In this document: one piece after another, positions 1 to 15,593 of the stretch
Layout of the letters: each line of letters starts with the position of its first letter
Numbering within the stretch: the first letter of the stretch is position 1
UHGV virus genome: UHGV-0078853
Reading direction: 5' to 3' (one strand)
Length of the DNA stretch: 15,593 nucleotides
From: a virus
Position numbers and translations under genes: made by a program
The notes under the pieces: model-generated
What the model saw: the letters and a program-made list of their open reading frames with translations, nothing else
Database searches by the model: none
What the model was told of the DNA's origin: nothing

Positions 1-576
1 ACCACCGGCCCCGCCAGTAGAATTTTTGTTACCGGAAGCCCCGCCGCCGGTTGCTGCATCTGCTTTAATCAGATGCGAAAATGCTTTGTGCTCACGCAGA
101 TACTTTTTAAATTGCTCTGCGTCGGTGGTGATGACATTACCATCTGCACCTGTGAACTTGGTCACAACGTCATCGCCGTCAAATTCGGTCTTGACCATCA
201 TAGCGATAATATCCGCTGCGCTCTCATCAATCAACATTCCAGACAACTGGCTGATAACTGATTTACGTTCCGCGCCGAGGATACGCTCAGCCATTTTGCT
301 AATCTTACCGTCTTTCTCGGCGAGTACTGGCTCATACTGACTGCGCAACGTTTTCTCGAATGCCTCAAGTTCGCCGTTCTGTTTTGCGCGTTCCTGTTCG
401 GCTTTCAGCTTCGCATCTGCGGCTTCTTTCGCGGCAGCGGCGGCAGCTTTCTTTTCAGACAAGAGCTTCTCGTTGTTAGCTTTAAGACCGGATACCAGCG
501 CGTCAACTTCTTCTTTGGTAAACGTGGTCTTAGTCTCTTGTTGTTCGATAGTTTCGTCTTTCACTTCTTCGCTCAT
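1..576 (-). CDS. putative capsid scaffolding protein, N-terminal 192 codons (3' end beyond window edge)
   Basis: Minus-strand frame is open from 576 down to 1 with no stop. ATG at 576-574 has a GGGGA Shine-Dalgarno about 7 nt upstream. Translation MSEEVKDETIEQQETKTTFTKEEVDALVSGLKANNEKLLSEKKAAAAAAKEA... is charged, Ala/Lys/Glu-rich and ends in a Gly-rich stretch; it is missing from the ORF track only because it lacks an in-window stop. Confidence 0.5.
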   Translation of the reverse strand, partial: MSEEVKDETIEQQETKTTFTKEEVDALVSGLKANNEKLLSEKKAAAAAAKEAADAKLKAEQERAKQNGELEAFEKTLRSQYEPVLAEKDGKISKMAERILGAERKSVISQLSGMLIDESAADIIAMMVKTEFDGDDVVTKFTGADGNVITTDAEQFKKYLREHKAFSHLIKADAATGGGASGNKNSTGGAGG

Positions 577-655
577 CAGTATGTCCCCTGGACGTTGGAA
601 TCCGGGCCACCCGGATTTACATGTCAAGAATAAATTATTCCAACATACAAGGCAA

Positions 656-919
656 CTATTCCAGAATATTCCTCACGTAATCCTGCAACATGAACACTTT
701 AAGTCTCAGTTGCCGTACACATTCTGCGTTCTGGACGTCAATAGCTAAATCCTCGTCCGCGTCGTTACTTGGCAGTGCCAGTTTGCACGGCGGCTGCATC
801 ATCGTCGTATCCGGGGATGGAATTGGCGTTTGCGACGGCGCGGGACTTGAGCTGCACGCGCTCAGGGTCAAAAGTGCACACGCTGCGGCCAGGCGTTTTA
901 ATGTACTTAACGACTTCAC
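656..919 (-). CDS. o-spanin (Rz1-like outer-membrane lipoprotein), overlapped with i-spanin
   Basis: GTG start at 919-917 with AGAGGT Shine-Dalgarno. Signal peptide ends in lipobox LSAC, followed by a Pro/Ser-rich mature region (CSSSPAPSQTPIPSPDTT). It begins inside the upstream gene in another frame and extends 109 nt past its stop. Confidence 0.6.
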   Translation of the reverse strand: MKSLSTLKRLAAACALLTLSACSSSPAPSQTPIPSPDTTMMQPPCKLALPSNDADEDLAIDVQNAECVRQLRLKVFMLQDYVRNILE

Positions 920-1151
920 GGGTGATTACCTCTGATTTCGTCTTGCCTTCGTTATCAGCGGCGGCGGCCTTCGATTCATCCTGCTGCTGCCGTTGTGTTT
1001 TCTTAGCTAACTCAGCCTGTGCTTTCTGCTGTTGCTGCGAAACGAGATTCTCCCGGCCTCCGTTCCAGCCGCTGCGATACTGGTAGATGCCGTGTGCGTA
1101 AGCCAGGATGATGAAACATGCCCCCGCTACGACAGTTGCTTTAAGATTCAT
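765..1151 (-). CDS. i-spanin (Rz-like inner-membrane protein)
   Basis: ATG at 1151 with AAGGGG Shine-Dalgarno. Single N-terminal TMD (ATVVAGACFIILAYA), a Gln/Lys/Ala-rich helical region and a C-proximal Cys; the lipoprotein gene is embedded in a second frame. Confidence 0.6.
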   Translation of the reverse strand: MNLKATVVAGACFIILAYAHGIYQYRSGWNGGRENLVSQQQQKAQAELAKKTQRQQQDESKAAAADNEGKTKSEVITREVVKYIKTPGRSVCTFDPERVQLKSRAVANANSIPGYDDDAAAVQTGTAK

Positions 1152-1175
1152 GTTTCCCCTTTCTCGATAAGTAAA

Positions 1176-1195
1176 GCCCCGCCTTAAAGCGGGGC
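1176..1195 (-). promoter_or_regulatory. GC-rich leader hairpin (GCCCCGC-cttaaa-GCGGGGC) just upstream of the i-spanin start
   Basis: 7-bp perfect inverted repeat read from sequence; on the minus strand it is followed by UUUACUUAUCG and then the spanin Shine-Dalgarno. Attenuator/terminator or stabiliser role is inferred. Confidence 0.4.
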
Positions 1196-1215
1196 GCTAG
1201 TCCTTATCATTTAAA

Positions 1216-1408
1216 CATAGAAACGGCGTAATCTCAGTAAACCAGTTACTTTTTACACAAGCAATAGAGTATGGCCCTTCCGAACGCGTCAGCGTAACTA
1301 CACTCAGGACTTACGTCCCGCTCCGTTACCTGCCCGCGCCGCGGTCGCTTGTTCATACTTCACAAGCTCAGGTGGAGCTTAGCACATTTTTGGTGAAAAG
1401 TCAACTAT
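1216..1408 (-). repeat. copy A of a roughly 190-bp conserved non-coding promoter-leader element (copy B at 12484-12680)
   Basis: Manual alignment with 12484-12680 shows long shared blocks, e.g. caatagag/ctNtggcccttccgaa, aactacactca, ccgcggtcgcttg, cacaagctcag, agcttagcaNattttt, aaaagtcaa. Roughly 75-85 percent identity by eye, direct orientation. Confidence 0.8.
1376..1404 (-). promoter_or_regulatory. putative sigma70-type promoter inside element A (TTGACT-N17-TAAGCT, minus strand)
   Basis: Minus-strand -35 TTGACT at 1404-1399 and -10 TAAGCT at 1381-1376 with a 17-nt spacer. The same hexamers and spacing recur in copy B. The -10 is weak, so strength is uncertain. Confidence 0.4.
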
Positions 1409-1466
1409 TCGAATAGTTTATTCCAACATTTACAATTGAGTGGAATAACTGGAATAATCACAGGCA

Positions 1467-1489
1467 CTAAAAAGCCCCTTTCGGGGCTT
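1467..1489 (-). terminator. intrinsic terminator downstream of the Ig-like gene
   Basis: Minus-strand RNA forms AAGCCCC-GAAA-GGGGCUU followed by a U-run (UUUUUAG), 5 nt after the stop at 1494. Confidence 0.6.
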
Positions 1490-1493
1490 CAGT

Positions 1494-1955
1494 TTATTCT
1501 TGCTTAGTAACCTTCGCTGCTTTACTTACGGCCTCTATACCATCGGCATCAGTGACTTTAACGAAGTATTCACCAACTGCGTTAACCGTCAGAGACAGAG
1601 CCTCTTCCGGGGCGTTTACCACTTCCTTCCCGTCTTTGTACCAGGTCAGCGCATATGGTGCTTTGCCCGCCTTAACTTCGACAGCGATATTTGCGCTGCC
1701 GTCTGCCAGTTCAGCGTCCTGCGGTTGTACGGAGAAATACACATCACCAGCATCCGCCAGGTACTGAATCTCATAAAGCATACCTGCCGCTGGCAGCGCA
1801 ATACCGGTCTTGTCCGCAAACGGCATATCGTCCACTGGTGTTCCGAGTACACTTTCGTCTTCAATAAACACCACGTTCTCGCCAGAGCCAGACACGCGGG
1901 CGTACTGGACTACGCGACGAGACGGTACGTCAGTTACTTTGAAAAAGCCCATCAT
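1494..1955 (-). CDS. Ig-like domain protein (possible head decoration or accessory protein)
   Basis: ATG at 1955 overlaps the upstream stop (TAATG). C-terminal about 60 aa (YALTWYKDGKEVVNAPEEALSLTVNAVGEYFVKVTDADG) resembles bacterial Ig-like (Big_2-type) domains. Confidence 0.55.
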   Translation of the reverse strand: MMGFFKVTDVPSRRVVQYARVSGSGENVVFIEDESVLGTPVDDMPFADKTGIALPAAGMLYEIQYLADAGDVYFSVQPQDAELADGSANIAVEVKAGKAPYALTWYKDGKEVVNAPEEALSLTVNAVGEYFVKVTDADGIEAVSKAAKVTKQE

Positions 1956-3031
1956 TATTCCCCTTTCAGATAATCAGCAACACGTTTATCGAGTTCCGCC
2001 ATCTGCTTAAGCGTGAGCGGATTCCCGAAACCATCTACAGATATTACGCGAAACTCTTCCGGCGATATACCGCTGTTACGGAAAATCTTACCTCGCACCG
2101 GGCCGAGCGCCTGGTCCTGAAACCACGCCGGTTGTTGTTCAAGGAACTCGTAGTAAGTGGTGTCTACGCTTACCTGAGTGCCACCTTCCGCGCCTTTAGC
2201 CGCGCGTTTTGCGCCTTTATCGAGGAAGTCGAACTCGGAACTGATTACCGGAGCCGTGCACGACCGGCAGTTCGGATGGGCAGGGGGCATCGGCCCCTTA
2301 CCAATTTCCCACGTCATCCCGTCTCTGACCCTGCAAATCGTACTGGTGCGGCTGTCAAGCGTTGACACCCACTCGTACTTCTCTATGATGTCGTCGTTCT
2401 GGCGGTACGTCTCGTTACGGGCTTCGTTGGACACGTGAGACAGCGCGGTGCGGATGACGGTAGCGGCGTTACGCTCAGAGATGTCCGCCAGCCCACCGGC
2501 GCCTACTACATTCTTAACAATCTGCCGTGTTGTTTGACCTTGTACAAAGCCCATCTTAACGCCGGTTACAAGACGTGCTACTTCCGTTTCACCCCAACCT
2601 GACATCAGTTTAGTGAAATCAACTGGCTTGCCACTCAATGATAATGGCTGAAACTCAGCAGCGGCCCACACCTGTTCGGCGGTGGGCGTAACAAATTCCG
2701 CATCTACGTTGGCGGTCAGGGTCTTTACGTTCCACTCAGCTTCATACACCGCCAGTTCCTTGAGGTCTTCTGCCAGCTTTGTTTGCCAGTCACCAGTAAG
2801 TCCTGTCAGTACTTCTTCAAGGTCACGTAACAGTTTATTCAGTCGCGCAGTGCTGCGACCGTCGTCGCCGAATAGCAGCACCTGCCGTTTGATTTCGTCC
2901 CGCATCTCCTTAATGAACGGCGCGAGGTCTTTCACCTCACCGGATGCGGTTCGTTGCAGCCATATCTGGTGGCTGATTAGTGATGTAAGTAAGCTCATAG
3001 ATAAACCCTGTGGCGCTAAAGTTAATAGCAT
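1955..3031 (-). CDS. head morphogenesis protein (phage Mu F-like / SPP1 gp7 family)
   Basis: Motifs YEWVSTLDSRTSTICRVRDGMTW and PPAHPNCRSCTAP match the Mu F-like domain; sits immediately downstream of portal. Start is either ATG 3031 (no Shine-Dalgarno) or ATG 2998. Confidence 0.8.
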   Translation of the reverse strand: MLLTLAPQGLSMSLLTSLISHQIWLQRTASGEVKDLAPFIKEMRDEIKRQVLLFGDDGRSTARLNKLLRDLEEVLTGLTGDWQTKLAEDLKELAVYEAEWNVKTLTANVDAEFVTPTAEQVWAAAEFQPLSLSGKPVDFTKLMSGWGETEVARLVTGVKMGFVQGQTTRQIVKNVVGAGGLADISERNAATVIRTALSHVSNEARNETYRQNDDIIEKYEWVSTLDSRTSTICRVRDGMTWEIGKGPMPPAHPNCRSCTAPVISSEFDFLDKGAKRAAKGAEGGTQVSVDTTYYEFLEQQPAWFQDQALGPVRGKIFRNSGISPEEFRVISVDGFGNPLTLKQMAELDKRVADYLKGE

Positions 3032-3041
3032 ACTATAAGAA

Positions 3042-3057
3042 AGCCCCTTTCGGGGCT
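3042..3057 (-). promoter_or_regulatory. hairpin AGCCCC-GAAA-GGGGCU between portal and head morphogenesis genes (terminator-like or stabiliser)
   Basis: Same core stem-loop sequence as the terminator at 1472-1489; on the minus strand it is followed by UUUCUUAUAG. Confidence 0.4.
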
Positions 3058-3067
3058 ATATGTGAAC

Positions 3068-4561
3068 TTACTGCTGGGTGGGGTCTTTTTGCTGCGCCGA
3101 CTGCGGAATCTCCCCAGCCACCTGAGCAACAGCACCTAATGGCAGAGGCGCATCCTCAATAGCGTTCTGAATGTCCTCGTCTGTCCAGTCAGTTACCCCC
3201 GCCTTACGCAACGCAGCATAGTAAGCGGTAGCCGGTAACAGGCCCGCGTTAATATCCGCCATCCACTGCGCGCGGTCCTGAGCGGTCATTGGTTGCAGGA
3301 AGAACTCCATGTTCAGTTTGAACTCAATTTCAGTGCTGTCGCTAATCCCAAGCATACCCGCGACCCAGCGCAACGCATCGGTATACGCCATGCTTACGTT
3401 ACGTGCGATTGTTGCCATAACGGACGTATCAGCGCCGCGTTGCAGGCGTGCCGATTCCGCGGTGATTTGCTGCGTCGGGGTAATAAGCTGTGCACCAATC
3501 TGGATTGCCTGGTTCTCTTTATCCAACATGTTCTGCTTGGCTAGGTTGTTCTCACCGGCCTGGACCAGAAACGCATTGCCGCCGTAACCGATGTTATGGC
3601 CGGAACGTGACCCCATACGCACTCCGTGAGGGTTGGCTTCTTTCCATTGCCCCATGCTCATGTTCTCACCGGGGGCGATGAACAGAGTAGGCTGGCCTAC
3701 GACGAAGCTGGACTCCTCATTGTCCGCGCTGTTGCGGAAGTGCCCGATATTAAGTTCAGCCAACGGCAGCAAAGGTGCATCGTCAGGGGTTGAGTCGTTA
3801 TTCCCTGCACCAATGAATGTGAACGGAATCACCCCGACCGGAATATTACCGAGTTTCGGGAATATTTCGATATAGCCACCTTCCATCAGTGCACCTTTCT
3901 GGTTAAAGCGGTACAGACGCTGGCGATACTGGCCTTCGAAAATATCAAGGACGCGGTATTGCTCGCCGTAGTTGGGGCTGAACTCATCCGCGCCATCGGT
4001 GTACTCGTATTCCTCACGCAATACAACCATAACCACACGATTAACAGACCCGACGCGCTGGAGACGCCAGTTGATGATATTCTCTGCGGTGTAGAAAGCG
4101 ATTGTTGGGTTTAGTAAACCCTCGTTTTGCTCTGCCATGGTAGCTACTTCTACCGCGGGGGCGTCAACCAGCAACCCACCGCGACCAACAGCATCAATCT
4201 CATACAGAGTATCCTGTGCGTGCTGCCACAGGCCAACGCCCGACCCGTCACAGTTAGTGGTCAGGTATTCCATCTGAGACGGAATAATCATCTCGGGGTC
4301 TTTGCGCATTACGCTGCCGACCATGCCTGAAAGCGTTCGCTTGGTGAAGTTGTAGCAAATTGCCCCCGCTTCGTATTCAGCCTGACGCTGGCGACCGTAA
4401 ACCGGGTCCGGCTCGTTCTTACTGACGTCACGTAGATACGATGTCAGGTCGCCAGAAAGAGCATGTCGCACCTTCTGCCACTTAGGGAAATACTCTTCGT
4501 ACTGGCGGTGGCGGGTTTTAACGTTCTGCCCTTGCCCTGCGTTAATGTTTGCGGAAACCAT
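3068..4561 (-). CDS. portal protein
   Basis: 497-aa ORF directly between terminase large subunit and the Mu F-like gene, the canonical portal position; ATG 4561 with AAGAGGA Shine-Dalgarno. Assignment is by size and synteny, not by a recognised motif. Confidence 0.7.
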   Translation of the reverse strand: MVSANINAGQGQNVKTRHRQYEEYFPKWQKVRHALSGDLTSYLRDVSKNEPDPVYGRQRQAEYEAGAICYNFTKRTLSGMVGSVMRKDPEMIIPSQMEYLTTNCDGSGVGLWQHAQDTLYEIDAVGRGGLLVDAPAVEVATMAEQNEGLLNPTIAFYTAENIINWRLQRVGSVNRVVMVVLREEYEYTDGADEFSPNYGEQYRVLDIFEGQYRQRLYRFNQKGALMEGGYIEIFPKLGNIPVGVIPFTFIGAGNNDSTPDDAPLLPLAELNIGHFRNSADNEESSFVVGQPTLFIAPGENMSMGQWKEANPHGVRMGSRSGHNIGYGGNAFLVQAGENNLAKQNMLDKENQAIQIGAQLITPTQQITAESARLQRGADTSVMATIARNVSMAYTDALRWVAGMLGISDSTEIEFKLNMEFFLQPMTAQDRAQWMADINAGLLPATAYYAALRKAGVTDWTDEDIQNAIEDAPLPLGAVAQVAGEIPQSAQQKDPTQQ

Positions 4562-4572
4562 TTGTTGTCCTC

Positions 4573-5823
4573 TTAAAGTGCGAAAGTCACCGGGATGTTG
4601 ATTACTGGTTTAACCACCGGCATCTCGTAAACTACAGGATAGCCGAGAGCATCCGCCATATGGTCAATGATGCCGTCTTTAGCTGGCTCTCCGTTATCAT
4701 CGTATGCCTGCTGCTCCAGCGTCTTCGCTATCTCGGGGCATAAGTGGTCATTAACCCACAGCTTACCTTTTTCCAGTGCGGTATTCACGGCTAAAACACG
4801 GTCTTTAACCGGAGGGTTGGCGGATTTAGCGCGAACATCGAAACCGGCCTGCTGGAGTAACGCAATATCTGAGATTGACGCCGAGTTGGTCTTGCGGTTC
4901 TTGCCGCTGGCGTCCGGGTAAACGACTATGCGGTGGCCCTGCGACTTCCACTTCTCAGTAATTACACGCACGGTGTCCGGCGTATCAAACAGACCTTTCA
5001 GTTCTGCCACCGCGTGCCAGCCGTCTTTACGTTGCACATACACGGCGCTGGCGTTCTTCGTAACGTTGAAGTCCTGCCCGATGTACAGTGTATCGCCCGG
5101 TTGAATTGTCTCTTTGCTGCGGTGCTTGCGACGGTCATACGCATAATACACGCTGCCGGATGTCAGGTTAACGAACTCACCGTTCAGGTACGCGTTAATC
5201 AGTTGCGCGGGGTAAGTCTCGGTCAGTGAGCTAATGTAGTCAGGCGGCAGGAATCGCGCGTTCTCGTGTGTAGAAGCCTGCACCATCGAGTAACTCGGCG
5301 TCGGGTTCTCTTTGAACTTGGCGTAGACGAACTTGAACCCTTCCGGTGTCGTGGTGACAGAGATGTGGTTAGTTACGCCGGGGATAACCAGACGCATACG
5401 GGCGACTATTTTGTTCCACGCCAGCTCAGCTTTCTCACGGCTCAATACATCAAGCTCATCCACGACCGCAGCAGCGATTTTGAAGCCGACTATCGAGCCT
5501 GGGTTATCCATAGAACGGCAGATAACTGTACCGAGCACCGTCTTACCGCGAGTAACCACGACTTCTTTGTCGCCAGATTTAACCAGCACATCGAGGCCGA
5601 GCAGGTTAGCGGCTTCCTCGAATGTCGGGTAGAAGATGTCACGGATAGCCGGGTATGTCGGGCCGAAGTAACCCAGGCGCGTTCCTGGATGCTTGAGCAT
5701 AAACGTAAGCAGGTCAAGGCAGCCAACAAATGTCTTTCCGCTGCCGAAGCCGCCGACATAGGCTTTGTATTTGTTATCGCAATTCAGGAACAGTGCCTGC
5801 GGTGCGGATAGCTGAATACTCAT
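4573..5823 (-). CDS. terL: terminase large subunit
   Basis: N-terminal Walker A GGFGSGKT, a Walker B-like VVDELD, and an acidic C-terminal nuclease-like region; ATG 5823 overlaps the upstream stop as ATGA. Confidence 0.9.
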   Translation of the reverse strand: MSIQLSAPQALFLNCDNKYKAYVGGFGSGKTFVGCLDLLTFMLKHPGTRLGYFGPTYPAIRDIFYPTFEEAANLLGLDVLVKSGDKEVVVTRGKTVLGTVICRSMDNPGSIVGFKIAAAVVDELDVLSREKAELAWNKIVARMRLVIPGVTNHISVTTTPEGFKFVYAKFKENPTPSYSMVQASTHENARFLPPDYISSLTETYPAQLINAYLNGEFVNLTSGSVYYAYDRRKHRSKETIQPGDTLYIGQDFNVTKNASAVYVQRKDGWHAVAELKGLFDTPDTVRVITEKWKSQGHRIVVYPDASGKNRKTNSASISDIALLQQAGFDVRAKSANPPVKDRVLAVNTALEKGKLWVNDHLCPEIAKTLEQQAYDDNGEPAKDGIIDHMADALGYPVVYEMPVVKPVINIPVTFAL

Positions 5824-6365
5824 TCCTCTACCTCACCCATATTCGTTGTTACAATTTTACCTACAGGCTCTGCAACACTAAAAATAATCTCAGTCGGTGC
5901 CGTTTCTTCGGTGGATTCGACTGGTTTCTCTTTACCGAGGCCCAGTTTAGCTGCGGCGAACGTAGCAGAGATGCCCGCGGCCCCTGTCTCAGTGAAATAT
6001 GCCTCTTCCAGCGCCTGTGCTGTTTCATAGGCTTCTGCAAATGCGGGAATCTCACGCAGCCACAGCTTAATAATCGGGATAGTTACGCCGATGTGTGAGG
6101 CGAAGCGGGCCAGTGACGGCGGTTTATCCTGAATCAGCGGACGTTCGTCACCCTTGGACGTAGGCACAAGTTCCCACGACGTGCGGTCGAAGAACTCGAT
6201 TAGCGCGTCGCAATAATCCGGGTCCCACAGCGCGGCGGAATTACGGGATGATTGATAAAGGCTCTGTTTACCGCGCGGTCGTTTACGGCGGCGGTTTGCA
6301 CTAACAGCTTCTTCATGTGCAGCTTGCACCACCTCTGGCGATGGCTGCTTGAGTTTCAGCTTCAT
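5820..6365 (-). CDS. putative terminase small subunit
   Basis: Immediately upstream of and coupled to terL; basic N-terminus (RRRKRPRGK) and a helix-turn-helix-like middle region. Start taken as ATG 6365 (AAGGGG Shine-Dalgarno) rather than the track start at 6404. Assignment is mainly by position. Confidence 0.5.
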   Translation of the reverse strand: MKLKLKQPSPEVVQAAHEEAVSANRRRKRPRGKQSLYQSSRNSAALWDPDYCDALIEFFDRTSWELVPTSKGDERPLIQDKPPSLARFASHIGVTIPIIKLWLREIPAFAEAYETAQALEEAYFTETGAAGISATFAAAKLGLGKEKPVESTEETAPTEIIFSVAEPVGKIVTTNMGEVEE

Positions 6366-6430
6366 AGAATCCCCTTGCATATGCGTCTGACCATCAGAGC
6401 GCATCAGACGCGCCCTACGCGTCTAAAGGG

Positions 6431-6460
6431 ATTATATAAGGTGATTGGGCAGGATGTACA
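6431..6460 (-). promoter_or_regulatory. putative promoter for the terminase operon (TGTACA-N18-TATAAT, minus strand)
   Basis: Perfect -10 TATAAT at 6436-6431 on the minus strand; weak -35 TGTACA at 6460-6455. Confidence 0.4.
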
Positions 6461-6483
6461 GAAAAGCCCTCGGTAGAGGGCTT
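6461..6483 (-). terminator. intrinsic terminator-like hairpin after the micro-gene array
   Basis: AAGCCCTC-ggta-GAGGGCTT 8-bp stem; on the minus strand it is followed by UUUUCUGU. Confidence 0.45.
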
Positions 6484-6486
6484 GTA

Positions 6487-6588
6487 TCAGTTGTATAGGC
6501 CGTGGCGTGGTGCTCTTTTACCGTCGCCACCGTAATGGTCGTTAGCTACGGGAATGGCCCGGGCGTTAGGGATGATTAGTAGTCTCAT
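6487..6588 (-). CDS. hypothetical micro-protein (33 aa)
   Basis: ATG 6588 overlaps the upstream stop as ATGA; translation MRLLIIPNARAIPVANDHYGGDGKRAPRHGLYN; no independent support. Confidence 0.25.
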   Translation of the reverse strand: MRLLIIPNARAIPVANDHYGGDGKRAPRHGLYN

Positions 6589-6743
6589 TTGAAGAAACCA
6601 TCCTTGACAAGCTGACGGTATAGTTTAGCTGCGTAACGCTCTGCCTGGCCTTTGCGCCGAAATATTTTCCCATTAACTGAATACTTATTTAACTCTGGCT
6701 CGTACCAAACTTGGTTGTCGATGAACTCCAGAATACTAATCAT
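6585..6743 (-). CDS. hypothetical small protein (52 aa)
   Basis: ATG 6743 overlaps the upstream stop (ATGA) with a GAGGGGAG Shine-Dalgarno-like run upstream; below the ORF-track size cut-off. Confidence 0.4.
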   Translation of the reverse strand: MISILEFIDNQVWYEPELNKYSVNGKIFRRKGQAERYAAKLYRQLVKDGFFK

Positions 6744-6976
6744 TCCCCACTCCCCTCTTTAGCAATACGTTGCTCTGTTTTAGTAATACCCCGGCGCGTG
6801 AATAACACCGGGCTTGTCTTAACGTGCGTCATCAGACGATTGTTATAAATTACATGGCGTTCACAATCGACGTCTTTGCTGTACTTCGCAATCGTCATTT
6901 CGTTGATGCCGGTTTGTCGGCATGTCTCCGCCATCGTGCCAAATTCTTTAATCAGGTTCGGAATGCTGGTAATCAT
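6740..6976 (-). CDS. hypothetical protein (78 aa)
   Basis: Track ORF 6740-7000; the start is more likely ATG 6976, which overlaps the upstream stop as ATGA. Confidence 0.5.
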   Translation of the reverse strand: MITSIPNLIKEFGTMAETCRQTGINEMTIAKYSKDVDCERHVIYNNRLMTHVKTSPVLFTRRGITKTEQRIAKEGSGE

Positions 6977-7143
6977 CCTAAAAAATTCCTCGTTGTCCAC
7001 ATCGCATTCGGATATTTATTATCACGGTCCTGTACCACAGCAATCATGTTTCCGCGTTGCACCAGGCAGAAGTGCCGTTGTTGTTCACCGTTGTAGCGAC
7101 GCCAGATTGCTTCTTCGATTGCCGCGTTAATGTCACTGAACAT
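6973..7143 (-). CDS. hypothetical small protein (56 aa)
   Basis: ATG 7143 lies 2 nt after the upstream stop, with a GGGG run upstream; translation MFSDINAAIEEAIWRRYNGEQQRHF... Read by hand. Confidence 0.4.
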   Translation of the reverse strand: MFSDINAAIEEAIWRRYNGEQQRHFCLVQRGNMIAVVQDRDNKYPNAMWTTRNFLG

Positions 7144-7145
7144 AC

Positions 7146-7328
7146 TTACCCCACTATCTCATCGCCAAGCCACGCCGTTTCTCGTATATCGTCGACCACA
7201 CAGGCGGCGTGCTCCCGGCTAATTGCAAAAATGTAGAAGCTAAACTTCTTCCCGTCGGCGTCGATATGGTTAACCGAGTAGGGTTTCCACAGGACGCCAT
7301 CGATAACTACGGGTTCAGGCGCTTTCAT
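7146..7328 (-). CDS. hypothetical protein (60 aa)
   Basis: ORF-track entry; ATG 7328 overlaps the end of the upstream gene. Confidence 0.5.
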   Translation of the reverse strand: MKAPEPVVIDGVLWKPYSVNHIDADGKKFSFYIFAISREHAACVVDDIRETAWLGDEIVG

Positions 7329-7563
7329 ACGCTTTACCGCATTTTAAGCATGTGGCTCGATGCACCCCATCAACTAAATGCAGGCGGTAATCATGCTCGC
7401 AGGCGTTCATCTTTTCCTCTTCTCCTCTCAACAACATGAGAAGAACCTTAAATGCGGCTAACTGGTACTCACCGTTAATTGACAGTTGCCCGCCTAACGT
7501 CTGTTTCTCCGACTCAAGCACCAGAATACGGCGCTCGAGCGATGCGATTGTGATTTTAGGCAT
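7315..7563 (-). CDS. hypothetical protein with C-terminal Cys/His cluster (82 aa)
   Basis: Start ATG 7563 with AAAGGTGA Shine-Dalgarno; C-terminus CEHDYRLHLVDGVHRATCLKCGK suggests a small zinc ribbon. Confidence 0.5.
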   Translation of the reverse strand: MPKITIASLERRILVLESEKQTLGGQLSINGEYQLAAFKVLLMLLRGEEEKMNACEHDYRLHLVDGVHRATCLKCGKAYESA

Positions 7564-7741
7564 TGGTGTCACCTTTGTTCAGGTTGAAGCGGTTAATCAG
7601 TTCACGGCGTGTCTCGTATAGCGACTCAACCATTTGCTCGGCTACCGCGATTTTAGTATTCAGGACGTACATCACGTGCCCGATGTCTACGCAGCCGTCA
7701 ACGGCCTCTACCATCATCTTTTCATATTCGCGGTCAGTCAT
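7556..7741 (-). CDS. hypothetical protein (61 aa)
   Basis: Start ATG 7741 overlaps the upstream stop inside the repeated GGAGAGAAGAAATGA junction. Confidence 0.5.
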   Translation of the reverse strand: MTDREYEKMMVEAVDGCVDIGHVMYVLNTKIAVAEQMVESLYETRRELINRFNLNKGDTNA

Positions 7742-7752
7742 TTCTTCTCTCC
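7738..7752 (-). repeat. 15-bp junction repeat (minus strand GGAGAGAAGAAATGA), copy 1
   Basis: Exact 15-mer also present at 7890-7904; each spans a Shine-Dalgarno, the last codons GEKK, and an overlapping stop/start. Confidence 0.85.
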
Positions 7753-7893
7753 CCACATGCGATTGAGATACTTGTTCTTGTCCGGCCCAGGGAAACTGTT
7801 ACGTTTCATCAGTTCCTCGCGTGTCGGGAACGGAGTGTGACTTACTTTACGACCTACGCGTAACGGTTGGCTTATCTGACCTTGTTCGCTCAT
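7738..7893 (-). CDS. hypothetical small protein (51 aa)
   Basis: Hand-translated MSEQGQISQPLRVGRK...NRMWGEKK; start and stop both sit in copies of the GGAGAGAAGAAATGA junction. Confidence 0.4.
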   Translation of the reverse strand: MSEQGQISQPLRVGRKVSHTPFPTREELMKRNSFPGPDKNKYLNRMWGEKK

Positions 7894-7904
7894 TTCTTCT
7901 CTCC
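7890..7904 (-). repeat. 15-bp junction repeat (minus strand GGAGAGAAGAAATGA), copy 2
   Basis: Exact match to 7738-7752. Confidence 0.85.
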
Positions 7905-8039
7905 TGCATAAGCTGCTTTCAGTGTCTGCATCGCGGCGAACCAGAACGCGTCCGCAGGAATGCTGTTGCTCAGGTTACTAACGGCGATGCGTGCCATCAG
8001 TTGCGCATCTTTGAATGCTTCGGTATCTGTGATTTTCAT
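7890..8039 (-). CDS. hypothetical small protein (49 aa)
   Basis: ATG 8039 preceded by GGAGTGGAGAAG; first gene after the promoter at 8073-8101; ends in the GEKK/ATGA junction. Confidence 0.4.
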   Translation of the reverse strand: MKITDTEAFKDAQLMARIAVSNLSNSIPADAFWFAAMQTLKAAYAGEKK

Positions 8040-8072
8040 CTTCTCCACTCCGTTCTCGTTGTCGATGGAGTA

Positions 8073-8101
8073 AATATAGTAGGGTCTAGGGTAGTAGTCA
8101 A
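8073..8101 (-). promoter_or_regulatory. near-consensus sigma70-type promoter (TTGACT-N17-TATATT, minus strand)
   Basis: Minus-strand -35 TTGACT at 8101-8096 and -10 TATATT at 8078-8073 with a 17-nt spacer; about 35 nt upstream of the ATG at 8039. Confidence 0.6.
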
Positions 8102-8123
8102 CTAGTCATTGCGGAAGATAGAT

Positions 8124-8155
8124 AAAAAAAATCCCGGCTGGGTCAGGGCCGGGAT
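8124..8155 (-). terminator. strong rho-independent terminator ending the lysis operon
   Basis: 8-bp stem ATCCCGGC/GCCGGGAT with a 9-nt loop, followed on the minus strand by eight U residues (plus-strand A-run 8124-8131). Confidence 0.8.
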
Positions 8156-8219
8156 GAAACTGGAGAGCAGAGGGATGGAGCAGGAGGTGATTTAAGTATC
8201 GTCGGATTAGTCTTAGGTG

Positions 8220-8297
8220 TCAACCTTCGCCGTAACCGACCTGCTCGTCAATATCGTCACGAGATTTAACTGGGTTGGTGAACTCTTGCAGTGCCAT
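8220..8297 (-). CDS. possible 25-aa micro-ORF downstream of endolysin
   Basis: ATG 8297 with a GGAGG Shine-Dalgarno 5 nt upstream; translation MALQEFTNPVKSRDDIDEQVGYGEG; no other support. Confidence 0.25.
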   Translation of the reverse strand: MALQEFTNPVKSRDDIDEQVGYGEG

Positions 8298-8366
8298 AAC
8301 GGCCTCCATTGGCAAATACGAAAAACTTGGCCTAACCAGAATACTAAACGCCTTCGTATTCGTCCA

Positions 8367-8852
8367 TCATTTAACTGCCCTCCCGATAGCTTCAGCCTCT
8401 CGCCACGGTTTACCGTCGAACAGCGCCAGACGCCCGGCGGTACGGCGACGCAGGCCAAGTAGTGGTTTGCCGTTCTGGTTGATGAACAGCGCCAGCTTAG
8501 CCCGCAGTGTTGCAGTATCACCAGAACGCAGTGCCTTGCCTGTGCCCGTAGTAGACGCAATCACGCCAGCACCTGCGTTATACACCAGGTCACACACCGC
8601 ATCGAACTGTGCCTGTGTAAGCGAATGGTGCGCCGCGGCATCAACCGCAGCTACGGCTTTAGACATATCGCGATTCAGTAACAGGAGGCCTTGCCCCGGG
8701 GTGATGGTCTTACCCGGGGTTACGTCCGGTCCGTAGTGCCCGTAGCCAATAGTCAGGTACTTCTCGTTCGACGTAGCACGATACGCAGTTCCGCAGAAAG
8801 TCTCCCATGCGGCGGTAAAATGCAATCCATTATCTGAAATGTTTCGAGACAC
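8367..8852 (-). CDS. endolysin, phage lysozyme (GH24, T4 e-like fold)
   Basis: Motifs YLTIGYGHYG and FDAVCDLVYNAGAG are typical of phage lysozymes. Most plausible start is GTG 8852 preceded by GGAGGG (7-nt spacer); the track ORF extends to 8903. Confidence 0.8.
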   Translation of the reverse strand: MSRNISDNGLHFTAAWETFCGTAYRATSNEKYLTIGYGHYGPDVTPGKTITPGQGLLLLNRDMSKAVAAVDAAAHHSLTQAQFDAVCDLVYNAGAGVIASTTGTGKALRSGDTATLRAKLALFINQNGKPLLGLRRRTAGRLALFDGKPWREAEAIGRAVK

Positions 8853-9102
8853 GCTTATGCCCTCCGTATGACAGCCACGCCTGGCGAATCTGGCGCAGCG
8901 CAACTAATGTGATTAATGTCTCAGGCAGCGTTGGTGACATGCTGCCCTGTAACAGGTGGATACATCCGGCAGCGCAGACGATAGCAGTCAGGATATAGTG
9001 CACCCGACCAAATAGCCCGTCATCCACGCTCGGATGGTATACATTAAACAGCGATGTGCCGCCGATTGCCAGCATACCGCCGAACCAGAATAACTCATTC
9101 AT
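8830..9102 (-). CDS. holin-like membrane protein (2 predicted TMDs, 90 aa)
   Basis: ATG 9102 with a GGAGG Shine-Dalgarno 5 nt upstream, overlapping the last codons of the upstream holin; two hydrophobic segments and a basic C-terminus. The track ORF (8830-9282) starts too far upstream. Confidence 0.55.
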   Translation of the reverse strand: MNELFWFGGMLAIGGTSLFNVYHPSVDDGLFGRVHYILTAIVCAAGCIHLLQGSMSPTLPETLITLVALRQIRQAWLSYGGHKRVSKHFR

Positions 9103-9403
9103 CTGTGCCTCCTCGACGCGCGATGTATTCTCCAGCGACGATACTGGAGAGACGGGAATAGATAGGCATCCAGAGAATAGCGATGATGAAGCCAAGGCCA
9201 GCGATTTCACGGTCGCCCGCGATACCGAACCATTGAGCCGCGAGAGGTGCGCCAAATACAGCGCAGGCGAAACCAGTAGCAATAAAGCAGAATCCGTCGA
9301 TAGGGCCAGAAATAACGGACTTATGTTGTCGTAGTCCGATGACCCCTCCGGCGAGCGCGGCGGCGAGAAGCCAGCCTGTCACTGTTTCAGTAAATTTATC
9401 CAA
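9095..9403 (-). CDS. holin (3 predicted TMDs, 102 aa), TTG start
   Basis: Three hydrophobic segments and a charged C-terminus (ARRGGTDE). The only in-frame start is TTG 9403, preceded by GGAGGA. First gene of the lysis cassette, upstream of the endolysin. Confidence 0.6.
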   Translation of the reverse strand: MDKFTETVTGWLLAAALAGGVIGLRQHKSVISGPIDGFCFIATGFACAVFGAPLAAQWFGIAGDREIAGLGFIIAILWMPIYSRLSSIVAGEYIARRGGTDE

Positions 9404-9410
9404 GATGAAT

Positions 9411-9446
9411 CCTCCAGGTGCGTATTAAGTACGCAGTAACTGGAGG
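9411..9446 (-). promoter_or_regulatory. interrupted hairpin sequestering the holin Shine-Dalgarno
   Basis: CCTCCAG (9411-9417) pairs with CTGGAGG (9440-9446), with an inner 6-bp stem 9419-9424/9430-9435. On the minus-strand mRNA the holin GGAGG lies in the 3' arm. Confidence 0.45.
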
Positions 9447-9478
9447 ATACCACGGGTAGGAATTATCTTAATAACGGT

Positions 9479-9772
9479 TTATTTATGCCGCCGGATGTAT
9501 TGTCGTCTCTGTGGTTTCGTCGGAATATCATCGTATCCCTGCGATTTCCAGTAATTAAATAACCGATTAGCGATAGCGGCGCGTTCTTGTGTTTTGAACT
9601 CACCGAGATTAACAGCCTTCCCGTTCTGGAATCCACAGGCGCGGATAGCTTTGCGTCTGGTCTGAATCTCCGGGTACAGCGCATTACGGCGGCGCTTGTA
9701 TATCTGTGTTTTAGCTCTCGGCGACAGCGGCGCAAGGCCGCTTCGTTTCAGGATGTCAGTTGCCAGGCTCAT
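9479..9772 (-). CDS. small basic DNA-binding protein, possible AP2-like domain
   Basis: Segment RKAIRACGFQNGKAVNLGEFKTQERAAIANRLFNYW resembles the AP2/ERF-type core (LG-F-T-EE-AA-A) seen in phage AP2 proteins; ATG 9772 overlaps the upstream stop as ATGA. Confidence 0.4.
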   Translation of the reverse strand: MSLATDILKRSGLAPLSPRAKTQIYKRRRNALYPEIQTRRKAIRACGFQNGKAVNLGEFKTQERAAIANRLFNYWKSQGYDDIPTKPQRRQYIRRHK

Positions 9773-9948
9773 AGGTCCAGAATCTCGCGCGCCAATTCAT
9801 CCGTCTTCCAGTCGCACGGACTGTTTACTACCTGCTTAGCAAGCTCACGCAGTTTACGTTCAAGCTCCGCGTAGTCTTCGTATAGGACCCAGCGCCCTTC
9901 CGCGCCCTGAAACATATCGCCGTGGTCGTTTTCGTATCTCTGCACCAT
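9769..9948 (-). CDS. hypothetical small protein, tandem paralog 2 (59 aa)
   Basis: Start ATG 9948 with a GGAG-type Shine-Dalgarno. N-terminus MVQRYENDHGDMFQGAEGRWVLYEDYAELERKL parallels the upstream gene. Confidence 0.5.
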   Translation of the reverse strand: MVQRYENDHGDMFQGAEGRWVLYEDYAELERKLRELAKQVVNSPCDWKTDELAREILDL

Positions 9949-10130
9949 CACTCCACCCCTTCCACATGTGTAACTGACCCACAGTTCGCGCACTCGATGT
10001 AATCCGGGAACTGGTCTTTGTATTTCTGTAACTCAGCTTCGAGTTTCGCGTAATCTTCGTAAAGCACTAACACGCCCTCAACATCAGGAGTAAACCCGAA
10101 TATCTGGTCGTAGGTATATCTCTGTACCAT
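9948..10130 (-). CDS. hypothetical small protein, tandem paralog 1 (60 aa)
   Basis: Start ATG 10130 with an AGGAGA Shine-Dalgarno 7 nt upstream. N-terminus MVQRYTYDQIFGFTPDVEGVLVLYEDYAKLEAEL; C-terminus has a CANCG motif. Confidence 0.5.
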   Translation of the reverse strand: MVQRYTYDQIFGFTPDVEGVLVLYEDYAKLEAELQKYKDQFPDYIECANCGSVTHVEGVE

Positions 10131-10132
10131 AA

Positions 10133-10336
10133 TCACTTCTCCTGATTGCCAAGTCGCTTAGGTGAGCAGATAGCGCGTACCTCCGAATCGTTGGGTTTGT
10201 CACCCTGAAACAGAAAGTGCGCGTTCTCTGCGGCGCGTGCCGCTGACTGGCACGCCTCCATCGAATAAAACGTTTCCGATGCCGCTAGTTGCATCTGGCC
10301 CGCCGACAGTACCCAGATAAATAAGATGCTGGTCAT
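10133..10336 (-). CDS. small membrane or secreted peptide (67 aa)
   Basis: ATG 10336 overlaps the upstream stop (TGATG). Hydrophobic N-terminus MTSILFIWVLSAGQMQLAAS followed by a short soluble region with two Cys. Confidence 0.4.
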   Translation of the reverse strand: MTSILFIWVLSAGQMQLAASETFYSMEACQSAARAAENAHFLFQGDKPNDSEVRAICSPKRLGNQEK

Positions 10337-10881
10337 CAGAAGTATTCCCCGCACGTTTTACATACTTTCGTACCGAACGGCGCGGAGCCACCTGTTATTA
10401 CATAATAGAAACTGTGTTTGCACTCCTGTGTACAGGCTGTTGCCCCATACTCAAGTCCGTCCCACTCACGCTTGCCGCATTCGCAGCAAAACCGGCTACC
10501 GGGCACGTTGTCCTTGTGGCCTTCGGCAATAAACAATCCTGGAGTGATAATCCAATTGTGGTCACATTCCTGCGTATCTTCTTTTCGGCAACCAGATTGC
10601 TCCGAACCGTACGCACCTTTGCGGATAAGTTTGTATGCCTCCACGTCACCAGTAGCCTCGACCAATGCCAGATGCAACTCCTTAACTTGCCCTGTCAGGT
10701 GCGATATGTGCTCAGATTTCTTAATGTTGTCTTCCCGCAACTCCTTAATCTGCGCCGACGCATCACGTAACTGATTCTTAAGTGACTGCACCTCATGCGC
10801 CAGGTCTTCGCTCCGGCTGTTATTTACCTGCTGCCGTAGCTGGTAGATCAGGTACTCGAATATTTCGTTTTTGTTACTCAT
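10336..10881 (-). CDS. coiled-coil protein with C-terminal Cys/His-rich (zinc-binding-like) domain (181 aa)
   Basis: Start ATG 10881 (MSNKNEIF...) with an AAGGGG Shine-Dalgarno. N-terminal half is heptad-like and charged; C-terminal half has CDHNW, CCECG, CTQECKH and CKTCG clusters. Confidence 0.6.
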   Translation of the reverse strand: MSNKNEIFEYLIYQLRQQVNNSRSEDLAHEVQSLKNQLRDASAQIKELREDNIKKSEHISHLTGQVKELHLALVEATGDVEAYKLIRKGAYGSEQSGCRKEDTQECDHNWIITPGLFIAEGHKDNVPGSRFCCECGKREWDGLEYGATACTQECKHSFYYVITGGSAPFGTKVCKTCGEYF

Positions 10882-11011
10882 CAGCTTCACCCCTTTTCTC
10901 ATCCACCCCGACTAGCAGCGATTTAGTGTCGCCGTCACACACCGAAGTGCTACTAATTATTTCGTAAGCGTCTACCAGTTCGCCTAAAGTCCAGCTACCG
11001 TACCGGCCCAT
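10874..11011 (-). CDS. hypothetical micro-protein (45 aa)
   Basis: ATG 11011 preceded by an AGGAG Shine-Dalgarno; its stop overlaps the start of the downstream gene; hand-translated. Confidence 0.3.
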   Translation of the reverse strand: MGRYGSWTLGELVDAYEIISSTSVCDGDTKSLLVGVDEKRGEADE

Positions 11012-11041
11012 CTCTGTCTCTCCTCTCGCTTGTGTAAATGA

Positions 11042-11070
11042 ATAGTAGCCTATTCTATCTTAGTGTGCAA
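11042..11070 (-). promoter_or_regulatory. internal promoter, TTGCAC-N17-TACTAT family (minus strand)
   Basis: Minus-strand -35 TTGCAC at 11070-11065 and -10 TACTAT at 11047-11042; same hexamers, spacing and flanking AATAGGnTACTATTCA as the promoter at 12335-12363. Confidence 0.45.
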
Positions 11071-11076
11071 GTAAAT

Positions 11077-11250
11077 TTATTGGTGTGTTATGGAGTCGAT
11101 GAATGCCAGTAACTCCCTTTCCGCTTCTGCCTCTCTTTCTTCAAGCGACCAGGTAGCGGATTCCTCTGTCGCCGTTGCTAAATCGGTTTTCGCATCAACC
11201 ATCGTGTCGATTAACGTGATTAGTCGTTCAGCCTGTTCTTTAGTAATCAT
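11077..11250 (-). CDS. hypothetical small acidic protein (57 aa)
   Basis: ATG 11250 with an AGGAGA Shine-Dalgarno 7 nt upstream; below the track size cut-off. Confidence 0.4.
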   Translation of the reverse strand: MITKEQAERLITLIDTMVDAKTDLATATEESATWSLEEREAEAERELLAFIDSITHQ

Positions 11251-11384
11251 TGTTGCATCTCCTGCAATAGTCGCTTCGATTGTTGCGTTTGATGAAAGTG
11301 TCGCCTTTTGACGACACTAAGTTAAAGTTGTACGCTGCTGTGTGGCAGCGTAAGTCACTCAGTAAAATCCCAAACTATTGAACA

Positions 11385-11585
11385 TCACACTTCTGGCGGC
11401 TCGGGTAACGGCATCCAGTGCGTCACGTACTTATCGTAGTGATTCCAGAAAGGCTTTCTCCCGTCATCAGGAACTATGTAATAATCGTGCTGAACTGCGT
11501 TATTTAACGTTTCATACACCAGGAACTCTTTATCCGTATACCCATTACCCGGCAGCATCTCACTACACTTAATCCACTCACCCAT
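11385..11585 (-). CDS. DUF551-like phage protein (66 aa)
   Basis: N-terminal WIKCSEMLPG and C-terminal VTHWMPLPEPP match the DUF551 pattern common in phage early regions; ATG 11585 with an AGAGGTG Shine-Dalgarno. Confidence 0.65.
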   Translation of the reverse strand: MGEWIKCSEMLPGNGYTDKEFLVYETLNNAVQHDYYIVPDDGRKPFWNHYDKYVTHWMPLPEPPEV

Positions 11586-11733
11586 ACCTCACACCTCTTT
11601 CAATCAAGGATTGCACACCAGCTTTCCACGCCCGCCACGCGAGACGCGTCTTAACGTTCAGGTACTCTTTCTTTGAACCCTTGTTAACCGGCAGACCCTC
11701 GACCACAGCCCACCGTTCAAATGCTTCTCTCAT
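11578..11733 (-). CDS. hypothetical small protein (51 aa)
   Basis: ATG 11733 overlaps the upstream stop (ATGA); translation MREAFERWAVVEGLPVNKGSKKEYLNVKTRLAWRAWKAG...; stop overlaps the next start. Confidence 0.4.
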   Translation of the reverse strand: MREAFERWAVVEGLPVNKGSKKEYLNVKTRLAWRAWKAGVQSLIERGVRYG

Positions 11734-11908
11734 ACCAGAACCTCACATTCATCCAGATACACGAACAATAACGACCCTTTGTACTCAATCATAAAACCAT
11801 AATGGTTGATGCTGAACGCCGGAAAAACATCACCTACCGAGATACCGAAATCTATAAGCCTGCGGTCAGTTATACGGACAAGCCTGCGGTCAGTTATACG
11901 GATTCGCA
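11730..11908 (-). CDS. hypothetical protein with internal 8-aa tandem duplication (59 aa)
   Basis: Likely start ATG 11908 (GGGAGG upstream); N-terminus MRIRITDRRLVRITDRRLIDFG encoded by a 24-bp tandem repeat. Confidence 0.5.
11857..11904. repeat. 24-bp tandem direct repeat, 2 copies (22/24 identical)
   Basis: agcctgcggtcagttatacggaca followed immediately by agcctgcggtcagttatacggatt; in-frame within the CDS 11730-11908. Confidence 0.9.
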
Positions 11909-12109
11909 TTAACGGCAACCTCCCTCAGAGTCGTCGGCACAAGCATCACGATTCGATGCCGTTTTGATTGCCTGTAAGCTATTTAGCATTTGCTGGCTAT
12001 CCATCGTAATAATTGTAATCCCGTCTGATAAATGCACCTCGTAGCGTTCAGCTACGAAATATATTTCCTCGAAATCATGATGTTTCAGTTCTTCAAATAA
12101 TTCTTCCAT
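11909..12109 (-). CDS. hypothetical acidic protein (66 aa)
   Basis: ATG 12109 with an AAGGGG Shine-Dalgarno; overlaps the upstream stop (TGATG). Confidence 0.5.
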   Translation of the reverse strand: MEELFEELKHHDFEEIYFVAERYEVHLSDGITIITMDSQQMLNSLQAIKTASNRDACADDSEGGCR

Positions 12110-12300
12110 CACTTCGCCCCTTTAAATTTAAAATTGTTGCCGATGAGTTTTAAGTTCTCCTCTTCTACGTATATTTGTGAATTTACCCCTCTCACCTTTT
12201 GCACGGTCACTACGTACTCACCGGGAAATAAATTAGATTTTAATTCAATTATGCCGTGTTCACCGTCGGCGCATTTAACCAACTGACCATTCTTAAACAT
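12109..12300 (-). CDS. hypothetical protein (63 aa), first gene of the leftward early operon
   Basis: ATG 12300 (or GTG 12309) with a GGAG Shine-Dalgarno; translation MFKNGQLVKCADGEHGIIELKSN... Confidence 0.5.
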   Translation of the reverse strand: MFKNGQLVKCADGEHGIIELKSNLFPGEYVVTVQKVRGVNSQIYVEEENLKLIGNNFKFKGAK

Positions 12301-12334
12301 AACCCTCACTCCTCTGTCTCGTTCCGATAAGTGA

Positions 12335-12363
12335 ATAGTATCCTATTATGTTGGGGCGTGCAA
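12335..12363 (-). promoter_or_regulatory. promoter proximal to the early-left operon, TTGCAC-N17-TACTAT (minus strand)
   Basis: Minus-strand -35 TTGCAC at 12363-12358 and -10 TACTAT at 12340-12335; dyad AATAG-N4-CTATT overlaps the -10. Confidence 0.5.
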
Positions 12364-12422
12364 GAGATTAGTTACGTTGCCGTTGTGATTCTTTCGTTTC
12401 TTAAAGGAGTACGCAACGCAGT

Positions 12423-12442
12423 GGGTGGGCGTTAGCCCACCC
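12423..12442. promoter_or_regulatory. stable GC hairpin GGGTGGGC-gtta-GCCCACCC in the early-left leader
   Basis: 8-bp perfect stem with no adjacent U-tract on either strand; lies between element B and the proximal promoter. Confidence 0.45.
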
Positions 12443-12483
12443 CAGCGGAGTGAAGTACTCTCTACCTCACTCACTCACGGCAA

Positions 12484-12680
12484 CTATAGAAACTTTTAAT
12501 TATCAGTGACTTGGGTATTTAGGCGGGATTAACAATAGACTTTGGCCCTTCCGAAAGCGCCAGCGGAACTACACTCAAGTGCCTAATGGCACGCGTTGCG
12601 TTCCCTGCCGCTCCGCGGTCGCTTGCGATATCTCACAAGCTCAGTGAAGCTTAGCATATTTTTAAGTAAAAGTCAATACT
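12484..12680 (-). repeat. copy B of the conserved promoter-leader element
   Basis: See 1216-1408; same blocks in the same order and orientation. Confidence 0.8.
12648..12676 (-). promoter_or_regulatory. putative promoter inside element B (TTGACT-N17-TAAGCT, minus strand)
   Basis: Minus-strand -35 at 12676-12671 and -10 at 12653-12648; identical architecture to the copy-A promoter. Confidence 0.4.
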
Positions 12681-12723
12681 AGTAGCATCTTTTGTATCTT
12701 AGTAACTTTGTGTGGTGTTTTGG

Positions 12724-12752
12724 TTGCTTTTACAAAGTTACCGCCTTATACT
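12724..12752 (+). promoter_or_regulatory. putative rightward promoter for the replication operon (TTGCTT-N17-TATACT)
   Basis: -35 at 12724-12729 and -10 at 12747-12752; AGGAGA Shine-Dalgarno and ATG 12782 lie downstream. Confidence 0.45.
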
Positions 12753-12781
12753 TAGGTACATCTTACATAGGAGAACGTGAA

Positions 12782-12952
12782 ATGACTATCAATGAAGTAG
12801 CTGAACGTATTGGGGTGACACGTCAGACAATTAATAACTGGATTAAGAGTGGAAAGTTTCCTGATTGCAGCGTTAAAGTAATGGGTCGCCGGATGCCGGG
12901 GACATTTGACCGTAATAAAGTTGAAGCGTGGATTAAGGAGAATGTGAAATGA
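12782..12952 (+). CDS. AlpA/excisionase-type helix-turn-helix DNA-binding protein (56 aa)
   Basis: MTINEVAERIGVTRQTINNWIKSGKFPDCSVKVMGRRMPGTFDRNKVEAWIKE matches the AlpA-family HTH pattern. Real start is ATG 12782 with AGGAGA, not the track start at 12692. Confidence 0.75.
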   Translation: MTINEVAERIGVTRQTINNWIKSGKFPDCSVKVMGRRMPGTFDRNKVEAWIKENVK

Positions 12953-13239
12953 AAGGTGTAATTTTCCACGATAAAGAAAATGACAGTGCTTATATGGTTT
13001 ATTTAGTGCAAGGCGAGTACGCGTTATGCTTTAACGTTTCTTGTAAACTGGACTCTTATTCACCGTTTTGCGTTACAGAAGAATTGCAGTTGATTAGTCT
13101 CCGAAGACTCAGCACAATGTCGGCTTCCATCGATGTCTCTGACCACTTAGCGTACGTTTGTCAGTATTTCGGTGATGAGATTGTTGTAGATTATTATCGT
13201 AAGTACGCGCATTTGATGGAATGTCTGGCTAATAGATAA
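12949..13239 (+). CDS. hypothetical protein (96 aa)
   Basis: ATG overlaps the upstream stop (ATGA) with an AAGGAG Shine-Dalgarno; no recognisable motif. Confidence 0.55.
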   Translation: MKGVIFHDKENDSAYMVYLVQGEYALCFNVSCKLDSYSPFCVTEELQLISLRRLSTMSASIDVSDHLAYVCQYFGDEIVVDYYRKYAHLMECLANR

Positions 13240-13296
13240 AAGAAAGCCCCAGCGTTAGAGCGCCGAGGCCAAATTACTTGCCGAGGGAAATATAAC

Positions 13297-14238
13297 ATGT
13301 CCGATGTAATTTTATCCTACTCGTGGTCGCGTCGCAACGCGCGGGCTGAGAAAAAGGATATAAACGTCAGAACCACACACACGGCAACACTGGACGACCT
13401 GAAAGAGTTAATCCAGCCACTCGATGCTGTCCGTGACGGAATTAACCCGAAGACCGCGCCCGGTTATATCACCGCCGCGTGCGACTCGACGCACAGCACT
13501 GTAAAAGACCCGGAAACCGGCGACTTTAAGCAAGCGCGTAAAGGCTTTTTCTATCGCTGTGACGCGTCTGTAAGCAAATCGTCGCTGGCGTATCTGGACT
13601 TCGACAGCGCAACACCAGAAGAGTATCAGGAAGCGGTGCGCTTAGTTAAACGCAGCCGCCGGGGCATGTGTATCTATACCACGGCATCACATACCGACGA
13701 GTCCCCGCGCTTTCGCGTCGTCATGCCGCTGGCCCGTCCGGTTGAAGGTGGTGACATTATCCGTGTTCGTCACGGCTTGCTCGAGCACTTCTTCAAAGGC
13801 ATGGGTGCTGACCGCAGCGGGTTCACTCTGTCACAGCCGATGTATCTGCCGCCGGTTGGCGCTACTGTTATCTGGTCGCGTCGCAACGACCTGATTGACC
13901 CGGACGAGTTACTGGAAGGCATCCCCGCCGTTGACGTTAGCAGCGCATCGGATTACCAGATACCGAAAGAACTGCGAACAGCGTTTACCGATGCGTTTGA
14001 AGCACTGGCGTTCGAGTACGGCGGTATTATGACCCCGCGCGGCCTTAAGATGCCCGCTACGCCGGAACACGCCGAGAACTACAGCGACCCGACACCGCGC
14101 CCGGATGACTTCCTGCTGTGCTTCCCGCGCGAGGGATATGAAGCGCCTAACGTAACCATGATTCACGACACCGACATTACGGCGACCGAGGGCATGTCAC
14201 CGAAAGAGGTGTGGAAGTATGCGGCTGCCGTTCAGTGA
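13297..14238 (+). CDS. replication protein, possible primase or primase-polymerase (313 aa)
   Basis: GAGGGA Shine-Dalgarno; contains LAYLDFDS (DxD-like) and YTTASHTDE (S-H) motifs reminiscent of AEP-type primases, and sits directly upstream of a RecA-fold ATPase. Family assignment is tentative. Confidence 0.4.
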   Translation: MSDVILSYSWSRRNARAEKKDINVRTTHTATLDDLKELIQPLDAVRDGINPKTAPGYITAACDSTHSTVKDPETGDFKQARKGFFYRCDASVSKSSLAYLDFDSATPEEYQEAVRLVKRSRRGMCIYTTASHTDESPRFRVVMPLARPVEGGDIIRVRHGLLEHFFKGMGADRSGFTLSQPMYLPPVGATVIWSRRNDLIDPDELLEGIPAVDVSSASDYQIPKELRTAFTDAFEALAFEYGGIMTPRGLKMPATPEHAENYSDPTPRPDDFLLCFPREGYEAPNVTMIHDTDITATEGMSPKEVWKYAAAVQ

Positions 14239-15568
14239 AGTCGCAGAGGCCATCGGTTGGGGTGCACGTGAATCTGTTTCTTGCAGCCTGGACGACCTTG
14301 AAGACGACGAGGACTCAGAGGAGGACGAGTTACCGGAACCGGTAAAGGCTGATTTCGTCGTTGAAGGGTACATGCCGTCGGATTGCATATGGGATATCGT
14401 CGGGGAGTCCGGTACGTATAAATCCTTCTATACGCTGGGGATGATGTACCTGAGCGCCACCGGATACCGGTTTGCGGGTGCTGACACCCAGCGTTGCCAC
14501 CATTTCTATATCGACGGTGAAGGCGGCGCAGCTACCCGCACCCGTATCGATGCGCTCGCGGCTAAATATGGCGAGGAAGGTAAAGATTATGTACATGTTA
14601 TAGACATGGGTGAAATACTCGGTATGCGAGAGGATAAAAAACTTACAGCACTCATCCGTATGATGCGTGAAACAGCAGGAGAGGAACCGATCGGTATGAT
14701 TGCGTTCGATACCCTCAACCAGACGCTGGCCCTGACGATTGATAAGTTTGATGAGAACAGTTCATCAACTGCAATCGGCATGGGTAAAGTCATCGCTATC
14801 CTTAAAAAAGCGCGTGACGCGACTAAAGCTGCGGTAGGCGTTGTACACCATACACCGAAGGGCGGAAAGAAAGCCCGAGGTAGTGGTGCGCTGTACGCTG
14901 GCGTCGATGTGGAGCTGACAATCGAACGCGCGACAGACCGTCAGATAAATGTATACCACTCTAAATTTAAGCATGGGCCGCAACAGAAGACGGTTGGTAT
15001 GGTGCTTGAGTCGGTACAGTTCCGCGAAGCCCCGCCACCGAAAGAATACCGCGCGGTTGAGTTCCTCGGTAGCACAGAGGAATACGGCACAACCGTTAAC
15101 CTCGACCTGCCTGAGCCGCACAAAGCGCTTGTGCTTATGCCGTGGGGCTTCGAACCGTTCAAGACCGACGAGGAGAAAGAGCGGGAAGAAGGACTGACTA
15201 AGGAAGGTAAAGAAAACGTACGTAGAACCATGGAGAACGCCGTCAACAGTTCGGAAGCCACGATACTGGCGGCGTTTGAACTGGCGGAAGGAACCTACAA
15301 CGGCAACGAAGGTATCACGGTAGCCGCGGCAAATAAGCTCGCACAGTCTGACCCCAACGCGAAGGCGTTCAACTCCAAAGAAGTCATAGAACGCGGAAAG
15401 ATTAAGAAAATGGTTGAGGCGGGGTATCTTGTACCTGGTACGGACGAAAACAATCAGATAATCCCGGGCCGTTACAGATTGAATACCCGAATAACGGACA
15501 ACAAGATTCCGAAGACAATATACGAACCGAATGAAATGCTGACAGTGACAGAGGAGGATTTGGAATAG
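14219..15568 (+). CDS. RecA-fold replicative ATPase/helicase, AAA_25/DnaB-like (449 aa)
   Basis: P-loop-like GESGTYKS, acidic linker DDLEDDEDSEEDE, Walker B-like MIAFDTL and the VGVVHHTPKGG motif typical of this helicase family; ATG 14219 with an AAGAGGTG Shine-Dalgarno. Confidence 0.7.
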   Translation: MRLPFSEVAEAIGWGARESVSCSLDDLEDDEDSEEDELPEPVKADFVVEGYMPSDCIWDIVGESGTYKSFYTLGMMYLSATGYRFAGADTQRCHHFYIDGEGGAATRTRIDALAAKYGEEGKDYVHVIDMGEILGMREDKKLTALIRMMRETAGEEPIGMIAFDTLNQTLALTIDKFDENSSSTAIGMGKVIAILKKARDATKAAVGVVHHTPKGGKKARGSGALYAGVDVELTIERATDRQINVYHSKFKHGPQQKTVGMVLESVQFREAPPPKEYRAVEFLGSTEEYGTTVNLDLPEPHKALVLMPWGFEPFKTDEEKEREEGLTKEGKENVRRTMENAVNSSEATILAAFELAEGTYNGNEGITVAAANKLAQSDPNAKAFNSKEVIERGKIKKMVEAGYLVPGTDENNQIIPGRYRLNTRITDNKIPKTIYEPNEMLTVTEEDLE

Positions 15569-15579
15569 GTAAAAATAAA

Positions 15580-15593
15580 GGGGCGTTAAGCCC
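15580..15593 (+). terminator. probable terminator hairpin, truncated by the window edge
   Basis: GGGGC-gttaa-GCCC... begins 12 nt after the stop at 15568; the 3' arm and any U-tract fall outside the window. Confidence 0.3.

Follow-up and report, generated by a model that had tools for sequence, protein, structure and literature searches.

Jersey-family spanin genes at the probable head of a Kagunavirus capsid operon, behind a conserved promoter-like site and a structured leader

Introduction

The spanin complex disrupts the outer membrane once holin and endolysin have acted. In T7 (gp18.5/18.7) and T4 (pseT.3/pseT.2), the spanin genes are found apart from those of the holin and/or endolysin, among virion or packaging genes. 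A candidate spanin pair between head genes was noticed in the 15,593-nt stretch of viral DNA analyzed here (UHGV-0078853, hereafter the window), which comes from a Kagunavirus 99% identical to vB_EcoS_fKuEco01. A sequence-only reading of this DNA had described the pair as a self-contained, separately regulated unit, possibly acquired as a moron. The locus raises the question of what these genes are, whether their position among head genes is unusual, and how they would be expressed.

Spanin genes and the lysis cassette

The features needed for the identification of the pair are the following.

765..1151, minus strand: i-spanin (Rz-like, 128 aa, predicted N-terminal transmembrane segment; PHROG 2536; K1H gp06)
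656..919, minus strand: o-spanin (Rz1-like, predicted outer-membrane lipoprotein, 87 aa, GTG start, lipobox LSAC; PHROGs; K1H gp07)
8367..9403, minus strand: holin, second holin and endolysin cassette without spanins (lysis PHROGs)
8123..8155, minus strand: predicted intrinsic terminator closing the holin-endolysin unit (fold)

The 128-aa product matches PHROG 2536 ("Rz-like spanin") over its full length (E = 7e-57), and the 87-aa product matches PHROGs 5672 and 1267, also "Rz-like spanin" (E = 7e-30 and 6e-20), which bears out their earlier designation as a spanin pair. The i-spanin has a hydrophobic segment at residues 3-20 (Kyte-Doolittle 17-residue maximum of 1.94 at residue 3) and, from a by-eye reading of the translation, a charged, Gln-rich stretch at residues ~37-70. 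The o-spanin contains the lipobox LSAC at residues 19-22, with Cys at residue 22 and Ser, not Asp, at +2, as the proposal of a lipoprotein had implied, and its mature part would have 66 aa, 12% of them Pro. These features suggest an i-spanin with an inner-membrane anchor and an o-spanin that is an outer-membrane lipoprotein, with outer-membrane disruption as their predicted role. This resembles lambda Rz/Rz1, also an inner-membrane protein and an outer-membrane lipoprotein encoded in a second frame. A Pfam scan of the spanins returned DUF2514 alone, below the gathering threshold (14.3 bits versus a cut-off of 26); the Jersey spanin family is covered by PHROGs and not by Pfam.

The genes share 155 nt, which are read in different frames. 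Since the last 109 nt of the o-spanin gene lie past the i-spanin stop, the pair is "overlapped" as had been noted, but its second frame is not "embedded" as had also been stated. In lambda, by contrast, S and R are linked to Rz1, which is fully embedded, while here the spanins alone appear to head an operon 7 kb from holin and endolysin. Kongari 2018 placed K1G and K1H within the "Jersey" family of overlapped spanins, which includes Jersey, SETP3, K1G, K1H, K1ind1-3, HK578 and others, and reported an overlap of 155 nt for phage Jersey as well (PMC6139136). Homology and sequence features identify 656-1151 as a known two-component spanin of this family: the proteins, the overlapped architecture, the 155-nt overlap and the genomic position are the same, and nothing material differs. 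The DNA of the region is 97-99% identical to K1H and fKuEco01 records, such records carry the annotation "Rz-like spanin", and homologues of the i-spanin occur in 663 phage records. The spanins of T7 and T4 are sequence-unrelated to those described here and are served by other promoters (phage RNA polymerase or T4 late). The T4 pair has the "separated" architecture (PMC6139136).

The holin (9095-9403), second holin (~8830-9102) and endolysin (8367-8903) all match lysis PHROGs, and no spanin-like ORF was found in an ORF check 3' of this cassette. This agrees with the earlier observation that the cassette lacks spanins and that the pair lies about 7 kb away from it. The strong terminator said to end the cassette is present as a hairpin at 8131-8155 followed by a run of eight T, but it lies ~215 nt past the endolysin stop. 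The spanins are physically uncoupled from the holin-endolysin cassette and are probably uncoupled from it transcriptionally too. This arrangement is already known, as the K1H RefSeq record annotates both spanin genes, the spanin survey includes them, and two genome papers remark on spanins lying apart from holin and endolysin. For K1- and Salmonella-therapy phages it is a useful reminder that the automated calling of lysis cassettes has to take in the head genes.

Gene order and the flanking repeat

The surroundings of the pair, read in the window, comprise two head genes and three smaller elements.

1..585, minus strand: 5' part of the head scaffolding gene, which runs off the window (PHROG 206 "head scaffolding protein", E = 3e-42; K1H gp08 at the same position)
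601..619, minus strand: GC hairpin AAUCCGGG-UGG-CCCGGAUU in the spanin-scaffold spacer, without a U tract (fold)
628..646, minus strand: downstream dyad copy ATGTTGGAATAATTTATTC, which includes the 12-mer
1466..1489, minus strand: T1, predicted terminator hairpin AAGCCCCGAAAGGGGCUU then UUUUU, directly 3' of the Hoc-like gene
1494..1955, minus strand: Hoc-like (Ig-like) head decoration gene (PHROG 3945, E = 7e-85)

The spanins lie between the Hoc-like and scaffold genes in Kagunavirus, Jerseyvirus, Serratia Tsm2, Enterobacter phiEap-2 and Hafnia TS33, and in Dhillonvirus HK578 a spanin is also found just before the scaffold gene. By annotation, none of the sampled genomes lacked a spanin at the Hoc-like/scaffold site, and a scaffold gene directly following the Ig-like gene, the arrangement that an insertion would lead one to seek, was not seen in the sampled relatives. 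Gene order indicates that this position is the usual, ancestral one, fixed across the Guernseyvirinae.

On the moron reading, a promoter-spanin-terminator cassette would have been inserted between head genes, leaving 12-bp repeats as insertion scars. In its favor are the promoter-like site upstream of the pair and the repeat flanking the unit; HK97/HK022-type morons also have such a site between late genes. The spanin unit differs from those morons in showing no terminator of its own, no presence/absence polymorphism and no compositional contrast. No coding-strand terminator was called downstream of the o-spanin (586-655), where the 70-bp spacer to the scaffold gene has the 601..619 hairpin as its sole hairpin, with an equivalent of different sequence in Jerseyvirus. 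The GC content of the unit (0.53-0.58) is not atypical of its flanks (0.49-0.60), no empty site was found, and a spanin is present in every genus sampled by annotation. Hoc-like genes (489 phage records) and spanins (663) occur in the same enterobacterial host groups, compared by organism summaries and not record by record. True moron-like insertions do occur at the locus; these use the other strand and lie upstream of the promoter, which is where the real moron slot is found. With this fixed synteny, matching GC, absent terminator and a repeat that belongs to a conserved dyad (below), acquisition of the spanins as a moron is very improbable.

The repeat itself, TTATTCCAACAT, is exact at 635-646 and 1418-1429, as had been described, occurs nowhere else in the window even with one mismatch, and can be extended to 19 nt with 17/19 matching. 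The bare 12-mer repeat is not significant, and the window contains 17 exact direct repeats of at least 12 nt versus 5.9 +/- 2.5 in Markov shuffles, in keeping with the earlier caution that it was only suggestive. The 12-mer is instead half of a dyad, TGGAATAA-N-TTATTC. When the whole of a 40.8-kb relative was scanned with the 17-nt dyad TGGAATAANTTATTCCA (at most 3 mismatches), the two strong matches both fell at these sites, one more, weaker match overlapped the start of a gene, and the chance expectation was 0.09. Jerseyvirus, which has the same arrangement, keeps the dyad at both sites despite diverged surroundings (the downstream copy there is GGAATAATTTATTC), and the promoter-site copy is also kept in two more distant members, phiEap-2 and Hafnia TS33. 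GGAATA hexamers are clustered at the downstream dyad and at the promoter. This pattern marks the flanking repeat as a conserved dyad motif and not the scar of an insertion, and the dyad most likely binds a regulator.

Predicted promoter and putative upstream control region

Upstream of the spanins, between T1 and the leader, two elements were recognized.

1376..1404, minus strand: predicted sigma-70-type promoter, -35 TTGACT (1399-1404), extended -10 TGcTAAGCT (1376-1384) (sequence reading)
1403..1458, minus strand: putative upstream control region (palindrome, upstream dyad, direct repeats)

The hexamers are separated by 17 nt and predict a start near 1369. Across 34 variants from two loci they are invariant, save in one record with TCGACT, and the spacer varies in sequence but is fixed in length. 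Jerseyvirus retains the promoter architecture, with the -10 kept as TGnTACGCT. We infer promoter activity from these features. The upstream control region contains a perfect 16-bp palindrome, AACTATTCGAATAGTT, at 1403-1418 (center -41.5), the upstream dyad copy at 1411-1429, and two direct TTATTCCA repeats at 1441-1448 and 1450-1457; it is conserved in Jerseyvirus, phiEap-2 and Hafnia TS33. The plus strand at 1429-1458 reads as a divergent promoter-like site. T1 folds at -15.5 kcal/mol (z = -3.9) and is kept in Jerseyvirus; the terminator scan called it on the plus strand only.

With the o-spanin not followed by a terminator, the spanins most likely share the promoter with the scaffold, capsid and downstream genes, and they are most likely the first genes of a scaffold/capsid operon. 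The suggestion of a separately regulated unit is sustained in that the pair stands apart from the lysis cassette and has its own promoter-like element and leader; it is not supported in calling the unit self-contained, given the lack of a downstream terminator.

A structured leader

The region between the predicted start and the i-spanin gene corresponds to a leader of ~218 nt in total, made up of the hairpins P1 and P2, an AAGGGCC tail and the hairpin P3.

1262..1374, minus strand: leader core, with P1 hairpin (1347-1367), irregular P2 (1280-1344) and single-stranded AAGGGCC tail (1262-1279)
1166..1208, minus strand: P3, a two-tier hairpin with inner stem GCCCCGC/GCGGGGC (1176-1195) and outer stem GAUAAG/CUUAUC (fold, terminator scan)
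12533..12676, minus strand: second promoter and P1-P2 leader copy, at the head of a long minus-strand transcription unit (repeat search, covariance model R1)

The promoter-leader repeat is confirmed, with 1262-1404 aligning to 12533-12676, and so is the hairpin at 1176-1195 that had been proposed. R1 scores 136.5 bits for the copy at 1262..1374 and 104.9 bits for that at 12533..12676. Copies of R1 number up to two per genome and each stands directly downstream of the same promoter, although the second is present in only ~43-54 of 181 related records and most genomes have one. A noncoding block of ~300 bp is 95-100% identical in 181 phage records, and a divergent Jersey-type version is found in 269 more. 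The leader is 96.2% identical to that of a Jerseyvirus phage, compared with 81% for Rz, 75% for Rz1, 85% for the Hoc-like gene and 58% for the scaffold gene. Beside purifying selection, this high identity could partly reflect recent recombination between genera. A "tRNA-Ser" annotated in two Jerseyvirus records covers T1 and the 3' end of the Hoc-like gene in the opposite orientation, not the leader; ARAGORN found no tRNA.

With a plain MAFFT alignment as input, RNAalifold under-called the apical stems, so the structure was supplied and the sequences were re-aligned with the covariance model. In this alignment, which is fitted to the R1 model itself, 92.9% of cells are paired versus 30-39% with partners slid, 16 of 28 leader pairs are changed on both sides, and none of 500 shuffles reaches such values. 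One pair is found as C-G, A-U and U-A, and from two G-U pairs that never vary it is the transcribed strand that folds. The base and flanks of the leader are invariant, as is the AAGGGCC tail, while the apex is variable. P1 is backed mainly by conservation, and in Jerseyvirus its 5' arm falls at or before the predicted start site. The covariation and conservation indicate that the leader is a real, selected RNA structure.

The conserved sequence could alternatively encode a small protein, since a 36-aa ORF (1246-1356) overlaps the block, Jerseyvirus and most copy-1 variants keep its "...AFGRA.LYC" frame open, and it is annotated as hypothetical in fKuEco01 and SeF1. The frame has no start codon in the second copy in the window, however, and is broken or truncated in L026 and L035, its N-termini shift frame between variants, one codon gives L, V, F, G, I or P, and the pattern of variation is that of compensatory base pairing. 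The frame breaks and frameshifted N-termini led us to reject the small protein, which is scarcely credible.

P3 lies just ahead of the Shine-Dalgarno sequence and stops 15 nt short of the i-spanin ATG. Its inner hairpin (1176-1195, -17.2 kcal/mol) has compensatory variants (GCCCUGC/GCAGGGC in L003, GCCCGAC/GUCGGGC in L152), and Jerseyvirus has GCCCGGC/GCCGGGC as the inner and UAUACG/CGUAUA as the outer stem. The outer stem was identified by direct reading and folds, as the genera are offset by one column in alignment A4, making it uncountable there. A consensus scan calls P3 a terminator, with tail UUUACUUAU (UUAGCGUAU in Jerseyvirus) that is paired with the upstream strand in both genera. As a mediocre U tract that is base-paired within the outer stem, this tail may leave P3 unable to terminate transcription.

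Proposed regulation

The explanation that we consider probable is that Jersey-family spanins head a scaffold/capsid/tail operon behind a conserved promoter and structured leader. Transcription of the packaging and head genes would halt at T1 (1466-1489) and restart at the extended -10 sigma-70 promoter (1376-1404), flanked by an array of TTATTCC/GGAATAA motifs arranged as dyad and direct repeats. The transcript would begin with the ~218-nt leader (P1, P2, single-stranded AAGGGCC, P3) and continue through the spanins into the scaffold gene without an intervening terminator, and the dyad at the promoter and in the spanin-scaffold spacer would serve as a regulator-binding motif. The leader most likely acts in cis-regulation of the spanin/capsid operon, either by elongation control through the terminator-like P3 or by processing or stabilizing the mRNA. 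Were it to control elongation or the fate of the mRNA, this would account for the timing of virion and spanin genes by host polymerase alone in these widely used virulent siphophages, and it would offer a compact, portable promoter-leader part for phage engineering. An RNA-seq paper on the Kagunavirus K1B4 distinguishes three coarse temporal classes and makes no mention of spanins or promoters.

The layout resembles the lambda late operon, where lysis gene(s) come first after the promoter, a ~200-nt leader and a GC hairpin, and head genes follow. One way to read this likeness, which mirrors lambda PR'-6S-tR'-S-R-Rz, is attenuation, in which a constitutive promoter makes a ~200-nt RNA ending at P3 until a phage factor acting on the leader RNA or dyad DNA permits late read-through. 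The palindrome at -41.5 and the TTATTCC array do suggest a DNA-binding regulator. The U tract of P3 is weak and paired, though, and a PHROG scan of 20 small ORFs found no candidate factor: no N-, Q- or antiterminator-like protein was recognized, and all were of unknown function save a MerR/Xis-type HTH protein at 12692-12952. The locus differs from lambda in having no Q homologue and a structurally conserved leader RNA, and a purely DNA-loaded Q-type factor would not predict RNA covariation. Attenuation of this kind is thus rather unlikely.

The lack of a recognizable N- or Q-like protein among those ORFs would suit an RNA-only processive antiterminator like HK022 put, in which P1-P2 of the nascent RNA would bind its own polymerase and carry it past P3 and later terminators. 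The putL/putR sites (PMC9378689) are likewise promoter-proximal paired stem-loops in up to two copies per genome, with no recognizable dedicated protein. Here, too, two adjacent stem-loops stand immediately downstream of the promoter, the copies head long operons containing terminators, and the invariant base and flanks with a variable apex are as expected for binding an invariant host machine. The put architecture has two stems of ~35 nt each, compared with the 21-nt P1 and ~65-nt P2 here, and there is no match in sequence or structure; R1 has no match in the HK022 genome (E up to 10, default filters), and put is therefore not homologous. A single copy is the rule among genomes, and the terminators after the capsid gene are common attenuators that do not require antitermination. 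We consider it unlikely that P1-P2 is a new self-sufficient regulatory RNA family, a second, unrelated put-like antiterminator that modifies elongation by host polymerase and switches on spanin and virion genes in phages with no recognizable N, Q or phage polymerase. Across the Guernseyvirinae the leader is conserved, and some Kagunaviruses carry it again at the head of another operon.

The hairpins might instead be processing or stability elements that set mRNA half-life or translation, for example RNase III sites as in T7 early mRNAs. P2 is irregular, with ~23 bp and internal loops, and the two-tier P3, both tiers of which covary, is directly upstream of the Shine-Dalgarno. Such a role on its own is improbable to a similar degree, as it leaves the invariant single-stranded AAGGGCC tail and the tight linkage to one promoter unexplained. 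Inspection showed no riboswitch-style alternative pairing between leader and P3 arms.

Occurrence of the leader outside these phages

The promoter, leader and P3 could also be read as an independent gene for a trans-acting small RNA of ~200 nt, with a strong promoter, a structured body and a terminator-like hairpin at the 3' end, its adjacency to the spanins being incidental. The second copy has no P3 and continues into genes, however, and the invariant tail has no complementary target in the phage genome, nor is there similar sequence in E. coli genomes, which makes a small-RNA gene quite improbable. A blastn search of 5,426 E. coli genomes with the intergenic block as query gave no match, and the block was therefore not captured from the host. 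Against Rfam 15, nothing in the whole window reached the gathering threshold, and a search of 1100-1520 at E up to 10 returned chance-level hits alone (E >= 0.28). The leader, whose role in cis-regulation is the reading that we prefer, looks undescribed and appears to be the sole such feature at the locus. A pattern scan of 185,579 bacterial and archaeal genomes returned GC-rich chance matches scoring at most 19 bits with R1 and belonging to no Rfam family, with one exception. This was a 6-kb contig that is binned as "Bacillota" but looks like a Kagunavirus fragment.

Spanin genes and the lysis cassette

The first 3.1 kb of the window share 99.4% identity with Escherichia phage vB_EcoS_fKuEco01 and 97-99% with K1H and other K1 phages (genus Kagunavirus, subfamily Guernseyvirinae). 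The minus strand holds nearly all window genes as far as 12.5 kb, transcribed in the order small genes, holin, holin, endolysin, small genes, terminase, portal, head morphogenesis, Hoc-like decoration, spanins, and scaffold.

Features of the lysis genes
765-1151, minus strand: i-spanin (Rz), 128 aa; N-terminal hydrophobic segment; PHROG 2536 'Rz-like spanin', 7e-57, full length
656-919, minus strand: o-spanin (Rz1), 87 aa; lipobox LSAC, Ser at +2; two 'Rz-like spanin' PHROG matches
8123-8155: cassette terminator, ~215 nt downstream of the holin-endolysin genes

The genes at 656-1151, which the sequence-only reading had called an Rz/Rz1-like pair, are spanins: profile comparison matched both products to spanin PHROGs, and the hydrophobic segment and lipobox are present. 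The mature part of the o-spanin has 66 aa and is Pro-rich. The two reading frames share 155 nt, and the o-spanin continues past the stop codon of the i-spanin, which makes the architecture 'overlapped'. The same 155-bp overlap is reported for phage Jersey, whose family of overlapped spanins also contains SETP3, K1G, K1H, K1ind1-3, and HK578 (Kongari et al. 2018, PMC6139136). In the K1H RefSeq record, gp06 and gp07 are annotated 'Rz-like spanin' between Hoc-like gp05 and scaffold gp08, and two genome papers, one of them on fBC-Eco01 (PMC9825357), note spanins apart from holin and endolysin. The earlier finding is therefore right as an observation, of an arrangement already known.

The two holin genes and the endolysin gene match lysis PHROGs, and no spanin-like ORF was found downstream of them, in agreement with the reading of this cassette as lacking spanin genes. 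The strong terminator said to end it is present but lies ~215 nt farther downstream. A short ORF between the endolysin stop and this terminator (8220-8315, minus strand, 25-31 aa) has a good Shine-Dalgarno GGAGG before its ATG; it was rejected as a spanin because it lacks both a transmembrane segment and a lipobox.

Position of the spanin genes

Kagunavirus, Jerseyvirus (SeF1, buks), and Serratia Tsm2 all have the spanin pair flanked by the Hoc-like gene on one side and the scaffold gene on the other. Additional genes separate the Hoc-like gene from the spanin in Hafnia TS33 and in Enterobacter phiEap-2, where an Rz-like spanin is annotated at the corresponding position, and Dhillonvirus HK578 has the order head-morphogenesis gene, spanin, scaffold gene. 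Homologs of the i-spanin occur in 663 phage records and of the Hoc-like gene in 489, all with names of the same host groups as the spanin records. No site empty of spanins between the Hoc-like and scaffold genes was seen at the sampled loci. The position is thus ancestral. The proposal that the spanins were acquired as a moron is not supported, since their position is shared across genera, the GC content of the unit equals that of neighboring genes, and no terminator was found after the o-spanin.

The moron-like units at this locus are instead reverse-oriented insertions in S103, K1H, and phiEap-2. A sequence break at window 1457 is a hot spot at which accessory genes insert in reverse orientation: Salmonella phage S103 carries there an adenine methyltransferase and, with it, a dedicated bidirectional terminator, K1H a 33-aa hydrophobic ORF, and phiEap-2 a 70-aa ORF.

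Accessory insertions / divergent promoter-like site (compared sequences)
L280 2078-2913
L001 10457-10658
L283 1268-1480

In the window, a divergent promoter-like site (1429-1458, plus strand; TTTACA-18-AATAAT, upstream TG) overlaps the TTATTCC repeats and faces away from the spanins.

Predicted promoter and flanking dyad

Features of the control region
1466-1489, minus strand: hairpin T1, GC hairpin then U5
1441-1457, minus strand: two direct TTATTCCA repeats, after T1 and before the dyad
centered at -41.5, minus strand: perfect 16-bp palindrome AACTATTCGAATAGTT, after the dyad
1376-1404, minus strand: promoter, -35 TTGACT, 17-nt spacer, extended -10 TGcTAAGCT
12533-12676, minus strand: copy 2 of promoter and P1-P2 leader core, at the head of a long minus-strand unit

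Upstream of the spanins, a conserved promoter-like region precedes a structured RNA. Across 34 distinct versions (two genomic loci) the promoter hexamers are invariant, except for one record with TCGACT, while the spacer varies in sequence and is constant in length, the footprint expected of a promoter. Jerseyvirus keeps the element order, with -35 AGACTT and -10 TGnTACGCT. The promoter-leader and hairpin (1176-1195) ascribed to the spanins are both real, and the former is repeated.

The 12-bp repeat said to bracket the unit is exact at 635 and 1418. As a bare 12-mer it is not significant (17 such repeats in the window versus ~6 expected), but it is real as a dyad. On the coding strand one copy is directly upstream of the -35 hexamer (ATGTTGGAATAAACTATTC) and the other in the spanin-scaffold spacer (ATGTTGGAATAATTTATTC), and both contain TGGAATAA-N-TTATTC. 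Jerseyvirus keeps GGAATA(C/A)TTTATTC at both positions in differing surroundings, so the repeat is not an insertion scar. At the promoter, the dyad is a perfect TGGAATAAATTATTCCA in phiEap-2 and reads TGGAATAATTTATTCC in TS33. In a complete 40.8-kb relative, the 17-nt dyad (≤3 mismatches) has two strong matches, the same two sites, and a third, weaker one overlapping a gene start (chance expectation 0.09); GGAATA hexamers cluster tightly in two groups of three, exactly at the dyad sites. This conservation, rarity, and clustering indicate a selected element, most likely a protein-binding site.

A second dyad motif, AATAGTAnCCTATT, is intergenic at window 11041-11054, 12334-12347, and, weaker, 3024-3037, and at 12651, 34598, and 35891 in the closest complete relative (L002). 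The 40.8-kb relative has 8 sites (≤2 mismatches) versus 0.8 expected. The fBC-Eco01 paper reported this motif, found by PHIRE, as 'phage promoters', even though an RNA polymerase gene is absent from these phages. The half-sites of the motif, AATAG/CTATT, also make up the -41.5 palindrome, in reversed order. An 18-nt terminator hairpin, AAAGCCCCTTTCGGGGCT, occurs in two identical copies, after the portal gene (3040-3057) and the Hoc-like gene (1471-1488).

A conserved structured leader

About 218 nt of leader separate the predicted start (~1369) from the i-spanin ATG (1151). In 181 records, including Jerseyviruses such as ER11, block 1152-1456 shows 95-100% identity, and another 269 records have a more divergent, Jersey-type form of this architecture. 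The ER11 block is 96.2% identical, against 80.6% for Rz, 75.2% for the Rz1-only part, 85.1% for the Hoc-like gene, and 57.6% for scaffold. ER11 and S103, classified as Jerseyvirus, carry the Kagunavirus-type block (96-98% identity), which implies its exchange between genera.

Five sequence variants folded individually gave a common shape: a short hairpin P1, a 2-nt linker, and a ~65-nt irregular hairpin P2 whose base is invariant (CCG-C-GGNGCG...CGCN'UU-CGG) and whose apex varies yet is always paired, followed by invariant, single-stranded AAGGGCC. A covariance model built on the folded P1-P2 structure and searched against the window, a complete genome, and relatives' loci found exactly two copies in each of the first two, one per Jerseyvirus locus, a weak one in phiEap-2, and none in HK578 or Tsm2. 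Pairing is seen in 92.9% of the cells of the model-fitted alignment, versus 30-39% with partners slid, and both sides change in 16 of 28 pairs, which no shuffle reaches; in a plain MAFFT alignment one pair at the base of P2 occurs as C-G, A-U, and U-A. Two invariant G-U pairs place the structure on the transcribed strand. Before the Shine-Dalgarno, the two-tier hairpin P3 covaries between genera in both its inner stem (GCCCCGC/GCGGGGC versus GCCCGGC/GCCGGGC, plus single compensatory variants) and its outer stem (GAUAAG/CUUAUC versus UAUACG/CGUAUA). A 36-aa ORF that some records annotate in this region was rejected, as its reading frame is not maintained. The leader is an undescribed element and a candidate regulator, and merits experiment.

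Copy 2 is present in only ~1/4 of the 181 related records, and its variable apex matches the copy-1 apex of another phage (L115 versus L035), a sign that the two sites may have exchanged sequence.

Possible mode of action

Transcription may halt at T1 and restart at the spanin promoter, so that spanins would be co-transcribed with scaffold, capsid, and tail genes and their supply would follow virion production, not holin and endolysin. The dyads would bind a regulator, and the leader would be a cis-acting element that affects either elongation through P3 or the processing and stability of the mRNA. Antitermination like that of the HK022 put RNAs, factor-dependent attenuation, and RNase III-type processing are all candidate mechanisms. 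No antiterminator protein was recognizable among 20 small ORFs, and the leader model found no homology to put in the HK022 genome.

Other features of the window and its relatives

The window is mosaic: fKuEco01 shares 99% identity with its head region but only 82% with its copy-2 leader region (12420-12760, compared with L002 34226-34459), which is 99.7% identical to IMG/VR contig L036. An inverted repeat (6561-6585/6730-6754; 25 nt, 80% complementary) flanks a 52-aa ORF (6585-6743), and a small ORF of unknown function contains an exact 23-nt tandem duplication (11856-11902; AAGCCTGCGGTCAGTTATACGGA twice, 24-nt spacing). Outside the window, the tail assembly chaperone frameshift gene of L002 has an internal strong terminator-like hairpin (13341-13364; 9 pairs, then T5). 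Contig L209 (JAEWLW010000073.1, 6.2 kb, a 'Bacillota bacterium' MAG) contains the leader at 2131-2245 (96 bits) among small phage-like ORFs, and is probably a misbinned Kagunavirus fragment.

Follow-up and report, generated by a model that had tools for sequence, protein, structure and literature searches.

A duplicated promoter-leader module of Guernseyvirinae phages that very probably encodes a structured cis-acting RNA

The late operon of bacteriophage lambda runs from its promoter through a leader and a terminator to the lysis genes and then the head genes, and its control rests with Q, a DNA-binding protein that acts at the promoter. We know of no conserved RNA fold in the lambda late leader. 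Elsewhere, Gram-positive STAB-SD elements hold the 30S ribosomal subunit, and the early and late mRNAs of phage T7 have RNase III sites. In phage HK022, put occurs twice in the genome, each time downstream of an early promoter, and putL folds from +3 into two stem-loops (PMC9378689). Paired cis-acting leader RNAs of phages, exemplified by put and nut, are already known as a kind, and the one described here is, by sequence comparison, unrelated to them and larger.

Phages of the Guernseyvirinae (Kagunavirus, Jerseyvirus, Cornellvirus) are among those most often isolated on E. coli and Salmonella and are used in therapy and biocontrol. To our knowledge, little appears to be known about how transcription of their genes by the host polymerase is timed and kept up. 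The 15,593-nucleotide stretch of viral DNA analyzed here (the window) belongs to a Kagunavirus, a K1G-like siphophage of the K1G/Jersey group within this subfamily. An earlier note on this DNA had placed one copy of a promoter-leader element (copy A) upstream of a displaced spanin pair and scaffold gene and a second (copy B) upstream of the early-left genes, and this gene context holds. In minus-strand order, promoter B and its leader are followed by small early-left genes, a lysozyme gene and NinH, then by terminase, portal, head morphogenesis and Hoc-like decoration genes and a terminator, and finally by promoter A and its leader, the Rz-like spanins (765-1151 and 656-919, minus strand) and the scaffold gene. 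Copy A therefore stands at the head of the spanin-scaffold-capsid operon, in surroundings that are 100% identical to several Escherichia phage records. The genes directly downstream of copy B are small and have no assigned function. Back to back with this copy lies a helix-turn-helix gene (12782-12952, plus strand), which, together with the replication genes, runs in the opposite direction, away from the B region.

Global alignment of the minus-strand segments 1262-1404 and 12533-12676 gave 118 identical columns out of 148 (80%) and a score of 79, compared to −18 ± 5.6 for shuffled sequence. The 150 nt flanking the repeat on either side, in contrast, are 48% identical, which is the background level of unrelated sequence. 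The shared block extends from precisely the −35 hexamer to CUAUUG, beyond which A and B are weakly similar for a further ~60 nt downstream. A covariance model built from relatives has exactly two matches in the window, at 1259-1377 (145.7 bits) and 12530-12650 (105.3 bits). The duplication described in the earlier note is thereby confirmed with slightly changed boundaries: identity is well above that of the flanks, and all the sequence motifs listed are present at their positions. Each copy is, as far as its sequence can tell, a single module comprising a host σ70 promoter and, at a constant distance from it, a folded non-coding leader RNA of ~105 nt.

Both promoters are read from the minus strand. 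In P_A (1376-1404), the −35 hexamer TTGACT occupies 1404-1399 and the −10 hexamer TAAGCT 1381-1376, with the TG of an extended −10 element at 1384-1383; in P_B (12648-12676), the corresponding positions are 12676-12671, 12653-12648 and 12656-12655. The hexamers and their 17-bp spacing had been noticed before; the TG is new, and it makes both sites TTGACT-N14-TGn-TAAGCT, which conforms to the σ70 and extended −10 patterns, including an A at position 2 and a T at position 6 of the −10 hexamer. This TG is invariant across relatives one base upstream of the −10 hexamer, the base that follows it being C, A or G. The divergent leader type found in Jerseyvirus (type J, see below) has TAGACT or TTGACT together with TGyTACGCT. 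A simple promoter scan overlooked P_A and P_B because TAAGCT is weak, matching only three of six positions. Transcription is predicted to start about 7 nt past the −10 hexamer, at G1369 or A1368 in copy A and at G12642 or A12641 in copy B.

Upstream of the −35 hexamer the two promoters differ. An inverted-repeat search found operator-like repeats upstream of P_A only (1403-1457, no strand assigned): a palindrome AACTATTC/GAATAGTT at 1403-1418, which overlaps the −35 hexamer, and three TTATTCCA/TGGAATAA sites at 1418-1425, 1441-1448 and 1450-1457. The leaders of types J and C1 are likewise preceded by TTATTCC repeats. The two transcription units had been proposed to be co-regulated; they do have a leader in common, but given the difference between their promoters any co-regulation is confined to whatever the leader itself does. 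Further upstream, between the Hoc-like gene and P_A, lies the hairpin AAGCCCC-UUUC-GGGGCUU (1472-1489). On the minus strand it reads as a terminator with the U-rich tail UUUUUAGUG (the tail was assigned by eye, and the scan listed the plus strand), and the equivalent site of phage Shashou is annotated as a terminator.

The RNAalifold consensus of 23 distinct relatives consists of a 5′-end hairpin (P1), a long-range helix (P2), inner helices (P3/P4) and an apical hairpin (P5). In types A, B and J alike, P1 begins at about +3, 0-2 nt from the predicted 5′ end. Two nucleotides after P1 begins a long irregular hairpin made of P2, P3/P4, a conserved purine-rich internal loop and the apical P5, and 3′ of this hairpin lies a conserved single-stranded tail, UUCGGAAGGGCC-N5-CUAUUG. 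In the core of copy A (1262-1369, minus strand), which is supported by the covariance model, consensus fold, pair counts and single-sequence fold, P1 pairs 1367-1362 with 1352-1347, P2 pairs 1344-1335 with 1288-1280, P3/P4 pairs 1332-1325 with 1298-1290, and P5 pairs 1319-1315 with 1310-1306 around a GUAA loop; the tail, UUCGGAAGGGCC-AUACU-CUAUUG, ends at 1262. The core of copy B (12533-12642, minus strand) was delineated with the covariance model, and its single-sequence minimum-energy fold has the same architecture. Its P1 pairs 12640-12634 with 12627-12621 and includes one U-G pair, its P2 pairs 12618-12609 with 12559-12551, its P5 joins GUGCC (12592-12588) to GGCAC (12583-12579) through an AUUA loop, and its tail ends at 12533. 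Folded singly, seven of ten sequence types adopt the same architecture as their minimum-energy structure.

The 5′ hairpins reported earlier (GCUUGU/ACAAGC in A; GCUUGUG/CGCAAGC, with its one U-G pair, in B) and the apical hairpins (GGAC-GUAA-GUCC in A, GUGCC-AUUA-GGCAC in B) are thus both part of this fold. The conserved core CAAGCGACCGCGG, which the earlier note had treated as an element of its own, is present but not separate: it supplies the 3′ strand of P1 and the 5′ strand of P2, whose partner CGCNUUCGG lies ~55 nt downstream, and so belongs to a larger fold than had been recognized. In the consensus, P2 is CCG-C-GGNGCG paired with CGCNUU-CGG. The unpaired sequence kept across types comprises the A before P2, the purine-rich internal loop, in which GRAGC lies opposite AG.G.A, and the tail, CGGAAGGG(C/U)C-N5-YUAUUG. 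Three other features were considered and rejected. Pairing of the P1 loop with the tail (AGUAUG with CAUACU), seen in the type A minimum-energy fold, is not kept in the tail variants AUAGU and AUAAU, in B1 or in J. A σ-dependent pause at the −10-like AAGTAT of the type A P1 loop is not supported by types B and J, from which this sequence is missing. By eye, the internal loop did not fit the K-turn, sarcin-ricin or hammerhead consensus.

Covariation supports the fold. In an alignment of 31 distinct A and B sequences, standard pairs make up 98% of pair cells, compared to 32-44% in controls with the 3′ partners slid 1-3 columns. With type J added, the values are 96.8% and 31-45%, and 12 pairs are changed on both sides against 0-5 in the slid controls; these figures derive from only about six independent sequence types (five plus the divergent Jerseyvirus type J), between which the P3-P5 register varies, and from alignments (A3 and A4) that were fitted to the structure of the covariance model. 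None of 500 shuffles, type J included, attains the observed pairing and double-change values. Individual helices illustrate the pattern. At columns 53/119, P2 has a U-A pair in 22 sequences, a C-G pair in 13 and an A-U pair in three. P1 is GCUUGU/ACAAGC in type A, GCUUGUG/CGCAAGC in type B and CGCU/AGCG in type J; P3 is CAG/CUG in A and B and UCGCG/CGCGA in J; and P5, whose compensatory change had been suspected from the two copies, takes the forms GGGAC/GUCCU, GGUGC/GCACU, GUGCC/GGCAC, CACGU/ACGUG, GGGCGU/ACGCCC and GGGCGC/GCGCCC. P2 also contains two G-U pairs that all 38 sequences keep, and on the opposite strand they would be A-C mismatches. The structure therefore belongs to the minus-strand RNA, for which the earlier note had invoked a G-U pair in P1. 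Taken together, these data make it very probable that the element is a real structured cis-leader RNA.

The same data bear on an explanation without any RNA function, in which a duplicated promoter region serves at the DNA level, as a substrate for recombination or as an extended site for protein binding, and its copies are kept alike by gene conversion. Core types have indeed been exchanged between the A and B positions, and one contig joins the two loci across the block (see below). Compensatory changes, however, preserve Watson-Crick or G-U pairing, and a duplex DNA site would not call for the strand specificity of the two invariant G-U pairs. Conservation, moreover, is highest in the one-copy genomes, where gene conversion cannot act. 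We regard a purely DNA-level role as extremely improbable.

The leader is, as judged from its reading frames, non-coding. In some records, a 36-codon open reading frame is annotated on the RNA strand of copy A (36 amino acids in phage Shashou), and other records carry annotated frames on the opposite strand. The Shashou frame is frameshifted in four A-type variants (L028, L010, L038 and L023) and absent from types B and J. No reading frame is common to types A, B and J, and one-base indels in A-type variants shift every frame, so that the claim that neither copy has a conserved open reading frame stands. A micro-ORF starting at the conserved UUG after the Shine-Dalgarno-like tail was rejected since this UUG is missing in L092 and nctD30.

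Copy A was matched in 181 phage records, all of them upstream of spanin genes, in Kagunavirus and part of Jerseyvirus. The divergent type J occupies the copy A site in ~265 further Jerseyvirus records (SETP7, Jersey, SS3e and wksl3 among them). Copy B, in contrast, is present in only ~49 of the 181 records, all Kagunavirus, and comprises at least four sequence types. In the Salmonella phage LSPA1, a search with the full covariance model without filters found no copy B; at its position, a different leader lies downstream of a similar promoter (TTGACATTTTCA...GTGTAAGTT). As copy A is found wherever the leader occurs and copy B in about a quarter of those genomes, copy B is probably a secondary transplant and not an obligatory partner. 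Two contigs (L023 and L054) have, at one position, the core type usual for the other, so the modules have been exchanged and presumably are interchangeable. On a metagenome contig (L104), B-downstream sequence is joined to A-upstream sequence across the block. Cornellvirus-like relatives carry differently built leaders at the same locus, where covariance model R1 reaches only 7 bits and single-sequence folds differ; the exact fold is therefore dispensable there.

Between the window and LSPA1, the interval from ~50 nt upstream of the −35 hexamer to the downstream hairpin is 92-100% identical, compared to 58-84% for the flanking genes. By this measure, the leader is under stronger purifying selection than its neighboring genes.

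Searches outside this group returned little. Scans of viral contigs seeded with sequence patterns found the element only on contigs consistent with Guernseyvirinae, a metagenome scan yielded known sequence types only, and no host-derived copy was detected when 5,426 complete E. coli genomes were searched with the core by blastn. In GTDB genomes, a 20-base pattern picked out 30 stretches, of which only one, on a Bacillota-labeled MAG contig (L152), was significant by the covariance model, and this contig is most likely phage sequence; two others scored 15-17 bits (E 0.07-0.2). Rfam 15 gave no match anywhere in the window at gathering thresholds and, at E values up to 10, gave chance-level matches near copy A and none at copy B; Rfam holds no put family, so this null result alone says nothing about put. 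The element is undescribed in the literature searched on Kagunavirus, Guernseyvirinae, Jerseyvirus and Jerseyvirinae, and one RNA-seq study (PMC12645636) reports gene-level data with coarse timing only. The leader thus appears to represent an undescribed RNA family that matches no described one.

Between the core and the first gene, the leaders diverge. The distal leader of copy A (1196-1261, minus strand), delimited by sliding identity and alignments, is 92-100% identical to that of the Jerseyvirus phage LSPA1, and no convincing conserved structure was found in it. It contains a second block, GAGAUUACGCCGU, that is common in part to types J and B and could (as GAUUnCGCCGU or UGCCGU) be a pairing partner of the P2 5′ strand or of the internal loop. 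It is followed by the GC-rich hairpin GCCCCGC-UUUAAG-GCGGGGC (1176-1195, minus strand) and then UUUACUUAUC. This hairpin, found by both the terminator scan and the inverted-repeat search, resembles an intrinsic terminator, has eight pairs and precedes the spanin start codon (1151) by 24 nt. In the B leader, the inverted-repeat search gave the GC-rich hairpin GGGUGGGC-UAAC-GCCCACCC (12423-12442, minus strand), which the terminator scan did not list and which is followed by the tail ACUGCGUUGCG, with no U tract; other B types have a different hairpin at this position, GGUGCC-UUCG-GGCACC. The type J hairpin is followed by a weak U tract, UUAGCGUAU. A GC-rich hairpin precedes the first gene in every type, with a reasonable U tract in type A only. 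Its arms covary (GCCCCGC/GCGGGGC; GCCCUGC/GCAGGGC in L001; GCCCGGC/GCCGGGC; GCCCGAC/GUCGGGC in SE-W109). The hairpin is therefore selected as a structure, and A is the only site where a terminator role is clear. Accordingly, the earlier observation of a GC-rich hairpin after each copy is correct for both, and its description as leader plus terminator is clear for copy A alone.

Two further explanations turn on this hairpin. The first is a riboswitch, in which a metabolite or an ion would bind to the core as aptamer and the hairpin would serve as expression platform. The size of the leader, its conserved unpaired nucleotides and the terminator-like hairpin before the first gene at A are in keeping with such a device. 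The hairpin, however, lies 65-110 nt past the core, the intervening sequence varies from type to type, neither the B nor the J hairpin makes a good terminator, and Rfam has no match. Furthermore, no alternative pairing of core and hairpin common to types A, B and J was found by eye; the sole candidate, the P5 5′ strand with the 5′ arm of the hairpin, exists in A and J but not in B. A riboswitch is thus quite improbable.

The second is a trans-acting small RNA or decoy: an RNA of ~195 nt, starting at P_A and stopping at the 1176-1195 hairpin, whose targets would belong to the host or the phage or which would tie up a host factor, for instance a defense protein. Copy A does possess its own promoter and terminator-like hairpin, and the whole 300-nt interval, distal part included, is 92-100% conserved. 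Copy B, on the other hand, has no terminator and is just the 5′ end of a ~340-nt leader, UUUACUUAU at the 3′ end makes a poor U tail of the Hfq type, and the distal part, which would be seed-like, is not common to A and B. Nor does the window contain complementary sites beyond chance: of the four matches to the tail at two or fewer mismatches, two are the copies themselves. A role in trans is therefore distinctly unlikely.

Our best guess among the readings, a tentative one, is that the leader is a cis-acting transcription-elongation (antitermination) element. Copy A would be the ancestral site and copy B the same module transplanted onto an early-left promoter in some Kagunaviruses. Transcription arriving at copy A from upstream would stop at the 1472-1489 terminator. 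Transcripts initiated at P_A or P_B would begin with the folded leader, which may act in cis on the very elongation complex that made it, either alone or with an additional factor. Such a complex would resist termination at the terminator-like hairpin of copy A and at the intrinsic terminators further along the operon, as well as by Rho on the 220-340 nt untranslated leaders.

This reading is ranked first because (i) in types A, B and J the fold sets in at about +3, as it does in putL, (ii) the order at A is terminator, promoter, leader, terminator-like hairpin and first gene, (iii) further intergenic terminators follow in the structural operon (in LSPA1, at 9980-9997 after the capsid gene and at 14442-14461 after a tail gene), (iv) untranslated leaders of 220-340 nt are expected to be exposed to Rho, and (v) there is no recognizable protein antiterminator, a Pfam search of 20 early-left open reading frames having found none of the Q or N type. 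Several observations speak against it. The B hairpin is not followed by a U tract and that of type J by a weak one, most genomes have a single copy, the leaders of Cornellvirus-like relatives are built differently, and the leader, at ~105 nt against ~70 nt, has no detectable sequence similarity to put.

The tail GGAAGGG equally suits a ribosome- or protein-binding stabilizer, and the leader could instead be an mRNA stabilizer or processing element that ensures high and durable expression of the scaffold and capsid genes. P1 and this Shine-Dalgarno-like tail would then block 5′-end-dependent decay by RNase E, perhaps by holding a 30S subunit, or the long irregular hairpin would be an RNase III site. 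Such a role agrees with P1 being 0-2 nt from the predicted 5′ end in all three types, with an invariant Shine-Dalgarno-like tail (CGGAAGGG) that has no conserved start codon, and with the place of copy A at the head of the operon for the proteins required in highest copy number. The stacked P2-P5 helices total ~22 bp, about the length that RNase III requires. A terminal hairpin alone would suffice for stabilization, however, which leaves unexplained both the near-invariant internal-loop and junction sequence over 100 nt and the 100% identity across genera, and RNase III has little sequence requirement. We therefore consider a stabilizer or processing site rather unlikely.

Conserved loops on freely covarying stems are the typical pattern of RNAs recognized by proteins, and the leader, in which loops and junctions are conserved in sequence (ACCGCGG, GRAGC, AG.G.A, CGGAAGGG) while stems covary, displays it. 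It might thus be a binding platform for a phage or host protein and work only together with that factor, either as a nut-like site that recruits a new antiterminator or as the operator of a regulator of translation or stability; many early-left open reading frames have no known function. Against this, there is no boxA, the best match, ACUCUAUUG, not being conserved in type J, the apical loop varies (GUAA, AUUA, GUCA, UGUAG, CACA) in a manner that is not boxB-like, and no candidate protein was found to co-occur with the element. A protein-dependent platform is on balance less likely still, and cis-acting antitermination remains the reading that we prefer.

Whichever of these roles applies, the leader stands at the head of the capsid or structural operon in ~450 of the searched genomes and is more conserved than the surrounding proteins. 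Recognizing it would correct the numerous database entries in which small "hypothetical proteins" have been annotated over it. As a stabilizer or a protein-binding site, the leader would still mark where late gene expression is chiefly controlled; as a modifier of RNA polymerase, it would offer a compact part for genetic constructs whose expression is to be insulated and terminator-proof. The boldest form of the antitermination reading, a long shot, is that the leader alone renders the RNA polymerase of E. coli and Salmonella resistant to termination, which would make it a second put-like class of RNA, structurally unrelated to the first, and the module a portable promoter-leader cassette that is widespread in a large group of virulent siphophages used for therapy. 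As far as we know, put is the only class of RNA-only antiterminator, and this leader, if the proposal is true, would be the second.

Among described systems, 5′ stabilizers of the ompA type and Bacillus STAB-SD resemble the leader in their hairpin at the extreme 5′ end and in a Shine-Dalgarno-like sequence without a conserved start codon. Stabilizers of 5′ untranslated regions are short and tolerant of sequence change, however, whereas here ~100 nt of specific sequence and structure are kept. Lambda nut sites, like the two copies, are paired and sequence-related RNA elements downstream of two promoters and include a short hairpin, but the leader is three times longer, no N-like protein was found, and inspection by eye revealed no boxA consensus (CGCUCUUA or GCUCUUUAACAA). 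The best boxA candidate, ACUCUAUUG in type A, corresponds to GUCUAUUG in B and to CCCUAUUG or UAUAUUG in J. The P5 loop (GUAA, AUUA, GUCA, GUUA, UGUAG, CUCG or CACA, depending on type) likewise differs from boxB, a hairpin whose purine-rich loop is conserved and bound by an N-like protein. The layout of copy A, with a leader of ~200 nt, a terminator-like hairpin and then spanin and head genes, recalls lambda PR′-tR′, where Q allows read-through past the "6S" RNA; here, however, the conserved feature is an RNA structure, and no protein of the Q family was found.

HK022 put offers a further comparison. The candidate cis-acting leader follows σ70 promoters used by the host RNA polymerase, and two sequence-related copies of it head two operons. 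It likewise forms two stem-loops with bulges and internal loops that start at about +3 (here counted from the predicted start site), has terminators downstream, and comes without any known antiterminator protein gene that we could find. In put, read-through of terminators in cis is factor-independent and depends on the zinc-binding domain of the RNA polymerase β′ subunit. Unlike put, which spans ~70 nt, the leader described here is ~105 nt long, its two operons run in the same direction and are not divergent, and its second copy is found in some genomes only. Covariance model R1 has no match in the HK022 immunity region, where putL and putR were located by their inverted repeat, its best hit being at another position (6 bits, E ~1).

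Recombination between the two direct copies of the leader element is one of two ways to account for a metagenome contig of 5,212 bp (L104, OIHY01001419.1), in which the copy B downstream sequence (window 10440-12676) is joined directly to the copy A upstream sequence (1262-4323), the junction running across the 144-nt block common to both copies. The contig either arose by recombination between the two direct repeats, as a deletion circle or the junction of a duplication, or is a chimera that the repeat introduced during assembly. A core of the usual B-position type is found at position A in one contig, and the same core is found at position B in another contig (L023:2212-2331, L054:1602-1721), which suggests gene conversion between copies A and B.

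The copy B position can also be occupied by a promoter followed by a different leader. In the Salmonella phage LSPA1, a Jerseyvirus, this position (L136:37790-38700) carries a similar promoter, TTGACATTTTCATTTTTTTCGTGTAAGTT, followed by about 900 nt that contain GC-rich hairpins and no annotated gene, and from which the leader core is absent. Small 'hypothetical protein' ORFs have been annotated over the leader itself in MK931440 (Shashou), NC_021777 (Jersey), ON409568 (nctD30) and other records. Their strand and frame differ from record to record, and these ORFs are most likely spurious.

Upstream of promoter A, window positions 1403-1457 contain a perfect 16-bp palindrome, AACTATTCGAATAGTT, which shares two bases with the −35 element, and, just past it, three TTATTCCA/TGGAATAA sites. 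Both features are found only upstream of promoter A and are missing from promoter B. TTATTCC repeats are also present upstream of the divergent type J leaders (SETP7) and of Cornellvirus-like leaders, where they take the form GGAATAAATTATTCC in GRNsp27 and phiEap-2. These repeats resemble operator sites of a putative late-promoter regulator.

The B leader displays a repeat of a different kind, a tetranucleotide run at window 12466-12477 whose plus-strand sequence is (CTCA)3 and whose RNA sequence is (UGAG)3. GUGA/UGAG units are more numerous in the B leader of the window than in those of its close relatives, and other B types carry at the same place a CUCA/CACU run on the RNA strand, the length of which varies from about 3 to 6 units. 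Within the early-left gene region, a perfect 23-nt direct repeat, AAGCCTGCGGTCAGTTATACGGA, is present as two copies one base apart (11856-11902). A 48-nt stretch containing the near-palindrome TGAATAGTAnCCTATT also occurs twice (11024-11071 and 12317-12364, 71% identity). One of the copies sits immediately before the first early-left gene (minus strand, start 12309), and the stretch may represent a further regulatory site shared between two places.

The site upstream of the spanin genes, headed by copy A in the window, has other occupants elsewhere. Klebsiella phage 37P2 carries an unrelated AT-rich region there, and Cornellvirus-like phages carry highly structured leaders of type C1 (GRNsp27, phiEap-2 and Hafnia TS33; L187:577-667, L192, L193) or type C2 (Shemara, SE1 and VSiP; L194, L195, L196). 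These leaders are built differently from the window element, and that of GRNsp27 scores only 7 bits with R1, the covariance model of the leader fold. What the Cornellvirus-like leaders have in common with the window element is limited to pieces: ACCGCGCGGAAGGG, AUAGUCUAUU, hairpins with a GUAA loop, and a hairpin that covaries and precedes the ribosome-binding site.

Follow-up and report, generated by a model that had tools for sequence, protein, structure and literature searches.

A cassette of nine small chained genes with a repeated stop/start junction upstream of terS in a virulent Kagunavirus

We consider it likely that the nine small open reading frames (ORFs) lying between the lysis genes and terS of a virulent Kagunavirus siphophage make up a self-contained accessory operon, set in a part of the phage genome that is hyperplastic (prone to gene swapping). 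The window that we analysed comprises 15,593 nt of DNA from a phage with approximately 95% identity to UTI-CM001, K1G and K1H. As the first-pass annotation of this DNA had stated, nine consecutive minus-strand ORFs (33–82 amino acids (aa)) tile positions 6487–8039, and five of them fall below 60 aa (49, 51, 56, 52 and 33 aa). The cassette adjoins terS directly on its upstream side and shares its strand. A prophage origin was rejected, as no chromosome among 5,426 complete E. coli genomes matched the phage, and a search of the entire window against Rfam gave no match to known RNA families. The features of the region, in the direction of transcription, are as follows.

8123–8155, minus strand: intrinsic terminator of the lysis operon, with an 8-bp G+C stem (CCCGGC../..GCCGGG) and then a run of 8 U
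8073–8101, minus strand: cassette promoter of sigma-70 type, TTGACT-17 nt-TATATT
7890–8039, minus strand: g1, 49 aa, the first gene; phrog_2180 (E = 5.5e-27); ends in ...AYAGEKK and stop
7890–7904, minus strand: junction copy 1, GGAGAGAAGAAATGA, containing a Shine–Dalgarno (SD) sequence, the g1 stop and the g2 start
7738–7893, minus strand: g2, 51 aa; DUF2737 family
7738–7752, minus strand: junction copy 2, GGAGAGAAGAAATGA, containing an SD sequence, the g2 stop and the g3 start
7556–7741, minus strand: g3, 61 aa; phrog_1402 (E = 3.5e-21)
7315–7563, minus strand: g4, 82 aa; helical N-terminal part and C-terminal Cys/His motif (CEH...CLKCG)
7146–7328, minus strand: g5, 60 aa; lineage-restricted ORFan
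6973–7143, minus strand: g6, 56 aa; lineage-restricted ORFan
6740–6976, minus strand: g7, 78 aa; NinH-like (Fis-like helix-turn-helix) protein
6585–6743, minus strand: g8, 52 aa; phrog_22059 (E = 7e-42) and phrog_20882 (E = 5e-8)
6487–6588, minus strand: g9, 33 aa, the last gene; phrog_32259 (E = 3e-14)
6456–6483, minus strand: intrinsic terminator at the end of the cassette, AAGCCCTC-tacc-GAGGGCTT plus UUUUCUGU
6431–6460, minus strand: separate promoter-like site before terS and the morphogenesis genes, TGTACA-18-TATAAT

Each of the nine ORFs matches an existing PHROG family, with E values down to 1e-47, and all nine are annotated as coding sequences, labelled hypothetical proteins, in GenBank relatives. 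In a set of 38 related cassettes, purifying selection was detected in eight ORFs, with pN/pS values of 0.06–0.51 and an excess of third-position changes; g8 was left out of this test, having only three alleles in all loci. The individual ratios are 0.21 for g1 (32 alleles), 0.28 for g2, 0.38 for g3, 0.51 for g4, 0.09 for g5, 0.06 for g6, 0.20 for g7 and 0.11 for g9 (17 alleles), in which third codon positions account for 24 of the 43 variable columns. NCBIfam returned no match for any of the nine proteins, and PDB sequence searches with g4, g5, g6 and g7 gave no significant match. None of the products matched a structural or packaging family, in agreement with the first-pass annotation. The products appear to be real, mostly lineage-restricted proteins, and the set may act as dispensable modulators of host or phage DNA transactions rather than as parts of the virion or the packaging machinery. 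An anti-restriction role for the cassette is disfavoured because Kagunaviruses stay sensitive to restriction–modification systems.

Two of the products have informative relatives. Residues 20–46 of g2 match Pfam DUF2737 (PF10930) at 38.9 bits (E = 8e-10), above the gathering cut-off of 25, and residues 21–47 are homologous to HkaI of phage HK620 (70% identity over 27 aa); g2 is a DUF2737 protein, a type that it has in common with the early-left accessory region of lambdoid phages. A nonsense mutation interrupts g2 in one phage. Over 51 aa that span the helix-turn-helix region, the g7 product aligns with lambda NinH (33% identical and 55% positive positions, pairwise E = 1e-9); against Pfam NinH (PF06322) it scores 23.4 bits (E = 5.5e-5), below the gathering cut-off of 29.8. 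Several GenBank relatives carry a g7 annotated as NinH or NinH-like. Lambda NinH is a Fis-like, DNA-bending protein (PMC7166090), and g7 is a candidate NinH/Fis-like DNA-binding protein.

The remaining assignments are less specific. In g4, phrog_9023 covers the full length, phrog_10200 residues 1–51 and phrog_4188 residues 51–78; a recurrent internal breakpoint lies near codon ~32 in 11 loci, and g4 is itself a two-module mosaic. Searches of protein clusters found only 33 clusters for g5 among 5.8 billion proteins and only 12 for g6. Structure prediction, proposed at the first pass, gave a confident small β3-α-β model for g5 (pLDDT 83), with no significant fold match in the PDB (best E 0.78, TM ≤0.49); for g6 the quality of the model (pLDDT 60) was too low for further use. 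Predicted viral structures yielded a single match to the g5 model at E ≤ 0.001, an unnamed entry of 100% identity; the next in rank (E 0.004, 32% identity) was unnamed too, and neither was informative. Resemblances of g5 to small phage inhibitors (p56, Dmd and an RNA polymerase inhibitor) were weak and were not counted as evidence.

Strong promoter-like sites and terminators are confined to the two ends of the array, and promoter-like hits inside it are weak (9 of 12 consensus positions). The promoter predicted at the first pass at 8073–8101 was recovered as a 10-of-12 match to the consensus, with both hexamers invariant in all 38 cassettes and a variable spacer. Upstream of it, the lysis-operon terminator folds at −13.9 kcal/mol (z = −2.1), and its stem and T-run are kept in the 38 cassettes. 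The terminator that closes the cassette folds at −14.4 kcal/mol (z = −3.4), and its stem changes from GCCCTC/GAGGGC to GCCCGC/GCGGGC in a Jerseyvirus-like clade, a compensatory change. The promoter-like site before terS likewise matches 10 of 12 consensus positions; across the 38 loci its −35 element is invariant and its −10 element is TATAAT or TACAAT. Because the closing terminator shows a compensatory change and terS has a separate promoter-like site, the cassette is probably its own transcription unit and not part of the packaging operon. A host-type sigma-70 promoter (8101–8073) would probably give rise to one polycistronic mRNA of ~1.6 kb that would end at the intrinsic terminator (6483–6456). 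This terminator may be leaky, giving read-through into terS. The sole expression data come from an RNA-seq paper on the relative K1B4, the annotation of which has only 57 genes; there, the NinH homologue is transcribed during infection and is placed in a broad 'middle' class with lysozyme and structural genes. Conserved alternative hairpins were also seen directly ahead of terS.

Within the array, each stop codon overlaps or abuts the next start, a pattern that recurs in the 38 relatives and is consistent with a translationally coupled operon. A 4-nt ATGA overlap is present at five of the eight junctions (g1–g2, g2–g3, g6–g7, g7–g8 and g8–g9), the overlaps are longer at g3–g4 (8 nt) and g4–g5 (14 nt), and a 2-nt gap (TAAGTATG) separates g5 from g6. 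The initial description of almost every junction as an ATGA or TGATG overlap preceded by an SD sequence was slightly overstated: ATGA is indeed the most frequent arrangement, but TGATG occurs at none of the eight junctions and SD strength is uneven, being strong (GGAG) before g1, g2, g3 and g8 and weak before g5 and g9. ATGA is also the dominant type among the ~340 junctions of the 38 related cassettes: the overlap is 4 nt long at 159 of them, 8 nt at 40 and 1 nt at 25. By this arrangement, the nine ORFs would be translated serially through termination–reinitiation at overlapping stop and start codons, mostly AUGA, and SD sequences within the 3′ end of each preceding gene would help reinitiation. 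In a test for SD function, synonymous sites showed no detectable extra constraint in gene tails: 10 of 20 varied there, compared with 166 of 310 in the rest of the genes (p = 0.47).

Gene content varies widely among the related cassettes, which hold 4–12 genes each, drawn from ~55 small-protein families. The comparison with related phages, also suggested at the first pass, divides the nine genes by their distribution into a core (g1, g2, g3 and g7), the only near-universal members, and an optional set (g4, g5, g6, g8 and g9). Only g7 is universal (38 of 38 cassettes); g3 is found in 37 and g1 in 34, the other four carrying an in-frame g1 fusion (family F16), and g8 is rare (7 of 38). Together with purifying selection and stop/start chaining, this variable content supports, on sequence grounds, the earlier view of the cassette as a coupled set of small accessory proteins. 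Homology breakpoints are concentrated at the junctions, 78% of 310 lying within 10 nt of one compared with an expected 13%, and in-frame chimeras are present. A Mantel test found the halves of single genes as decoupled as neighbouring genes and so gave no junction resolution; the exception was g1 (r = 0.57 between its halves versus 0.17 for g1–g2).

The claim that two junctions are an identical 15-mer, each encoding a C-terminal GEKK, proved correct. GGAGAGAAGAAATGA, which consists of GGAG, a 7-nt purine spacer and AUGA, occurs at 7738–7752 and 7890–7904, and both copies encode ...GEKK followed by the stop. Both copies lie on the minus strand, and no other is found in the window, even with two mismatches allowed; shuffled sequences gave a mean of 0.05 matches. 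Copy 1 is widespread: the exact 15-mer follows g1 or F16 in 33 of 38 cassettes, regardless of the next gene. Copy 2 is a minority allele of the g2 tail, exact in 4 of 37 cassettes (two before g3, one before F41 and one before F51) and present with one mismatch in two more; most g2 alleles end in GERKND or GERKE. In all, 14 different gene pairs have the exact 15-mer as their junction. In its 15- or 18-nt form, the repeat ends four mutually unrelated families (g1, F27, F48 and g2), and inserts of F27 and F48 carry it on both sides as direct repeats of 18–24 nt. Its place at the ends of four unrelated families and on both flanks of these two inserts favours recombination that takes place at the junction or runs through it. 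Four of the six families inserted between g1 and g2 (F11, F15, F35 and F44) join g2 without the repeat, at the ATG with 4–8 nt of shared sequence or less, and the repeat is therefore not needed for exchange. Weaker tail sharing was seen at other junctions too. Loss of g2 by recombination between the two copies, for which the predicted joint is ...GCTTATGCAGGAGAGAAGAAATGACTGACCGC, was found in no phage of the sample. Outside the Kagunaviruses, the 18-mer is present in 23 contigs, at genuine ...AGEKK/ATG junctions in ~12 independent contexts in unrelated phages of 40–62% G+C. A control scan of the same collection recovered purine-spacer variants of the 18-mer 8–10 times each. The 15/18-mer is thus near background in unrelated phages, and the notion of a universal mobile linker was rejected in view of these comparable variants. 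The real variant is ~6 times commoner than any control variant owing to the Kagunavirus lineage. Separately, a parallel 33-nt version of a repeated junction was observed in an unrelated group of Burkholderia/Pseudomonas-type phages.

Two alternatives to an independent accessory operon concern the genes themselves. Some or all of the ORFs below 60 aa might not be genes, the region being largely non-coding leader sequence. Chance small ORFs are common, the alleles of g8 are too few to test selection and the SD sequence is weak at several ORFs; against these points, purifying selection on eight ORFs contradicts a non-coding reading for those eight, PHROG E values are as low as 1e-47, the ORFs tile the region gap-free, and indels among relatives take out or add entire ORFs. 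We regard this reading as very improbable. The cassette might instead belong functionally to the packaging module, being read through with terS and terL, with g7 bending DNA near pac to aid the small terminase and the other proteins tuning packaging. Its place directly upstream of terS in a shared orientation, the presence of g7 in all 38 cassettes, DNA bending by NinH, the broad temporal class that the NinH homologue shares with structural genes and the hairpins just ahead of terS all fit such a role. However, the terminator with its compensatory change and the promoter-like site stand between g9 and terS, gene content outside g1, g2, g3 and g7 is highly variable, and no member resembles a packaging protein. 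This makes a packaging function improbable, and the same two signals leave the co-transcription with the packaging genes that was envisaged at the first pass unsupported.

The other two alternatives concern the repeat. Identical junctions could have arisen by convergence, each selected as an optimal ribosome-binding and stop/start design with no recombination involved. The 15-mer is a near-ideal coupling signal, and hkaI likewise ends in GGGAAGAAATGA, its protein tail being ...GKK with an ATGA overlap. Independent origin of such junctions does occur, because the 18-mer appears in ~12 contexts of unrelated phages and purine-spacer variants appear 8–10 times each. Within the lineage, however, the identity reaches back over one more codon, GCA, and in F48 extends 5 nt beyond ATGA as well (18–24 nt in total), and the common tail is found specifically in genes inserted right after g1. 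Shared tails, with 11 or more of the 14 nt before the next ATG in common, are overrepresented among family pairs that are positionally linked (12 of 106 versus 3 of 390 other pairs), and the ~6-fold excess of the real variant stems from the Kagunavirus lineage. We therefore hold convergence without recombination to be rather improbable. At the opposite extreme, the SD–AUGA junction might double as a selected, portable recombination linker, with short-homology machinery of the phage or host preferring junctions of 15–18 nt to insert, delete or swap ORFs. If so, every recombinant would automatically be expressed through translational coupling, amounting to a 'plug-and-play' gene-cassette system at the level of translation signals, and the 33-nt parallel in Burkholderia/Pseudomonas-type phages hints that such a system might be general. 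We consider this stronger version doubtful. The first-pass suggestion that the repeated junction may act as a recombination linker is partly supported: the 15/18-mer ends four unrelated families and flanks F27 and F48, but four inserts lack it and its frequency in unrelated phages is near background.

For the accessory operon that we favour, GGAGAGAAGAAATGA would be primarily a strong translational-coupling signal which, because its copies are short, identical and in register, would also have served as a joint for short-homology recombination. F27 and F48 would have entered downstream of g1, leaving a copy of the duplicated 18-mer on each side of the insert, and part of the g2 population would have acquired or retained the same tail. 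New genes would enter rarely, through microhomology or illegitimate events; the surviving joints would be only those that keep stop/start coupling, and the genes, once in, would later be disseminated by ordinary homologous recombination within the conserved sequence on either side. Whether phages acquire and discard small accessory genes by recombination at short conserved linkers, or by random illegitimate recombination followed by selection, is a long-running and still unsettled dispute. Nature offers in the cassette an unusually clean and data-rich case, with both signatures visible together at one site: two inserts have exact 18-mer repeats on their flanks, and four are joined at the ATG alone. 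Engineering is feasible in Kagunaviruses such as CM001, so the linker question can be tested directly with the cassette locus. For therapeutic-phage design, the cassette points to a slot in the chassis that is dispensable and carries its own expression signals.

Several known systems resemble the cassette in part. Morons are similarly bracketed by a promoter (here 8101–8073) and a terminator (6483–6456) of their own between conserved modules, but they are typically single genes expressed from prophages, whereas the cassette has nine genes in a virulent phage; expression from a prophage to the benefit of a lysogen does not apply to this virulent group, which matches 0 of 5,426 E. coli genomes. 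The nin and ea regions of lambdoid phages are also chains of small, overlapping, non-essential genes and include homologues of NinH (g7) and HkaI/DUF2737 (g2). Those chains, however, belong to temperate phages and depend on pR and pL with N antitermination for their transcription, in contrast to the nine-gene unit of a virulent phage described here. PeSL (promoter-stem-loop) cassettes mediate small-ORF shuffling in the hyperplastic regions of T4-type phages (PMC2839356, PMC4122927). As in the Kagunavirus array, small-ORF content varies between close relatives and a repeated regulatory boundary motif is the proposed recombination substrate; PeSLs, however, are ~50-nt transcriptional units (early promoter and stem-loop) between ORFs (PMC2839356, PMC4122927). 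No such unit lies between individual ORFs of the cassette, which has one promoter and one terminator for the entire array and a repeated motif that is a translational signal within coding sequence.

The closest parallels are boundary sequences. In mycobacteriophage Island3, the C-terminal end of an inserted small gene, gene 68, repeats the end of the upstream gene in both protein and DNA, a pattern that the authors attribute to recombination at a short boundary repeat (Pope et al. 2011, PMC3029335). F27 and F48 show the same pattern after g1, although the Island3 repeat is a single case of 18 codons (PMC3029335) and that of the cassette spans 15–24 nt in several genes and dozens of genomes. 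The boundary sequences of lambdoid phages (Susskind & Botstein 1978; Clark et al. 2001 on HK620), as recounted in PMC3029335, are likewise short identical sequences between unrelated genes, with which mosaic joints coincide. In the related cassettes, one short sequence lies at the junctions of 14 distinct gene pairs, and joints coincide with it for F27 and F48 but not for F11, F15, F35 and F44. The likeness to HK620 extends to g2, which is homologous to the accessory gene hkaI and has a similar tail. Set against that account, the cassette differs in belonging to a virulent Kagunavirus rather than a temperate lambdoid phage, in that its shared sequence is the SD/stop–start coupling element itself, and in that the 15/18-mer explains only some of the joints. 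The cassette is not a new kind of system, and its nine-gene operon, already annotated as genes in relatives, is genuine rather than a newly found gene set; the 15-nt repeat at its junctions adds a clear instance to a long-standing idea, that of boundary sequences in hyperplastic accessory regions.

Nine open reading frames (ORFs) lie on the minus strand at 6487-8039, as the first-pass annotation had correctly observed, in an array (the cassette) between the lysis genes and the small terminase gene, terS. For comparison, 51 related loci were fetched via the small terminase, and 38 lysin-to-terS cassettes were extracted.

Genes of the cassette, with their occurrence in the 38 cassettes and pN/pS
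g1, 7890-8039, minus strand, 49 aa: 34 cassettes, plus 4 as a fusion; pN/pS 0.21
g2, minus strand, 51 aa: 37 cassettes; pN/pS 0.28
g3, minus strand, 61 aa: 37 cassettes; pN/pS 0.38
g4, minus strand, 82 aa: 27 cassettes; pN/pS 0.51
g5, minus strand, 60 aa: 28 cassettes; pN/pS 0.09
g6, minus strand, 56 aa: 29 cassettes; pN/pS 0.06
g7, minus strand, 78 aa: 38 cassettes; pN/pS 0.20
g8, minus strand, 52 aa: 7 cassettes; three alleles among all loci collected, without a pN/pS value
g9, 6487-6588, minus strand, 33 aa: 21 cassettes; pN/pS 0.11 (17 alleles)

The cassette genes are real and already catalogued. All nine products match PHROG families to which no function is assigned (E of 3e-14 to 6.5e-47), GenBank relatives carry the same chain annotated as hypothetical proteins plus one 'DUF2737' and one 'NinH', and third codon positions hold most of the variation in the tested genes; for g8, the support consists of PHROG matches and coupled ends. 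The junctions, initially described as almost all ATGA or TGATG overlaps, are more varied: ATGA overlaps account for five of the eight; at two others the overlap is longer (8 and 14 nt), the remaining pair of genes is separated by 2 nt, and TGATG does not occur. ATGA is also the dominant junction type family-wide (159 of ~340). The repeated junction, a 15-mer comprising a Shine-Dalgarno (SD) sequence and the stop/start overlap, GGAGAGAAGAAATGA, is present exactly at 7890-7904 (g1|g2) and 7738-7752 (g2|g3), each copy encoding GEKK-stop. No further copy was found elsewhere in the window with two mismatches allowed, and shuffled sequence gave a mean of 0.05 matches.

The region 6400-8200 is 94-96% identical to Escherichia phages UTI-CM001, fTaEco03, K1G and K1H and matches 440 phage records, almost all of them Kagunavirus or Jerseyvirus (Guernseyvirinae) siphophages of E. 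coli or Salmonella. A search of 5,426 complete E. coli genomes with this region returned no match, which is consistent with a virulent phage. Pfam identified a phage lysozyme upstream of the cassette and a Mu-F-like head protein, portal and large terminase downstream; the holins, also upstream, and the small terminase, downstream, were assigned from the annotation of relatives. The window holds a second micro-gene array upstream of the lysis genes (9769-12474, minus strand; ~12 mostly overlapping ORFs of 42-188 aa), beginning at a divergent region near 12.5 kb. Three repeats were also seen: a direct repeat of ~110 nt at 1262-1370 and 12533-12641 (83% identity overall, 89% in a 45-nt core), without a match in Rfam, whose copies are both intergenic, 11.27 kb apart, one of them directly upstream of a plus-strand operon; two exact tandem copies of a 23-mer, AAGCCTGCGGTCAGTTATACGGA, at 11856-11902, one base apart, that resemble an iteron or operator; and an identical 18-nt hairpin, AAAGCCCCTTTCGGGGCT, at 1471-1488 and 3040-3057, each after a morphogenesis gene, which is likely a reused terminator.

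Located in a hyperplastic region, the cassette is probably an accessory operon that runs from its own promoter to its own terminator. Its promoter (8101-8073, TTGACT-17-TATATT) and the preceding lysis terminator (hairpin plus U8) were both confirmed; in the 38-cassette alignment, the promoter hexamers are invariant with a variable spacer, and the terminator is conserved too. A second terminator follows g9 (8-bp stem, UUUUCUGU, z = -3.4), with a compensatory change between GCCCTC/GAGGGC in Kagunavirus-like and GCCCGC/GCGGGC in Jerseyvirus-like cassettes. Directly after it stands the conserved TGTACA-18-TATAAT site that precedes terS. These elements bracket the cassette as a unit of its own. The proposal that it is expressed with the packaging genes therefore lacks support as co-transcription, given the conserved terminator and promoter-like site between g9 and terS, and read-through into terS may occur. 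In the coarse transcriptome of a relative, vB_Eco_K1B4, the NinH homolog falls outside the four early genes and among 42 'middle' genes, alongside lysozyme and structural genes. Upstream of the terS coding region, after its promoter-like site (~6378-6424, minus strand), two mutually exclusive hairpins with one arm in common (AGACGCG..CGCGTCT and GCGTCTGA..TCAGACGC) are conserved in 38 loci and could form a leader/attenuator or a pac-related structure. A conserved promoter-like TTGACA-17-GATACT (8223-8195, minus strand) precedes the lysis terminator by only ~40 nt and could give rise to a short RNA; few relatives have the 29-aa ORF at 8220-8315.

Across the 38 cassettes, ~55 small-protein families (F-numbers) occur, with 4-12 genes per cassette. 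The variable members of the window's set are g4, g5, g6, g8 and g9 (7-29 cassettes), and the core is taken to be g1, g2, g3 and g7, the only genes of the smallest cassette (L041); g2 is nonetheless dispensable, since in one phage its codon 3 is a nonsense codon. The 310 BLAST homology ends in the cassette are not independent events, and all the same the junction pattern is very strong: 78% fall no more than 10 nt from a gene junction of the window versus 13% expected, as do 63 of 92 distinct coordinates. In-frame chimeras in related phages, namely F34N-g1 (family F16; L002, L031, L037 and L053) and g4N-g5, g5N-g6 (Salmonella phage CTH7), g1N-g6 and g3N-g6C (P0014, P0040, P0043 and P0045), indicate that recombination occurs inside genes too, that frame-keeping products survive and that frame-preserving intragenic deletions are tolerated. 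Distance correlations, which do not single out the junctions, likewise show pervasive recombination, within genes as well, so an established gene can spread by ordinary homologous recombination in conserved neighbours.

The repeated 15-mer is a probable signal for translational coupling, and within this lineage it seems to have served as a joint for short-homology recombination too. In a low-power comparison, synonymous sites showed no significant added constraint in gene tails (10 of 20 variable) relative to gene bodies (166 of 310; p = 0.47). It lies downstream of g1 or the fusion F16 in 33 of the 38 cassettes, irrespective of whether g2, F11, F15, F27, F35, F44 or F48 follows. The same 15-mer, found between 14 distinct gene pairs in total, ends the unrelated proteins F27 (...ELAGEKK) and F48 (...KFAGEKK) as well as some g2 alleles (...MWGEKK); identity reaches an 18-mer, GCAGGAGAGAAGAAATGA, for g1, F27 and F48. 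Weaker tail sharing was also observed: g8 and the unrelated F9 both finish ...FFK-stop ahead of g9, and the tail of F24, an insert after g7, resembles that of g7. Matches of at least 11 of 14 nt before the next ATG were found in 12 of 106 distinct-family pairs that are neighbours or have a common downstream gene, versus 3 of 390 other pairs.

The suggestion that the junction acts as a recombination linker is supported in part. Direct repeats of 18-24 nt flank F27 and F48, between g1 and g2, whereas F11, F15, F35 and F44, inserted at the same site, each use their own 3' end to join g2, the homology breaking precisely at the ATG; exchange thus does not need the repeat. The g2 allele with the window's second copy is in the minority, most g2 genes ending GERKND or GERKE, and g2 loss by recombination between the two copies was seen in none of the sampled genomes. 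A scan of 2.9 million viral contigs with the 18-mer returned 57 stretches, ~23 of them from non-Kagunavirus contigs (40-62% G+C), all genuine ...AGEKK-stop/ATG junctions. In a control scan of sixteen purine variants of the spacer, the real sequence gave 60 matches and the commonest others 10, 9, 8 and 8. A universal linker was rejected, since control variants reach 8-10 matches each. Junctions with a strong SD and AUGA in this form evolve independently, and the roughly 12 independent non-Kagunavirus contexts left after collapsing relatives are close to background, which makes the re-use lineage-specific.

We infer that the cassette proteins are dispensable and modulate DNA transactions or host physiology. 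They are unlikely to counter restriction, as Kagunaviruses are reported to be highly sensitive to restriction-modification systems. NCBIfam searches with all nine proteins returned nothing, and PDB sequence searches with g4, g5, g6 and g7 nothing significant. Constraint is strongest in g5 and g6, yet they are lineage-restricted ORFans (33 and 12 clusters among 5.8 billion proteins); the g5 model is confident (pLDDT 83; three strands, helix, strand) with no significant structural neighbours, and the g6 model is unreliable. g4, with a helical N-terminal module and a C-terminal Cys/His motif, is itself a two-module mosaic. g7 is 33% identical to lambda NinH over 51 aa (pairwise E = 1e-9), under the curated Pfam NinH cut-off (23.4 vs 29.8 bits); lambda NinH is a dimeric Fis-like protein that binds and bends DNA (PMC7166090). 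g2 scores above the Pfam DUF2737 threshold, and its residues 21-47 are 70% identical to hkaI of the HK620 early-left accessory region. Because hkaI likewise ends ...GKK-stop with an ATGA overlap to the next gene, the AAGAAATGA tail is probably ancestral to the g2/hkaI (DUF2737) family.

Junction re-use has a parallel in an unrelated phage group (loci L055:2614-2631, L063:6525-6542, L076, L080, L088 and L104; ~58% G+C, weakly similar to Burkholderia and Pseudomonas phages) with a 33-nt junction, ATCGACGCCGCCATTGCAGGAGAGAAGAAATGA, in common (IDAAIAGEKK-stop). It joins differing upstream and downstream genes, many with repeated ADGGKGEAV motifs. The F27/F48 pattern was described once, for gene 68 of mycobacteriophage Island3, by Pope et al. 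(PMC3029335), who linked it to the 'short conserved boundary sequences' of Susskind-Botstein and Clark. The cassette is a good fresh instance of this known phenomenon rather than a new kind of system.

Follow-up and report, generated by a model that had tools for sequence, protein, structure and literature searches.

On its minus strand, the window (i.e., the whole stretch of 15,593 nucleotides from the virus genome UHGV-0078853 that was analyzed) carries two genes encoding small holin-like membrane proteins, referred to here as H1 and H2, followed by a gene encoding a soluble lysozyme (Table 1). Together these represent an ordinary lysis cassette of Kagunavirus, the K1G-like coliphages, and all three genes match the families by which membership of the cassette is recognized (PHROG 2359, PHROG 2508 and GH24 lysozyme). 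The genes, their order and their overlaps are identical to those in K1G, K1H, ST20, fTaEco01 and other Kagunaviruses, at 89-95% nucleotide identity, and in phage K1G the three genes (ORF44-46) are annotated as holin, holin and endolysin. Homologues of H1 and H2 are likewise paired with a PF00959 lysozyme in Jerseyvirus Ent1, Klebsiella 37P2 and SSL-2009a and, by sequence comparison, the cassette is the front end of the standard Guernseyvirinae/Dhillonvirus lysis cassette. It is thus already known, being annotated as "class I/II holin-like + endolysin" in >100 GenBank records, and no essential difference was found between the window and the annotated cassettes of Kagunavirus, Jerseyvirus and Dhillonvirus. 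The sole peculiarity of the window relative to the Kagunavirus cassettes is one A->G change, which perfects the upper stem of a hairpin in the leader of H1. The labels given to the first gene are inconsistent across database records, class II in some and class I in others. No spanin genes were found near the cassette, and the spanins of the Jersey family (PMC6139136) were not located within the window. Scans of IMG/VR and metagenomes for more distant lineages returned only clades already seen, and large protein searches for distant homologues returned close relatives only; the alignment of nine clades was too divergent to serve as a search query.

Table 1. Features of the lysis cassette, its leader and its boundaries, listed in the direction of transcription
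Feature	Position	Strand	Evidence or remark
Upstream operon promoter candidate, TTGCAC-17-TACTAT	12363-12335	minus	
Last gene of upstream small-ORF operon, 97 aa	9479..9772	minus	ORF list, translation; phrog_9632, E 8e-54
Conserved non-coding block, AAACCGTTATTAAGATAA	9461..9478	minus	kept in divergent lineage L165 though flanks differ
Possible -35 element, TTAAGA	9471-9466	minus	within conserved block
Possible extended -10, TGgTATCCT	9444..9452	minus	PWM scan; overlaps 5' arm of hairpin
SD-masking hairpin	9409..9448	minus	folding, sliding-window rank
Lower helix, 5' arm, ATCCTCCAG	9448-9440	minus	
Upper stem, 5' strand, TGCGTA	9435-9430	minus	
In-frame TAA closing the H1 frame	9427-9425	minus	within hairpin loop
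Upper stem, 3' strand, TACGCA	9424-9419	minus	
Lower helix, 3' arm, CTGGAGGAT	9417-9409	minus	
H1 Shine-Dalgarno (SD), GGAGG	9415-9411	minus	7 nt before TTG
H1, holin-like, 102 aa	9095..9403	minus	translation; phrog_2359 "holin", E 7e-29; start TTG 9403-9401, stop TGA 9097-9095
H2 Shine-Dalgarno, GGAGG	9108..9112	minus	sequence, inside H1 3' end; 5 nt upstream of ATG
H2, holin-like, 90 aa	8830..9102	minus	phrog_2508 "holin", E 1e-32; two hydrophobic helices and basic C-terminal helix; ATG 9102-9100, stop 8832-8830
Endolysin Shine-Dalgarno, GGAGG(G)	8865-8860	minus	
Endolysin, 161 aa, GTG start	8367..8852	minus	PF00959, E 5e-25; translation
Downstream cassette boundary (P1, CU-rich stretch, terminator, P2)	8073..8223	minus	promoter scan, sequence
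P1, TTGACA-17-GATACT	8223-8195	minus	promoter scan; followed by CU-rich stretch of ~45 nt
Terminator, ATCCCGGC/GCCGGGAT + T8	8155-8124	minus	sequence
P2, TTGACT-17-TATATT	8101-8073	minus	promoter scan

A preliminary description of this DNA had named TTG as the only possible start of H1, and this proved correct. The frame is closed upstream by the TAA in the hairpin loop, no ATG, GTG or TTG lies between this stop and the TTG, and the next in-frame candidate, a GTG at codon 8, is preceded by neither a purine run nor an SD. H1 is the only one of the 30 predicted genes with a TTG start, and TTG was found in 64/64 distinct Kagunavirus-type leader+gene sequences collected; it aligns with the ATG or GTG starts (M-D-K/R/D...) of homologues in three other clades. 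Gene callers disagree on the H1 start codon, which is explained by the hairpin in which its ribosome-binding site is buried.

The H1 protein is 76-98% identical to Kagunavirus proteins and 45% identical to the Dhillonvirus protein, and can be aligned with Jerseyvirus and Klebsiella-phage homologues. The label "holin" comes only from PHROG and GenBank annotation; no holin family in Pfam or NCBIfam was matched by H1 or H2 (for H1, none at E <= 0.1). Three hydrophobic segments, a basic loop 1 and an acidic loop 2, together with low-confidence AlphaFold helices at residues 2-26, 34-59 and 64-89 (pLDDT 59), fit the three transmembrane domains (TMDs) previously ascribed to H1, for which an N-out/C-in topology is probable; the AlphaFold models of H1 and H2 (pLDDT 57-59) were used for helix counts only, with no fold searches. 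The dual-start motif of class I holins of the lambda S type was not found in H1, which has its single TTG start.

The second gene was likewise confirmed to overlap H1 and to carry its own perfect GGAGG. The 8-nt overlap, ATGAATGA, takes the form ATGA(A/C)TGA in all H2-carrying Kagunavirus loci and ATGA in SSL-2009a, and the H1/H2 junction and the GGAGG are kept in all relatives except the divergent Kagunavirus-type lineage L165, which lacks H2. In this natural lineage (ERZ28594344 scaffold_189), H2 is cleanly deleted and H1 retained. Homologues of H2 were found in 622 phage records, 333 of them from Salmonella phages. The first hydrophobic segment of H2 (LFWFGGMLAIGGTSLF) is weakly hydrophobic and the second strongly so, and AlphaFold placed helices at residues 2-21, 29-51 and 60-86 (pLDDT 57, low confidence), the third being long and basic. 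Two TMDs, as initially proposed, are plausible and fit the hydropathy, charges and predicted helices, but this count is insecure, as the third segment is long enough to span the membrane in the Jerseyvirus and Klebsiella-phage homologues. For the homologue in Jerseyvirus S10, TMHMM gave 3 TMDs (PMC9677904); in the same study this homologue was toxic and the first protein was not, although the use of trigger-factor fusions makes this weak evidence. A role of H2 as co-holin or antiholin, as put forward initially, is conceivable. H2 has no SAR endolysin partner of the kind associated with a class II holin or pinholin (S21 type).

The endolysin N-terminus (VSRNISDNGLHFTAAWE...) is hydrophilic and includes no membrane, signal or SAR segment, so that some holin is needed. 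Its start codon, its SD and a 23-nt overlap with the 3' end of H2 are conserved. Downstream, the module of P1, CU-rich stretch, terminator and P2 is shared by Jerseyvirus Ent1 and by every Kagunavirus and Jerseyvirus locus; the hexamers do not vary between loci, and the spacers do. On the upstream side, the last gene of the small-ORF operon stops 75 nt before the H1 start codon.

The SD of H1 was reported in the preliminary description to be buried in the 3' arm of a long hairpin. This was borne out, although the structure is not an interrupted 13-bp hairpin at 9411-9446 but a lower helix of 9 bp, with 5 G-C pairs, and an upper stem of 6 bp. The GGAGG is paired 7/7 within the 3' arm. With a minimum free energy (MFE) of -21.3 kcal/mol (z = -5.9), the hairpin was equalled in stability by 0/200 shuffles; it ranks in the top 0.34% of 31,090 49-nt windows on both strands, and H1 has the most negative start-region MFE among the 30 predicted genes. 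A scan of the whole window against Rfam found no family. In a simplified estimate of the RBS-calculator type, the cost of unfolding is 16.2 kcal/mol with the 5' arm and 4.1 without it; by this model H1 initiation would be about 200-230-fold lower with both arms present, and masked H1 would be initiated ~100-fold below H2. Two other readings were rejected. The helix is too stable for an RNA thermometer. Translational coupling from the upstream ORF would require that a ribosome terminating there melts the helix, but the stop codon is too distant for this, at 31 nt from the 5' arm in the window and 14 nt in relatives that carry HslV.

Within Kagunavirus, the TTG, the SD and the anti-SD are invariant in the 64 distinct leader+H1 sequences, and the mean pairwise difference is 0.030 in the hairpin region, compared with 0.047 at codon position 2 and 0.348 at codon position 3 of H1. 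The lower helix is 99.3% paired across 15 leader variants and shows only G.U-compatible changes. The perfect upper stem is peculiar to the window; in 12/15 leader variants its central position is an A x C mismatch, and leaders with a mismatched upper stem fold at -16 to -17 kcal/mol. The 22-nt loop between the arms is also conserved in sequence, without a need for pairing, in Kagunavirus but is entirely different in L165 and other clades. The test for covariation within the genus met too little variation, and no shuffle test was passed. The conserved non-coding block at 9461..9478 marks the left edge of a leader+holin module recombined into phage LSPA1, a chimera in which leader and holin have travelled jointly; in phages with an extra HslV-like gene, this block forms the 3' end of that gene.

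The equivalent fold on the plus strand is equally stable, as for any inverted repeat, and the repeat could in principle act as an operator at the level of DNA, or be fortuitous or neutral and without effect on the expression of H1. This is extremely unlikely. Each of the three substitutions in the 5' arm of the lower helix (C->U and A->G in L165, A->G in L039) creates a G.U pair, by which pairing is kept in the sense-strand RNA of the holin, and in that strand only, and the DNA palindrome is broken. Moreover, the hairpin is conserved beyond codon position 2, its z-score is far from that of shuffled sequence, and structure but not sequence is conserved across five clades.

This last observation is what is new here. 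Judging from sequence, related clades (Jerseyvirus, the Klebsiella 37P2 type, Dhillonvirus and others) each carry a hairpin of different sequence at the same place. In nine lineages from at least five clades, unrelated stems form hairpins of -14 to -25 kcal/mol that end 1-9 nt before the start codon. In all nine lineages the best anti-SD-complementary run lies wholly in the 3' arm, and of the two arms it is consistently the 3' one that is purine-rich. A weak start codon is not shared across the family, as Dhillonvirus and the Klebsiella type use ATG.

In most clades the hairpin is also a canonical intrinsic terminator. Canonical U-tracts (tail score ~4) follow it in Dhillonvirus, Jerseyvirus and the lineages L090 and L091, and L165 has UUAUUUUG; in Jerseyvirus, Dhillonvirus and L091 this strong terminator reaches right up to the start codon. 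In the Salmonella phage vB_SenS-Ent1 (HE775250.1), the homologous hairpin, located after the HslV-like gene and abutting the start codon of the H1 homologue, was annotated by its authors as a rho-independent terminator upstream of ORF50. These findings, together with the lack of any other terminator-like site on this strand between the operon promoter (~12340) and H1, suggest an alternative in which the main function of the hairpin is that of a leaky intrinsic terminator or attenuator, by which the upstream operon is terminated and the flow of transcription into the lysis genes is limited, with SD masking as a by-product of a GC-rich stem. This is unlikely. Whereas in Ent1 the hairpin is followed by a clean U6 tract and the gene starts with GTG, the window has a 22-nt interior, a perfect GGAGG and no U-tract 3' of the hairpin, where the tail UCAUCUUG scores 1.1, as in all common Kagunavirus leaders, and a consensus scan called neither a terminator nor a promoter at the leader. 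The tails of the Klebsiella type and of L157 are poor as well, and terminators require neither a purine-rich arm on the 3' side in five clades nor a perfect GGAGG at ideal spacing in Kagunavirus. In Dhillonvirus, by comparison, the 3' arm contains only a weak "SD" (GGGA, -3.9 kcal/mol), and this G-rich arm may be no more than part of a terminator stem.

We consider that there is about an even chance that the hairpin strongly depresses H1 initiation and thereby guards against premature lysis. In transcripts that contain both arms, including all read-through from the upstream small-ORF operon, the anti-SD AUCCUCCAG would pair with CUGGAGGAU. The 9-bp helix so formed would enclose the only SD of H1, at a distance of 7 nt from the weak UUG, and initiation of H1 would be strongly depressed. 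H2 and the lysozyme, with their own unmasked GGAGG sites and their overlaps with the preceding genes, could be made by coupling or independently. In this reading, Kagunavirus has its own version of a hairpin that occupies this position in all relatives, where it is usually a terminator too; in the Kagunavirus version the U-tract has decayed and the SD has become perfect. Its net effect would be to keep low the holin made from early or read-through transcription, to avoid premature lysis and, in part, to set the time of lysis. Structure, conservation and position relative to the SD and the start codon are observed, and the size of the translational effect and the role in timing are inferred. 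The earlier proposal that holin translation is throttled by RNA structure and a weak start codon is partly supported, namely by an SD held in a stable, conserved helix, by a genus-invariant TTG and by a modelled effect of ~200-fold; the throttle may not be a constant one on all holin mRNA, given the intrinsic terminator at the same position in sister genera.

A mask of -16 to -21 kcal/mol in combination with UUG might also leave too little H1 for the holin to function, which argues for some mechanism of relief, such as an internal promoter, processing or an activator. Moreover, the conserved loop is left unexplained if the hairpin acts purely as an SD mask. Both points could be accommodated if the mask were opened in trans at a late stage of infection, whether by a translational activator of the phage (in the style of Mu Com/mom), by RNase III-type processing or by an RNA: the loop might be bound by such a factor, many small ORFs of the phage have no assigned function, and a conserved CU-rich RNA bounded by promoter and terminator is encoded just downstream. 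Opening in trans is nevertheless highly unlikely. No candidate activator was identified, most relatives have a mismatch in the upper stem by which the duplex would be lengthened for RNase III, and the divergence of the loop outside the common Kagunavirus leaders does not fit a binding site. As for the CU-rich RNA, it would resemble the 5' arm and itself pair with the SD instead of exposing it.

Relief through an internal promoter is better placed. The best PWM site in the leader, TGgTATCCT, scores 8.6 bits (67/500 shuffles score as well) and would start transcription near A9437, with the TTAAGA of the conserved block as a possible -35 element. In each of four clades, the top promoter-like site in the upstream 95 nt (TGgTATCCT, TGcTAATCT, TGaTATAGT and TTGCAG-18-TATACT) has a weak -10-like element that overlaps the 5' arm, and transcription from it would begin immediately after this arm, at 26-34 nt from the start codon. 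Hence it may be read-through RNA alone that the hairpin silences, as at T4 gene e. According to this tentative alternative, a host sigma-70 promoter, TTAAGA-16-TGgTATCCT, overlaps the 5' arm, and its mRNA, being devoid of the anti-SD, is well translated, while RNA entering from the operon upstream is terminated in sister genera and/or goes untranslated in Kagunavirus; the hairpin would be an insulator rather than a constant throttle. The variation among Kagunavirus leaders is in line with such a promoter, as the variable positions correspond to the spacer and the N of TGN, and L165 keeps the blocks GTTATTAAGATA and TGGTATCCTC while the spacer is replaced. The Klebsiella-type site resembles the candidate promoter of the upstream operon, TTGCAC-17-TACTAT, and its hexamers are kept in L157 with a changed spacer. 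Where a terminator abuts the start codon (Jerseyvirus, Dhillonvirus and L091), no room is left for a promoter downstream of it, and expression needs either read-through or an internal start. The cassette is bounded by a terminator on its downstream side too, the loop is conserved beyond what pairing needs, and T4 e, soc, 49 and I-TevI provide precedents (PMC3014915). However, the promoter matches are weak, at 6-9 bits compared with 12-14 for the conserved P1 and P2, and none beats shuffled sequence (45-295/500 shuffles are as good). The -35 hexamer varies (TTAAGA, TTAGGA or TTCGGA), the spacing shifts by 1 nt in L165, and the standard scan detects no promoter at the leader. Conservation of the -10 is equally explained by the role of the arm as anti-SD, and AT-rich sequence beside a GC-rich stem biases the placement of -10-like hexamers. 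Extended to the family, this arrangement would make the Guernseyvirinae/Dhillonvirus lysis cassettes insulated units, in which the hairpin is both terminator and SD mask and a host sigma-70 promoter fires mask-less transcripts; this, too, is possible but doubtful.

In the literature on these holins, no transcript-end mapping or genetic analysis was found, and the sole Kagunavirus RNA-seq paper found is too coarse to resolve the holin and the transcript ends. Control of phage lambda S reportedly combines the sdi stem-loop with dual-start holin/antiholin synthesis. As is proposed for H1, initiation at a class-I-like holin gene, and hence lysis timing, is tuned by RNA structure at its 5' end; however, the lambda sdi is small and partitions ribosomes between the in-frame S107 and S105 starts, whereas H1 has a single UUG and no dual-start motif, its SD is fully buried in a helix of far greater stability, and a second membrane protein is encoded by a separate gene. 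Two-gene holin/antiholin or co-holin systems (P1 LydA/LydB, T4 T/RI, P2 Y/LysA, SPP1 gp24.1/gp26 and LysF1a/LysF1b of F1-cluster mycobacteriophages) also have neighbouring genes for two small membrane proteins that precede or flank the endolysin (for examples, see PMC9025707 and PMC13056207), but these show no sequence relationship with H1 and H2, and the endolysin of the window is soluble without a SAR domain, unlike those of P1 and Mu.

A close parallel is T4 gene e, where a hairpin in the start region lowers lysozyme synthesis ~100-fold (McPheeters et al. 1986, reviewed in PMC3014915). Like H1, gene e serves lysis and lies within reach of early transcription from upstream, its SD and start are sequestered by a 5' strand, and the DNA encoding this strand contains a -10-like element. 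In the window phage, by comparison, the gene encodes a holin and not a lysozyme, the putative promoter would be a weak host sigma-70 extended -10 in place of a late promoter of the gp55 type, and sister genera use the hairpin as a terminator too. By analogy, the hairpin would be a known kind of safety catch on phage lysis genes.

An RNA structure that guards a lysis gene is textbook knowledge (T4 e, lambda S), so that little is gained conceptually without confirmation of the promoter-in-hairpin design. If these cassettes are indeed insulated units, the logic of T4 gene e would have evolved independently, with host RNA polymerase and applied to a holin, and lysis timing would be set by the promoter and the UUG codon. 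The use of Kagunaviruses and Jerseyviruses in phage therapy and biocontrol has been widely proposed. A hairpin kept by all Kagunaviruses, Jerseyviruses and Dhillonviruses, with the ribosome-binding site of the first lysis gene buried in it, would offer an easily mutated handle on lysis timing and burst size.

The window derives from a K1G-like siphophage (Kagunavirus, Guernseyvirinae), and 127 phage records match the 1.5 kb around the locus described here with 80-95% nucleotide identity. Its lysis cassette consists of two small holin-like membrane-protein genes, H1 and H2, followed by the lysozyme (endolysin) gene. Neither H1 nor H2 matched a family in Pfam or NCBIfam, and the label "holin" comes from PHROG. 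Tandem holin-like genes are not new, because the pair is already annotated in GenBank as "class I/class II holin-like" or "holin, holin", the numbering differing between records. Many records assign "class II" to the first gene and "class I" to the one after it, others do the opposite, and often they are just "hypothetical".

Genes and leader of the lysis region
Feature	Position	Strand	Description
Last small ORF of upstream operon	9772-9479	minus	PHROG 9632, function unknown
Intergenic leader before H1		minus	75 nt
H1	9403-9095	minus	102 aa, TTG start, PHROG 2359 "holin"
H2	9102-8830	minus	90 aa, ATG start, PHROG 2508 "holin"
Lysozyme	8852-8367	minus	161 aa, GTG start, PF00959

The start of H2 and the stop of H1 overlap in ATGAATGA, and a GGAGG lies 5 nt upstream of the H2 start; the lysozyme gene has a GGAGG(G) SD and a 23-nt overlap with H2. 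Among the Kagunavirus loci examined, all those with H2 keep both junctions. Based on hydropathy, charge distribution and low-confidence AlphaFold helices, H1 would fit three membrane helices (N-out/C-in) and H2 two membrane helices plus a long basic helix. The overlap and GGAGG that the preliminary description assigned to the second gene are present and its two TMDs fit, but elsewhere homologues of H2 carry a third segment of membrane-spanning length. TMHMM found three TMDs in the Jerseyvirus H2 homologue and none in the H1 homologue, which was renamed "endolysin" for that reason (PMC9677904).

An in-frame TAA (9427-9425) closes the H1 frame upstream, no ATG, GTG or TTG occurs in this frame between it and the TTG at 9403, and the next possible start, a GTG at codon 8, is not preceded by a purine run, confirming the TTG as the sole possible H1 start. 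In alignments with homologues beginning M-D-K/R/D, this TTG falls at their ATG or GTG. The SD, GGAGG (9415-9411), lies 7 nt from the TTG within the 3' arm of a hairpin, CTGGAGGAT (9417-9409), which pairs with the 5' arm, ATCCTCCAG (9448-9440), and the helix is capped by a 6-bp upper stem (9435-9430/9424-9419); with these small corrections, the interrupted hairpin proposed previously was recovered. None of 200 shuffles matched the stability of the leader fold (-21.3 kcal/mol, z = -5.9), which is among the best 0.34% when all 49-nt windows from both strands are ranked. Of 30 genes predicted in a rough survey of the window, H1 alone starts with TTG and has the most negative start-region folding energy.

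Other stable structures were also seen. Two hairpins lie on either side of the small terminase subunit ATG (6404) on the minus strand (6378-6426; -24 kcal/mol in 49 nt, third most stable in the window), with no obvious SD there. The most stable local structures, 12405-12470 and 12592-12640 (GGGTGGGC...GCCCACCC, -27.6 kcal/mol, without a U-tract), sit in a divergent control region and are flanked by two candidate promoters, TTGACT-17-TAAGCT (12676-12648) and TTGCAC-17-TACTAT (12363-12335).

Within Kagunavirus, 64 distinct leader+H1 sequences (24 distinct leaders) were compiled from IMG/VR, metagenomes and GenBank, and the TTG, SD and anti-SD were present in all 64. Mean pairwise difference was 0.030 in the hairpin region (-45 to -1) and 0.135 in the 35 nt further upstream, compared to 0.096, 0.047 and 0.348 at H1 codon positions 1, 2 and 3, respectively. 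The hairpin region is functional, since this non-coding stretch is more constrained than second codon positions, and the sequence comparison shows the H1 leader hairpin to be real and under strong selection. Covariation statistics in the genus are uninformative because the hairpin hardly varies. Changes in the 5' arm (C to U and A to G in the divergent locus L165, A to G in locus L039) each give a G.U pair, which leaves the helix intact in RNA of the holin sense strand and breaks the DNA palindrome. The upper stem is not kept as a helix, with a central A x C mismatch in 12 of 15 variants; the G that perfects it occurs in this window alone (-21 kcal/mol vs -16 to -17 in the others). The hairpin interior of L165 is wholly replaced by an unrelated loop, its lower helix being kept via two wobble changes.

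Several rearrangements involve this leader. Salmonella phage LSPA1 (KM272358; L029 1780-2003) has a chimeric leader, in which a complete Jerseyvirus-type terminator hairpin and the first ~26 Jerseyvirus-type H1 codons are joined at ...AAACAGCTATTAGGAT to a leader and holin of the Kagunavirus type, showing recombination of leader and holin as a single module; its upper stem has compensating changes (GTATA/TATGT). Escherichia phage vB_EcoS_fTaEco03 (MT711528; L043 9330-9700) carries a 299-bp tandem duplication, which could be real or an assembly artefact, covering the upstream ORF 3' end, the entire leader hairpin and the first ~40 H1 codons; the truncated H1 copy is annotated "putative antiholin/holin class II protein". 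Some Kagunaviruses (phage G AB-2017, L044 591-1031; vB_VIPECOMC04; CR01; BCH953P1) and Jerseyviruses (ORF49) have a 146-aa HslV-family peptidase-like gene between the upstream ORF and the leader, whose last codons (…CTA TTA GGA TAA) form a conserved block that is non-coding in phages without the gene.

Beyond Kagunavirus, the H1-H2-lysozyme trio is found in Jerseyvirus, Dhillonvirus, a Klebsiella 37P2-type group and another two lineages from metagenomes. Nine lineages were compared, and every one has a hairpin (-14 to -25 kcal/mol) that stops 1-9 nt short of the H1 start codon; in each, the purine-rich arm is the 3' arm and fully contains the best anti-SD-complementary run of the last 22 nt. 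From clade to clade the stem sequences are unrelated (CCTCC/GGAGG; TCTCCGAA/TTCGGAGA; CCCCCGAA/TTCGGGGG; TCCCAGT/ACTGGGA; CCCCCGTG/CACGGGGG), and lineage L090 differs from Dhillonvirus by an additional C-G pair inserted on both arms. A canonical U-tract follows the stem and runs into the start codon in Jerseyvirus, Dhillonvirus, L090 and L091, and the hairpin of Jerseyvirus Ent1 was annotated as a rho-independent terminator by its authors; the L165 tail, UUAUUUUG, is U-rich, and common Kagunavirus leaders have a poor tail, UCAUCUUG. It is improbable that the hairpin is mainly a terminator. H1 starts with TTG in Kagunavirus and L091, GTG in Jerseyvirus, and ATG in Dhillonvirus and the Klebsiella type. 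Across clades, the shared feature is thus a hairpin masking the SD right beside the H1 start, to which termination and a weak start codon are often, but not always, added. In a Klebsiella-type variant (IMG/VR 3300045988_058438; L158 1189-1200), the H1 ATG is changed to ATT and a TTG one codon upstream is the only start left, representing a second independent TTG-initiated H1.

A good candidate promoter for the upstream operon lies at 12363-12335, and no terminator-like site was found on this strand between it and H1; therefore, RNA polymerase starting there should continue into the lysis genes at an early stage of infection. In such read-through RNA the H1 SD would be locked in the helix, and H2 and lysozyme would keep open SDs. 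In a simplified RBS-calculator-type estimate, unfolding costs 16.2 kcal/mol if the 5' arm is present and 4.1 kcal/mol if it is absent. Predicted initiation is reduced ~230-fold by masking, to ~100-fold below H2 and ~30-fold below lysozyme, these being rough values in which the UUG term is an approximation. For the hairpin of T4 gene e, an effect of the same order, 100-fold, has been reported (PMC3014915). The hairpin is thus taken to be a cis-acting brake, which would keep holin synthesis low, reinforced by UUG. The throttling suggested by the preliminary description is retained for transcripts that carry both arms.

With so strong a brake, it is not obvious how H1 could be made in sufficient amounts. 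As in T4 gene e, a promoter could overlap the 5' arm, with only internally initiated transcripts being translatable, a design we consider possible but doubtful. In four of four clades, the highest-scoring promoter-like site of the upstream 95 nt places its -10 on the 5' arm or in contact with it (TGgTATCCT, TGcTAATCT, TGaTATAGT and TTGCAG-18-TATACT), and in each the predicted transcription start falls 26-34 nt before the start codon, just beyond the masking arm. The Klebsiella-type site is similar in form to the upstream-operon candidate TTGCAC-17-TACTAT, the spacer and the N of TGN are the variable positions of the Kagunavirus site, the 22-nt loop is conserved without a pairing need, and in sister genera a strong terminator abuts the start codon, leaving no other room for a promoter. 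However, all matches are weak (6-9 bits vs 12-14 for P1 and P2, two conserved promoters downstream of lysozyme at 8223-8195 and 8101-8073), none is better than shuffled controls, the -35 hexamer is variable, and the anti-SD role explains -10 conservation equally well. Relief of the H1 brake by trans-activation seems highly improbable.

P1 and P2 belong to a conserved module just 3' of the endolysin gene (8223-8073, minus strand; also 2520-2680 in locus L095 and in all Kagunavirus/Jerseyvirus loci). A near-consensus promoter, TTGACA-17-GATACT, is followed by ~45 CU-rich nt in which several motifs resemble an anti-SD (CACCUCCUG, CAUCCCUCU, CUCUCCAG), then by a strong terminator (ATCCCGGC...GCCGGGAT + T8), missed by the standard terminator scan because its loop is 9 nt, and a near-consensus promoter, TTGACT-17-TATATT. 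The hexamers are invariant, the spacers variable, and the terminator stem covaries between genera. The module could represent a ~70-nt small RNA or a lambda pR'-tR'-like antitermination unit for late genes.

H2 is cleanly deleted in one Kagunavirus-type lineage with H1 65% identical (six contigs, ~36-41 kb, e.g., ERZ28594344 scaffold_189; loci L165 1440-1860, L272 9890-10350 and L273). Here, H1, TAA, GGAGG and the lysozyme GTG follow in order, the last 11 H2 codons alone remain as lysozyme leader, and no H2 homologue was found within 10 kb on either side. This natural deletion indicates that H2 is not universally required, and H1 and lysozyme can apparently suffice, with the caveat that a different membrane protein gene (98 aa) lies upstream of the hairpin in this lineage. 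Of the two homologues in Jerseyvirus S10, that of H2 proved toxic on expression and that of H1 did not, which is weak evidence as both were trigger-factor fusions (PMC9677904). H2 is possibly a co-holin, an antiholin or a redundant holin.

Taken as a brake on holin translation, the H1 hairpin may help to set lysis timing, as had been suggested. Lysis genes with a start site masked by RNA structure are already known (T4 e, lambda S); new here are the family-wide occurrence of an SD-masking hairpin at a holin start and the possibility that a promoter may be embedded in such a hairpin.

Follow-up and report, generated by a model that had tools for sequence, protein, structure and literature searches.

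Anatomy of the array

The window, a stretch of 15,593 nucleotides of viral DNA, is 96.5% identical to the Kagunavirus fTaEco03, and its sequence marks it as DNA of a K1G-like E. coli phage of the genus Kagunavirus (Guernseyvirinae). On its minus strand, positions 9479-12300 hold 12 packed small genes, g1 to g12, of 63, 66, 59, 51, 66, 57, 45, 181, 67, 62, 59 and 97 amino acids, listed here with the signals in and around them.

12724-12752, plus strand: candidate rightward promoter TTGCTT-N17-TATACT, back to back with the following one
12648..12676, minus: candidate distal leftward sigma-70 promoter TTGACT-N17-TAAGCT with a TG upstream of the -10, as read from sequence
12364..12647, minus: structured non-coding leader from the divergent promoters to P1; RNA fold -102.7 kcal/mol
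12423-12444, minus: GC hairpin within the leader, ~60 nt upstream of P1
12332..12363, minus: P1, putative promoter cassette TTGCAC-N17-TACTATTCA ahead of g1 (motif search and 13/13 Kagunavirus loci)
12109..12300, minus: g1, 63 aa, basic; phrog_12538, function unknown
11909..12109, minus: g2, 66 aa, acidic, net charge -10; variable, accessory
11730..11909, minus: g3, 59 aa; variable, noted as FeoA-like in the fTaEco03 record
11578..11733, minus: g4, 51 aa, basic, pI 10.4; conserved
11385..11585, minus: g5, 66 aa, stand-alone DUF551 (Pfam PF04448, E 6.3e-12, 46.6 bits, cut-off 22)
11291..11317, minus: terminator-like hairpin in the g5-g6 gap, GUGUCGUC-aaaa-GGCGACAC and then UUUCAUC; putative function
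11077..11250, minus: g6, 57 aa, acidic, net charge -9, DUF7438 (Pfam PF24219, E 4.3e-13, 49.9 bits, cut-off 25)
11039..11070, minus: P2, putative internal promoter cassette TTGCAC-N17-TACTATTCA ahead of g7; conserved in 13/13 loci
10874..11011, minus: g7, 45 aa, acidic; accessory, fills the variable slot after P2
10336..10881, minus: g8, 181 aa; conserved N-terminus, long coiled coil, two CxH...CxxC zinc-ribbon-like modules
10133..10336, minus: g9, 67 aa; hydrophobic N-terminus ILFIWVLSAGQMQLAA, then S; two invariant Cys
9948..10136, minus: g10, 62 aa, acidic; accessory, tandem paralogue of g11
9769..9948, minus: g11, 59 aa, acidic; accessory, paralogue of g10
9479..9772, minus: g12, 97 aa, pI 11.2; conserved across Guernseyvirinae
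9405..9453, minus: strong stem-loop between g12 and the holin gene; dG -25 kcal/mol, z = -3.85

An initial annotation had counted about 14 genes; the surplus ORFs are alternative-frame overlaps, and its size range of 45-181 aa matches the 12 that remain. The translational coupling it described is borne out by nine of the 11 junctions, which overlap by 1-8 nt, the sole gaps being those between g5 and g6 (134 nt) and between g6 and g7 (65 nt). Most products are small and acidic (net charge -8 for g10 and -6 each for g5, g7 and g11, besides the values above), and the promoter-proximal half is AT-richer than the remaining window (GC 0.41-0.47 versus 0.50-0.58). As had been noted, no product resembles replication, structural or lysis proteins in Pfam and PHROGs profile searches. 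The reported DUF551-like protein is real, g5 scoring above the Pfam cut-off, but it is not the sole family match, given that g6 is a DUF7438 protein and g12 appears to be AP2-type; as a description of the locus, the initial annotation is therefore partly confirmed. In relatives the order on the same strand is array, holins, endolysin, a second small-gene array and terminase. This second array contains NinH- and NinZ-like genes.

Promoters, leader and boundary hairpins

The claim of an internal promoter stands, because the cassette before g1 and g7 is letter-perfect at both positions in all 13 Kagunavirus loci; its hexamers, TTGCAC-N17-TACTAT, occur as two exact copies in the window versus 0.33 expected by chance. 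P1 and P2 thus probably act as promoters, and they could depend on a phage factor: their hexamers agree with the sigma-70 consensus at just 7 of 12 positions and are missed by a generic promoter scanner. The P1 block is nearly invariant from ~35 nt upstream of the -35 element to the g1 ATG. The first gene after P2 varies among the 13 loci, being g7, MFNSK.., MVTLI.., MKDYR.., MYSEL.., MKAVT.. or g8 directly. A third copy of the cassette, found in complete genomes, stands ahead of an operon of Imm-like, phosphoesterase, PNK and dNMP-kinase genes. No RNA polymerase gene is annotated in the complete relatives.

Some 300 nt separate P1, the array's own promoter, from the divergent promoters, with the structured leader between them. 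None of 200 shuffled sequences folds as stably as this leader (z = -4.09), and a search of Rfam returned no match. The leader sequence is mosaic among 14 phages; a GC hairpin, flanked by the conserved arms TTGCCGT and ACGGCAA, is present in every type. The candidate distal leftward promoter, which scores under the scanner's threshold, is kept only in phages with the same leader type, and the other type examined (Bas71, ORH001, K1B4) has a sigma-70-like promoter of its own, TTGAAA-N18-TATAAT, at a similar position. Downstream, phage Snoke has an annotated terminator in mid-array, although its array lacks g5 and g6. The stem-loop after g12 may sequester the holin Shine-Dalgarno sequence GGAGG and mark where the array ends on its 3′ side; a terminator is annotated at the equivalent position of phage Shelanagig.

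Conserved genes

Five genes, g1, g4, g8, g9 and g12, were found in every Kagunavirus examined, and g8, g9 and g12 form the set that persists in Jerseyvirus. While g1 is present in 14 of 14 arrays yet divergent (39-97% identity), g4 is kept at 87-100% in all Kagunavirus arrays and is absent from Jerseyvirus. The most conserved gene of the region is g9 (90-99% identity in 15/15 loci including Salmonella Jerseyviruses, dN/dS 0.06-0.10), the start of which was set at MTSILF by alignment; its hydrophobic N-terminus and two invariant cysteines make it a probable exported or membrane-anchored mini-protein. Every array has g8, but the gene is hypervariable, forming 1316 clusters at 90% identity versus 49 for g9 and 43 for g12. 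Its homologues span 106-258 aa among the matches listed, and their alignment reveals heptad indels and one to four shuffled zinc-ribbon-like modules; the AF2 model, with a helix at 3-77, has low confidence (pLDDT 58.5).

In the product of g12, an invariant N-terminal MSLATDILK is followed by a basic, disordered linker and by an AP2/ERF-type core that is truncated (residues ~41-80); the dN/dS of g12 within the genus is 0.08-0.15. A Pfam search with g12 itself gave no match; its long-form homologues match Pfam AP2 weakly, and an exhaustive search ties g12 through them to proteins that pass the AP2 cut-off. The AF2 model comprises a beta-hairpin and a helix (pLDDT 78-88). Structure prediction with Foldseek, a check proposed in the initial annotation and run on g12, pointed to an ordinary DNA-binding family: the top PDB match is AtERF1, at E-values >1, and the BFVD matches are mostly AP2/ERF and AP2-HNH phage proteins, with the core placed on BFVD AP2 proteins at probabilities of 0.96-1.0 and an rmsd of 1.4-2.2 over ~41 columns. 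Assigned by this 40-residue core and transitive homology, g12 appears to be a member of the AP2-type family that may bind DNA, most likely as a transcriptional or DNA-level regulator. Matches to ordinary regulatory families, which the initial annotation held to speak against its interpretation, were obtained in part, for g12 only.

Variable genes

Seven of the 12 genes (g2, g3, g5, g6, g7, g10 and g11) are patchy among close relatives, in a conserved/variable split drawn from 14 arrays only. These arrays hold ~31 ORF families, ~15 of them seen once, as counted with a crude ORF caller that replaced g9 by an alternative-frame ORF in five phages. The term accessory array thus fits the seven and fails for the five conserved genes. 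Records of g2 number 38 (36%-100% identity) and those of g6 33, all of Escherichia, Shigella or Kagunavirus, out of 115 Escherichia/Kagunavirus records with a match to the region. Within g3, 24 nt are duplicated in tandem and in frame (11856-11902). Among arrays g5 is 27-100% identical or absent, and DUF551 has been called a portable domain whose function is unknown (PMC10834534). Finally, g10 is missing from four loci of the tblastn matrix (K1G, K1ind3, UTI89UKE1 and K1H) and partial in fTaEco03 and K1B4.

Function and expression timing

The anatomy of the locus, its pattern of conservation and the domains assigned to g5, g6 and g12 are established. We favour, with moderate confidence, a reading as the leftward non-structural operon of a lytic Kagunavirus, composed of conserved scaffold and swappable cargo. 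Host RNA polymerase would transcribe the array, two conserved promoter/5′UTR/RBS cassettes would organise it (P1 serving g1-g5, P2 serving g7-g12), and the stem-loop before the holin gene would close it. The scaffold (g12, g9, g8, g4 and g1), under purifying selection, would probably serve the phage's own programme, g12 as an AP2-type regulator, g9 as an exported or membrane-anchored protein and g8 through its coiled coil and zinc-ribbon-like modules. The cargo (g2, g3, g5, g6, g7, g10 and g11) would be gained, lost and replaced between close relatives in slots bounded by conserved genes and cassettes, and would be dispensable for the basic lytic cycle; only for the cargo is it reasonable to start from a role in host interaction, whether in takeover, in anti-defence or against competitors.

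The ORFs are real genes, as indicated by their retention in >100 related phage records, their membership of PHROG families and a dN/dS of 0.05-0.27 for g9, g12 and g4. That several are non-functional, as chance ORFs or decaying remnants at a recombination hotspot, is accordingly very improbable: single-array families among relatives and the weak PHROG matches of g2 (E 2e-4) and g7 (E 1e-5) would suit such an origin, but all 12 recur intact in several phages at 40-100% identity (tblastn matrix), the other ten match PHROGs with E-values no higher than 5e-12, a purine-rich ribosome-binding site precedes almost every one, with the start codon overlapping the stop of the gene before, and dN/dS is far below 1 wherever measurable. 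The initial annotation saw a candidate host-takeover or anti-defence island, and a dedicated island, in which most of the 12 products act on host immunity or functions right after DNA entry, would agree with small, mostly acidic, tightly packed genes beside a divergent control region, their strongly variable content, the AT-richness of the P1-proximal half, the hypervariability of g8, as expected of an arms-race protein, and the enrichment of enterobacteriophage accessory regions for counter-defence genes (bioRxiv 10.1101/2023.04.06.535777). However, searches of Pfam, PHROGs, NCBIfam and PADLOC tie no product to a known family of defence or anti-defence proteins; g9, g12 and g4 are a near-invariant core under strong purifying selection, g12 in a DNA-binding family; and the Kagunaviruses of the BASEL collection are reportedly highly RM-sensitive and variably sensitive to Old (PMC11990801), among them Bas71, which shares g4, g7, g9 and g12 at 87-96% and g8, g10 and g11 at 56-71% identity. 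We consider such an island quite unlikely. Because family matches are lacking, related phages are reportedly RM-sensitive and early expression is no more than plausible, anti-defence or host takeover is only a prior, for the variable genes alone; the initial interpretation is partly supported, and any host-directed function of array genes is one that we infer. The array is plausibly a sensible place to search for anti-defence genes.

Its timing is probably early or middle. Early expression is plausible, although the sequence does not by itself put the array first in the order of transcription, as the initial annotation had it. In RNA-seq of the Kagunavirus K1B4 only four of 57 genes are early and 42 'middle', and the one early gene named, an HTH gene, sits on the other arm (PMC12645636); the array may therefore belong to the middle class. 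It could also be the 5′ part of a lysis/late unit, in which g8, g9 and g12 regulate lysis timing or late expression: it adjoins, on the same strand and directly upstream, the holin, endolysin and packaging genes, the probable exported or membrane protein g9 lies three genes before the holins, the putative DNA-binding g12 adjoins the lysis cassette, g8, g9 and g12 persist in Jerseyvirus, the holin ribosome-binding site may be sequestered, and the K1B4 'middle' class is large. This, too, is unlikely. The strong hairpin after g12 sets the holin gene apart, two better sigma-70-like promoters follow the endolysin gene, ahead of the second array, and nothing obvious ties the variable cargo to lysis. 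Moreover, the same cassette precedes the nucleotide-kinase/PNK operon, whose functions are usually required before late genes.

Comparison with known systems

The class I genes of T7 and the pre-early genes of T5, to which an anti-defence island may be likened, are small host-takeover genes that host RNA polymerase reads and that lie beside the first promoters. The array genes are likewise small, near the first promoters and probably read by the host enzyme, but they include no homologues of ocr, gp0.4, gp0.7, gp2, A1 or A2, relatives of the phage are restriction-sensitive, and early timing is no more than plausible here. The ordered core of g12 superposes on stand-alone AP2/ERF proteins and AP2-HNH homing endonucleases of phages, although in g12 the domain is missing its first beta-strand, there is no nuclease domain, and the N-terminal peptide is invariant and specific to the family.

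As in the hyperplastic regions of T4-type phages with their mobile promoter/stem-loop (PeSL) cassettes (PMC2839356, PMC4122927), a promoter cassette is repeated in the genome, its three copies bounding slots whose downstream gene differs between close relatives. The array phage, however, is a siphovirus; its motif differs (TTGCAC-N17-TACTAT), it has three copies only, a stem-loop lies ~60 nt upstream of P1 with none adjoining P2, and recombination mediated by the cassette would be conjecture. The lambdoid ea/b2 and nin regions are also arrays of small non-essential genes with a DUF551 protein, exemplified by lambda Ea22 and a DUF551-bearing Ea22 variant (PMC10834534). The layout of Ea22, with conserved N-terminus, coiled coil and mosaic C-terminus, is shared by g8, without sequence similarity to Ead/Ea22 detectable in a Pfam profile search, and nin finds its counterpart in the NinH- and NinZ-like genes nearby. 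Unlike the lambdoid phages, the array phage is virulent; functions of the lambdoid genes are largely unknown too.

Accessory regions, which Silas et al. (bioRxiv 10.1101/2023.04.06.535777) defined for enterobacteriophages as variable hotspots, resemble the array in that variable sets of small, fast-turnover, uncharacterised genes lie between conserved, closely spaced gene pairs, here g1-g4, g4-g8 and g9-g12. In contrast to those regions, no array gene has a demonstrated or homology-inferred counter-defence function, and strictly conserved genes stand in between the variable slots; the array is therefore not one uniform island.

Genomic context of the array

Kagunaviruses are common, small and engineerable E. 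coli phages that serve as therapy and reporter chassis. By megablast, the region belongs to this genus (K1G-/K1ind-like virulent E. coli siphoviruses, Guernseyvirinae); the top match, vB_EcoS_fTaEco03, is 96.5% identical across 92% of the array region, and identities among relatives lie at 83-97%, counted over the aligned parts only. In annotated relatives, the strand carrying the array reads from the small-gene array through two holins, the endolysin, a second small-gene array with NinH- and NinZ-like genes and the small and large terminase subunits into the head and tail genes. The genes of the replication module, for an HTH protein, a primase-helicase, a nuclease and a DNA polymerase, lie on the opposite strand and start from an intergenic region of ~460 nt. 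Annotations of the complete relatives list no RNA polymerase gene, so transcription must depend on the host polymerase. Neither Rfam nor a tRNA search gave a match anywhere in the window.

Several features of the surrounding genome deserve separate mention. The primase-helicase, one gene of ~755 aa in K1G and K1H, is here divided between two ORFs of 313 aa and 449 aa that overlap (13297-15568, plus strand). The split is caused by a 14-nt deletion at ~14222 (break at ~14219-14238), and an in-frame 18-nt insertion is also present at ~14617; the gene could be truly split, could have decayed to a pseudogene or could have been misassembled. The replication arm is itself mosaic (14219-15568 compared with loci L001, L005 and L006): the helicase part is 33% identical to fTaEco03, UTI89UKE1 and fTaEco01, the best matches of the array, and 95-96% identical to K1G, K1ind3 and K1H, whereas the HTH protein shows the reverse, at 88-89% versus 61-62%. 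The closest approaches to the sigma-70 consensus in the region, TTGACA-17-GATACT and TTGACT-17-TATATT (10/12 each), are found after the endolysin gene and ahead of the second array (8073-8223, minus strand), where there is also a G-rich stretch with a T8 run behind it. The second array, which has a NinH-like gene among its members, continues into the terminase genes.

A conserved scaffold carrying interchangeable cargo

The initial annotation placed about 14 small genes here. Twelve minus-strand genes were found, g1 to g12 in transcription order; the limits of 9479-12300 and the size range of 45-181 aa proved exact. Translational coupling is borne out by overlaps of 1, 4 or 8 nt at nine of the 11 junctions, a purine-rich ribosome-binding site precedes nearly all starts, and the only two gaps measure 134 nt (g5-g6) and 65 nt (g6-g7). 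The promoter-proximal half is richer in AT (GC 0.41-0.47 versus 0.50-0.58 for the rest of the window).

Profile searches with all 12 products agree with the earlier statement that none resembles replication, structural or lysis proteins, and every PHROG match is classed as 'unknown function'. The DUF551 assignment also holds: g5 matches Pfam PF04448 (E 6e-12, 46.6 bits against a gathering score of 22) over profile positions 1-68 of 68. Likewise, g6 is a DUF7438 protein (PF24219; E 4e-13, 49.9 bits against a gathering score of 25; positions 1-57 of 57), a family on which a literature search gave nothing useful.

Conservation was scored with tblastn, every protein of the window serving as query against 15 Guernseyvirinae loci.

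Genes of the array (12300 to 9479, minus strand) and their conservation
g1, 63 aa, present everywhere, 39-97% identity
g4, 51 aa, present everywhere, 87-100% in Kagunavirus
g8, 181 aa, present everywhere, 23-97% identity
g9, 67 aa, present everywhere, 90-99% identity, Salmonella Jerseyviruses included
g12, 97 aa, present everywhere, 91-97% in Kagunavirus and 36-37% in Jerseyvirus
g2, g3, g5, g6, g7, g10, g11 (66, 59, 66, 57, 45, 62, 59 aa), patchy: many relatives lack them, have other genes in their place or carry strongly diverged versions

The array is thus best described as a composite of a conserved scaffold, the five of 12 genes found in 14/14 Kagunavirus arrays (g1, g4, g8, g9 and g12), and about seven interchangeable cargo genes. 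A crude census of the 14 arrays counts ~31 ORF families, ~15 of them singletons. The region matches 115 Escherichia/Kagunavirus records; g6 occurs in 33 phage records and g2 in 38. The cargo genes g10 and g11 are tandem paralogues that are absent from several close relatives.

Two further observations concern individual genes. Within g3, a stretch of 23 nt is directly repeated without mismatch at a spacing of 24 nt (11856-11902); eight residues are thereby duplicated in frame (RITDRRLV/RITDRRLI), and the extra copy is missing from the PHROG profile of the family (51 aa). Several relatives, Jerseyviruses among them, carry between g12 and the holin gene a ~145-aa gene that the window lacks and that is annotated there as an HslV-like or NTN-hydrolase 'protease'.

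HslV-like/NTN-hydrolase gene in related phage loci
L009, 3057-3494
L014, 2565-3002
L015, 2562-3002
L012, 3046-3480
L013, 3260-3694

Promoters, leader and timing of transcription

A generic scan for sigma-70 promoters and terminators detected nothing on the coding strand within the array, and promoter-like sites were fewer than in shuffled sequences; the promoter cassettes surfaced solely through repeat and pattern searches. A 48-nt repeat holds TTGCAC-N17-TACTATTCA at two positions, with two exact matches in the window against 0.33 expected.

P1, 12332-12363, promoter cassette before g1
P2, 11039-11070, promoter cassette before g7

At both homologous positions the cassette is letter-perfect in 13/13 Kagunavirus loci, and the 5'UTR and Shine-Dalgarno sequence that follow it are conserved as well, even though the first gene after P2 takes seven different forms: g7, at least four ORFs unrelated to one another, or g8 itself. 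Footprinting of this kind across phages is good evidence, at the level of sequence, that P1 and P2 are functional promoters, and the claim of internal promoters therefore stands. Each complete Kagunavirus genome holds three exact copies. The third lies outside this window, inside the tail module, where it precedes a small opposite-strand operon encoding an Imm-like protein, a metallophosphoesterase, a polynucleotide kinase/phosphatase and a dNMP kinase.

Third copy of TTGCAC-N17-TACTAT in related phage loci
L002, 14753-14781, minus strand
L004, 14504-14532, minus strand
L005, 16338-16366, minus strand
L006, 12651-12679, minus strand
L007, 13029-13057, minus strand

The array had also been taken to be transcribed first from the divergent control region. 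Candidate divergent sigma-70 promoters lie beyond the P1 leader. With P1 and P2 the array has promoters of its own, and it does more than head the transcript from the divergent region. The sigma-70-like sequence of the cassettes is compatible with transcription by the host RNAP in the first minutes of infection. In the sole Kagunavirus transcriptome, that of vB_Eco_K1B4, four of 57 genes are early; the text names only the HTH gene of the opposite arm and no array gene, the other three being identified only in a figure (PMC12645636). Literature searches for Jerseyvirus transcriptomes gave nothing useful.

Upstream of P1, a leader of ~285 nt (12364-12650, minus strand) folds far better than shuffled sequences (z -4.09). 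Its sequence is mosaic among phages; a GC hairpin, here ~60 nt upstream of P1, is always present, bracketed by the conserved inverted arms TTGCCGT and ACGGCAA. The octamer ACGGCAAC occurs six times in the window against 0.7 expected.

Occurrences of ACGGCAAC
709-716, minus strand
11912-11919, plus strand
12376-12383, minus strand
12477-12484, plus strand
13381-13388, plus strand
15300-15307, plus strand

One candidate role for leader and octamer is that of an RNA element; alternatively, g12, the HTH protein or another DNA-binding protein of the phage may bind there. A terminator-like hairpin is located within the g5-g6 gap. Between g12 and the holin gene, a strong stem-loop (9405-9453, minus strand; dG -25 kcal/mol, z -3.85) contains in its 3' arm the GGAGG ribosome-binding site of the holin, just before the TTG start, and sequesters this Shine-Dalgarno sequence; it may end or attenuate transcription, or hold back translation of the holin.

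Scaffold proteins g9, g12 and g8

The identity of g9 across genera exceeds that of the lysis genes, with Jerseyvirus endolysins at 73-77% and holins at 22-38%. A cis-acting DNA element as the source of this conservation was rejected, since substitutions are overwhelmingly synonymous (dN/dS 0.06-0.10). An upstream GTG start (73 aa) was likewise discarded, its extension not being conserved, and the start is MTSILF. The protein has a hydrophobic N-terminal stretch ending in LAA followed by S/T, and two invariant cysteines; we infer from its sequence that g9 is a small exported or membrane-anchored protein. At synonymous sites g9 has diverged less than the endolysin gene (lower dS), a possible sign of more recent exchange.

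The g12 protein is very basic (pI 11.2) and starts with the invariant peptide MSLATDILK. It has no Pfam AP2 hit, and so falls short of the PF00847 gathering score, and PDB sequence searches with g12 or a g12 profile returned noise only. Four long-form homologues match AP2 weakly (best E 0.027), and the pattern PGVSW...RAY...INLGEF.TAERA is recognisable in the longer Jerseyvirus and metagenomic homologues. In an exhaustive phmmer search, the long-form homologue P0039 matched P0214 at E 4.8e-14, which in turn passes the Pfam AP2 cut-off (57 bits); from a long-form homologue, multi-repeat AP2-passing proteins and HNH_3 endonucleases are reached. An AP2/ERF fold comprises a three-stranded beta-sheet packed on an alpha-helix. 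The AF2 model of g12 shows two strands (a beta-hairpin) and a helix (residues 43-77, pLDDT 78-88), and the first AP2 strand occurs only in the long-form homologues. Foldseek against the PDB ranked AtERF1 top (E = 1.1), with further AP2 domains in the top 30, none significant; among viral models (BFVD), the matches are mostly AP2/ERF proteins and AP2-bearing HNH endonucleases (probabilities 0.96-1.0, rmsd 1.4-2.2 Å over ~41 columns). We conclude from alignments and model that g12 is probably a truncated AP2-superfamily protein, predicted to bind DNA and perhaps acting as a regulator.

Structure prediction, proposed in the initial annotation as a check on each product, covered two of them, g12 and g8; Foldseek gave AP2-type matches for g12, and the model of g8 was too poor for a fold search (pLDDT 58.5, pTM 0.27). 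Diversity is the hallmark of g8, which forms 1316 clusters against 43 for g12 and 49 for g9 in the same search collection, with listed lengths of 106-258 aa. In its alignment the N-terminus is conserved, whole heptad blocks are inserted or deleted within a coiled coil, and 'ECxHxW...CxxCG' modules, shuffled and numbering one to four, come after it; these C-terminal modules are described from the alignment alone.

Possible anti-defence and takeover functions

The array had been proposed as a host-takeover or anti-defence island. For its variable genes the accessory character is supported. As priors only, four features favour anti-defence: high turnover, products that are small and acidic, a hypervariable g8, and the enrichment of counter-defence genes that accessory regions show in general (bioRxiv 10.1101/2023.04.06.535777). 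Against it count the lack of family similarity, the restriction-modification sensitivity of relatives and the conserved scaffold of five of 12 genes. None of the 12 products matched a characterised anti-defence family in Pfam, PHROGs or NCBIfam, and PADLOC and NCBIfam returned coiled-coil noise only. Seven Kagunaviruses of the BASEL collection, Bas70-76, are described as 'highly sensitive to RM systems', with a variable response to Old (PMC11990801), which argues against broad anti-restriction; several array genes are common to the window and Bas71. A match to ordinary families, which would have spoken against the island, was found in part, with g12 probably falling into an ordinary AP2-type family. 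The reading applies, as an accessory region of unproven function, to about seven genes; it fails for at least g12, and probably for g9 and g4.

For phage engineering, these results separate the fixed genes from probably dispensable cargo and locate conserved cassettes, which along with the slots offer natural sites for payload insertion. A screen for anti-defence or takeover activity narrows to the seven cargo genes and g8, while g12, the predicted DNA binder, and the ultra-conserved, putatively exported g9 emerge as candidate regulators of the phage programme. The original observation was essentially right once gene count and timing are corrected, and no surprising biology emerged.

Comparison with known accessory regions

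In the definition of Silas et al. (bioRxiv 10.1101/2023.04.06.535777), accessory regions are judged by their bounding genes and their content in genomes that are close at the nucleotide level (an ANI filter). TerL is 100% and the portal protein 81-100% identical in the five complete genomes compared. The members of each pair (g1-g4, g4-g8, g9-g12) are separated by 0-6 genes, and the gene sets between them differ among 14 arrays. Bounded by these conserved pairs, the variable slots fit the published definition in boundaries and gene content.

As in PeSL, the mobile promoter/stem-loop cassette of T4, a repeated conserved promoter motif sits at the borders of variable slots, and the genes that follow P2 vary from phage to phage. 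That the cassettes act as portable regulatory junctions by which Guernseyvirinae swap early cargo, a siphovirus counterpart of PeSL, and that the universal but hypervariable g8, with one or more of the acidic cargo proteins (g2, g6, g7, g10 or g11), would be new inhibitors of host immunity or decoys for it, is in combination an unlikely proposition. PeSL also couples a stem-loop or terminator to the promoter; here one hairpin lies ~60 nt upstream of P1, and the terminator-like hairpin stands before g6 and not beside P2. In broader outline, the array resembles the T4 hyperplastic regions with their PeSL cassettes (PMC2839356, PMC4122927) in being organised by promoter cassettes and in mixing programme genes with swappable cargo, and it resembles the lambdoid ea and nin regions, which similarly combine genes of the phage programme with interchangeable cargo.

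Follow-up and report, generated by a model that had tools for sequence, protein, structure and literature searches.

As judged from their sequences, the adjacent genes A and B of the window, i.e. the whole stretch of 15,593 nucleotides of the virus genome UHGV-0078853 that was analysed, belong to one mosaic family of small acidic Guernseyvirinae proteins. Comparison of related genomes showed that the variable cassettes and C-terminal modules (C-modules) of these proteins are exchanged among phages, the joints lying at two conserved boxes, and the pair is more aptly viewed as two mosaics of different assembly that occupy neighbouring slots than as the drifted copies of one gene duplicated in place. 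In phage genomics, accessory genes that are mosaics joined at domain boundaries are a familiar finding. The pair represents a well-documented case of mosaicism below the level of the gene, in that each of the two 60-residue genes is assembled from three or more interchangeable pieces that meet at two boxes. The finding is descriptive at present, and it corrects a reading in which a gene duplicated and diverged.

Genomic context of the gene pair

Genes A and B are part of a long leftward operon of small genes in a virulent Kagunavirus (Guernseyvirinae) phage of E. coli. The closest megablast matches of the window and of its region 9400-10500 were Guernseyvirinae phages, the top matches being the E. 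coli Kagunavirus phages P AB-2017, ULINTec2, HSE2, and G AB-2017, at approximately 91-95% identity and in many separate pieces. In fKuEco01, an annotated relative, this region corresponds to a long same-strand series of small genes annotated as coding for hypothetical proteins. The series is bounded by a divergent control region and by the holin and endolysin genes, beyond which lie further small genes and the gene for the small terminase. PHROG scans of the window's own open reading frames (ORFs) revealed the same layout, with an operon that begins at the divergent control region (around 12.3-12.7 kb) and leads to the lysis genes. From this gene order, A and B are probably expressed early.

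The genes of this region are tightly packed on the minus strand. Gene B (60 amino acids plus stop; 9948..10130) starts three bases past the stop codon of the preceding gene, which encodes a protein of 67 amino acids with a hydrophobic N-terminus (10133..10336, minus strand; phrog_3766), defines slot 1 of the locus, and was matched in 48 of the 74 related loci compared below. The stop codon of B (TGA) and the start codon of A (ATG) share one base at position 9948. Gene A (59 amino acids plus stop; 9769..9948) in turn shares bases of its stop codon with the start codon of the gene that follows (ATGA). This gene encodes a protein of 97 amino acids (9479..9772, minus strand; phrog_9632), was matched in 42 of the 74 loci, and was the anchor of the locus survey described below. 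Shine-Dalgarno-like sequences were present upstream of both genes (aggag for B and ggtggag for A), the final codons of the C-module of B doubling as the ribosome-binding site of A. A promoter and terminator scan predicted no site inside or between A and B, and an Rfam scan of the whole window retrieved no family. The overlapping stop and start codons, together with the absence of a predicted internal promoter or terminator, indicate that the pair is a translationally coupled segment of a single operon.

Sequence and parts of genes A and B

The proteins encoded by B (MVQRYTYDQ...ECANCGSVTHVEGVE, read from 10130 to 9948) and A (MVQRYENDHGD...SPCDWKTDELAREILDL, read from 9948 to 9769) are acidic, with a pI of 4.3-4.6. 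The initial annotation had described adjacent genes of 59 and 60 amino acids that share about 35 N-terminal residues and the DNA around their starts and differ in their C-termini. These observations were borne out, both ORFs being present with the positions and lengths claimed. In a single BLASTP comparison, residues 1-40 of A and B aligned with 20 of 40 identities (E = 7e-9), a significant similarity that is slightly longer than claimed and not confined to a few residues. BLASTP revealed no similarity between A and B past residue 40, and the last approximately 20 residues could not be aligned. The CANCG motif occupies residues 47-51 of B, whose only cysteines, C47 and C50, form a single CxxC, the sole cysteine of A being C45. 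At the DNA level, the likeness of A and B was confined to two islands, one at the start and one at the box. The first, repeat D2, covers the start and MVQRY (9923-9948 versus 10105-10130; 77%), and the start strings quoted earlier, tatctctgcaccat at 9935-9948 and tatctctgtaccat at 10117-10130, were both found there, differing solely by a synonymous valine codon (GTG/GTA). The second, repeat D1, covers VLYEDYA(E/K)LE (9859-9888 versus 10038-10067; 80%). A hidden Markov model of the shared N-terminal module (N-module) retrieved exactly two copies in the window, namely those of A and B (E approximately 1e-19 each), the next ORF having an E value of 2.8.

Each gene can be divided into four parts, all on the minus strand. 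In B, these are the 5' box MVQRY (codons 1-5; 10116..10130; repeat D2), the variable cassette N02 (codons 6-21; 10068..10115; TYDQIFGFTPDVEGVL), the junction box VLYEDYAKLE (codons 22-31; 10038..10067; repeat D1), and the B-type C-module (codons 32-60; 9951..10037; AELQKYKDQFPDYIECANCGSVTHVEGVE), which contains the single CxxC and was nearly invariant in 25 aligned homologues. In A, these are the 5' box MVQRY (codons 1-5; 9934..9948; repeat D2), the variable cassette N01 (codons 6-20; 9889..9933; ENDHGDMFQGAEGRW), the junction box VLYEDYAELE (codons 21-30; 9859..9888; repeat D1), and the A1-type C-module (codons 31-59; 9772..9858; RKLRELAKQVVNSPCDWKTDELAREILDL), a predicted helix-turn-helix.

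The nearest catalogued entities are phrog_29624 for B and phrog_37174 for A, both of unknown function. B matched phrog_29624 over its full length (residues 1-60 on profile positions 1-60; E = 2.4e-45), whereas A matched it with residues 1-40 only (E = 9.8e-6). A in turn gave a full-length match with phrog_37174 (residues 4-57 on profile positions 13-67 of 69; E = 7.5e-9). The PHROG clusters, which were generated automatically and come with no architecture described, split the family by C-module, so that the shared N-module and the combinatorial structure of the family are hidden. The nearest individual proteins were 98% identical for B (phage G AB-2017) and 95% identical for A (phage Bas70).

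A modular family in the Guernseyvirinae

Searches with tblastn retrieved A-like genes from at least 47 and B-like genes from at least 101 phage records, the homologues ranging in length from approximately 57 to more than 90 residues, and a large protein collection contained 46 protein clusters for A and 392 for B. The family architecture consists of an MVQRY start that is almost invariant, a variable cassette of discrete types of approximately 10-30 residues, a (W/Y/F)VxYEDYAxLE junction, an optional helical or coiled-coil insert of 15-35 residues, and one of several alternative C-modules. The B-type C-module (AELQKYKDQFPDYVECANCGSVTHVEGVE) was almost invariant across the family, and the cassette preceding it could be any of many unrelated sequences. 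Classification of 218 family proteins resulted in 36 cassette clusters (hence at least 36 types) and at least nine C-module classes. Cassette N01, carried by A, was found with the C-module types A1, A2, B, B with insert, C, and E; cassette N02, carried by B, with A1, A2, B, B with Zn-ribbon, and B with insert; and cassette N07 with A1, B, D, E, and F. In these terms, gene B of the window is N02 joined to B, and gene A is N01 joined to A1. A target of a diversity-generating retroelement (DGR) would be expected to come with a reverse transcriptase and a template repeat that matches the variable region. A DGR origin of the variability of the cassettes was also considered and rejected: only repeats of the boxes, and no second copy of a cassette, were present within 9400-10500, and the cassettes are discrete types of differing length, unlike adenine-directed point changes.

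Breakpoints and copy number

Sharp breakpoints were found at the boxes. The genome of fKuEco01, which carries a single gene in place of the window's two, was 97% identical to the window up to position 10116, the last base of MVQRY of B, after which an unrelated cassette followed; identity restarted at position 9900, just before the junction box of A, at 92.8%. Phage G AB-2017 and locus L044 carried B at 94-96% DNA identity and lacked A altogether, and one gene of RP180 combined the cassette of A (91% DNA identity) with the C-module of B.

The window pair was cut into four sub-segments, each of which was searched in 74 loci, a partly redundant sample of GenBank and IMG/VR loci (for instance, L006 is the same as L024). 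The cassette of B was found in four of the 74 loci only (L004, L012, L016, and L044; 89-100% DNA identity), and the junction box plus C-module of B in 18 of them, the best four at 97-99% DNA identity. Among the same loci, the cassette of A occurred in L002, L006/L024, L011, and L020 (93-98% DNA identity), and the junction box plus C-module of A in L001, L002, and L020 only (94-96% DNA identity). All four segments together were found in none of the 74 loci; each occurred somewhere at 93-100% identity, in differing sets of phages.

A survey of copy number and C-terminal variation in related phages, which the initial annotation had proposed as a check, proved the locus to be highly polymorphic, with zero, one, or two genes and the C-module classes mentioned above. 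For this survey, 63 IMG/VR loci were fetched via the conserved 97-amino-acid neighbour, to avoid bias. In the 38 of them in which this neighbour was at least 78% identical, no intact family gene was present in 10 loci, one in 16, and two in 12. In the surveyed two-copy loci, the gene in the first slot had the B-type tail (HVEGVE), the final codons of which provide the ribosome-binding site of the second gene. Rearranged forms were found as well. In L043, a B-type protein was fused in frame to an A-type C-module; B-type proteins of L045, L047, P0047, P0048, and others carried an added Zn-ribbon module, which also occurs in an upstream family of proteins of 188 amino acids; L040 had a C-type module with the B tail at its end; in L018, the B tail was fused to a protein of the 188-amino-acid family; and L039 contained a truncated remnant of 41 residues.

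Coding evidence, selection, and origin of the diversity

In 65 distinct family genes, conserved residues were encoded by diverse synonymous codons, namely four for valine at position 2 (GTA, GTT, GTG, and GTC), six for arginine at position 4 (AGA, CGA, CGC, AGG, CGT, and CGG), both tyrosine codons, and five leucine codons in the box. Ratios of pN/pS, calculated from pooled Nei-Gojobori-style counts, amounted to 0.11 for the B-type C-module (n = 28), 0.18 and 0.26 for the A1- and A2-type C-modules, and 0.29 and 0.19 for cassettes N01 and N08, respectively; the value for cassette N02 (0.86; n = 3) is uninformative. For the neighbouring genes, values of 0.12 (67 amino acids) and 0.04 (97 amino acids) were found. 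The junction box had a pS of 0.74 and a pN of 0.09 in 19 distinct genes. The synonymous codon variation and the low pN/pS ratios indicate that the members of the A/B family are real proteins under purifying selection. Furthermore, within-module ratios of 0.11-0.29 indicate that diversity arose from replacement of whole modules and not from faster point substitution. The diversifying pressure suggested by the initial annotation hence did not hold as positive selection on point mutations; selection for diversity in which modules a phage carries is possible.

These data also bear on a classical tandem duplication in place, followed by point-by-point divergence under positive selection. Two adjacent, equal-sized genes with 50% identity over 40 N-terminal residues would be its expected outcome, and the great diversity of the family cassettes fits it, as does the ratio for N02, albeit from three sequences. 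However, it is at odds with C-terminal stretches of approximately 20 residues that cannot be aligned, with the same cassettes and C-modules being recombined otherwise in other phages, with four sub-segments that differ in distribution and are separated by sharp breakpoints, and with the low ratios in the well-sampled modules. Given the combinations of cassettes and C-modules, this origin appears to be largely refuted and is considered very unlikely. Of the duplicated and diverged pair described initially, the paralogous relationship through the N-module stands, whereas the divergence of the remainder gives way to swapped cassettes and C-modules. As to how the modules are exchanged, the pS of 0.74 of the junction box corresponds to modest DNA identity across the family, so that homologous recombination at the boxes can account for exchanges between close relatives only, for which it is plausible. 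Many of the joints, or the older ones, may stem from rare illegitimate recombination that selection tolerated owing to its position at a domain boundary.

Occurrence of the N-module in other phages

A profile of 38 positions of the N-module, searched against 1.84 billion cluster representatives (clusters at 50% identity), matched 480 proteins at a threshold of E <= 0.001, of which 12 also passed E <= 1e-10. The figure of 480 is a maximum, since at least one of the matches listed, the repetitive sequence P0245, appears to be spurious. The relatives were characterised with the 143 newly returned representatives among the 150 matches listed. Among these, 134 of the 149 module occurrences began at one of residues 1-3, protein length varied from 39 to 356 residues (median 81), and 98.6% of the proteins were acidic (median net charge of -7). 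Longer relatives run on into coiled-coil-like helices with heptad-like patterns and C-terminal modules that belong to no Pfam family. Seven of the relatives among the matches listed had two module copies, the second of which may still open with M/V-V-K-R-Y (P0193 and P0201); from their sequences, these proteins look like fusions of tandem genes. A Pfam scan of 142 distant relatives revealed no shared domain, and their only PHROG matches were to families of unknown function. Distant examples found by tblastn came from Wifcevirus-type myoviruses and other coliphages, and a relative in a T7-like Enterobacter phage was located in the early region, immediately ahead of the genes for a methyltransferase and the RNA polymerase. 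The N-module is absent from Pfam and from solved structures, and it stands at the head of hundreds of small acidic proteins in siphoviruses, myoviruses, and T7-like phages of enterobacteria.

Outside phage collections, representative bacterial genomes contained 43 matches to the box pattern, none of which was confirmed, a weak negative as the pattern is narrow. None of 5,426 complete E. coli genomes was matched by the A/B pair in blastn. No papers on the peptide motifs were retrieved from the literature, and the motifs were also absent from the supplements of an accessory-gene screen paper.

The closest described analogy is the internal-protein locus of T-even phages. The small internal proteins encoded there in tandem (Ip1, Ip2, Ip3, and relatives) have nothing in common but an N-terminal leader for packaging, and each blocks one GmrSD-type restriction enzyme (PMC12373910). 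The locus is polymorphic and accessory, each of its proteins inhibiting one specific host defence (PMC12373910; Repoila et al. 1994 as cited there). The A/B locus resembles it in layout only, being a tandem, small, polymorphic accessory locus with a shared N-terminal segment. In line with this analogy, the N-module could be a leader or targeting signal that packages unrelated small anti-restriction proteins for injection, as its N-terminal position in most of the matches listed, the unrelated bodies of the small acidic proteins, and the tandem polymorphic locus would suggest. However, the shared segment of A and B measures 35-45 residues and has a predicted fold with an internal variable cassette, whereas the leader of the T-even internal proteins is short (approximately 10 residues) and cleaved. 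In addition, the phages that carry the N-module (sipho-, myo-, and T7-like) assemble their heads by unrelated systems, the locus lies in a small-gene operon upstream of the lysis genes and not among the head genes, and internal second copies exist in fused proteins. The phage of the window is moreover a siphovirus. To our knowledge, the N-module has no evident similarity to the T4 leader. A packaging signal of this kind is considered quite improbable.

Predicted structure and proposed role

Structure prediction, which had likewise been proposed as a check, yielded a hairpin followed by a helix for both proteins. The AlphaFold2 models of both were based on family alignments. That of A contained a hairpin (residues 12-22), a helix starting from the YEDY box (residues 23-41), and a second helix (residues 47-56), with a mean pLDDT of 73, values of 85-89 in the helical C-terminal part, and values below 50 for residues 1-7. 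The model of B (mean pLDDT of 64) contained a hairpin (residues 5-15), a helix (residues 24-40), and a small hairpin at the CxxC. In both models, the helix starts at the YEDY box, but the residues forming the hairpin disagree and confidence is only moderate. The conserved family positions are mostly aromatic or aliphatic. In Pfam and NCBIfam scans, no match of A, B, or their neighbours passed the threshold, a PADLOC-DB profile scan of A, B, and the two flanking small genes gave no match, sequence searches of the PDB with three profiles gave chance matches only (E >= 0.014) and no solved relative, and a fold search with the predicted models gave no significant match.

A mechanism consistent with these data may be proposed. 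Tandem copies with two conserved boxes would be substrates for unequal as well as inter-phage recombination, and selection would retain only those joints that fall at domain boundaries. The conserved residues would form a small beta-hairpin and helix scaffold that would oligomerise via its helix or a coiled coil, the variable cassette and the C-module being binding surfaces shown on this scaffold that would carry specificity. A and B would be dispensable, probably early host-interaction factors, involved in host takeover or counter-defence, and would supply the phage with two specificities. The small acidic nature of the proteins, their position in a small-gene operon that runs from a control region, the presence/absence polymorphism, and the modular exchange point to such a role in host interaction, and the early-region position of the T7-like relative fits both this role and early expression. 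Taken as a whole, the explanation by real, coupled genes, module shuffling, an oligomerising scaffold, and a role in host interaction is deemed reasonably probable; confidence is low for the putative hairpin and helix scaffold, its oligomerisation, and the part of A and B as dispensable host-interaction factors. A broader version, in which the N-module would be a widespread oligomerising display scaffold whose swappable cassette and C-module set the specificity of counter-defence or host takeover, and in which mixed oligomers of A and B could multiply specificities, is rather unlikely. If the family does consist of host-interaction or counter-defence factors, the table of cassettes by C-modules would be a ready map of specificity variants.

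Relation to other phage proteins

A more specific function would follow if B were a Lar-like zinc-ribbon restriction-alleviation protein and A a degenerate relative thereof. The CxxC knuckle of B, which follows a helix, indeed resembles the Lar zinc ribbon, with sub-threshold matches of this region to PF14354 (Lar_restr_allev; E = 0.14) and to the 'Lar-like' phrog_3592 (E = 0.052). Also, the N-terminal part of phrog_3592 matches the N-module in distant relatives, and the extended B-type proteins bear an added Zn-ribbon module. Yet, B scored 12.8 bits against PF14354, well under the gathering score of 28.6, A had no match and has a single cysteine, and the overlap with phrog_3592 concerns the N-module and not the Lar domain. 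Lar_restr_allev proteins have a four-ligand zinc ribbon within one chain, which is impossible in B with its two cysteines. B is not a member of this family, and a Lar-like function of the pair is highly improbable. Another possible reading, in which the boxes act as signals in DNA or RNA, for ribosome loading or as recombination sites, and the ORFs encode no functional proteins, is scarcely credible and was rejected on the codon evidence. The concentration of the A/B likeness in a pair of short DNA islands, of which one covers a translation start, and the use of the last codons of B as ribosome-binding site of A agree with it. It is contradicted by the plentiful synonymous changes at conserved residues, with the high pS and low pN of the junction box, by intact reading frames in hundreds of genomes, by the retention of the module in phage groups that are unrelated and differ in the DNA around it, and by the lack of an Rfam match.

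The protein family to which both genes are assigned here shows the same style of mosaicism at domain boundaries as the Ead/Ea22-like and EaE-like proteins, mosaic coiled-coil proteins from ea/nin-type accessory regions of enterobacterial phages. A and B are much shorter than these, the N-module lies outside the Pfam model PF13935 (Ead_Ea22), and neither A nor B matched this model at E <= 1; among the distant N-module proteins, it was weakly matched by one of 142 (E = 7.7e-4). Distant N-module proteins share their coiled coils and C-terminal modules with P22-like and further phages of enterobacteria, and one tblastn match underlies a gene annotated as coding for an 'EaE protein'.

Occurrence of the N-module in other phages

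The N-module shared by genes A and B, consisting of an MVQRY start, a variable cassette, and a junction box, was also retrieved from Enterobacter phage SDFMU_EhYP, a T7-like phage of the genus Koutsourovirus. In this phage (locus L010), positions 1501-1719 encode a 72-aa N-module protein (MVKRYENDYGDMMEDADGYFVKYEDYEALQ...), the cassette of which closely resembles that of gene A, and the genes for a DNA cytosine methyltransferase and an RNA polymerase are located just downstream. The case of L010 suggests a horizontal spread of the module together with its cassette between unrelated phage families. Furthermore, seven of the family proteins from the protein-cluster searches (P0170, P0174, P0193, P0201, P0204, P0234, and P0280) contained two N-module copies in a single chain. 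These proteins originate from other phage groups, such as Wifcevirus-type myoviruses, and the second copy in P0193 and P0201 has kept M/V-V-K-R-Y at its start. They look like fusions of tandem genes, which indicates that the tandem arrangement of the N-module recurs outside Kagunavirus. P0245, a 194-aa 'protein' with four repeats of MVQRYKFESKSQ... amid low-complexity sequence, probably derives from translation of a repeat element that the N-module profile matched spuriously, so that the 480 protein clusters retrieved with this profile (E <= 0.001) represent an upper bound.

Neighbouring genes and module exchange

Module exchange also involved the family of a 188-aa protein (window 10336-10902, minus strand). 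In this protein, a coiled coil at the N-terminus is accompanied by a tandem pair of Cys/His-rich repeats (...CRKEDTQECDHNW...CCECG... and ...CTQECKHSFYYV...CKTCG). Among its relatives, which are 101 to 223 aa long, the number and kind of these repeats vary, and pieces have been swapped between them and the B-type genes. For example, the relative in locus L018 ends with such a shared piece (...CDNCGSVTHVEGVE), and the Zn-ribbon module of the 188-aa protein follows the B tail, the end of the B-type C-module, in locus L045 and protein P0047.

On the holin side, in the related loci L003, L004, L005, L006, and L008 (phages K-01, G AB-2017, Snoke, RP180, and ST521), the 97-aa gene and the holin gene flank a gene for an HslV-family peptidase of approximately 145 aa. 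This gene is absent from the window, as the holin gene (9095-9403) lies about 75 bases after the 97-aa gene (interval 9403-9479).

The leftward small-gene array ends at position 12309 and is separated from the rightward genes, the first of which encodes an HTH/excisionase-like protein (12692-12952), by a gap of about 380 bases (12310-12690). This gap is presumably the divergent early control region, and a simple scan for sigma-70 promoters detected no strong candidate within it.

Directly upstream of the variable slot, 48 of the 74 loci compared contained the gene for a conserved 67-aa protein (phrog_3766; window 10133-10336, minus strand). This protein possesses two Cys residues and a hydrophobic, signal-peptide-like N-terminus (MTSILFIWVLSAGQMQLAA...), and may be exported.

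Follow-up and report, generated by a model that had tools for sequence, protein, structure and literature searches.

A gene for a 181-residue protein, found in a window of 15,593 nucleotides (the whole stretch of DNA that was analysed), joins a conserved N-terminal coiled coil to a C-terminal array of small Cys/His modules. Related phages swap these modules as cassettes, which extend from a conserved linker to the start codon of the gene that follows. The diversity of this gene comes from the exchange of discrete modules and not from point mutation. The feature is real and non-random. The 181-aa protein is an accessory protein specific to the Guernseyvirinae, and its gene belongs to a long operon of small genes that runs leftward and precedes the lysis cassette. 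What is new, as far as can be judged from the sequences, is a putative coiled-coil zinc-ribbon protein in which a combinatorially shuffled array is associated with a strictly conserved coupling to the downstream gene. We tentatively propose that it could be an accessory oligomer that binds proteins in a zinc-dependent manner and is directed at a host factor that varies.

The window is part of the genome of a Kagunavirus-like siphophage of the Guernseyvirinae, and bases 9400-12400 are 96-97% identical to Kagunavirus phages, e.g. vB_EcoS_fKuEco01 and K1ind2/3. In an annotated near-identical genome, the region is a one-directional run of small 'hypothetical' genes that originates at a divergent regulatory region, beside HTH and helicase-primase genes, and leads into two holins and an endolysin, followed by further small genes. 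In the window, terminase, portal, and head genes come after, on the same strand. The two holin genes are found three genes downstream of the pair formed by the gene for the 181-aa protein and that for the 67-aa protein which follows it (Table 1). Neighboring genes overlap at six of the 11 junctions of this block in the annotated near-identical phage and are at most 4 nt apart at two others; therefore, overlap is the local norm. A scan for promoters and terminators detected no minus-strand (coding-strand) site close to the gene pair, which is consistent with an internal position in an operon and proves nothing.

Table 1. Coordinates of the features of the 181-aa and 67-aa genes in the window.
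Feature	Position	Strand	Basis
CDS of the 181-aa protein, member of phrog_6094	10339..10881	-	TGA at 10336-10338; PHROG match; 1316 homologue clusters
N-terminal helical coiled-coil part, residues 1-91	10609..10881	-	Heptads, AlphaFold2 helix, invariant residues
Two 17-nt direct repeats encoding (I/V)KEL, 63 nt apart, flanking a 21-aa segment	10674-10690 and 10737-10753	.	Repeat search; alignment indel
Conserved linker E94-QSGCRKEDTQ-E105, before the first module; upstream boundary of cassette exchange	10567..10602	-	Conservation and breakpoints
Module 1, type A: C106-D-H108-N-W…C132-C-E-C135-G136, 30-residue span	10474..10566	-	Motif and module census
Module 2, type G: C154-K-H156-S-F…C174-K-T-C177-G178	10348..10422	-	Motif and module census
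GGGGA, Shine-Dalgarno-like, in codons G178-E179	10346..10350	-	9 nt upstream of the 67-aa ATG; formed by the codons of the last Cys-Gly knuckle
CDS of the 67-aa protein, phrog_3766 (function unknown)	10136..10336	-	Stop 10133-10135; PHROG match; 475 phage records

The 181-aa gene is on the minus strand and extends from an ATG at 10881, preceded by the Shine-Dalgarno-like sequence AAGGGG, to 10339, the end of its last codon. The homologues also start with MSNKNE. The ATG at 10902 was rejected as a start codon since homologues align from 10881. An initial sequence-only reading had described the N-terminal half as charged and heptad-like, and this was borne out: a single heptad register runs without break through residues ~27-83, about eight heptads, with V31, L38, I45, N52, I59, V66, L73, and V80 at the a positions and L27, L34, A41, L48, K55, L62, L69, A76, and Y83 at the d positions. 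AlphaFold2 (46 input sequences for the full-length protein and 56 for the C-terminal half) modeled residues 2-88 as helical with moderate confidence, the block-mean pLDDT being mostly 71-86. In the alignment of the family, residues 1-45 are the best conserved part, and E9, L11, Q14, L15, R16, Q17, E30, S33, L34, and L38 are invariant in the N-terminal part. The linker EQSGCRKEDTQE, which has alignment columns conserved at 90% or more, is also present in the distant relatives P0177 and P0183.

The nine Cys residues of the 181-aa protein are confined to its 84 C-terminal residues (P = 8e-4 if placed at random). The four Cys/His clusters seen in the sequence-only reading are present, and they pair up as two C-x-H-x-[W/F]…C-x-x-C-G modules (residues 106-136 and 154-178), a pattern that arose by chance in 7 of 200,000 shuffles of the whole protein and in 15 of 200,000 shuffles of the C-terminal half. 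The additional residues C98, C133, and C150 leave several choices for the exact ligand set. When the 15.6-kb window was translated in six frames, the module pattern appeared three times, twice in the 181-aa gene and once at 7318-7572. The third occurrence corresponds to a small gene encoding an 85-aa protein with a conserved N-terminus and a swappable C-terminus, for which non-Cys alternatives exist. Comparison of the 85-aa and 181-aa proteins by BLASTP was not significant (E = 0.3), and a common origin of their modules is therefore not supported.

Modules were surveyed in the 181-aa protein and 120 homologues (121 proteins), homologue lengths ranging from 106 to 258 residues. Of 237 CxxC motifs, 230 were preceded by a CxH located 6-34 residues upstream; among the other seven, five were a WPY variant of one module type. 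Greedy clustering distinguished at least 23 module types and 49 architectures among the 121 proteins, with zero to four modules per protein. Type A, which precedes type G in the window protein, is the commonest (80 copies in the 121 proteins). Each type is well conserved wherever it is found, and arrays of up to four modules are maintained. Among 208 unique modules, Trp was present at +4 after CxH in 91% and Gly followed CxxC in 98%; the loops were unrelated, and the residues upstream tended to K-E-D-T-Q-E. The ligand pattern is the single feature common to all modules. Forms without a module or with one module exist naturally (P0088 and P0011; also the locus L007 described below), as do truncated or split forms. 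The Jerseyvirus wksl3 protein contains one module followed by a non-Cys C-terminal domain, which resembles DUF551 by eye, and the Cornellvirus FSL SP-031 encodes the stalk and the modules on separate ORFs.

Zinc ribbons are made of two two-ligand knuckles with a short loop between them, and CxH and CxxC display this arrangement throughout the census. Based on the ligand pattern, the modules would belong to the class of mini zinc ribbons with Cys-His-Cys-Cys ligands. The sequence-only reading had proposed one or two zinc sites and had made this proposal depend on conservation of the Cys residues in homologues. The conservation of the ligand pattern in modules of otherwise unrelated sequence argues for such sites. 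In some homologues, the WPY variant replaces CxH in module G, so that two ligands are missing, and zinc is therefore not essential to every module. The modules were modeled by AlphaFold2 with low confidence, unlike the helix (pLDDT below 50 when the whole protein was modeled, and 52 on average when the C-terminal half was modeled by itself). Both runs placed short strands after CxH and before CxxC in the two modules (pLDDT about 40-60), as would be expected for a zinc ribbon. Foldseek searches of the PDB with the C-terminal model returned nothing at E < 1. A profile built from 36 diverse modules gave marginal matches to PDB sequences, led by zinc ribbons (S27e, E = 0.005; RPB12, E = 0.017).

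The sole family match of the 181-aa protein was phrog_6094, of unknown function (E = 1.5e-66, residues 1-181 aligned with profile positions 1-141 of 142). A match to a well-known family would have spoken against the sequence-only reading, and none was found in Pfam, NCBIfam, PADLOC, or the PDB: the family searches returned coiled-coil noise and sub-threshold zinc-ribbon matches only, and the PDB sequence search returned coiled coils only. In PADLOC-DB, the 181-aa protein only weakly resembled SMC-like coiled coils, and the module half and the 67-aa protein had no match. Nor did the 181-aa protein match the Lar restriction-alleviation family (PF14354). A neighboring 62-aa protein gave a sub-threshold match to the latter profile (E = 0.15; 12.8 bits for a cut-off of 28.6). 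A search of 5.8 billion proteins identified 1316 clusters of homologues, mostly on contigs of 40-45 kb, all of them without a name or 'hypothetical', and thus no annotation names a function. With the 90 C-terminal residues as the query, HMMER gave 14 matches among 1.84 billion representatives, 11 of them in the family and three to unrelated Cys-rich proteins, and hence identified no relatives in other protein contexts. The family matches included a divergent branch with another N-terminus and the same linker and modules. In phage records, the 181-aa protein, or putative zinc protein, was detected in 228 cases and the 67-aa protein in 475, a difference that partly reflects divergent forms missed by tblastn, as wksl3 shows. 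A literature search covering Guernseyvirinae, Kagunavirus, Jerseyvirus, zinc ribbons, anti-defence, and domain shuffling found nothing on the 181-aa gene.

Breakpoints were mapped by blastn comparison of the window with 16 related loci. In several loci, homology stopped at 10604-10552, in the linker region. In L010-L015 it returned precisely at the ATG of the 67-aa gene (10336), and in L016 at 10337. Two further breakpoints, 10737 and 10685, delimit a segment of 21 residues, corresponding to three heptads, which is absent from many homologues. The length of the stalk varies in multiples of 21 residues, and an insertion of about 50 residues is present in the coiled coil of some members. At 90% identity, the 1316 clusters of the 181-aa protein compare with 49 for the 67-aa gene and 43 for a 97-aa gene two genes further downstream, i.e. 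about 27-30 times more than for these two neighbors. Within the 16 related loci, the 67-aa protein was 92-98% identical in nearly all cases, as compared to 41-97% for the zinc protein. In one metagenomic genome (L007), an in-frame deletion fuses residue 94 of the zinc protein to residues 53-67 of the 67-aa protein, with loss of the modules and of the greater part of the 67-aa gene. In another locus, the zinc gene is intact and the adjoining 67-aa gene is truncated. The modules and the 67-aa gene therefore appear dispensable, and the pair is not obligate.

The overlap between the stop codon of the 181-aa gene and the start codon of the 67-aa gene, noticed in the sequence-only reading, was confirmed: the TGA shares 1 nt with the ATG at 10336-10334 (TGATG). 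An overlap of 1 or 4 nt was present in 17 of the 17 intact loci that were measured, whatever the last module, and the Cornellvirus junction overlaps likewise (ATGA). In loci ending with a module, the last Cys-Gly codons (TGY-GGN) provide a Shine-Dalgarno-like purine run roughly 9-17 nt upstream of the ATG. Translational coupling would thus survive cassette exchange. A GTG at 10354 was rejected as the start of the 67-aa gene because the ATG at 10336 is where DNA homology between phages begins, and the residues ahead of it vary from phage to phage. The hydrophobic N-terminus attributed to the 67-aa protein is present, as a moderately hydrophobic stretch of ~18 residues (Kyte-Doolittle value of about 1.5 in a 15-residue span) in which Ser, Ala, Gly, and Gln are frequent. 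It contains a possible A-A-S cleavage motif, for which a divergent homologue has E-G-T at the cleavage position, and the conserved ATG start leaves no charged n-region. The protein contains two invariant Cys residues, C29 and C56, in a tail otherwise devoid of Cys. Together with the hydrophobic N-terminus, these residues suggest export and formation of a disulfide in the periplasm, a compartment other than that of the putative cytoplasmic zinc modules.

According to the explanation that we propose, the conserved N-terminal head and the continuous coiled coil probably join two or more chains in parallel. The linker would then be followed by an array of one to four mini zinc ribbons of the form [DTQE]-C-x-H-x-W, 10-23 residues, C-x-K-C-G, each probably binding one Zn through Cys-His-Cys-Cys. 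The stalk would remain constant and the displayed binding surface would vary with the exchanged cassettes; the specificity of the protein would change accordingly by cassette exchange. The 181-aa protein would be a cytoplasmic, multivalent, zinc-dependent binder of proteins rather than of nucleic acids, and its target would probably be a host factor that varies between strains, e.g. a target of counter-defence or of host takeover. The 67-aa protein would be co-transcribed and translationally coupled, the terminal Cys-Gly codons supplying its ribosome-binding site, and, if it is a physical partner, it would have to touch the constant part and not the modules. The sequences show the anatomy of the protein, the conserved ligand pattern, the shuffling of modules, the breakpoints, the hyperdiversity, and the conserved overlap; zinc binding, the oligomeric state, the protein nature of the target, and involvement in interaction with the host are inferred. 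A constant head and stalk, a linker, and swappable modules fit a scaffold displaying exchangeable binding units, and hyperdiversity generated by cassettes in a dispensable, non-structural small gene fits an encounter with a variable factor of the host or of a competitor.

It is unlikely, in our estimate, that the two genes form one functional unit, in which a variable cytoplasmic zinc-ribbon sensor or adaptor would act with the 67-aa protein as a membrane or periplasmic effector, for instance in superinfection exclusion against competing phages or in the control of lysis timing. The sequence-only reading had likewise envisaged action with a membrane partner. The adjacency and overlap of the two genes in every intact locus examined (Kagunavirus, Jerseyvirus, Cornellvirus, and one more distant relative) lend some weight to this idea, as does the one natural deletion, in which the loss of the modules is accompanied by that of most of the 67-aa gene. 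The position of the pair relative to the holin genes is also in its favor. The RI protein of phage T4, which acts in lysis inhibition, has a weakly hydrophobic signal-anchor-release N-terminus, and the moderate hydrophobicity and the Ser/Ala/Gly/Gln-rich composition of the 67-aa N-terminus are similar, in agreement with the variant based on lysis timing. However, overlaps are common in the operon, and adjacency says little because the whole block is syntenic. The modules change without a matching change in the 67-aa protein, the breakpoint lies at its ATG, the two genes evolve in opposite ways (1316 clusters against 49), and one locus pairs an intact zinc gene with a truncated partner. Furthermore, if the invariant Cys residues form a disulfide, the 67-aa protein would be periplasmic whereas the zinc modules would be cytoplasmic. 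The more elaborate proposal of a two-gene phage system, in which a zinc-ribbon recognition array rebuilt from cassettes of about two dozen module types would be coupled to a conserved envelope effector, is one to which we assign a low probability. Such a system could respond by excluding competing phages or by deciding when lysis occurs.

A role in regulation through nucleic acids, with an oligomeric zinc-ribbon array reading DNA or RNA with a specificity set by the modules present, is in our view quite unlikely. Tandem zinc-finger arrays and the Com zinc-finger translational activator of phage Mu provide parallels for such reading, and the tandem modular array with its conserved linker recalls finger arrays. 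The marginal structure and sequence neighbors include ribosomal and RNA polymerase zinc ribbons, and the homologue P0116 is labeled 'predicted nucleic acid-binding Zn-ribbon protein' in one source, although this label is automatic. With a median pI of 5.4 and a mean charge of -0.04 per residue, the part that contains the modules is on average acidic, unlike typical nucleic-acid binders, which argues mildly for protein targets. Profile searches detected no helix-turn-helix and no known nucleic-acid-binding family, and free swapping of recognition modules would be unexpected if the targets were conserved phage genes.

We find it very doubtful that the C-terminus is a neutral cap devoid of a specific target, any stable zinc knuckle being sufficient to stabilize a functional N-terminal coiled coil and the shuffling resulting from neutral recombination at a hotspot. 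Hyperdiversity produced by recombination could also mean relaxed constraint on module identity, the 45 N-terminal residues are the most conserved, and natural forms have no or one module. The unrelated 85-aa gene at 7318-7572 likewise combines a conserved N-terminus with a swappable C-terminus. A neutral cap does not readily account for the good conservation of the module types, for a ligand pattern kept in 208 unique modules, for the maintenance of arrays of up to four modules, or for a linker conserved even in distant relatives. Finally, a broad anti-restriction role is unlikely since Kagunavirus phages are reportedly highly sensitive to restriction-modification systems (PMC11990801), and a RiPP precursor, with repeated Cys-rich cores after a leader, was set aside as there are no modification enzymes nearby and Cys-His-Cys-Cys would be typical of metal sites.

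The Guernseyvirinae, including Kagunavirus and Jerseyvirus, are common, small phages used in therapy, biocontrol, and synthetic biology, and no role is known for most of their small non-structural genes. No other gene of the operon comes close to the 181-aa gene in diversity, and module swapping in phages is usually seen in proteins that meet variable molecules of the host or of competitors. If binding specificity is determined by the modules, the family would offer a natural collection of very small binders, stabilized by metal and built on a common scaffold, and would also mark which host factor limits these phages. If they have no specific target, the gene would still be a clear recombination hotspot with defined junctions. 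A two-gene system, if true, would amount to recombination-driven switching of specificity in a virulent phage, outside the virion proteins.

Several known systems resemble the 181-aa protein in part. CT398/HP0958 (FlgZ), of COG1579 (PF24481 and PF02591), is likewise a small cytoplasmic protein with a long coiled coil followed by a zinc ribbon, and the automatic source label of one homologue points to COG1579. However, the window protein did not match the PF24481 or PF02591 profiles; PF24481 was found in one homologue only (E = 0.009; 16.3 bits for a cut-off of 27) and PF02591 was not matched. The putative ligands are Cys-His-Cys-Cys instead of C4, the ribbons are multiple and shuffled, and unbroken heptads with steps of 21 residues fit a straight coil rather than an antiparallel hairpin. 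Proteins of the DksA/TraR type (PF01258), which are also encoded by phages, combine a coiled coil and a zinc finger in a small protein. PF01258 gave no match at E-values up to 10 for the C-terminal half or 1 for the full-length protein, and DksA has a C4 finger and an antiparallel hairpin that is inserted into RNA polymerase, whereas the 181-aa protein has tandem CHCC modules on a stalk of variable length.

The zinc ribbons of Rpb9/RPA12, S27e, L40e, and RPB12 are likewise modules of 20-30 residues formed by beta-hairpin knuckles and ending with CxxCG, and they are the sole solved structures touched by the module profile or by the low-confidence model. These matches are marginal (E of at least 0.005 for the profile; E > 1 for Foldseek), and the first knuckle of the 181-aa modules is CxH, followed by a near-invariant Trp, and not CxxC. 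The CHC2 zinc finger of primases (PF01807) likewise presents its ligands in the order Cys, His, Cys, Cys. Its spacing is CxxH…CxxC, as compared to CxH…CxxC in the 181-aa protein, the context is unrelated, and there was no Pfam match. By analogy, phage receptor-binding proteins and eukaryotic C2H2 arrays also combine a constant scaffold with modules recombined at conserved junctions into many architectures. This likeness concerns the evolutionary mode only, as the 181-aa gene lies outside the structural (virion) region and is unrelated to these proteins in sequence and fold.

A natural deletion was found in L007, the corresponding locus of a related phage (a 41-kb viral contig), at positions 3983-4330 of that locus. 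The deletion is in frame: residue 94 of the zinc protein is followed directly by the C-terminal 15 residues of the 67-aa protein (residues 53-67), with a Ser-Glu microhomology common to both ends at the junction. The N-terminal coiled coil of the zinc protein is intact in the fusion. The homologue from Salmonella phage wksl3 contains one putative zinc module followed by a C-terminal domain of non-Cys type, a candidate DUF551-like domain as judged by eye. In Cornellvirus FSL SP-031, two adjacent ORFs encode a 130-aa coiled-coil part and an 81-aa two-module part, an arrangement that could reflect a split gene or a frameshift.

Coordinates of the features within the window and in related loci (L018 and L019, own coordinates)
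Feature	Coordinates	Strand	Match or source
45-aa gene upstream of the 181-aa gene	10877-11011		phrog_35344
First small gene 3' of the 67-aa gene	9951-10136	minus	phrog_29624
Second small gene 3' of the 67-aa gene	9772-9993	minus	phrog_29624
85-aa ORF	7318-7572	minus	phrog_9023
Nested gene pair, candidate Rz/Rz1 spanins	656-1151	minus	ORF translations
Zinc-protein homologue, Salmonella phage wksl3	L018 1199-1804		
Zinc-protein homologue region, FSL SP-031 (Cornellvirus)	L019 1160-1804		

The start of the zinc gene is overlapped over 8 nt (10874-10881, minus strand) by the upstream 45-aa gene. Thus, the zinc gene is coupled on both sides. The two small genes located downstream from the 67-aa gene are paralogues since both match phrog_29624; their copy number (0-2) and sequence differ among related loci. 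The protein encoded by the first ends with a CANCG motif and matched the Lar restriction-alleviation family below threshold (E = 0.15).

Outside the 181-aa gene, the only CxH…CxxC match in the window was the 85-aa ORF, which encodes a helical N-terminus and a single C-terminal module (CEHDY…CLKCG). On a smaller scale, this ORF matches the mode of the 181-aa protein, with a constant N-terminus and an exchanged C-terminus. Residues 1-50 are conserved in related loci. Comparison of the 85-aa and 181-aa proteins by BLASTP revealed no significant similarity (E = 0.3). The C-terminus of the 85-aa protein consists, in related loci, of another such module or a non-Cys sequence, or is missing.

The nested gene pair is located ca. 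7 kb downstream from the holin-endolysin cassette, past the terminase, portal, and head-morphogenesis ORFs. The outer ORF (128 aa) encodes an N-terminal hydrophobic stretch and the embedded ORF (87 aa) a lipobox-like LTLSAC motif, such that the pair looks like putative Rz/Rz1 spanins.

Follow-up and report, generated by a model that had tools for sequence, protein, structure and literature searches.

The operators of phage 434 are, like the element described here, 14-bp dyads of the 5-4-5 type. Among genome papers, that on Golestan lists seven 20-mers detected by PHIRE as 'phage promoter' sequences (Sci Rep 2020, Suppl. Table S4; PMC7203180), and that on fBC-Eco01 lists seven PHIRE copies with the consensus tgAATAGTa-ccTATTat-T (Arch Virol 2023, Suppl. 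Table S2; PMC9825357). A different type of promoter-proximal element is used by the antiterminator AlpA of P. aeruginosa, a protein of at least 142 residues that binds as a monomer to an asymmetric 6-bp sequence (PMC9371919). For Guernseyvirinae phages, neither transcription start nor protein-binding data were found in the literature searched, nor anything relevant on transcriptomics or operators; the same holds for the timing of Kagunavirus and Jerseyvirus gene expression. The DNA analysed here, a stretch of 15,593 nucleotides from UHGV virus genome UHGV-0078853 (the window), belongs to a Kagunavirus (Guernseyvirinae) lytic on E. coli.

Two probable TTGCAC-N17-TACTAT promoters in the window

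The pattern TTGCAC-N17-TACTAT has exactly two matches in the window, both on the minus strand: PL1 (12363..12335, TTGCAC-GCCCCAACATAATAGGA-TACTAT) and PL2 (11070..11042, TTGCAC-ACTAAGATAGAATAGGC-TACTAT). The initial annotation had described them as promoters with identical hexamers and spacing that share the motif AATAGGnTACTATTCAyTTA and, over the -10 box, the dyad AATAG-N4-CTATT. These observations were confirmed, as the spacer measures 17 nt in both, the shared motif is found without mismatch at 12347..12328 and 11054..11035, and the dyad is present at each (Table 1). The shared motif occurs twice against 0.01 copies expected from shuffles, with no third copy in the window even at up to 3 mismatches, and the dyad, with up to 1 mismatch allowed, has four matches in the window where 0.33 are expected; a chance origin of the motif was rejected by these shuffles. 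According to a repeat finder, the likeness of PL1 and PL2 reaches 48 nt at 71% identity.

Table 1. Coordinates of the promoter elements, predicted operators, doubtful sites and genes in the window
Feature	Position	Strand	Remarks
Doubtful site AATAG-TTGA-CTTTT (1 mismatch)	1394..1411	strandless	over the -35 of the copy-A RNA-like element promoter
Doubtful dyad ACTAG-TTGA-CTACT	8091..8108	strandless	over the -35 (TTGACT) of the post-terminator promoter 8101..8073
45-aa ORF (MGRYGSW...)	10874..11011	-	begins 30 nt downstream of the PL2 dyad
PL2 operator (predicted)	11039..11056	strandless	core dyad 11041-11054; + strand TGAATAGTAGCCTATTCT
PL2 (internal promoter) -10 hexamer TACTAT	11042..11047	-	from sequence
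PL2 -35 hexamer TTGCAC	11065..11070	-	from sequence
First gene of leftward early operon (MFKNGQL..., 63 aa)	12109..12300	-	RBS GAGGAG/GAGGG
PL1 operator (predicted)	12332..12349	strandless	core dyad 12334-12347; 18-bp + strand form TGAATAGTATCCTATTAT
PL1 -10 hexamer TACTAT	12335..12340	-	from sequence
PL1 -35 hexamer TTGCAC	12358..12363	-	from sequence
Candidate promoter of AlpA-like gene, TTGCTT-N17-TATACT	12724-12752	+	without dyad; read from sequence
AlpA-like/Xis-like HTH_17 gene (56 aa)	12782..12952	+	rival candidate binder
71-aa XRE/434-Cro-like gene, stop and last codons	15586..15593	-	cut by window end

Both sequences have a sigma-70-type layout, with TTG, T-12, A-11 and T-7 all present, although only 7 of their 12 hexamer positions agree with the sigma-70 consensus; they were not picked up by a generic promoter scan. 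Both dyads are followed, 30-34 nt downstream, by an ATG (12300 and 11011) that is preceded by GAGGAG-type sites, and orthologous CDSs of the two ORFs are annotated in ULINTec2 (at 16977-17168 for the 63-aa and 15721-15849 for the 45-aa product). PL1, PL2 and their kin are likely to be promoters. Transcription would start near A12328 at PL1, leaving a 28-nt leader to the ATG at 12300, and near A11035 at PL2. No known RNA family or tRNA was found near the two promoters, and a role of the dyad as RNA hairpin or cruciform was dismissed because its stems comprise only five A/T-rich base pairs. The promoter region had no match among 5,426 E. coli genomes, on which ground a prophage or host origin was rejected.

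In a PWM scan, for which the top score over 100 shuffles (17.7) served as yardstick, the predicted operator of PL1, spanning about -19 to -6, scored 24.0 and that of PL2 19.8. The arms of the former are invariant across 35 orthologues, and the latter is kept in 29 unique orthologues. Two further places had been related to this family by the initial annotation. The palindrome CTATTCGAATAG is indeed present at 1405-1416, but it is not a copy of the element, its arms being swapped (CTATT..AATAG) and separated by a gap of 2 nt. Its right half forms the left arm of the site at 1394..1411, which was not counted as a member either (PWM 11.6, inside the shuffle range). Similarly, CTACTATATTTAC does lie inside a site at the 8073-8101 promoter, but this promoter is no member as described: its 'TACTAT' reads TATTAT in L001, L002 and SETP7. 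The dyad at 8091..8108, also not counted, has 2 mismatches in the window and 1 in most relatives, scores 4.9 in the window, 10.6 in L001 and 16.9 in Jerseyvirus SETP7, and its SETP7 equivalent reads AATAG-TTGA-CTAGT. At most, both sites may be degenerate half-sites over -35 boxes. A borderline site at 3022-3039 (TATAG-TATG-CTATT, PWM 16.8), listed by PHIRE in Golestan (PMC7203180), was left out on account of its non-conserved left arm (TGTAG in ULINTec2).

The dyad in related genomes

A genome-wide enrichment check, proposed with the initial annotation, came out in favour of the dyad, which is top-ranked in the relatives. Exact copies of AATAG-N4-CTATT number six in the genome of phage P AB-2017 (0.02 expected) and five in SETP7 (0.04 expected), the dyad ranks first de novo among 5+5 dyads in four genomes or loci, and it was found in all 38 Kagunavirus loci fetched. 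In the complete relatives, every copy coincides with a -35/-10 pair and is followed 30-45 nt downstream by an annotated gene. A viral contig collection was also scanned, to little avail, for the AATAGNNTACTATTCA pattern; the matches listed were mostly single and apparently due to chance in unrelated contigs, and two per contig occurred among them only in contigs of Kagunavirus size.

The position of the dyad relative to the promoter differs between classes. In class I its centre lies at about -12.5, over the -10 of TTGCAC-N17-TACTAT promoters, in class II at about -18.5, in the spacer of the rightward replication promoters (TTGAC[AG]-N17-TATAGT), and at the sie promoter of SETP7 at about -15.5; it occurs in both orientations relative to the downstream gene. 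Among the unique class I sites in relatives, TTGCAC at 17-nt spacing is found in 58 of 70 and TACTAT in all 70. Seven orthologous alignments, with members chosen by BLAST, have invariant columns at 90% of the arm positions, 86% of the -10, 81% of the -35 and 15% of the central N4, the right-arm figure being confounded in class I because that arm overlaps the -10. Outside the dyad and the hexamers, 42% of the remaining spacer columns and 45-52% of the flanking columns are invariant in the same alignments.

Other lineages carry dyads of similar design. AATAC-N4-GTATT occurs in Pantoea phage AH01 with an unchanged promoter layout, at 5 exact and 5 near sites where 0.89 are expected, and Cornellvirus has TATTA-N6-TAATA at three orthologous promoters. 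No clear dyad family was found in Hafnia phage TS33, which has an XRE protein of 38% identity. Because of its genome-wide rank, its shifting registers, the conservation of arms over centre and its recurrence across lineages, the dyad is probably a common, separate protein-binding operator rather than a mere part of the promoter. The earlier proposal of a common operator at several leftward promoters is thereby supported as to the shared operator. Its limitation to leftward promoters did not hold, since promoters beyond the window also carry the dyad, namely those of rightward replication, of the sie operon and of the regulator itself.

Candidate binders and rival explanations

The window end reads ggggcgTTAagccc, corresponding to L001 34307-34320, and cuts the gene of a 71-aa XRE protein. 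This protein matches Pfam HTH_3 (E 1e-12), and its best PDB match is 434 Cro, a protein of equal length (residues 6-68, E 1.7e-7). Between the XRE gene and a divergent gene lie two sites 45 bp apart, an imperfect one over the extended -10 promoter of the XRE gene itself and a second over the divergent promoter; the first of these sites is imperfect in Jerseyvirus and AH01, too. Whereas the initial annotation had proposed binding assays with the AlpA-like and AP2-like proteins, this XRE protein appears to be a better candidate, and we regard it, with some reserve, as the likelier binder of the operator. Its homologues in AH01 (44% identity) and Cornellvirus (39-44% identity for the two) accompany the half-sites AATAC and TATTA, respectively. 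The putative recognition helix was considered as proof of this assignment and set aside: it reads SQGAINQ in Kagunavirus and SQSLITH in Jerseyvirus, and because these residues differ while the dyad arms are identical, there is no clean covariation between protein and DNA. The Cornellvirus helix, TQSAISH, resembles SQSLITH, yet the Cornellvirus dyad differs.

The operator might also be real and be bound by the AlpA-like/Xis-like protein encoded by the first rightward early gene, which would repress or otherwise modulate the dyad promoters. This small protein is a DNA-binding HTH protein by its profile match to HTH_17, and its distribution follows that of the AATAG dyad, as it is confined to Kagunavirus- and Jerseyvirus-like records in the phage collection (443 records, no match outside them), has about 80% identity across the two genera and, by direct search, is missing in Cornellvirus St162, whose dyad is a different one; moreover, its own candidate promoter carries no dyad. 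However, it is most closely related to winged-helix proteins of the excisionase type (PHROG 'excisionase and transcriptional regulator', with a weak PDB match to mycobacteriophage Xis Gp37), and such proteins generally bind direct repeats, not symmetric dyads. With 56 aa it has no evident dimerisation domain and is not comparable with P. aeruginosa AlpA (at least 142 aa). Comparable dyad-on-promoter systems also exist in Cornellvirus, which lacks the protein, and in AH01, which probably lacks it too, given that no match was found outside the Kagunavirus- and Jerseyvirus-like records of the collection. We therefore consider it improbable as the binder. Antitermination of the AlpA type was rejected in view of the small size of the protein and the symmetry of the site, and a MerR-type spacer operator in view of the spacers, which are 17-18 nt here instead of the 19-20 bp needed.

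Alternatively, the promoters could be a duplicated or recombining cassette lacking a dedicated regulator, kept as a good promoter with its leader and as a conserved crossover point between variable small genes, in which the dyad would be incidental. In line with this, PL1 and the sie promoter are identical at 36 of 38 positions (-36 to +3), the leaders have a AACGAGAGGAG-type motif in common, homology between relatives breaks at the cassette edges (window ~11009 and ~12394), and relatives have either 2 or 3 dyad sites in the early-left region. Duplication alone, however, explains neither the occurrence of the dyad in a second promoter class (TTGACA-N17-TATAGT) with unrelated flanks and another register, nor the retention of the arms while the centre and the remaining spacer vary, nor the same geometry with an altered half-site in AH01, and this explanation seems a little less probable still than the AlpA-like binder. 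The same 20-mers have been labelled predicted phage promoters in two genome papers (PMC7203180, PMC9825357), and the motif might accordingly be recognised by a polymerase, either as a phage-specific promoter or as a site for host polymerase altered by a phage factor. PHIRE detects repeated 20-mers and nothing more, and two findings speak against the label. The complete P AB-2017, ULINTec2 and SETP7 genomes have no annotated RNA polymerase gene, and the motif has no fixed position or orientation: its two to three registers relative to sigma-70-like hexamers, in opposite orientations to transcription, argue against a fixed polymerase-recognition element, which we hold to be quite unlikely. Least probable of all, to the point of being nearly negligible, is binding by an E. 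coli transcription factor. The initial annotation had left the choice between a phage and a host regulator undecided, and the phage side is now favoured because the half-site changes between phage lineages that infect closely related enterobacteria (AATAG in E. coli and Salmonella phages, TATTA in Salmonella Cornellviruses, AATAC in the Pantoea phage); the lack of a match to the promoter region in E. coli genomes points the same way. To our knowledge, no E. coli factor has the consensus AATAG-N4-CTATT.

Proposed circuit and comparison with known systems

On balance, we favour a circuit in which sigma-70 promoters are overlapped by an operator that the 71-aa Cro-like XRE protein would bind, thereby throttling early and middle transcription. 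From what was seen directly, namely sequences, enrichment, positions, conservation pattern and protein homology, we predict that the promoters are active, that a protein binds them, which protein this is and in which direction it regulates. PL1 would be a host sigma-70-type promoter heading the leftward early operon and PL2 a promoter of the same type inside it, both overlapped at about -19 to -6 by the 14-bp operator (18 bp with flanks). The phage-wide regulon would consist of 7-8 promoters with this common operator, including, besides PL1 and PL2, the promoters of the sie/phosphoesterase operon and of the regulator gene itself, together with three rightward ones for replication/DNA metabolism, in which the operator sits in the -35/-10 spacer. 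A dimeric phage protein on the operator would exclude RNA polymerase, so that its build-up would throttle transcription as Cro does in lambdoid phages during lytic growth, and the weaker, imperfect site at its own promoter would let it regulate itself. Downstream of PL2 lie lysis genes, and no terminator was detected in between; a simple early shut-off would thus lower lysis transcription too, barring another promoter.

Most likely, this is a Cro-like repressor circuit of an ordinary kind that is new for this phage group. The proposal, which wires about seven named promoters to a single 14-bp operator and a single 71-aa candidate repressor, would correct the published "phage RNA polymerase promoter" label. 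It would also account for the conservation of a "repressor-like" gene, at times read as a warning of lysogeny, in phages that have no lysogeny module. Kagunaviruses and Jerseyviruses have been isolated widely and proposed for therapy and food safety. A bolder and rather doubtful extension is that lytic Guernseyvirinae run nearly all early and middle transcription via a single Cro-only repressor whose half-site switches between lineages, forming repressor-based 'immunity groups' among virulent phages. If so, the early promoters of a superinfecting phage would be silenced in an infected cell when both phages share a specificity, but not when they belong to different groups, and the switching between AATAG, AATAC and TATTA would parallel the immunity specificities of temperate phages. 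The lineage-specific half-sites would in any case offer a small natural system for studying drift in repressor/operator specificity.

Among the described elements, the Golestan 20-mers TAATAGGATACTATTCACTT and GAATAGGCTACTATTCATTT are the two sites of the window, but the Golestan and fBC-Eco01 lists present conserved or phage RNA polymerase promoters, without -35/-10 boxes, dyad, two registers or regulator. The loading sites of Q and AlpA (QBE, ABE) are similar in that an element lies between or over the -35 and -10 of a promoter heading a long, terminator-containing operon, and in the window phage an 'AlpA-like' gene adjoins the element. The ABE, however, is an asymmetric 6-bp element that requires a sigma-dependent pause and is occupied by a single monomer of a protein that has at least 142 aa and an N-terminal ring at the RNA exit channel (PMC9371919), in contrast to the symmetric dyad and the 56-aa protein of the window. 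In contrast to the 434 and lambdoid systems, Kagunavirus lacks a CI partner, an integrase and a lysogeny module, and its group is considered virulent; its sites are single and dispersed over 7-8 promoters instead of forming two clusters of three, and the half-site AATAG, at which binding is predicted from sequence, is unrelated to the ACAAG of 434. The likeness to 434 lies in the 14-bp dyads themselves, with arms of about 5 bp and four variable central bases over the -10 or the spacer of sigma-70 promoters, in the location of the regulator gene at a divergent promoter region with two sites, and in the XRE protein, which is, like 434 Cro, a 71-aa single-domain HTH_3 protein and aligns with it over nearly its full length.

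Genomic setting of the predicted promoters PL1 and PL2

Kagunavirus genomes are ~93% identical to the 15.6-kb window; these are Guernseyvirinae, K1G/K1H/K1ind-like lytic siphophages of E. coli. No match to the window was found among 5,426 complete E. coli genomes. The minus-strand genes, read leftwards, comprise small early ORFs, holins and a lysin, further small ORFs, and the terminase, portal and head genes; on the plus strand an AlpA-like HTH gene comes first and the primase-helicase next. The interval between the starts of these two gene sets is therefore a divergent control region. The primase-helicase consists of two overlapping ORFs (313 and 449 aa) in the window and of a single gene of ~750 aa in relatives; the split could be real, or the result of a frameshift or of a sequencing error. 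A 23-nt exact tandem repeat (copies 24 nt apart) within a small ORF duplicates eight codons.

The initial annotation had reported two leftward promoters with identical hexamers and spacing and a shared flanking motif. Indeed, TTGCAC-N17-TACTAT occurs exactly twice on the minus strand, at the head of the early operon (PL1) and internally (PL2), and AATAGGnTACTATTCAyTTA is found in both copies with zero mismatches; the window contains no third match at up to 3 mismatches (chance expectation 0.01). The similarity of PL1 and PL2 covers 48 nt at 71% identity. In both, the dyad AATAG-N4-CTATT covers about -19 to -6, and start codons with GAGGAG-type ribosome-binding sites lie 30-34 nt downstream of the dyads, opening CDSs whose orthologues are annotated in relatives. 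Neither promoter was among the sites listed by a generic promoter scan, because TTGCAC/TACTAT agree with the consensus in no more than 7 of the 12 positions; TTG, T-12, A-11 and T-7 are retained.

Coordinates of the features discussed (window positions unless a relative is named)
Feature	Position (strand)	Remark
PL1	12363..12335 (-)	start codon 12300
PL2	11070..11042 (-)	start codon 11011
Leader motif	12301-12327 (-), 11012-11034 (-)	L001 34620-34653, others
Homology breakpoints	about 12394 and 11009	
Divergent control region	12310-12780	minus genes from 12309, plus genes from 12782
AlpA-like/primase promoter	12724-12752	TTGCTT-N17-TATACT
Primase-helicase ORFs	13297-14238, 14219-15568 (+)	single gene, L001 32037-34295
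Tandem repeat	11856-11878, 11880-11902	in ORF 11730..11918 (-)
Decayed third dyad	11364-11381	AATAG-TTTG-GGATT
Exact third dyad in relatives		L009 14595, L025 14750, L027 14567, L028 14662, L031 13351
Terminator with T8 tail	8122-8150 (-)	
Post-terminator promoter	8101..8073 (-)	TTGACT-N17-TATATT
Dyad-like site	3022-3039	TATAG-TATG-CTATT
Terminator hairpin	3057..3042	
Palindrome claimed as related	1405-1416	CTATTCGAATAG
RNA-like repeat, copy A	1262-1404 (-)	
RNA-like repeat, copy B	12533-12676 (-)	

Distribution and conservation of the dyad

Enrichment was examined in two closely related phages with complete genomes, P AB-2017 (L001) and ULINTec2 (L002), each of which contains 6 exact dyads against 0.02 expected; among 5+5 dyads whose spacers range from 0 to 8 nt, AATAG-N4-CTATT outnumbers every other. 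Every copy lies on promoter-like sequence of one of two classes. To class I (TTGCAC-N17-TACTAT, dyad over the -10) belong PL1, PL2 and the sie/phosphoesterase/kinase operon promoter; grouped with them is a one-mismatch copy over TGGTACTAT, the extended -10 promoter of a small XRE gene. Class II (TTGAC[AG]-N17/18-TATAGT, dyad within the spacer, TGAATAGTnnGCTATTATAGTT) comprises three rightward promoters preceding the nuclease, DNA polymerase and helicase operons. This places the centre of the dyad at about -12.5 in class I promoters and about -18.5 in class II promoters. With respect to transcription, the 18-bp form TGAATAG-N4-CTATTAT faces one way in class I and the other way in class II. Around the XRE gene, 38/38 Kagunavirus loci carry 2-6 exact copies each.

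Orthologues of seven sites were gathered by BLAST rather than by motif (15-35 unique aligned sequences per site). Invariant columns made up 90% of the dyad arms, 86% of the -10 and 81% of the -35 hexamers, compared to 15% of the central N4, 42% of the rest of the spacer and 45-52% of the flanks. Judged from these alignments, this is the footprint expected for a dyad with contacted arms and an uncontacted centre. Right-arm conservation is confounded in class I, since this arm overlaps the -10; the left arm lies outside any sigma-70 element in both classes. The proposal of a common operator is thus favoured by the conserved arms and variable centre, but its restriction to leftward promoters does not hold, given the rightward class II members.

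In the Jerseyvirus SETP7, (T)AATAG-N4-CTATT(A) occurs in 5 exact copies (0.04 expected) and 1 near copy at orthologous promoters, with different central bases and a register of about -15.5 at the sie promoter. The same dyad is found in a lineage whose XRE protein is 77% identical (L039). Pantoea phage AH01 carries AATAC-N4-GTATT (5 exact and 5 near sites versus 0.89 expected) in the same layout, with TTGCAC-N17 at the sie-position promoter and two sites around the XRE gene, and Cornellviruses St162 and VSiP carry TATTA-N6-TAATA at three orthologous promoters. No clear dyad family was found in Hafnia phage TS33.

An (A)ACGAGAGGAG / ACACCAACAAT-type motif surrounding the ribosome-binding site is common to the leaders of many dyad promoters, in both classes and in Jerseyvirus. 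Homology to relatives breaks at the edges of these promoter-plus-leader cassettes, which may serve as junctions for swapping early-gene modules. A 72-nt island around PL1 is kept at 90% identity in Salmonella Jerseyviruses.

Additional sites and a repeated element

The claimed related palindrome CTATTCGAATAG has its arms in swapped order and was discarded. Its right half alone could be the left arm of AATAG-TTGA-CTTTT (one mismatch) over the -35, a site whose PWM score of 11.6 is within the shuffle range. The post-terminator promoter is a genuine consensus match, but the TACTAT ascribed to it reads TATTAT in the relatives examined. Over its -35, a doubtful dyad of degenerate sequence recurs: most Kagunaviruses read ACTAG-TTGA-CTATT and SETP7 reads AATAG-TTGA-CTAGT, and the window version has two mismatches. 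The terminator directly preceding this promoter is kept with it in Jerseyvirus, Cornellvirus and AH01, and the pair probably starts the late transcription unit.

Some relatives have a third exact dyad (AATAGGTTACTATT) between PL1 and PL2, without a TTGCAC -35 and adjoining a GCTGCT..AGCAGC hairpin; its window counterpart has decayed. TATAG-TATG-CTATT lies just past a terminator hairpin, ahead of a head-morphogenesis gene, and overlaps a possible extended -10 (TGcTATTAA); it belongs to Golestan's PHIRE set, and its left arm is not conserved.

A near-consensus promoter (TTGACT-N17 with TGc-TAAGCT) opens both copies of a ~145-nt element, and a GC-rich segment that forms a long stem comes next. 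Three base pairs are preserved via two-sided changes among three copies compared, no Rfam match was obtained, and copy B is missing from P AB-2017. The element is a candidate phage non-coding RNA.

Candidate regulator and proposed circuit

The XRE gene lies directly right of the window, which ends with its last codons and stop codon. Its 71-aa product is a match to HTH_3 (E 1e-12). Among solved structures it is closest to 434 Cro, which is of equal length and aligns over residues 6-68 (E 1.7e-7). The XRE control region contains two dyad sites 45 bp apart, an imperfect one over its own promoter and another over the divergent promoter; in Jerseyvirus and AH01, too, the own-promoter site is imperfect, as would suit autoregulation that sets in at a higher threshold. 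Kagunavirus and Jerseyvirus have different helix-3 residues despite the same arms, and at these residues Jerseyvirus resembles Cornellvirus. This counts against the XRE protein, to which we give somewhat better than even chances of being the binder. Binding by the 56-aa AlpA-like HTH_17 protein encoded in the window appears unlikely: its occurrence in Kagunavirus and Jerseyvirus only (~80% conserved between them) matches that of the AATAG dyad, but its relatives are excisionase-type proteins, and dyad-on-promoter systems are present in Cornellvirus, where a direct search found no AlpA-like protein, and in AH01, for which a phage-collection search gave no AlpA-like match. An AlpA/Q-type antiterminator loading site is unsupported, given that P. 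aeruginosa AlpA has at least 142 residues and, as a monomer, binds an asymmetric 6-bp element (PMC9371919).

With the XRE protein as regulator, the anatomy suggests that the early activity of PL1, PL2 and the class II promoters would come from host sigma-70 polymerase. As the Cro-like dimer built up, it would occupy operators over the -10 or spacer and lower transcription of the early-left, sie and replication operons; at a higher concentration it would also repress its own promoter. No good dyad site is present at the AlpA-like/primase operon's candidate promoter, at either promoter of the RNA-like repeat or at the post-terminator promoter. No terminator was detected between PL2 and the downstream lysis genes, which is awkward for this scheme.

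Exactly these 20-mers are listed as PHIRE-predicted promoters in two genome papers, and the repeated motif is therefore already on record: seven for Golestan, including both window sites (PMC7203180), and seven for fBC-Eco01, which have the consensus tgAATAGTa-ccTATTat-T and are ascribed to a phage RNA polymerase (PMC9825357). No such polymerase is annotated in the complete genomes of P AB-2017, ULINTec2 and SETP7. Our literature search found no account of the dyad, its two registers or a regulator, nor of transcriptomics for Guernseyvirinae. The initial observation is confirmed and its interpretation partly supported; the operator-regulon reading is new, and the circuit itself is of a familiar kind. 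The operators of phage 434, too, are dyads of 14 bp, in which about five bases of each arm are contacted and the four central ones are left free.

Follow-up and report, generated by a model that had tools for sequence, protein, structure and literature searches.

In a virulent Kagunavirus, the divergent early control region carries a leader RNA of about 100 nt, apparently undescribed, that folds into two hairpins and belongs to a portable cassette made up of the distal leftward promoter, the leader, a linker and a GC hairpin. The window, that is the whole stretch of 15,593 nt that was analysed (UHGV virus genome UHGV-0078853), comes from a phage of the genus Kagunavirus (Guernseyvirinae) with 95% identity to Kagunavirus phages; gene order was taken from phiEc3 and dunkel. 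The leader occurs twice in the window, once in the control region (cassette B) and once, 11.3 kb away, at the head of the late spanin–scaffold–capsid operon (cassette A). Related cassettes are grouped into four classes, A to D. The coordinates are collected in Table 1.

Table 1. Features of the control region and of the two cassettes (window positions; promoters as predicted).
Feature	Position	Strand	Description
Distal leftward promoter, -35 (element B)	12676-12671	-	TTGACT; kept in class A, B and C cassette copies; one TCGACT variant
Distal leftward promoter, extended -10	12656-12655, 12653-12648	-	TG, n, TAAGCT; 17-nt spacer ending TGC
Proximal leftward promoter	12363-12358, 12340-12335	-	TTGCAC, N17, TACTAT; hexamers kept in relatives
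Rightward promoter	12724-12729, 12747-12752	+	TTGCTT, N17, TATACT; would drive HTH gene, ATG 12782
Inter-promoter segment	12677-12723		47 bp between the divergent -35 hexamers, highly conserved
Palindrome TACTAGTA	12677-12684		Abuts distal -35
Leader RNA copy B	12522-12647	-	Covariance model R1: 89 bits, E about 1e-24
Helix P1	12621-12640	-	GCUUGUGA-GAUA-UCGCAAGC; begins about 2 nt past predicted start
Helix P2	12551-12618	-	Base CCG/CGG, bulged C, GGNGCG/CGCNUU with two invariant G.U pairs
Tail AAGGGCC	12544-12550	-	Unpaired 3' tail, invariant
GC hairpin closing cassette B	12423-12442	-	GGGUGGGC-UAAC-GCCCACCC; no U tract; 101 nt past RNA core
Palindrome CTATTCGAATAG	1405-1416		Perfect; abuts -35 of promoter A
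Promoter of cassette A	1376-1404	-	TTGACT 1404-1399, N17 ending TGC, TAAGCT 1381-1376
Leader RNA copy A, paralogue of B	1251-1374	-	R1: 110.7 bits, E about 2e-31
Intrinsic terminator closing cassette A	1166-1195	-	GCCCCGCUUUAAGGCGGGGC then UUUACUUAUC; 24 nt before i-spanin ATG 1151

Promoters and putative operators of the control region

Positions 12301–12781 form a gap with leftward early genes on one side and a rightward HTH gene on the other. The original prediction had placed two tandem leftward promoters here, an 8-bp GC hairpin lacking a U tract and a rightward promoter feeding an AlpA-like gene. On re-reading the sequence all listed features were found where they had been described, and this layout was confirmed. 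The HTH gene (12782–12952) belongs to an excisionase/AlpA-type family (phrog_66) and is one of only four early genes in an RNA-seq study of Kagunavirus (PMC12645636). As a sigma-70 promoter the rightward element would drive this gene and the replication operon. An open reading frame at 12346–12474 (42 aa, GTG start) was rejected as spurious; it overlaps the hairpin, and the segment is exchanged for unrelated sequence in class C relatives.

Judged solely by their match to the consensus, the three promoters score 8/12, 7/12 and 8/12, which is below the scan threshold, and none of them was listed by the scan. In the window the scan returned 14 sites compared with 14.6 expected, with no enrichment over shuffled sequences. 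The consensus promoter and terminator scan neither supports nor refutes the three promoters. They are backed by conservation. Both rightward hexamers are invariant in 14 diverged relatives, which carry two unrelated spacers of exactly 17 nt each, and the distal and proximal hexamers are likewise retained. That hexamers and spacer length are kept while the spacer sequence varies supports all three promoters.

The distal element TTGACT-N14-TGC-TAAGCT has the TGn motif, A2 and T6 in the -10 hexamer and a -35-like hexamer 17 nt upstream, as is typical of a sigma-70 extended -10 promoter, and we take it to be one. TGnTAAGCT is kept in classes A to C, where n is C, A or G; in class D the element reads TGnTACGCT, and TAGACT precedes it by 17 nt. 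Transcription is predicted to start at about 12641–12642.

Within the 47-bp segment separating the divergent -35 hexamers GTAGCATCTTTTGTATCTTAGTAACTTTG is nearly invariant; the segment could hold UP elements or regulator sites. The palindrome TACTAGTA had been noted between the divergent promoters. In relatives the commonest form of this site is TACCAGTA, and TATCAGTA, TACCTGTA and TACCGGTA also occur, the centre being variable. The palindromic form is a minority variant that is not conserved, and it is probably due to chance. Since TACTAGTA is not conserved, a second palindrome, AATAG-N4-CTATT at 12334–12347, which overlaps the proximal leftward promoter, is the better candidate operator. The corresponding motif TGAATAGTANCCTATTAT has two matches in the window (12332–12349 and 11039–11056), compared with 0.02 expected, and occurs seven to eight times in the phiEc3 genome ahead of genes on both strands. 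The predicted proximal promoter is a member of this motif set, which is repeated about seven times per genome and whose promoters would probably be co-controlled by a phage DNA-binding protein.

A 'phage promoter' consensus obtained with PHIRE for Kagunavirus, tgAATAGTa-ccTATTat-T, has been ascribed to a phage RNA polymerase (PMC9825357). The site at 12332–12349 matches this consensus exactly, and the one at 11039–11056 with one mismatch. However, TTGCAC-N17-TACTAT or, read the other way, TTGACA-N17-TATAGT overlaps the motif. Because of this overlap, and because no RNA polymerase gene is annotated in these genomes, the motif resembles a promoter of host type that contains a palindromic operator.

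The region had also been interpreted as the main early regulatory switch. It is indeed a divergent early control region, but the leader cassette also heads the late operon and is consequently not specific to an early switch. Since Jerseyvirus relatives have the proximal promoter without element B, the distal cassette is best regarded as an accessory addition and not as the core of the switch. The original prediction saw no repressor or Cro-like gene in the window; close relatives carry a DicA-like repressor gene about 3 kb rightward, just beyond the window end.

Structure, copies and range of the leader RNA

A conserved leader had been recognised downstream of the distal promoter. It is present and repeated; what had been missed is that it is a covarying structured RNA within a portable cassette. 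The RNA consists of the P1 hairpin, the long irregular P2 hairpin and the invariant tail AAGGG(C/U)C. P1 starts 2–5 nt past the predicted start across the classes; the -35 hexamer, the 17-nt spacer length and TGn are retained, and the other spacer positions vary. In class A, P1 is GCUUGU/ACAAGC, with U-A replaced by U.G in some sequences, and at the same position class D has the unrelated hairpin UACGCU-UUC-AGCGUA. Above its base, P2 continues with P2b, P2c, an internal loop and the apical hairpin P2d. The N:N' position of the base is found as C-G, U-A and A-U, and the 3' side of the internal loop reads AGUGUA in classes A and B, AGCGUA in class D and AGUGAG in class C. Despite divergent helices the tail is present in 35/35 distinct family members.

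The apical and middle helices are wholly different among the four classes, with pairing retained. In a hand alignment padded with N, 99.1% of the cells are paired and 13 of the 22 pairs have changed on both sides, compared with 25–44% in slid controls; MAFFT had shifted P1 of class D, hence P1 was left out of this pair count. In an alignment made with the covariance model, 98.9% of the cells are paired, with double-sided changes in 10 of 28 pairs. From the unedited sequences, MAFFT followed by RNAalifold yielded the base of P2 and no other helix, since indels misalign the inner ones. The leftward sense folds 10–11 kcal/mol better than its complement. Together with the two invariant G.U pairs this makes the structure strand-specific; the leader fold is real.

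Two further pairings were considered and rejected. A pseudoknot between the P1 loop and the tail (AGUAUG with CAUACU, 6 bp in class A) is impossible in classes B and D, and the co-change from G-C to A-U between CUG[G/A]CGC and GGG[C/U]C consists of single events only, with an A.C in class A.

No known RNA family covers the leader in the collections searched. Rfam 15 gave no match at gathering thresholds in the whole window and none in 12300–12800 at E<=10, and no tRNA or tmRNA was found in the window with ARAGORN. In the searchable literature we found no mention of the leader; on Guernseyvirinae transcription it offered no more than lists of promoters predicted in silico and a single RNA-seq study of low resolution.

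Element B repeats element A over two stretches (12533–12577 corresponds to 1262–1306, and 12644–12676 to 1372–1404). Both in the window and in phiEc3 there are two leader copies, each heading a long co-directional operon. Copy A shares its genomic position with the copies of the Jerseyvirus dunkel and of class D Salmonella phages; Jerseyvirus has a single copy, at the late operon. Among the sequences scanned the leader was found only in Guernseyvirinae, and it precedes the capsid operon in every Guernseyvirinae genome or contig examined. A profile scan of genome contigs produced 87 matches, of which a single one is a true member: L208, a contig of 6 kb from a bin labelled as a 'Bacillota' MAG. 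Recurrent matches in Actinomycetota (18–23 bits) were discarded; they appear to lie within coding sequence, as judged by eye for L180 only, and reflect the pattern used for pre-selection. Matches in viral contigs to the loose pattern ACCGCGG-N45-75-TTCGGAAGG were mostly due to chance.

Hairpins and terminators closing the cassettes

In every class a GC hairpin follows the RNA core after a variable and poorly conserved linker of 67–101 nt, and compensatory changes occur within the classes (GCCCUGC/GCAGGGC for the terminator of cassette A; in class D GCCCGGC/GCCGGGC and GCCCGAC/GUCGGGC). In cassette B the hairpin, as DNA GGGTGGGC-GTTA-GCCCACCC, has eight perfect pairs; one such perfect 8-bp GC hairpin is present in the window, with 0.3 expected. 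In class C cassettes this position is taken by UGGUGCC-UUC-GGCACCA, a hairpin of another sequence with CGUUCGUUUCG after it. Neither the class B nor the class D hairpins have a U tract (tails ACUGCGUUG and UUAGCGUAU), and they may not terminate at all. Since similar hairpins without a U tract lie between other genes too, for example at 598–616, they could be ordinary mRNA-stability elements.

The cassette A terminator, in which a hairpin at 1195–1176 is followed by a U-rich tail, adjoins the spanin ribosome-binding site and leaves no room for a promoter before the i-spanin gene. Transcription of cassette A is predicted to start at about 1369. The palindrome CTATTCGAATAG next to its promoter occurs in nearly all class A copies (variants CTATTTGAATAG; in dunkel CTATTCTAATAG) and is absent from class D; with one occurrence in the window it does not exceed chance expectation. 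As the preceding operon is closed by a terminator at 1489–1472 just upstream of cassette A, promoter A would be the only visible promoter of the late spanin–scaffold–capsid–tail operon. A further terminator-like site (3057–3042) lies between the portal and head genes, again with no room for a promoter.

A classical attenuator or riboswitch expression platform would need a conserved alternative pairing with the 5' arm of the terminator. By inspection no shared antiterminator pairing is evident: the hairpin arms are different in each class (GCCCCGC, GCCCGGC, GGGUGGGC, GGUGCC) and there is no conserved complement in the core. This candidate was rejected on inspection only.

Possible functions of the leader

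The leader most likely sets how far RNA polymerase reads into the two long operons. As to the way in which it does so, we tentatively favour a cis-acting antitermination leader, like HK022 put or the lambda pR'–6S–tR' arrangement and not homologous to put, a reading that is quite possible, if somewhat short of probable. The nascent leader RNA would begin to fold within a few nucleotides of its 5' end and would act in cis on the transcribing polymerase, by itself in the manner of HK022 put or together with a phage or host factor. The polymerase would thereby become able to read through the hairpin or terminator of the same cassette and through terminators further on. Cassette B transcripts would then reach the lysis, terminase and portal genes, and cassette A transcripts the structural genes. 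Since the classes have one RNA core in common and differ in their terminator sequences, the target is more likely to be the polymerase than any single hairpin. Sequence features, the fold and strand of the RNA, copy number, context and taxonomic range are established by the present analysis; promoter activity, transcription starts and any effect on termination are inferred. Against antitermination stands that the rightward replication operon has no leader copy and that the Jerseyvirus left arm is also without one.

HK022 put RNA suppresses pausing and termination independently of proteins by way of the zinc-binding domain of the RNA polymerase beta' subunit. We know of no put counterpart of the invariant single-stranded AAGGGCC tail. 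HK022 has two copies, putL and putR, which are situated downstream of early promoters, form two stem–loops and act without protein (PMC9378689). The leader resembles put in several respects: a genome has two copies, both placed after a promoter at the head of a long operon with terminators; the RNA consists of two GC-rich stem–loops with bulges and internal loops; it is transcribed by the host RNA polymerase; and, as in putL, the fold starts with or close to the first nucleotides of the transcript. In contrast, put comprises about 70 nt (stem I with a bulged loop and triplex, and stem II) and the leader about 100 nt, with a short P1 and a very long P2. The put phage is lambdoid and has both sites at early operons, whereas the leader is found in virulent Guernseyvirinae with one copy at the late structural operon. 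When the HK022 nun–cI–cro region with both put sites was searched with R1 (filters off, one direction only), the best score was 6.5 bits and lay off the put sites; with no match on either put site, homology to put was rejected.

In lambda, the order is promoter pR', a leader of about 200 nt (6S RNA, 194 nt), the intrinsic terminator tR', which is read through with the help of Q, and then lysis and structural genes. Cassette A has the same order and is followed by the spanin, scaffold and capsid genes in relatives; the palindrome abutting its promoter could bind a factor. The lambda late leader RNA is not known to need a conserved fold, and Q loads via DNA and a sigma-dependent pause. In the cassettes it is the fold of the RNA that is conserved, and no conserved -10-like pause element was seen in the early transcribed region. 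With lambda nutL and nutR, at which N acts and which give terminator-resistant transcription, the leader shares the two copies and a cis-acting RNA signal downstream of promoters. It differs in being five times larger and in having no small boxB-type hairpin with a GNRA-like loop, and no arginine-rich N-like protein was recognised. A search of the window for boxA (CGCUCUUA / UGCUCUUUA; YGCTCTTTAA with <=1 mismatch) gave four matches compared with 2.0 expected, none of them near either cassette, and a lambda-type nut site was rejected on this ground. PHROGs and Pfam scans of 20 small early and left-arm proteins encoded inside the window revealed no N- or Q-like protein; these proteins matched only families of unknown function, DUF2737 and, below threshold, NinH.

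Rather doubtful is the more specific proposal that the leader represents a second put-like class of RNA, structurally unrelated to put, in which the nascent transcript alone would bind the E. coli or Salmonella polymerase and render it terminator-resistant. The cassette would then be a portable combination of promoter and antiterminator that virulent Guernseyvirinae use for the late structural operon and, in Kagunavirus, for the left arm.

A promoter, a conserved structured RNA and a terminal hairpin are also the standard layout of a noncoding RNA gene. Each cassette could be such a stand-alone gene of about 200–225 nt whose product works in trans, for instance by titrating a host protein or by countering a host defence, its position ahead of an operon being incidental or the operon being fed by leaky readthrough. 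Each of the two diverged paralogues has kept a promoter and a hairpin of its own, the class A hairpin is a canonical terminator, and the single-stranded AAGGG(C/U)C could bind a protein or another RNA. We consider this unlikely, however, since with no other promoter visible for the late operon between the 1489–1472 terminator and the spanin ATG a heavy readthrough of cassette A would be needed anyway; the missing U tract of the class B and D hairpins makes a defined 3' end doubtful, and the linker between core and hairpin is poorly conserved. Equally improbable in our view is an element acting on the mRNA, that is a 5' structure against 5'-end-dependent decay or an RNase III site, with AAGGGCC as a loading site for the ribosome or S1 and the GC hairpins as 3' stabilisers. 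A hairpin at the very 5' end blocks the entry of RppH and RNase E, and P1 is only a few nucleotides away from the predicted transcript start. P2, a double-stranded hairpin of about 22–25 bp with internal loops, resembles T7 RNase III sites in outline, the tail is Shine–Dalgarno-like, and the hairpins between other genes mentioned above fit as well. But a stabiliser needs a simple 5' hairpin only, and the strict conservation of the P2 base, the internal-loop motif and the tail would be unexplained while the other helices are rewritten. A leader peptide is unlikely, since the UUG after the Shine–Dalgarno-like tail varies (L029 has CUG and L075 UUA) and each class has different short frames.

It is very improbable that the structure works at the level of single-stranded DNA instead of RNA, say in priming or single-strand initiation by the phage helicase–primase. 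The helicase–primase gene does lie next to the control region, and both copies are on one strand. But the distance to the conserved promoter is fixed in all four classes, the main helix is closed by two invariant tandem G.U pairs, whose G.T equivalent in DNA would be weak, and one copy is located amid the late gene region next to terminators.

To our knowledge, protein-independent RNA antiterminators come essentially from one lambdoid lineage, that of HK022 put. The leader bears on how virulent siphophages without an RNA polymerase of their own, among them the Jersey-like and K1G-like phages in wide use for phage therapy and biocontrol, time and maintain late transcription. The leader is a covarying, promoter-coupled RNA without an Rfam family, and its role is open to simple reporter and in vitro transcription assays. 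If it turned out to be a trans-acting noncoding RNA or a stabiliser, it would still constitute a new phage RNA family, though of narrower interest; if it acts on the polymerase, it would provide a compact new part for synthetic biology.

The control region and its promoters

The best matches of the 501 bases around the flagged region (12310-12781) are Kagunavirus genomes (Guernseyvirinae) with about 95% identity, e.g. AV104, phiEc3 and NRG857CP3; 241 records of phages of Escherichia, Salmonella, Raoultella and Klebsiella are reached by weaker matches. The gene layout of the window (see table) was read with the annotated genomes of phiEc3 and the Jerseyvirus dunkel as a guide. The HTH gene is among four early genes in the sole Kagunavirus RNA-seq paper, in which the gene classes are coarse.

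Features of the window and of the cassette classes
Feature	Position	Strand or direction	Remarks
10-bp GC-rich hairpin with U-rich tail	13245-13270	leftward terminator orientation	gap between rightward genes 12949-13239 and 13297 onward
HTH protein, excisionase/AlpA type (phrog_66)	from 12782	rightward	56 aa; then helicase-primase replication genes
Rightward promoter	12724-12752	rightward
Distal leftward promoter	12648-12676	leftward
Element B	~12493-12677		direct repeat of element A
Leader RNA, copy B	12522-12647	-
CTCA/CTCAC-type repeat cctcactcactcac	12465-12480		linker of cassette B; insertion compared with most relatives (cttgctcac)
GC hairpin	12423-12442
Proximal leftward promoter	12335-12363	leftward
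Motif TGAATAGTANCCTATTAT	12332-12349 and 11039-11056
Motif TTGCAC-N8-ATAATAGGNTACTATTCA, second window copy	11039-11070	-
Same motif in the phiEc3 record	4577, 13946, 31074, 33985, 34029, 37722, 39007
Leftward arm	from 12300	leftward	~20 small genes of unknown function; holins and endolysin; further small genes; terminase small and large subunits, portal, head protein, gene 1494-1955
Perfect 23-bp tandem direct repeat AAGCCTGCGGTCAGTTATACGGA	11856-11902		two copies 24 bp apart, inside small leftward ORF 11730-11918; encodes a repeated RITDRRL peptide
Terminator-like hairpin AGCCCCGAAAGGGGCU with U-rich tail	3042-3057	-	between portal and head genes, 10 nt upstream of next ATG
Terminator closing left-arm operon, AAGCCCCGAAAGGGGCUU with UUUUAG	1472-1489	-	nearly identical to hairpin 3042-3057; then element A, then i-spanin gene
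Perfect 12-bp palindrome CTATTCGAATAG	1405-1416		adjoins -35 of late-operon promoter
Element A	~1222-1405
Leader RNA, copy A	1251-1374	-
i-spanin gene	765-1151	leftward	in relatives first gene of spanin-scaffold-major capsid-tail operon
GC hairpin without U tract, AAUCCGGGUGGCCCGGAUU	598-616	-	between spanin genes and scaffold gene; preceded by TTGACA
Class A cassette			late-operon copy, Kagunavirus and some Jerseyviruses; closing hairpin GCCCCGCUUUAAGGCGGGGC then UUUACUUAU
Class B cassette			allele of early-left copy; closing hairpin (that of the flagged region) GGGUGGGCUAACGCCCACCC then ACUGCGUUG
Class C cassette			other allele of early-left copy; closing hairpin UGGUGCCUUCGGCACCA then CGUUCGUUU
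Class D cassette			late-operon copy, other Salmonella Jersey-like phages; closing hairpin GCCCGGCUUACGCCGGGC then UUAGCGUAU

Direct reading of the sequence confirmed that the originally predicted features, two tandem leftward promoters, a GC hairpin between them and a rightward promoter, are all present at the positions given for them. The distal, proximal and rightward promoters score only 8/12, 7/12 and 8/12 against the consensus, none was listed by the promoter scan, and the scan found 14 sites in the window versus 14.6 in shuffled sequences, i.e. no excess. Consensus matching alone is therefore uninformative, and the case for the three promoters rests on comparison with relatives. Across 14 diverged sequences the hexamers TTGCTT and TATACT of the rightward promoter do not vary, and its spacer occurs in two unrelated versions of exactly 17 nt each. 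The distal leftward promoter keeps TTGACT, a 17-nt spacer and TGnTAAGCT, with the remaining spacer positions including n being variable; its class D equivalent reads TAGACT-N17 with TGnTACGCT. Judged by this conservation, the pattern is that of a sigma-70 extended -10 promoter. TTGCAC and TACTAT of the proximal promoter are invariant among the relatives compared.

The 47 bp separating the divergent -35 hexamers are strikingly conserved among relatives, and real regulator sites may lie in this segment. The palindrome TACTAGTA, which had been pointed out between the divergent promoters, is treated as a chance occurrence because only a minority of relatives carries it, the commonest form there being TACCAGTA. 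Perfect 8-bp GC hairpins occur once in the window versus 0.3 expected. The hairpin between the rightward genes downstream of the HTH gene may stop antisense transcription entering the control region. Taken as a whole, the region is a divergent phage promoter region of the ordinary kind.

The proximal leftward promoter is one member of a repeated motif set (TGAATAGTANCCTATTAT, or TTGCAC-N8-ATAATAGGNTACTATTCA when read in promoter sense; two matches in the window versus 0.02 expected), in which the palindrome AATAG-N4-CTATT covers the -10. There are seven to eight copies in phiEc3 and several in dunkel, upstream of genes and on both strands; one copy is inverted within a TTGACA-N17-TATAGT arrangement. 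A matching consensus has been published as a PHIRE 'phage-RNA-polymerase promoter' of phage fBC-Eco01 (PMC9825357). As the annotation of phiEc3 and dunkel, which carry the motif, shows no RNA polymerase gene, we take the motif to be a host-type promoter whose palindrome is a candidate operator, and its copies look like a single operator-controlled promoter set. The HTH protein is one candidate regulator; another is the DicA-like repressor which, according to their annotation, relatives encode about 3 kb rightward, just outside the window. The palindrome adjoining the late-operon promoter is built from the same pentamers, CTATT and AATAG, here everted and 2 bp apart; such a palindrome occurs in nearly all class A copies and is missing from class D.

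A structured leader RNA within a cassette

In pattern scans of IMG/VR the leader element turned up on about 55 contigs, 41-45 kb in length, and its copies fall into four sequence classes. Single-sequence folds gave an architecture common to all classes: a P1 hairpin of 5-8 bp, a conserved A and a long irregular P2 hairpin. The base of P2 consists of CCG/CGG, a bulged C and GGNGCG/CGCNUU with two invariant G.U pairs; P2b and P2c follow, then an asymmetric internal loop (3' side AGUGUA, AGCGUA or AGUGAG); a tetraloop or pentaloop caps the apical hairpin. An unpaired, invariant AAGGG(C/U)C lies 3' of P2. Standard pairs fill 99.1% of the 457 cells in a hand alignment (22 distinct sequences), in which 13 of 22 pairs have changed on both sides; in the alignment to the covariance model R1, built from the leader (65 matches, 35 distinct), 98.9% are paired and 10 of 28 pairs have changed on both sides. 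These percentages are inflated, as each alignment was fitted to the structure. Sliding the partner by 1-3 columns in the hand alignment reduced pairing to 25-44%. The middle and apical helices differ wholly in sequence in each of the four classes with pairing retained, and C-G, U-A and A-U pairs are all found at the N:N' position of the basal helix. On the strength of this covariation, the 'conserved leader' of the original prediction is a structured RNA. Its fold depends on the strand: the leftward sense is 10-11 kcal/mol more stable than the complement, in agreement with the promoter orientation.

P1 starts 2-5 nt past the start predicted from the -10 in all classes, and in every class a GC-rich hairpin with compensatory changes within classes lies 67-101 nt beyond the RNA core. 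Only that of class A is a textbook intrinsic terminator; those of classes B and D lack a U tract. Only 24 nt separate the end of the class A terminator from the spanin ATG, which leaves no room for a promoter, and just upstream of cassette A another terminator ends the operon before it. As far as can be read from the sequence, the late structural operon therefore has no visible promoter other than promoter A with its leader. Because classes B and C differ from the promoter through the hairpin inside nearly identical flanks, the cassette appears to be exchanged as one unit. Class C cassettes carry on the RNA strand a repeat complementary to that in the cassette B linker, CUCACUCACUCACUCU, which would be C-rich and rut-like.

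Two leader copies each were found in the window (110.7 and 89 bits with R1) and in phiEc3. Dunkel has the late-operon copy only, with a proximal-type promoter still present on the early-left side. Beyond phage contigs of Guernseyvirinae size, the only true match is a 6220-bp contig of a 'Bacillota bacterium' MAG (JAEWLW010000073.1) with a full class C cassette (2131-2256, 94 bits) and Kagunavirus-like flanks; this contig almost certainly comes from a phage and was assigned to the bacterial MAG by mistake. The remaining genome matches were weak products of the search pattern and were rejected.

Possible function of the leader

We place the leader among the promoter-proximal leader RNAs that act in cis. 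The structured RNA would form right at the 5' end of the transcript, heading two long operons read by host polymerase, and the strong class A terminator would have to be read through for expression of the capsid genes. Acting in cis, the leader might render polymerase terminator-resistant, alone or with an additional factor. We favour this reading tentatively, because an RNA at the 5' end heads two operons, a hairpin always follows, in one case a strong terminator, and no class-conserved pairing between leader and closing hairpin was seen. The logic matches that of processive antitermination by the nascent HK022 RNAs putL and putR (PMC9378689), and the cassette resembles in layout the late leader of lambda, pR'-6S RNA-tR'. 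However, R1 had no match on the HK022 put sites even with filters off, so that the leader is not a put homologue; put-like working is a proposal. Neither a boxA near either cassette nor, among the small early or leftward-arm proteins, a recognisable N- or Q-like protein was found, which also speaks against antitermination in cis, as do the missing U tracts of classes B and D and the similar hairpins between other genes. In this phage, GC hairpins without U tract may be a general kind of intercistronic element.

It is unlikely that the leader is instead a stand-alone noncoding RNA acting in trans, and we give an equally low chance to its being an mRNA stabiliser, a processing or a ribosome-loading element. 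A single-stranded-DNA signal seems very improbable.

The leader RNA has no match in Rfam, even at E<=10, and no mention of it was found in the papers searched for its invariant 12-mer and for Kagunavirus or Guernseyvirinae transcription; it appears to be new; the repeated proximal motif was already known. The proposal of a main early regulatory switch holds in part. What makes the region interesting is its RNA cassette, not the way the promoters are arranged.
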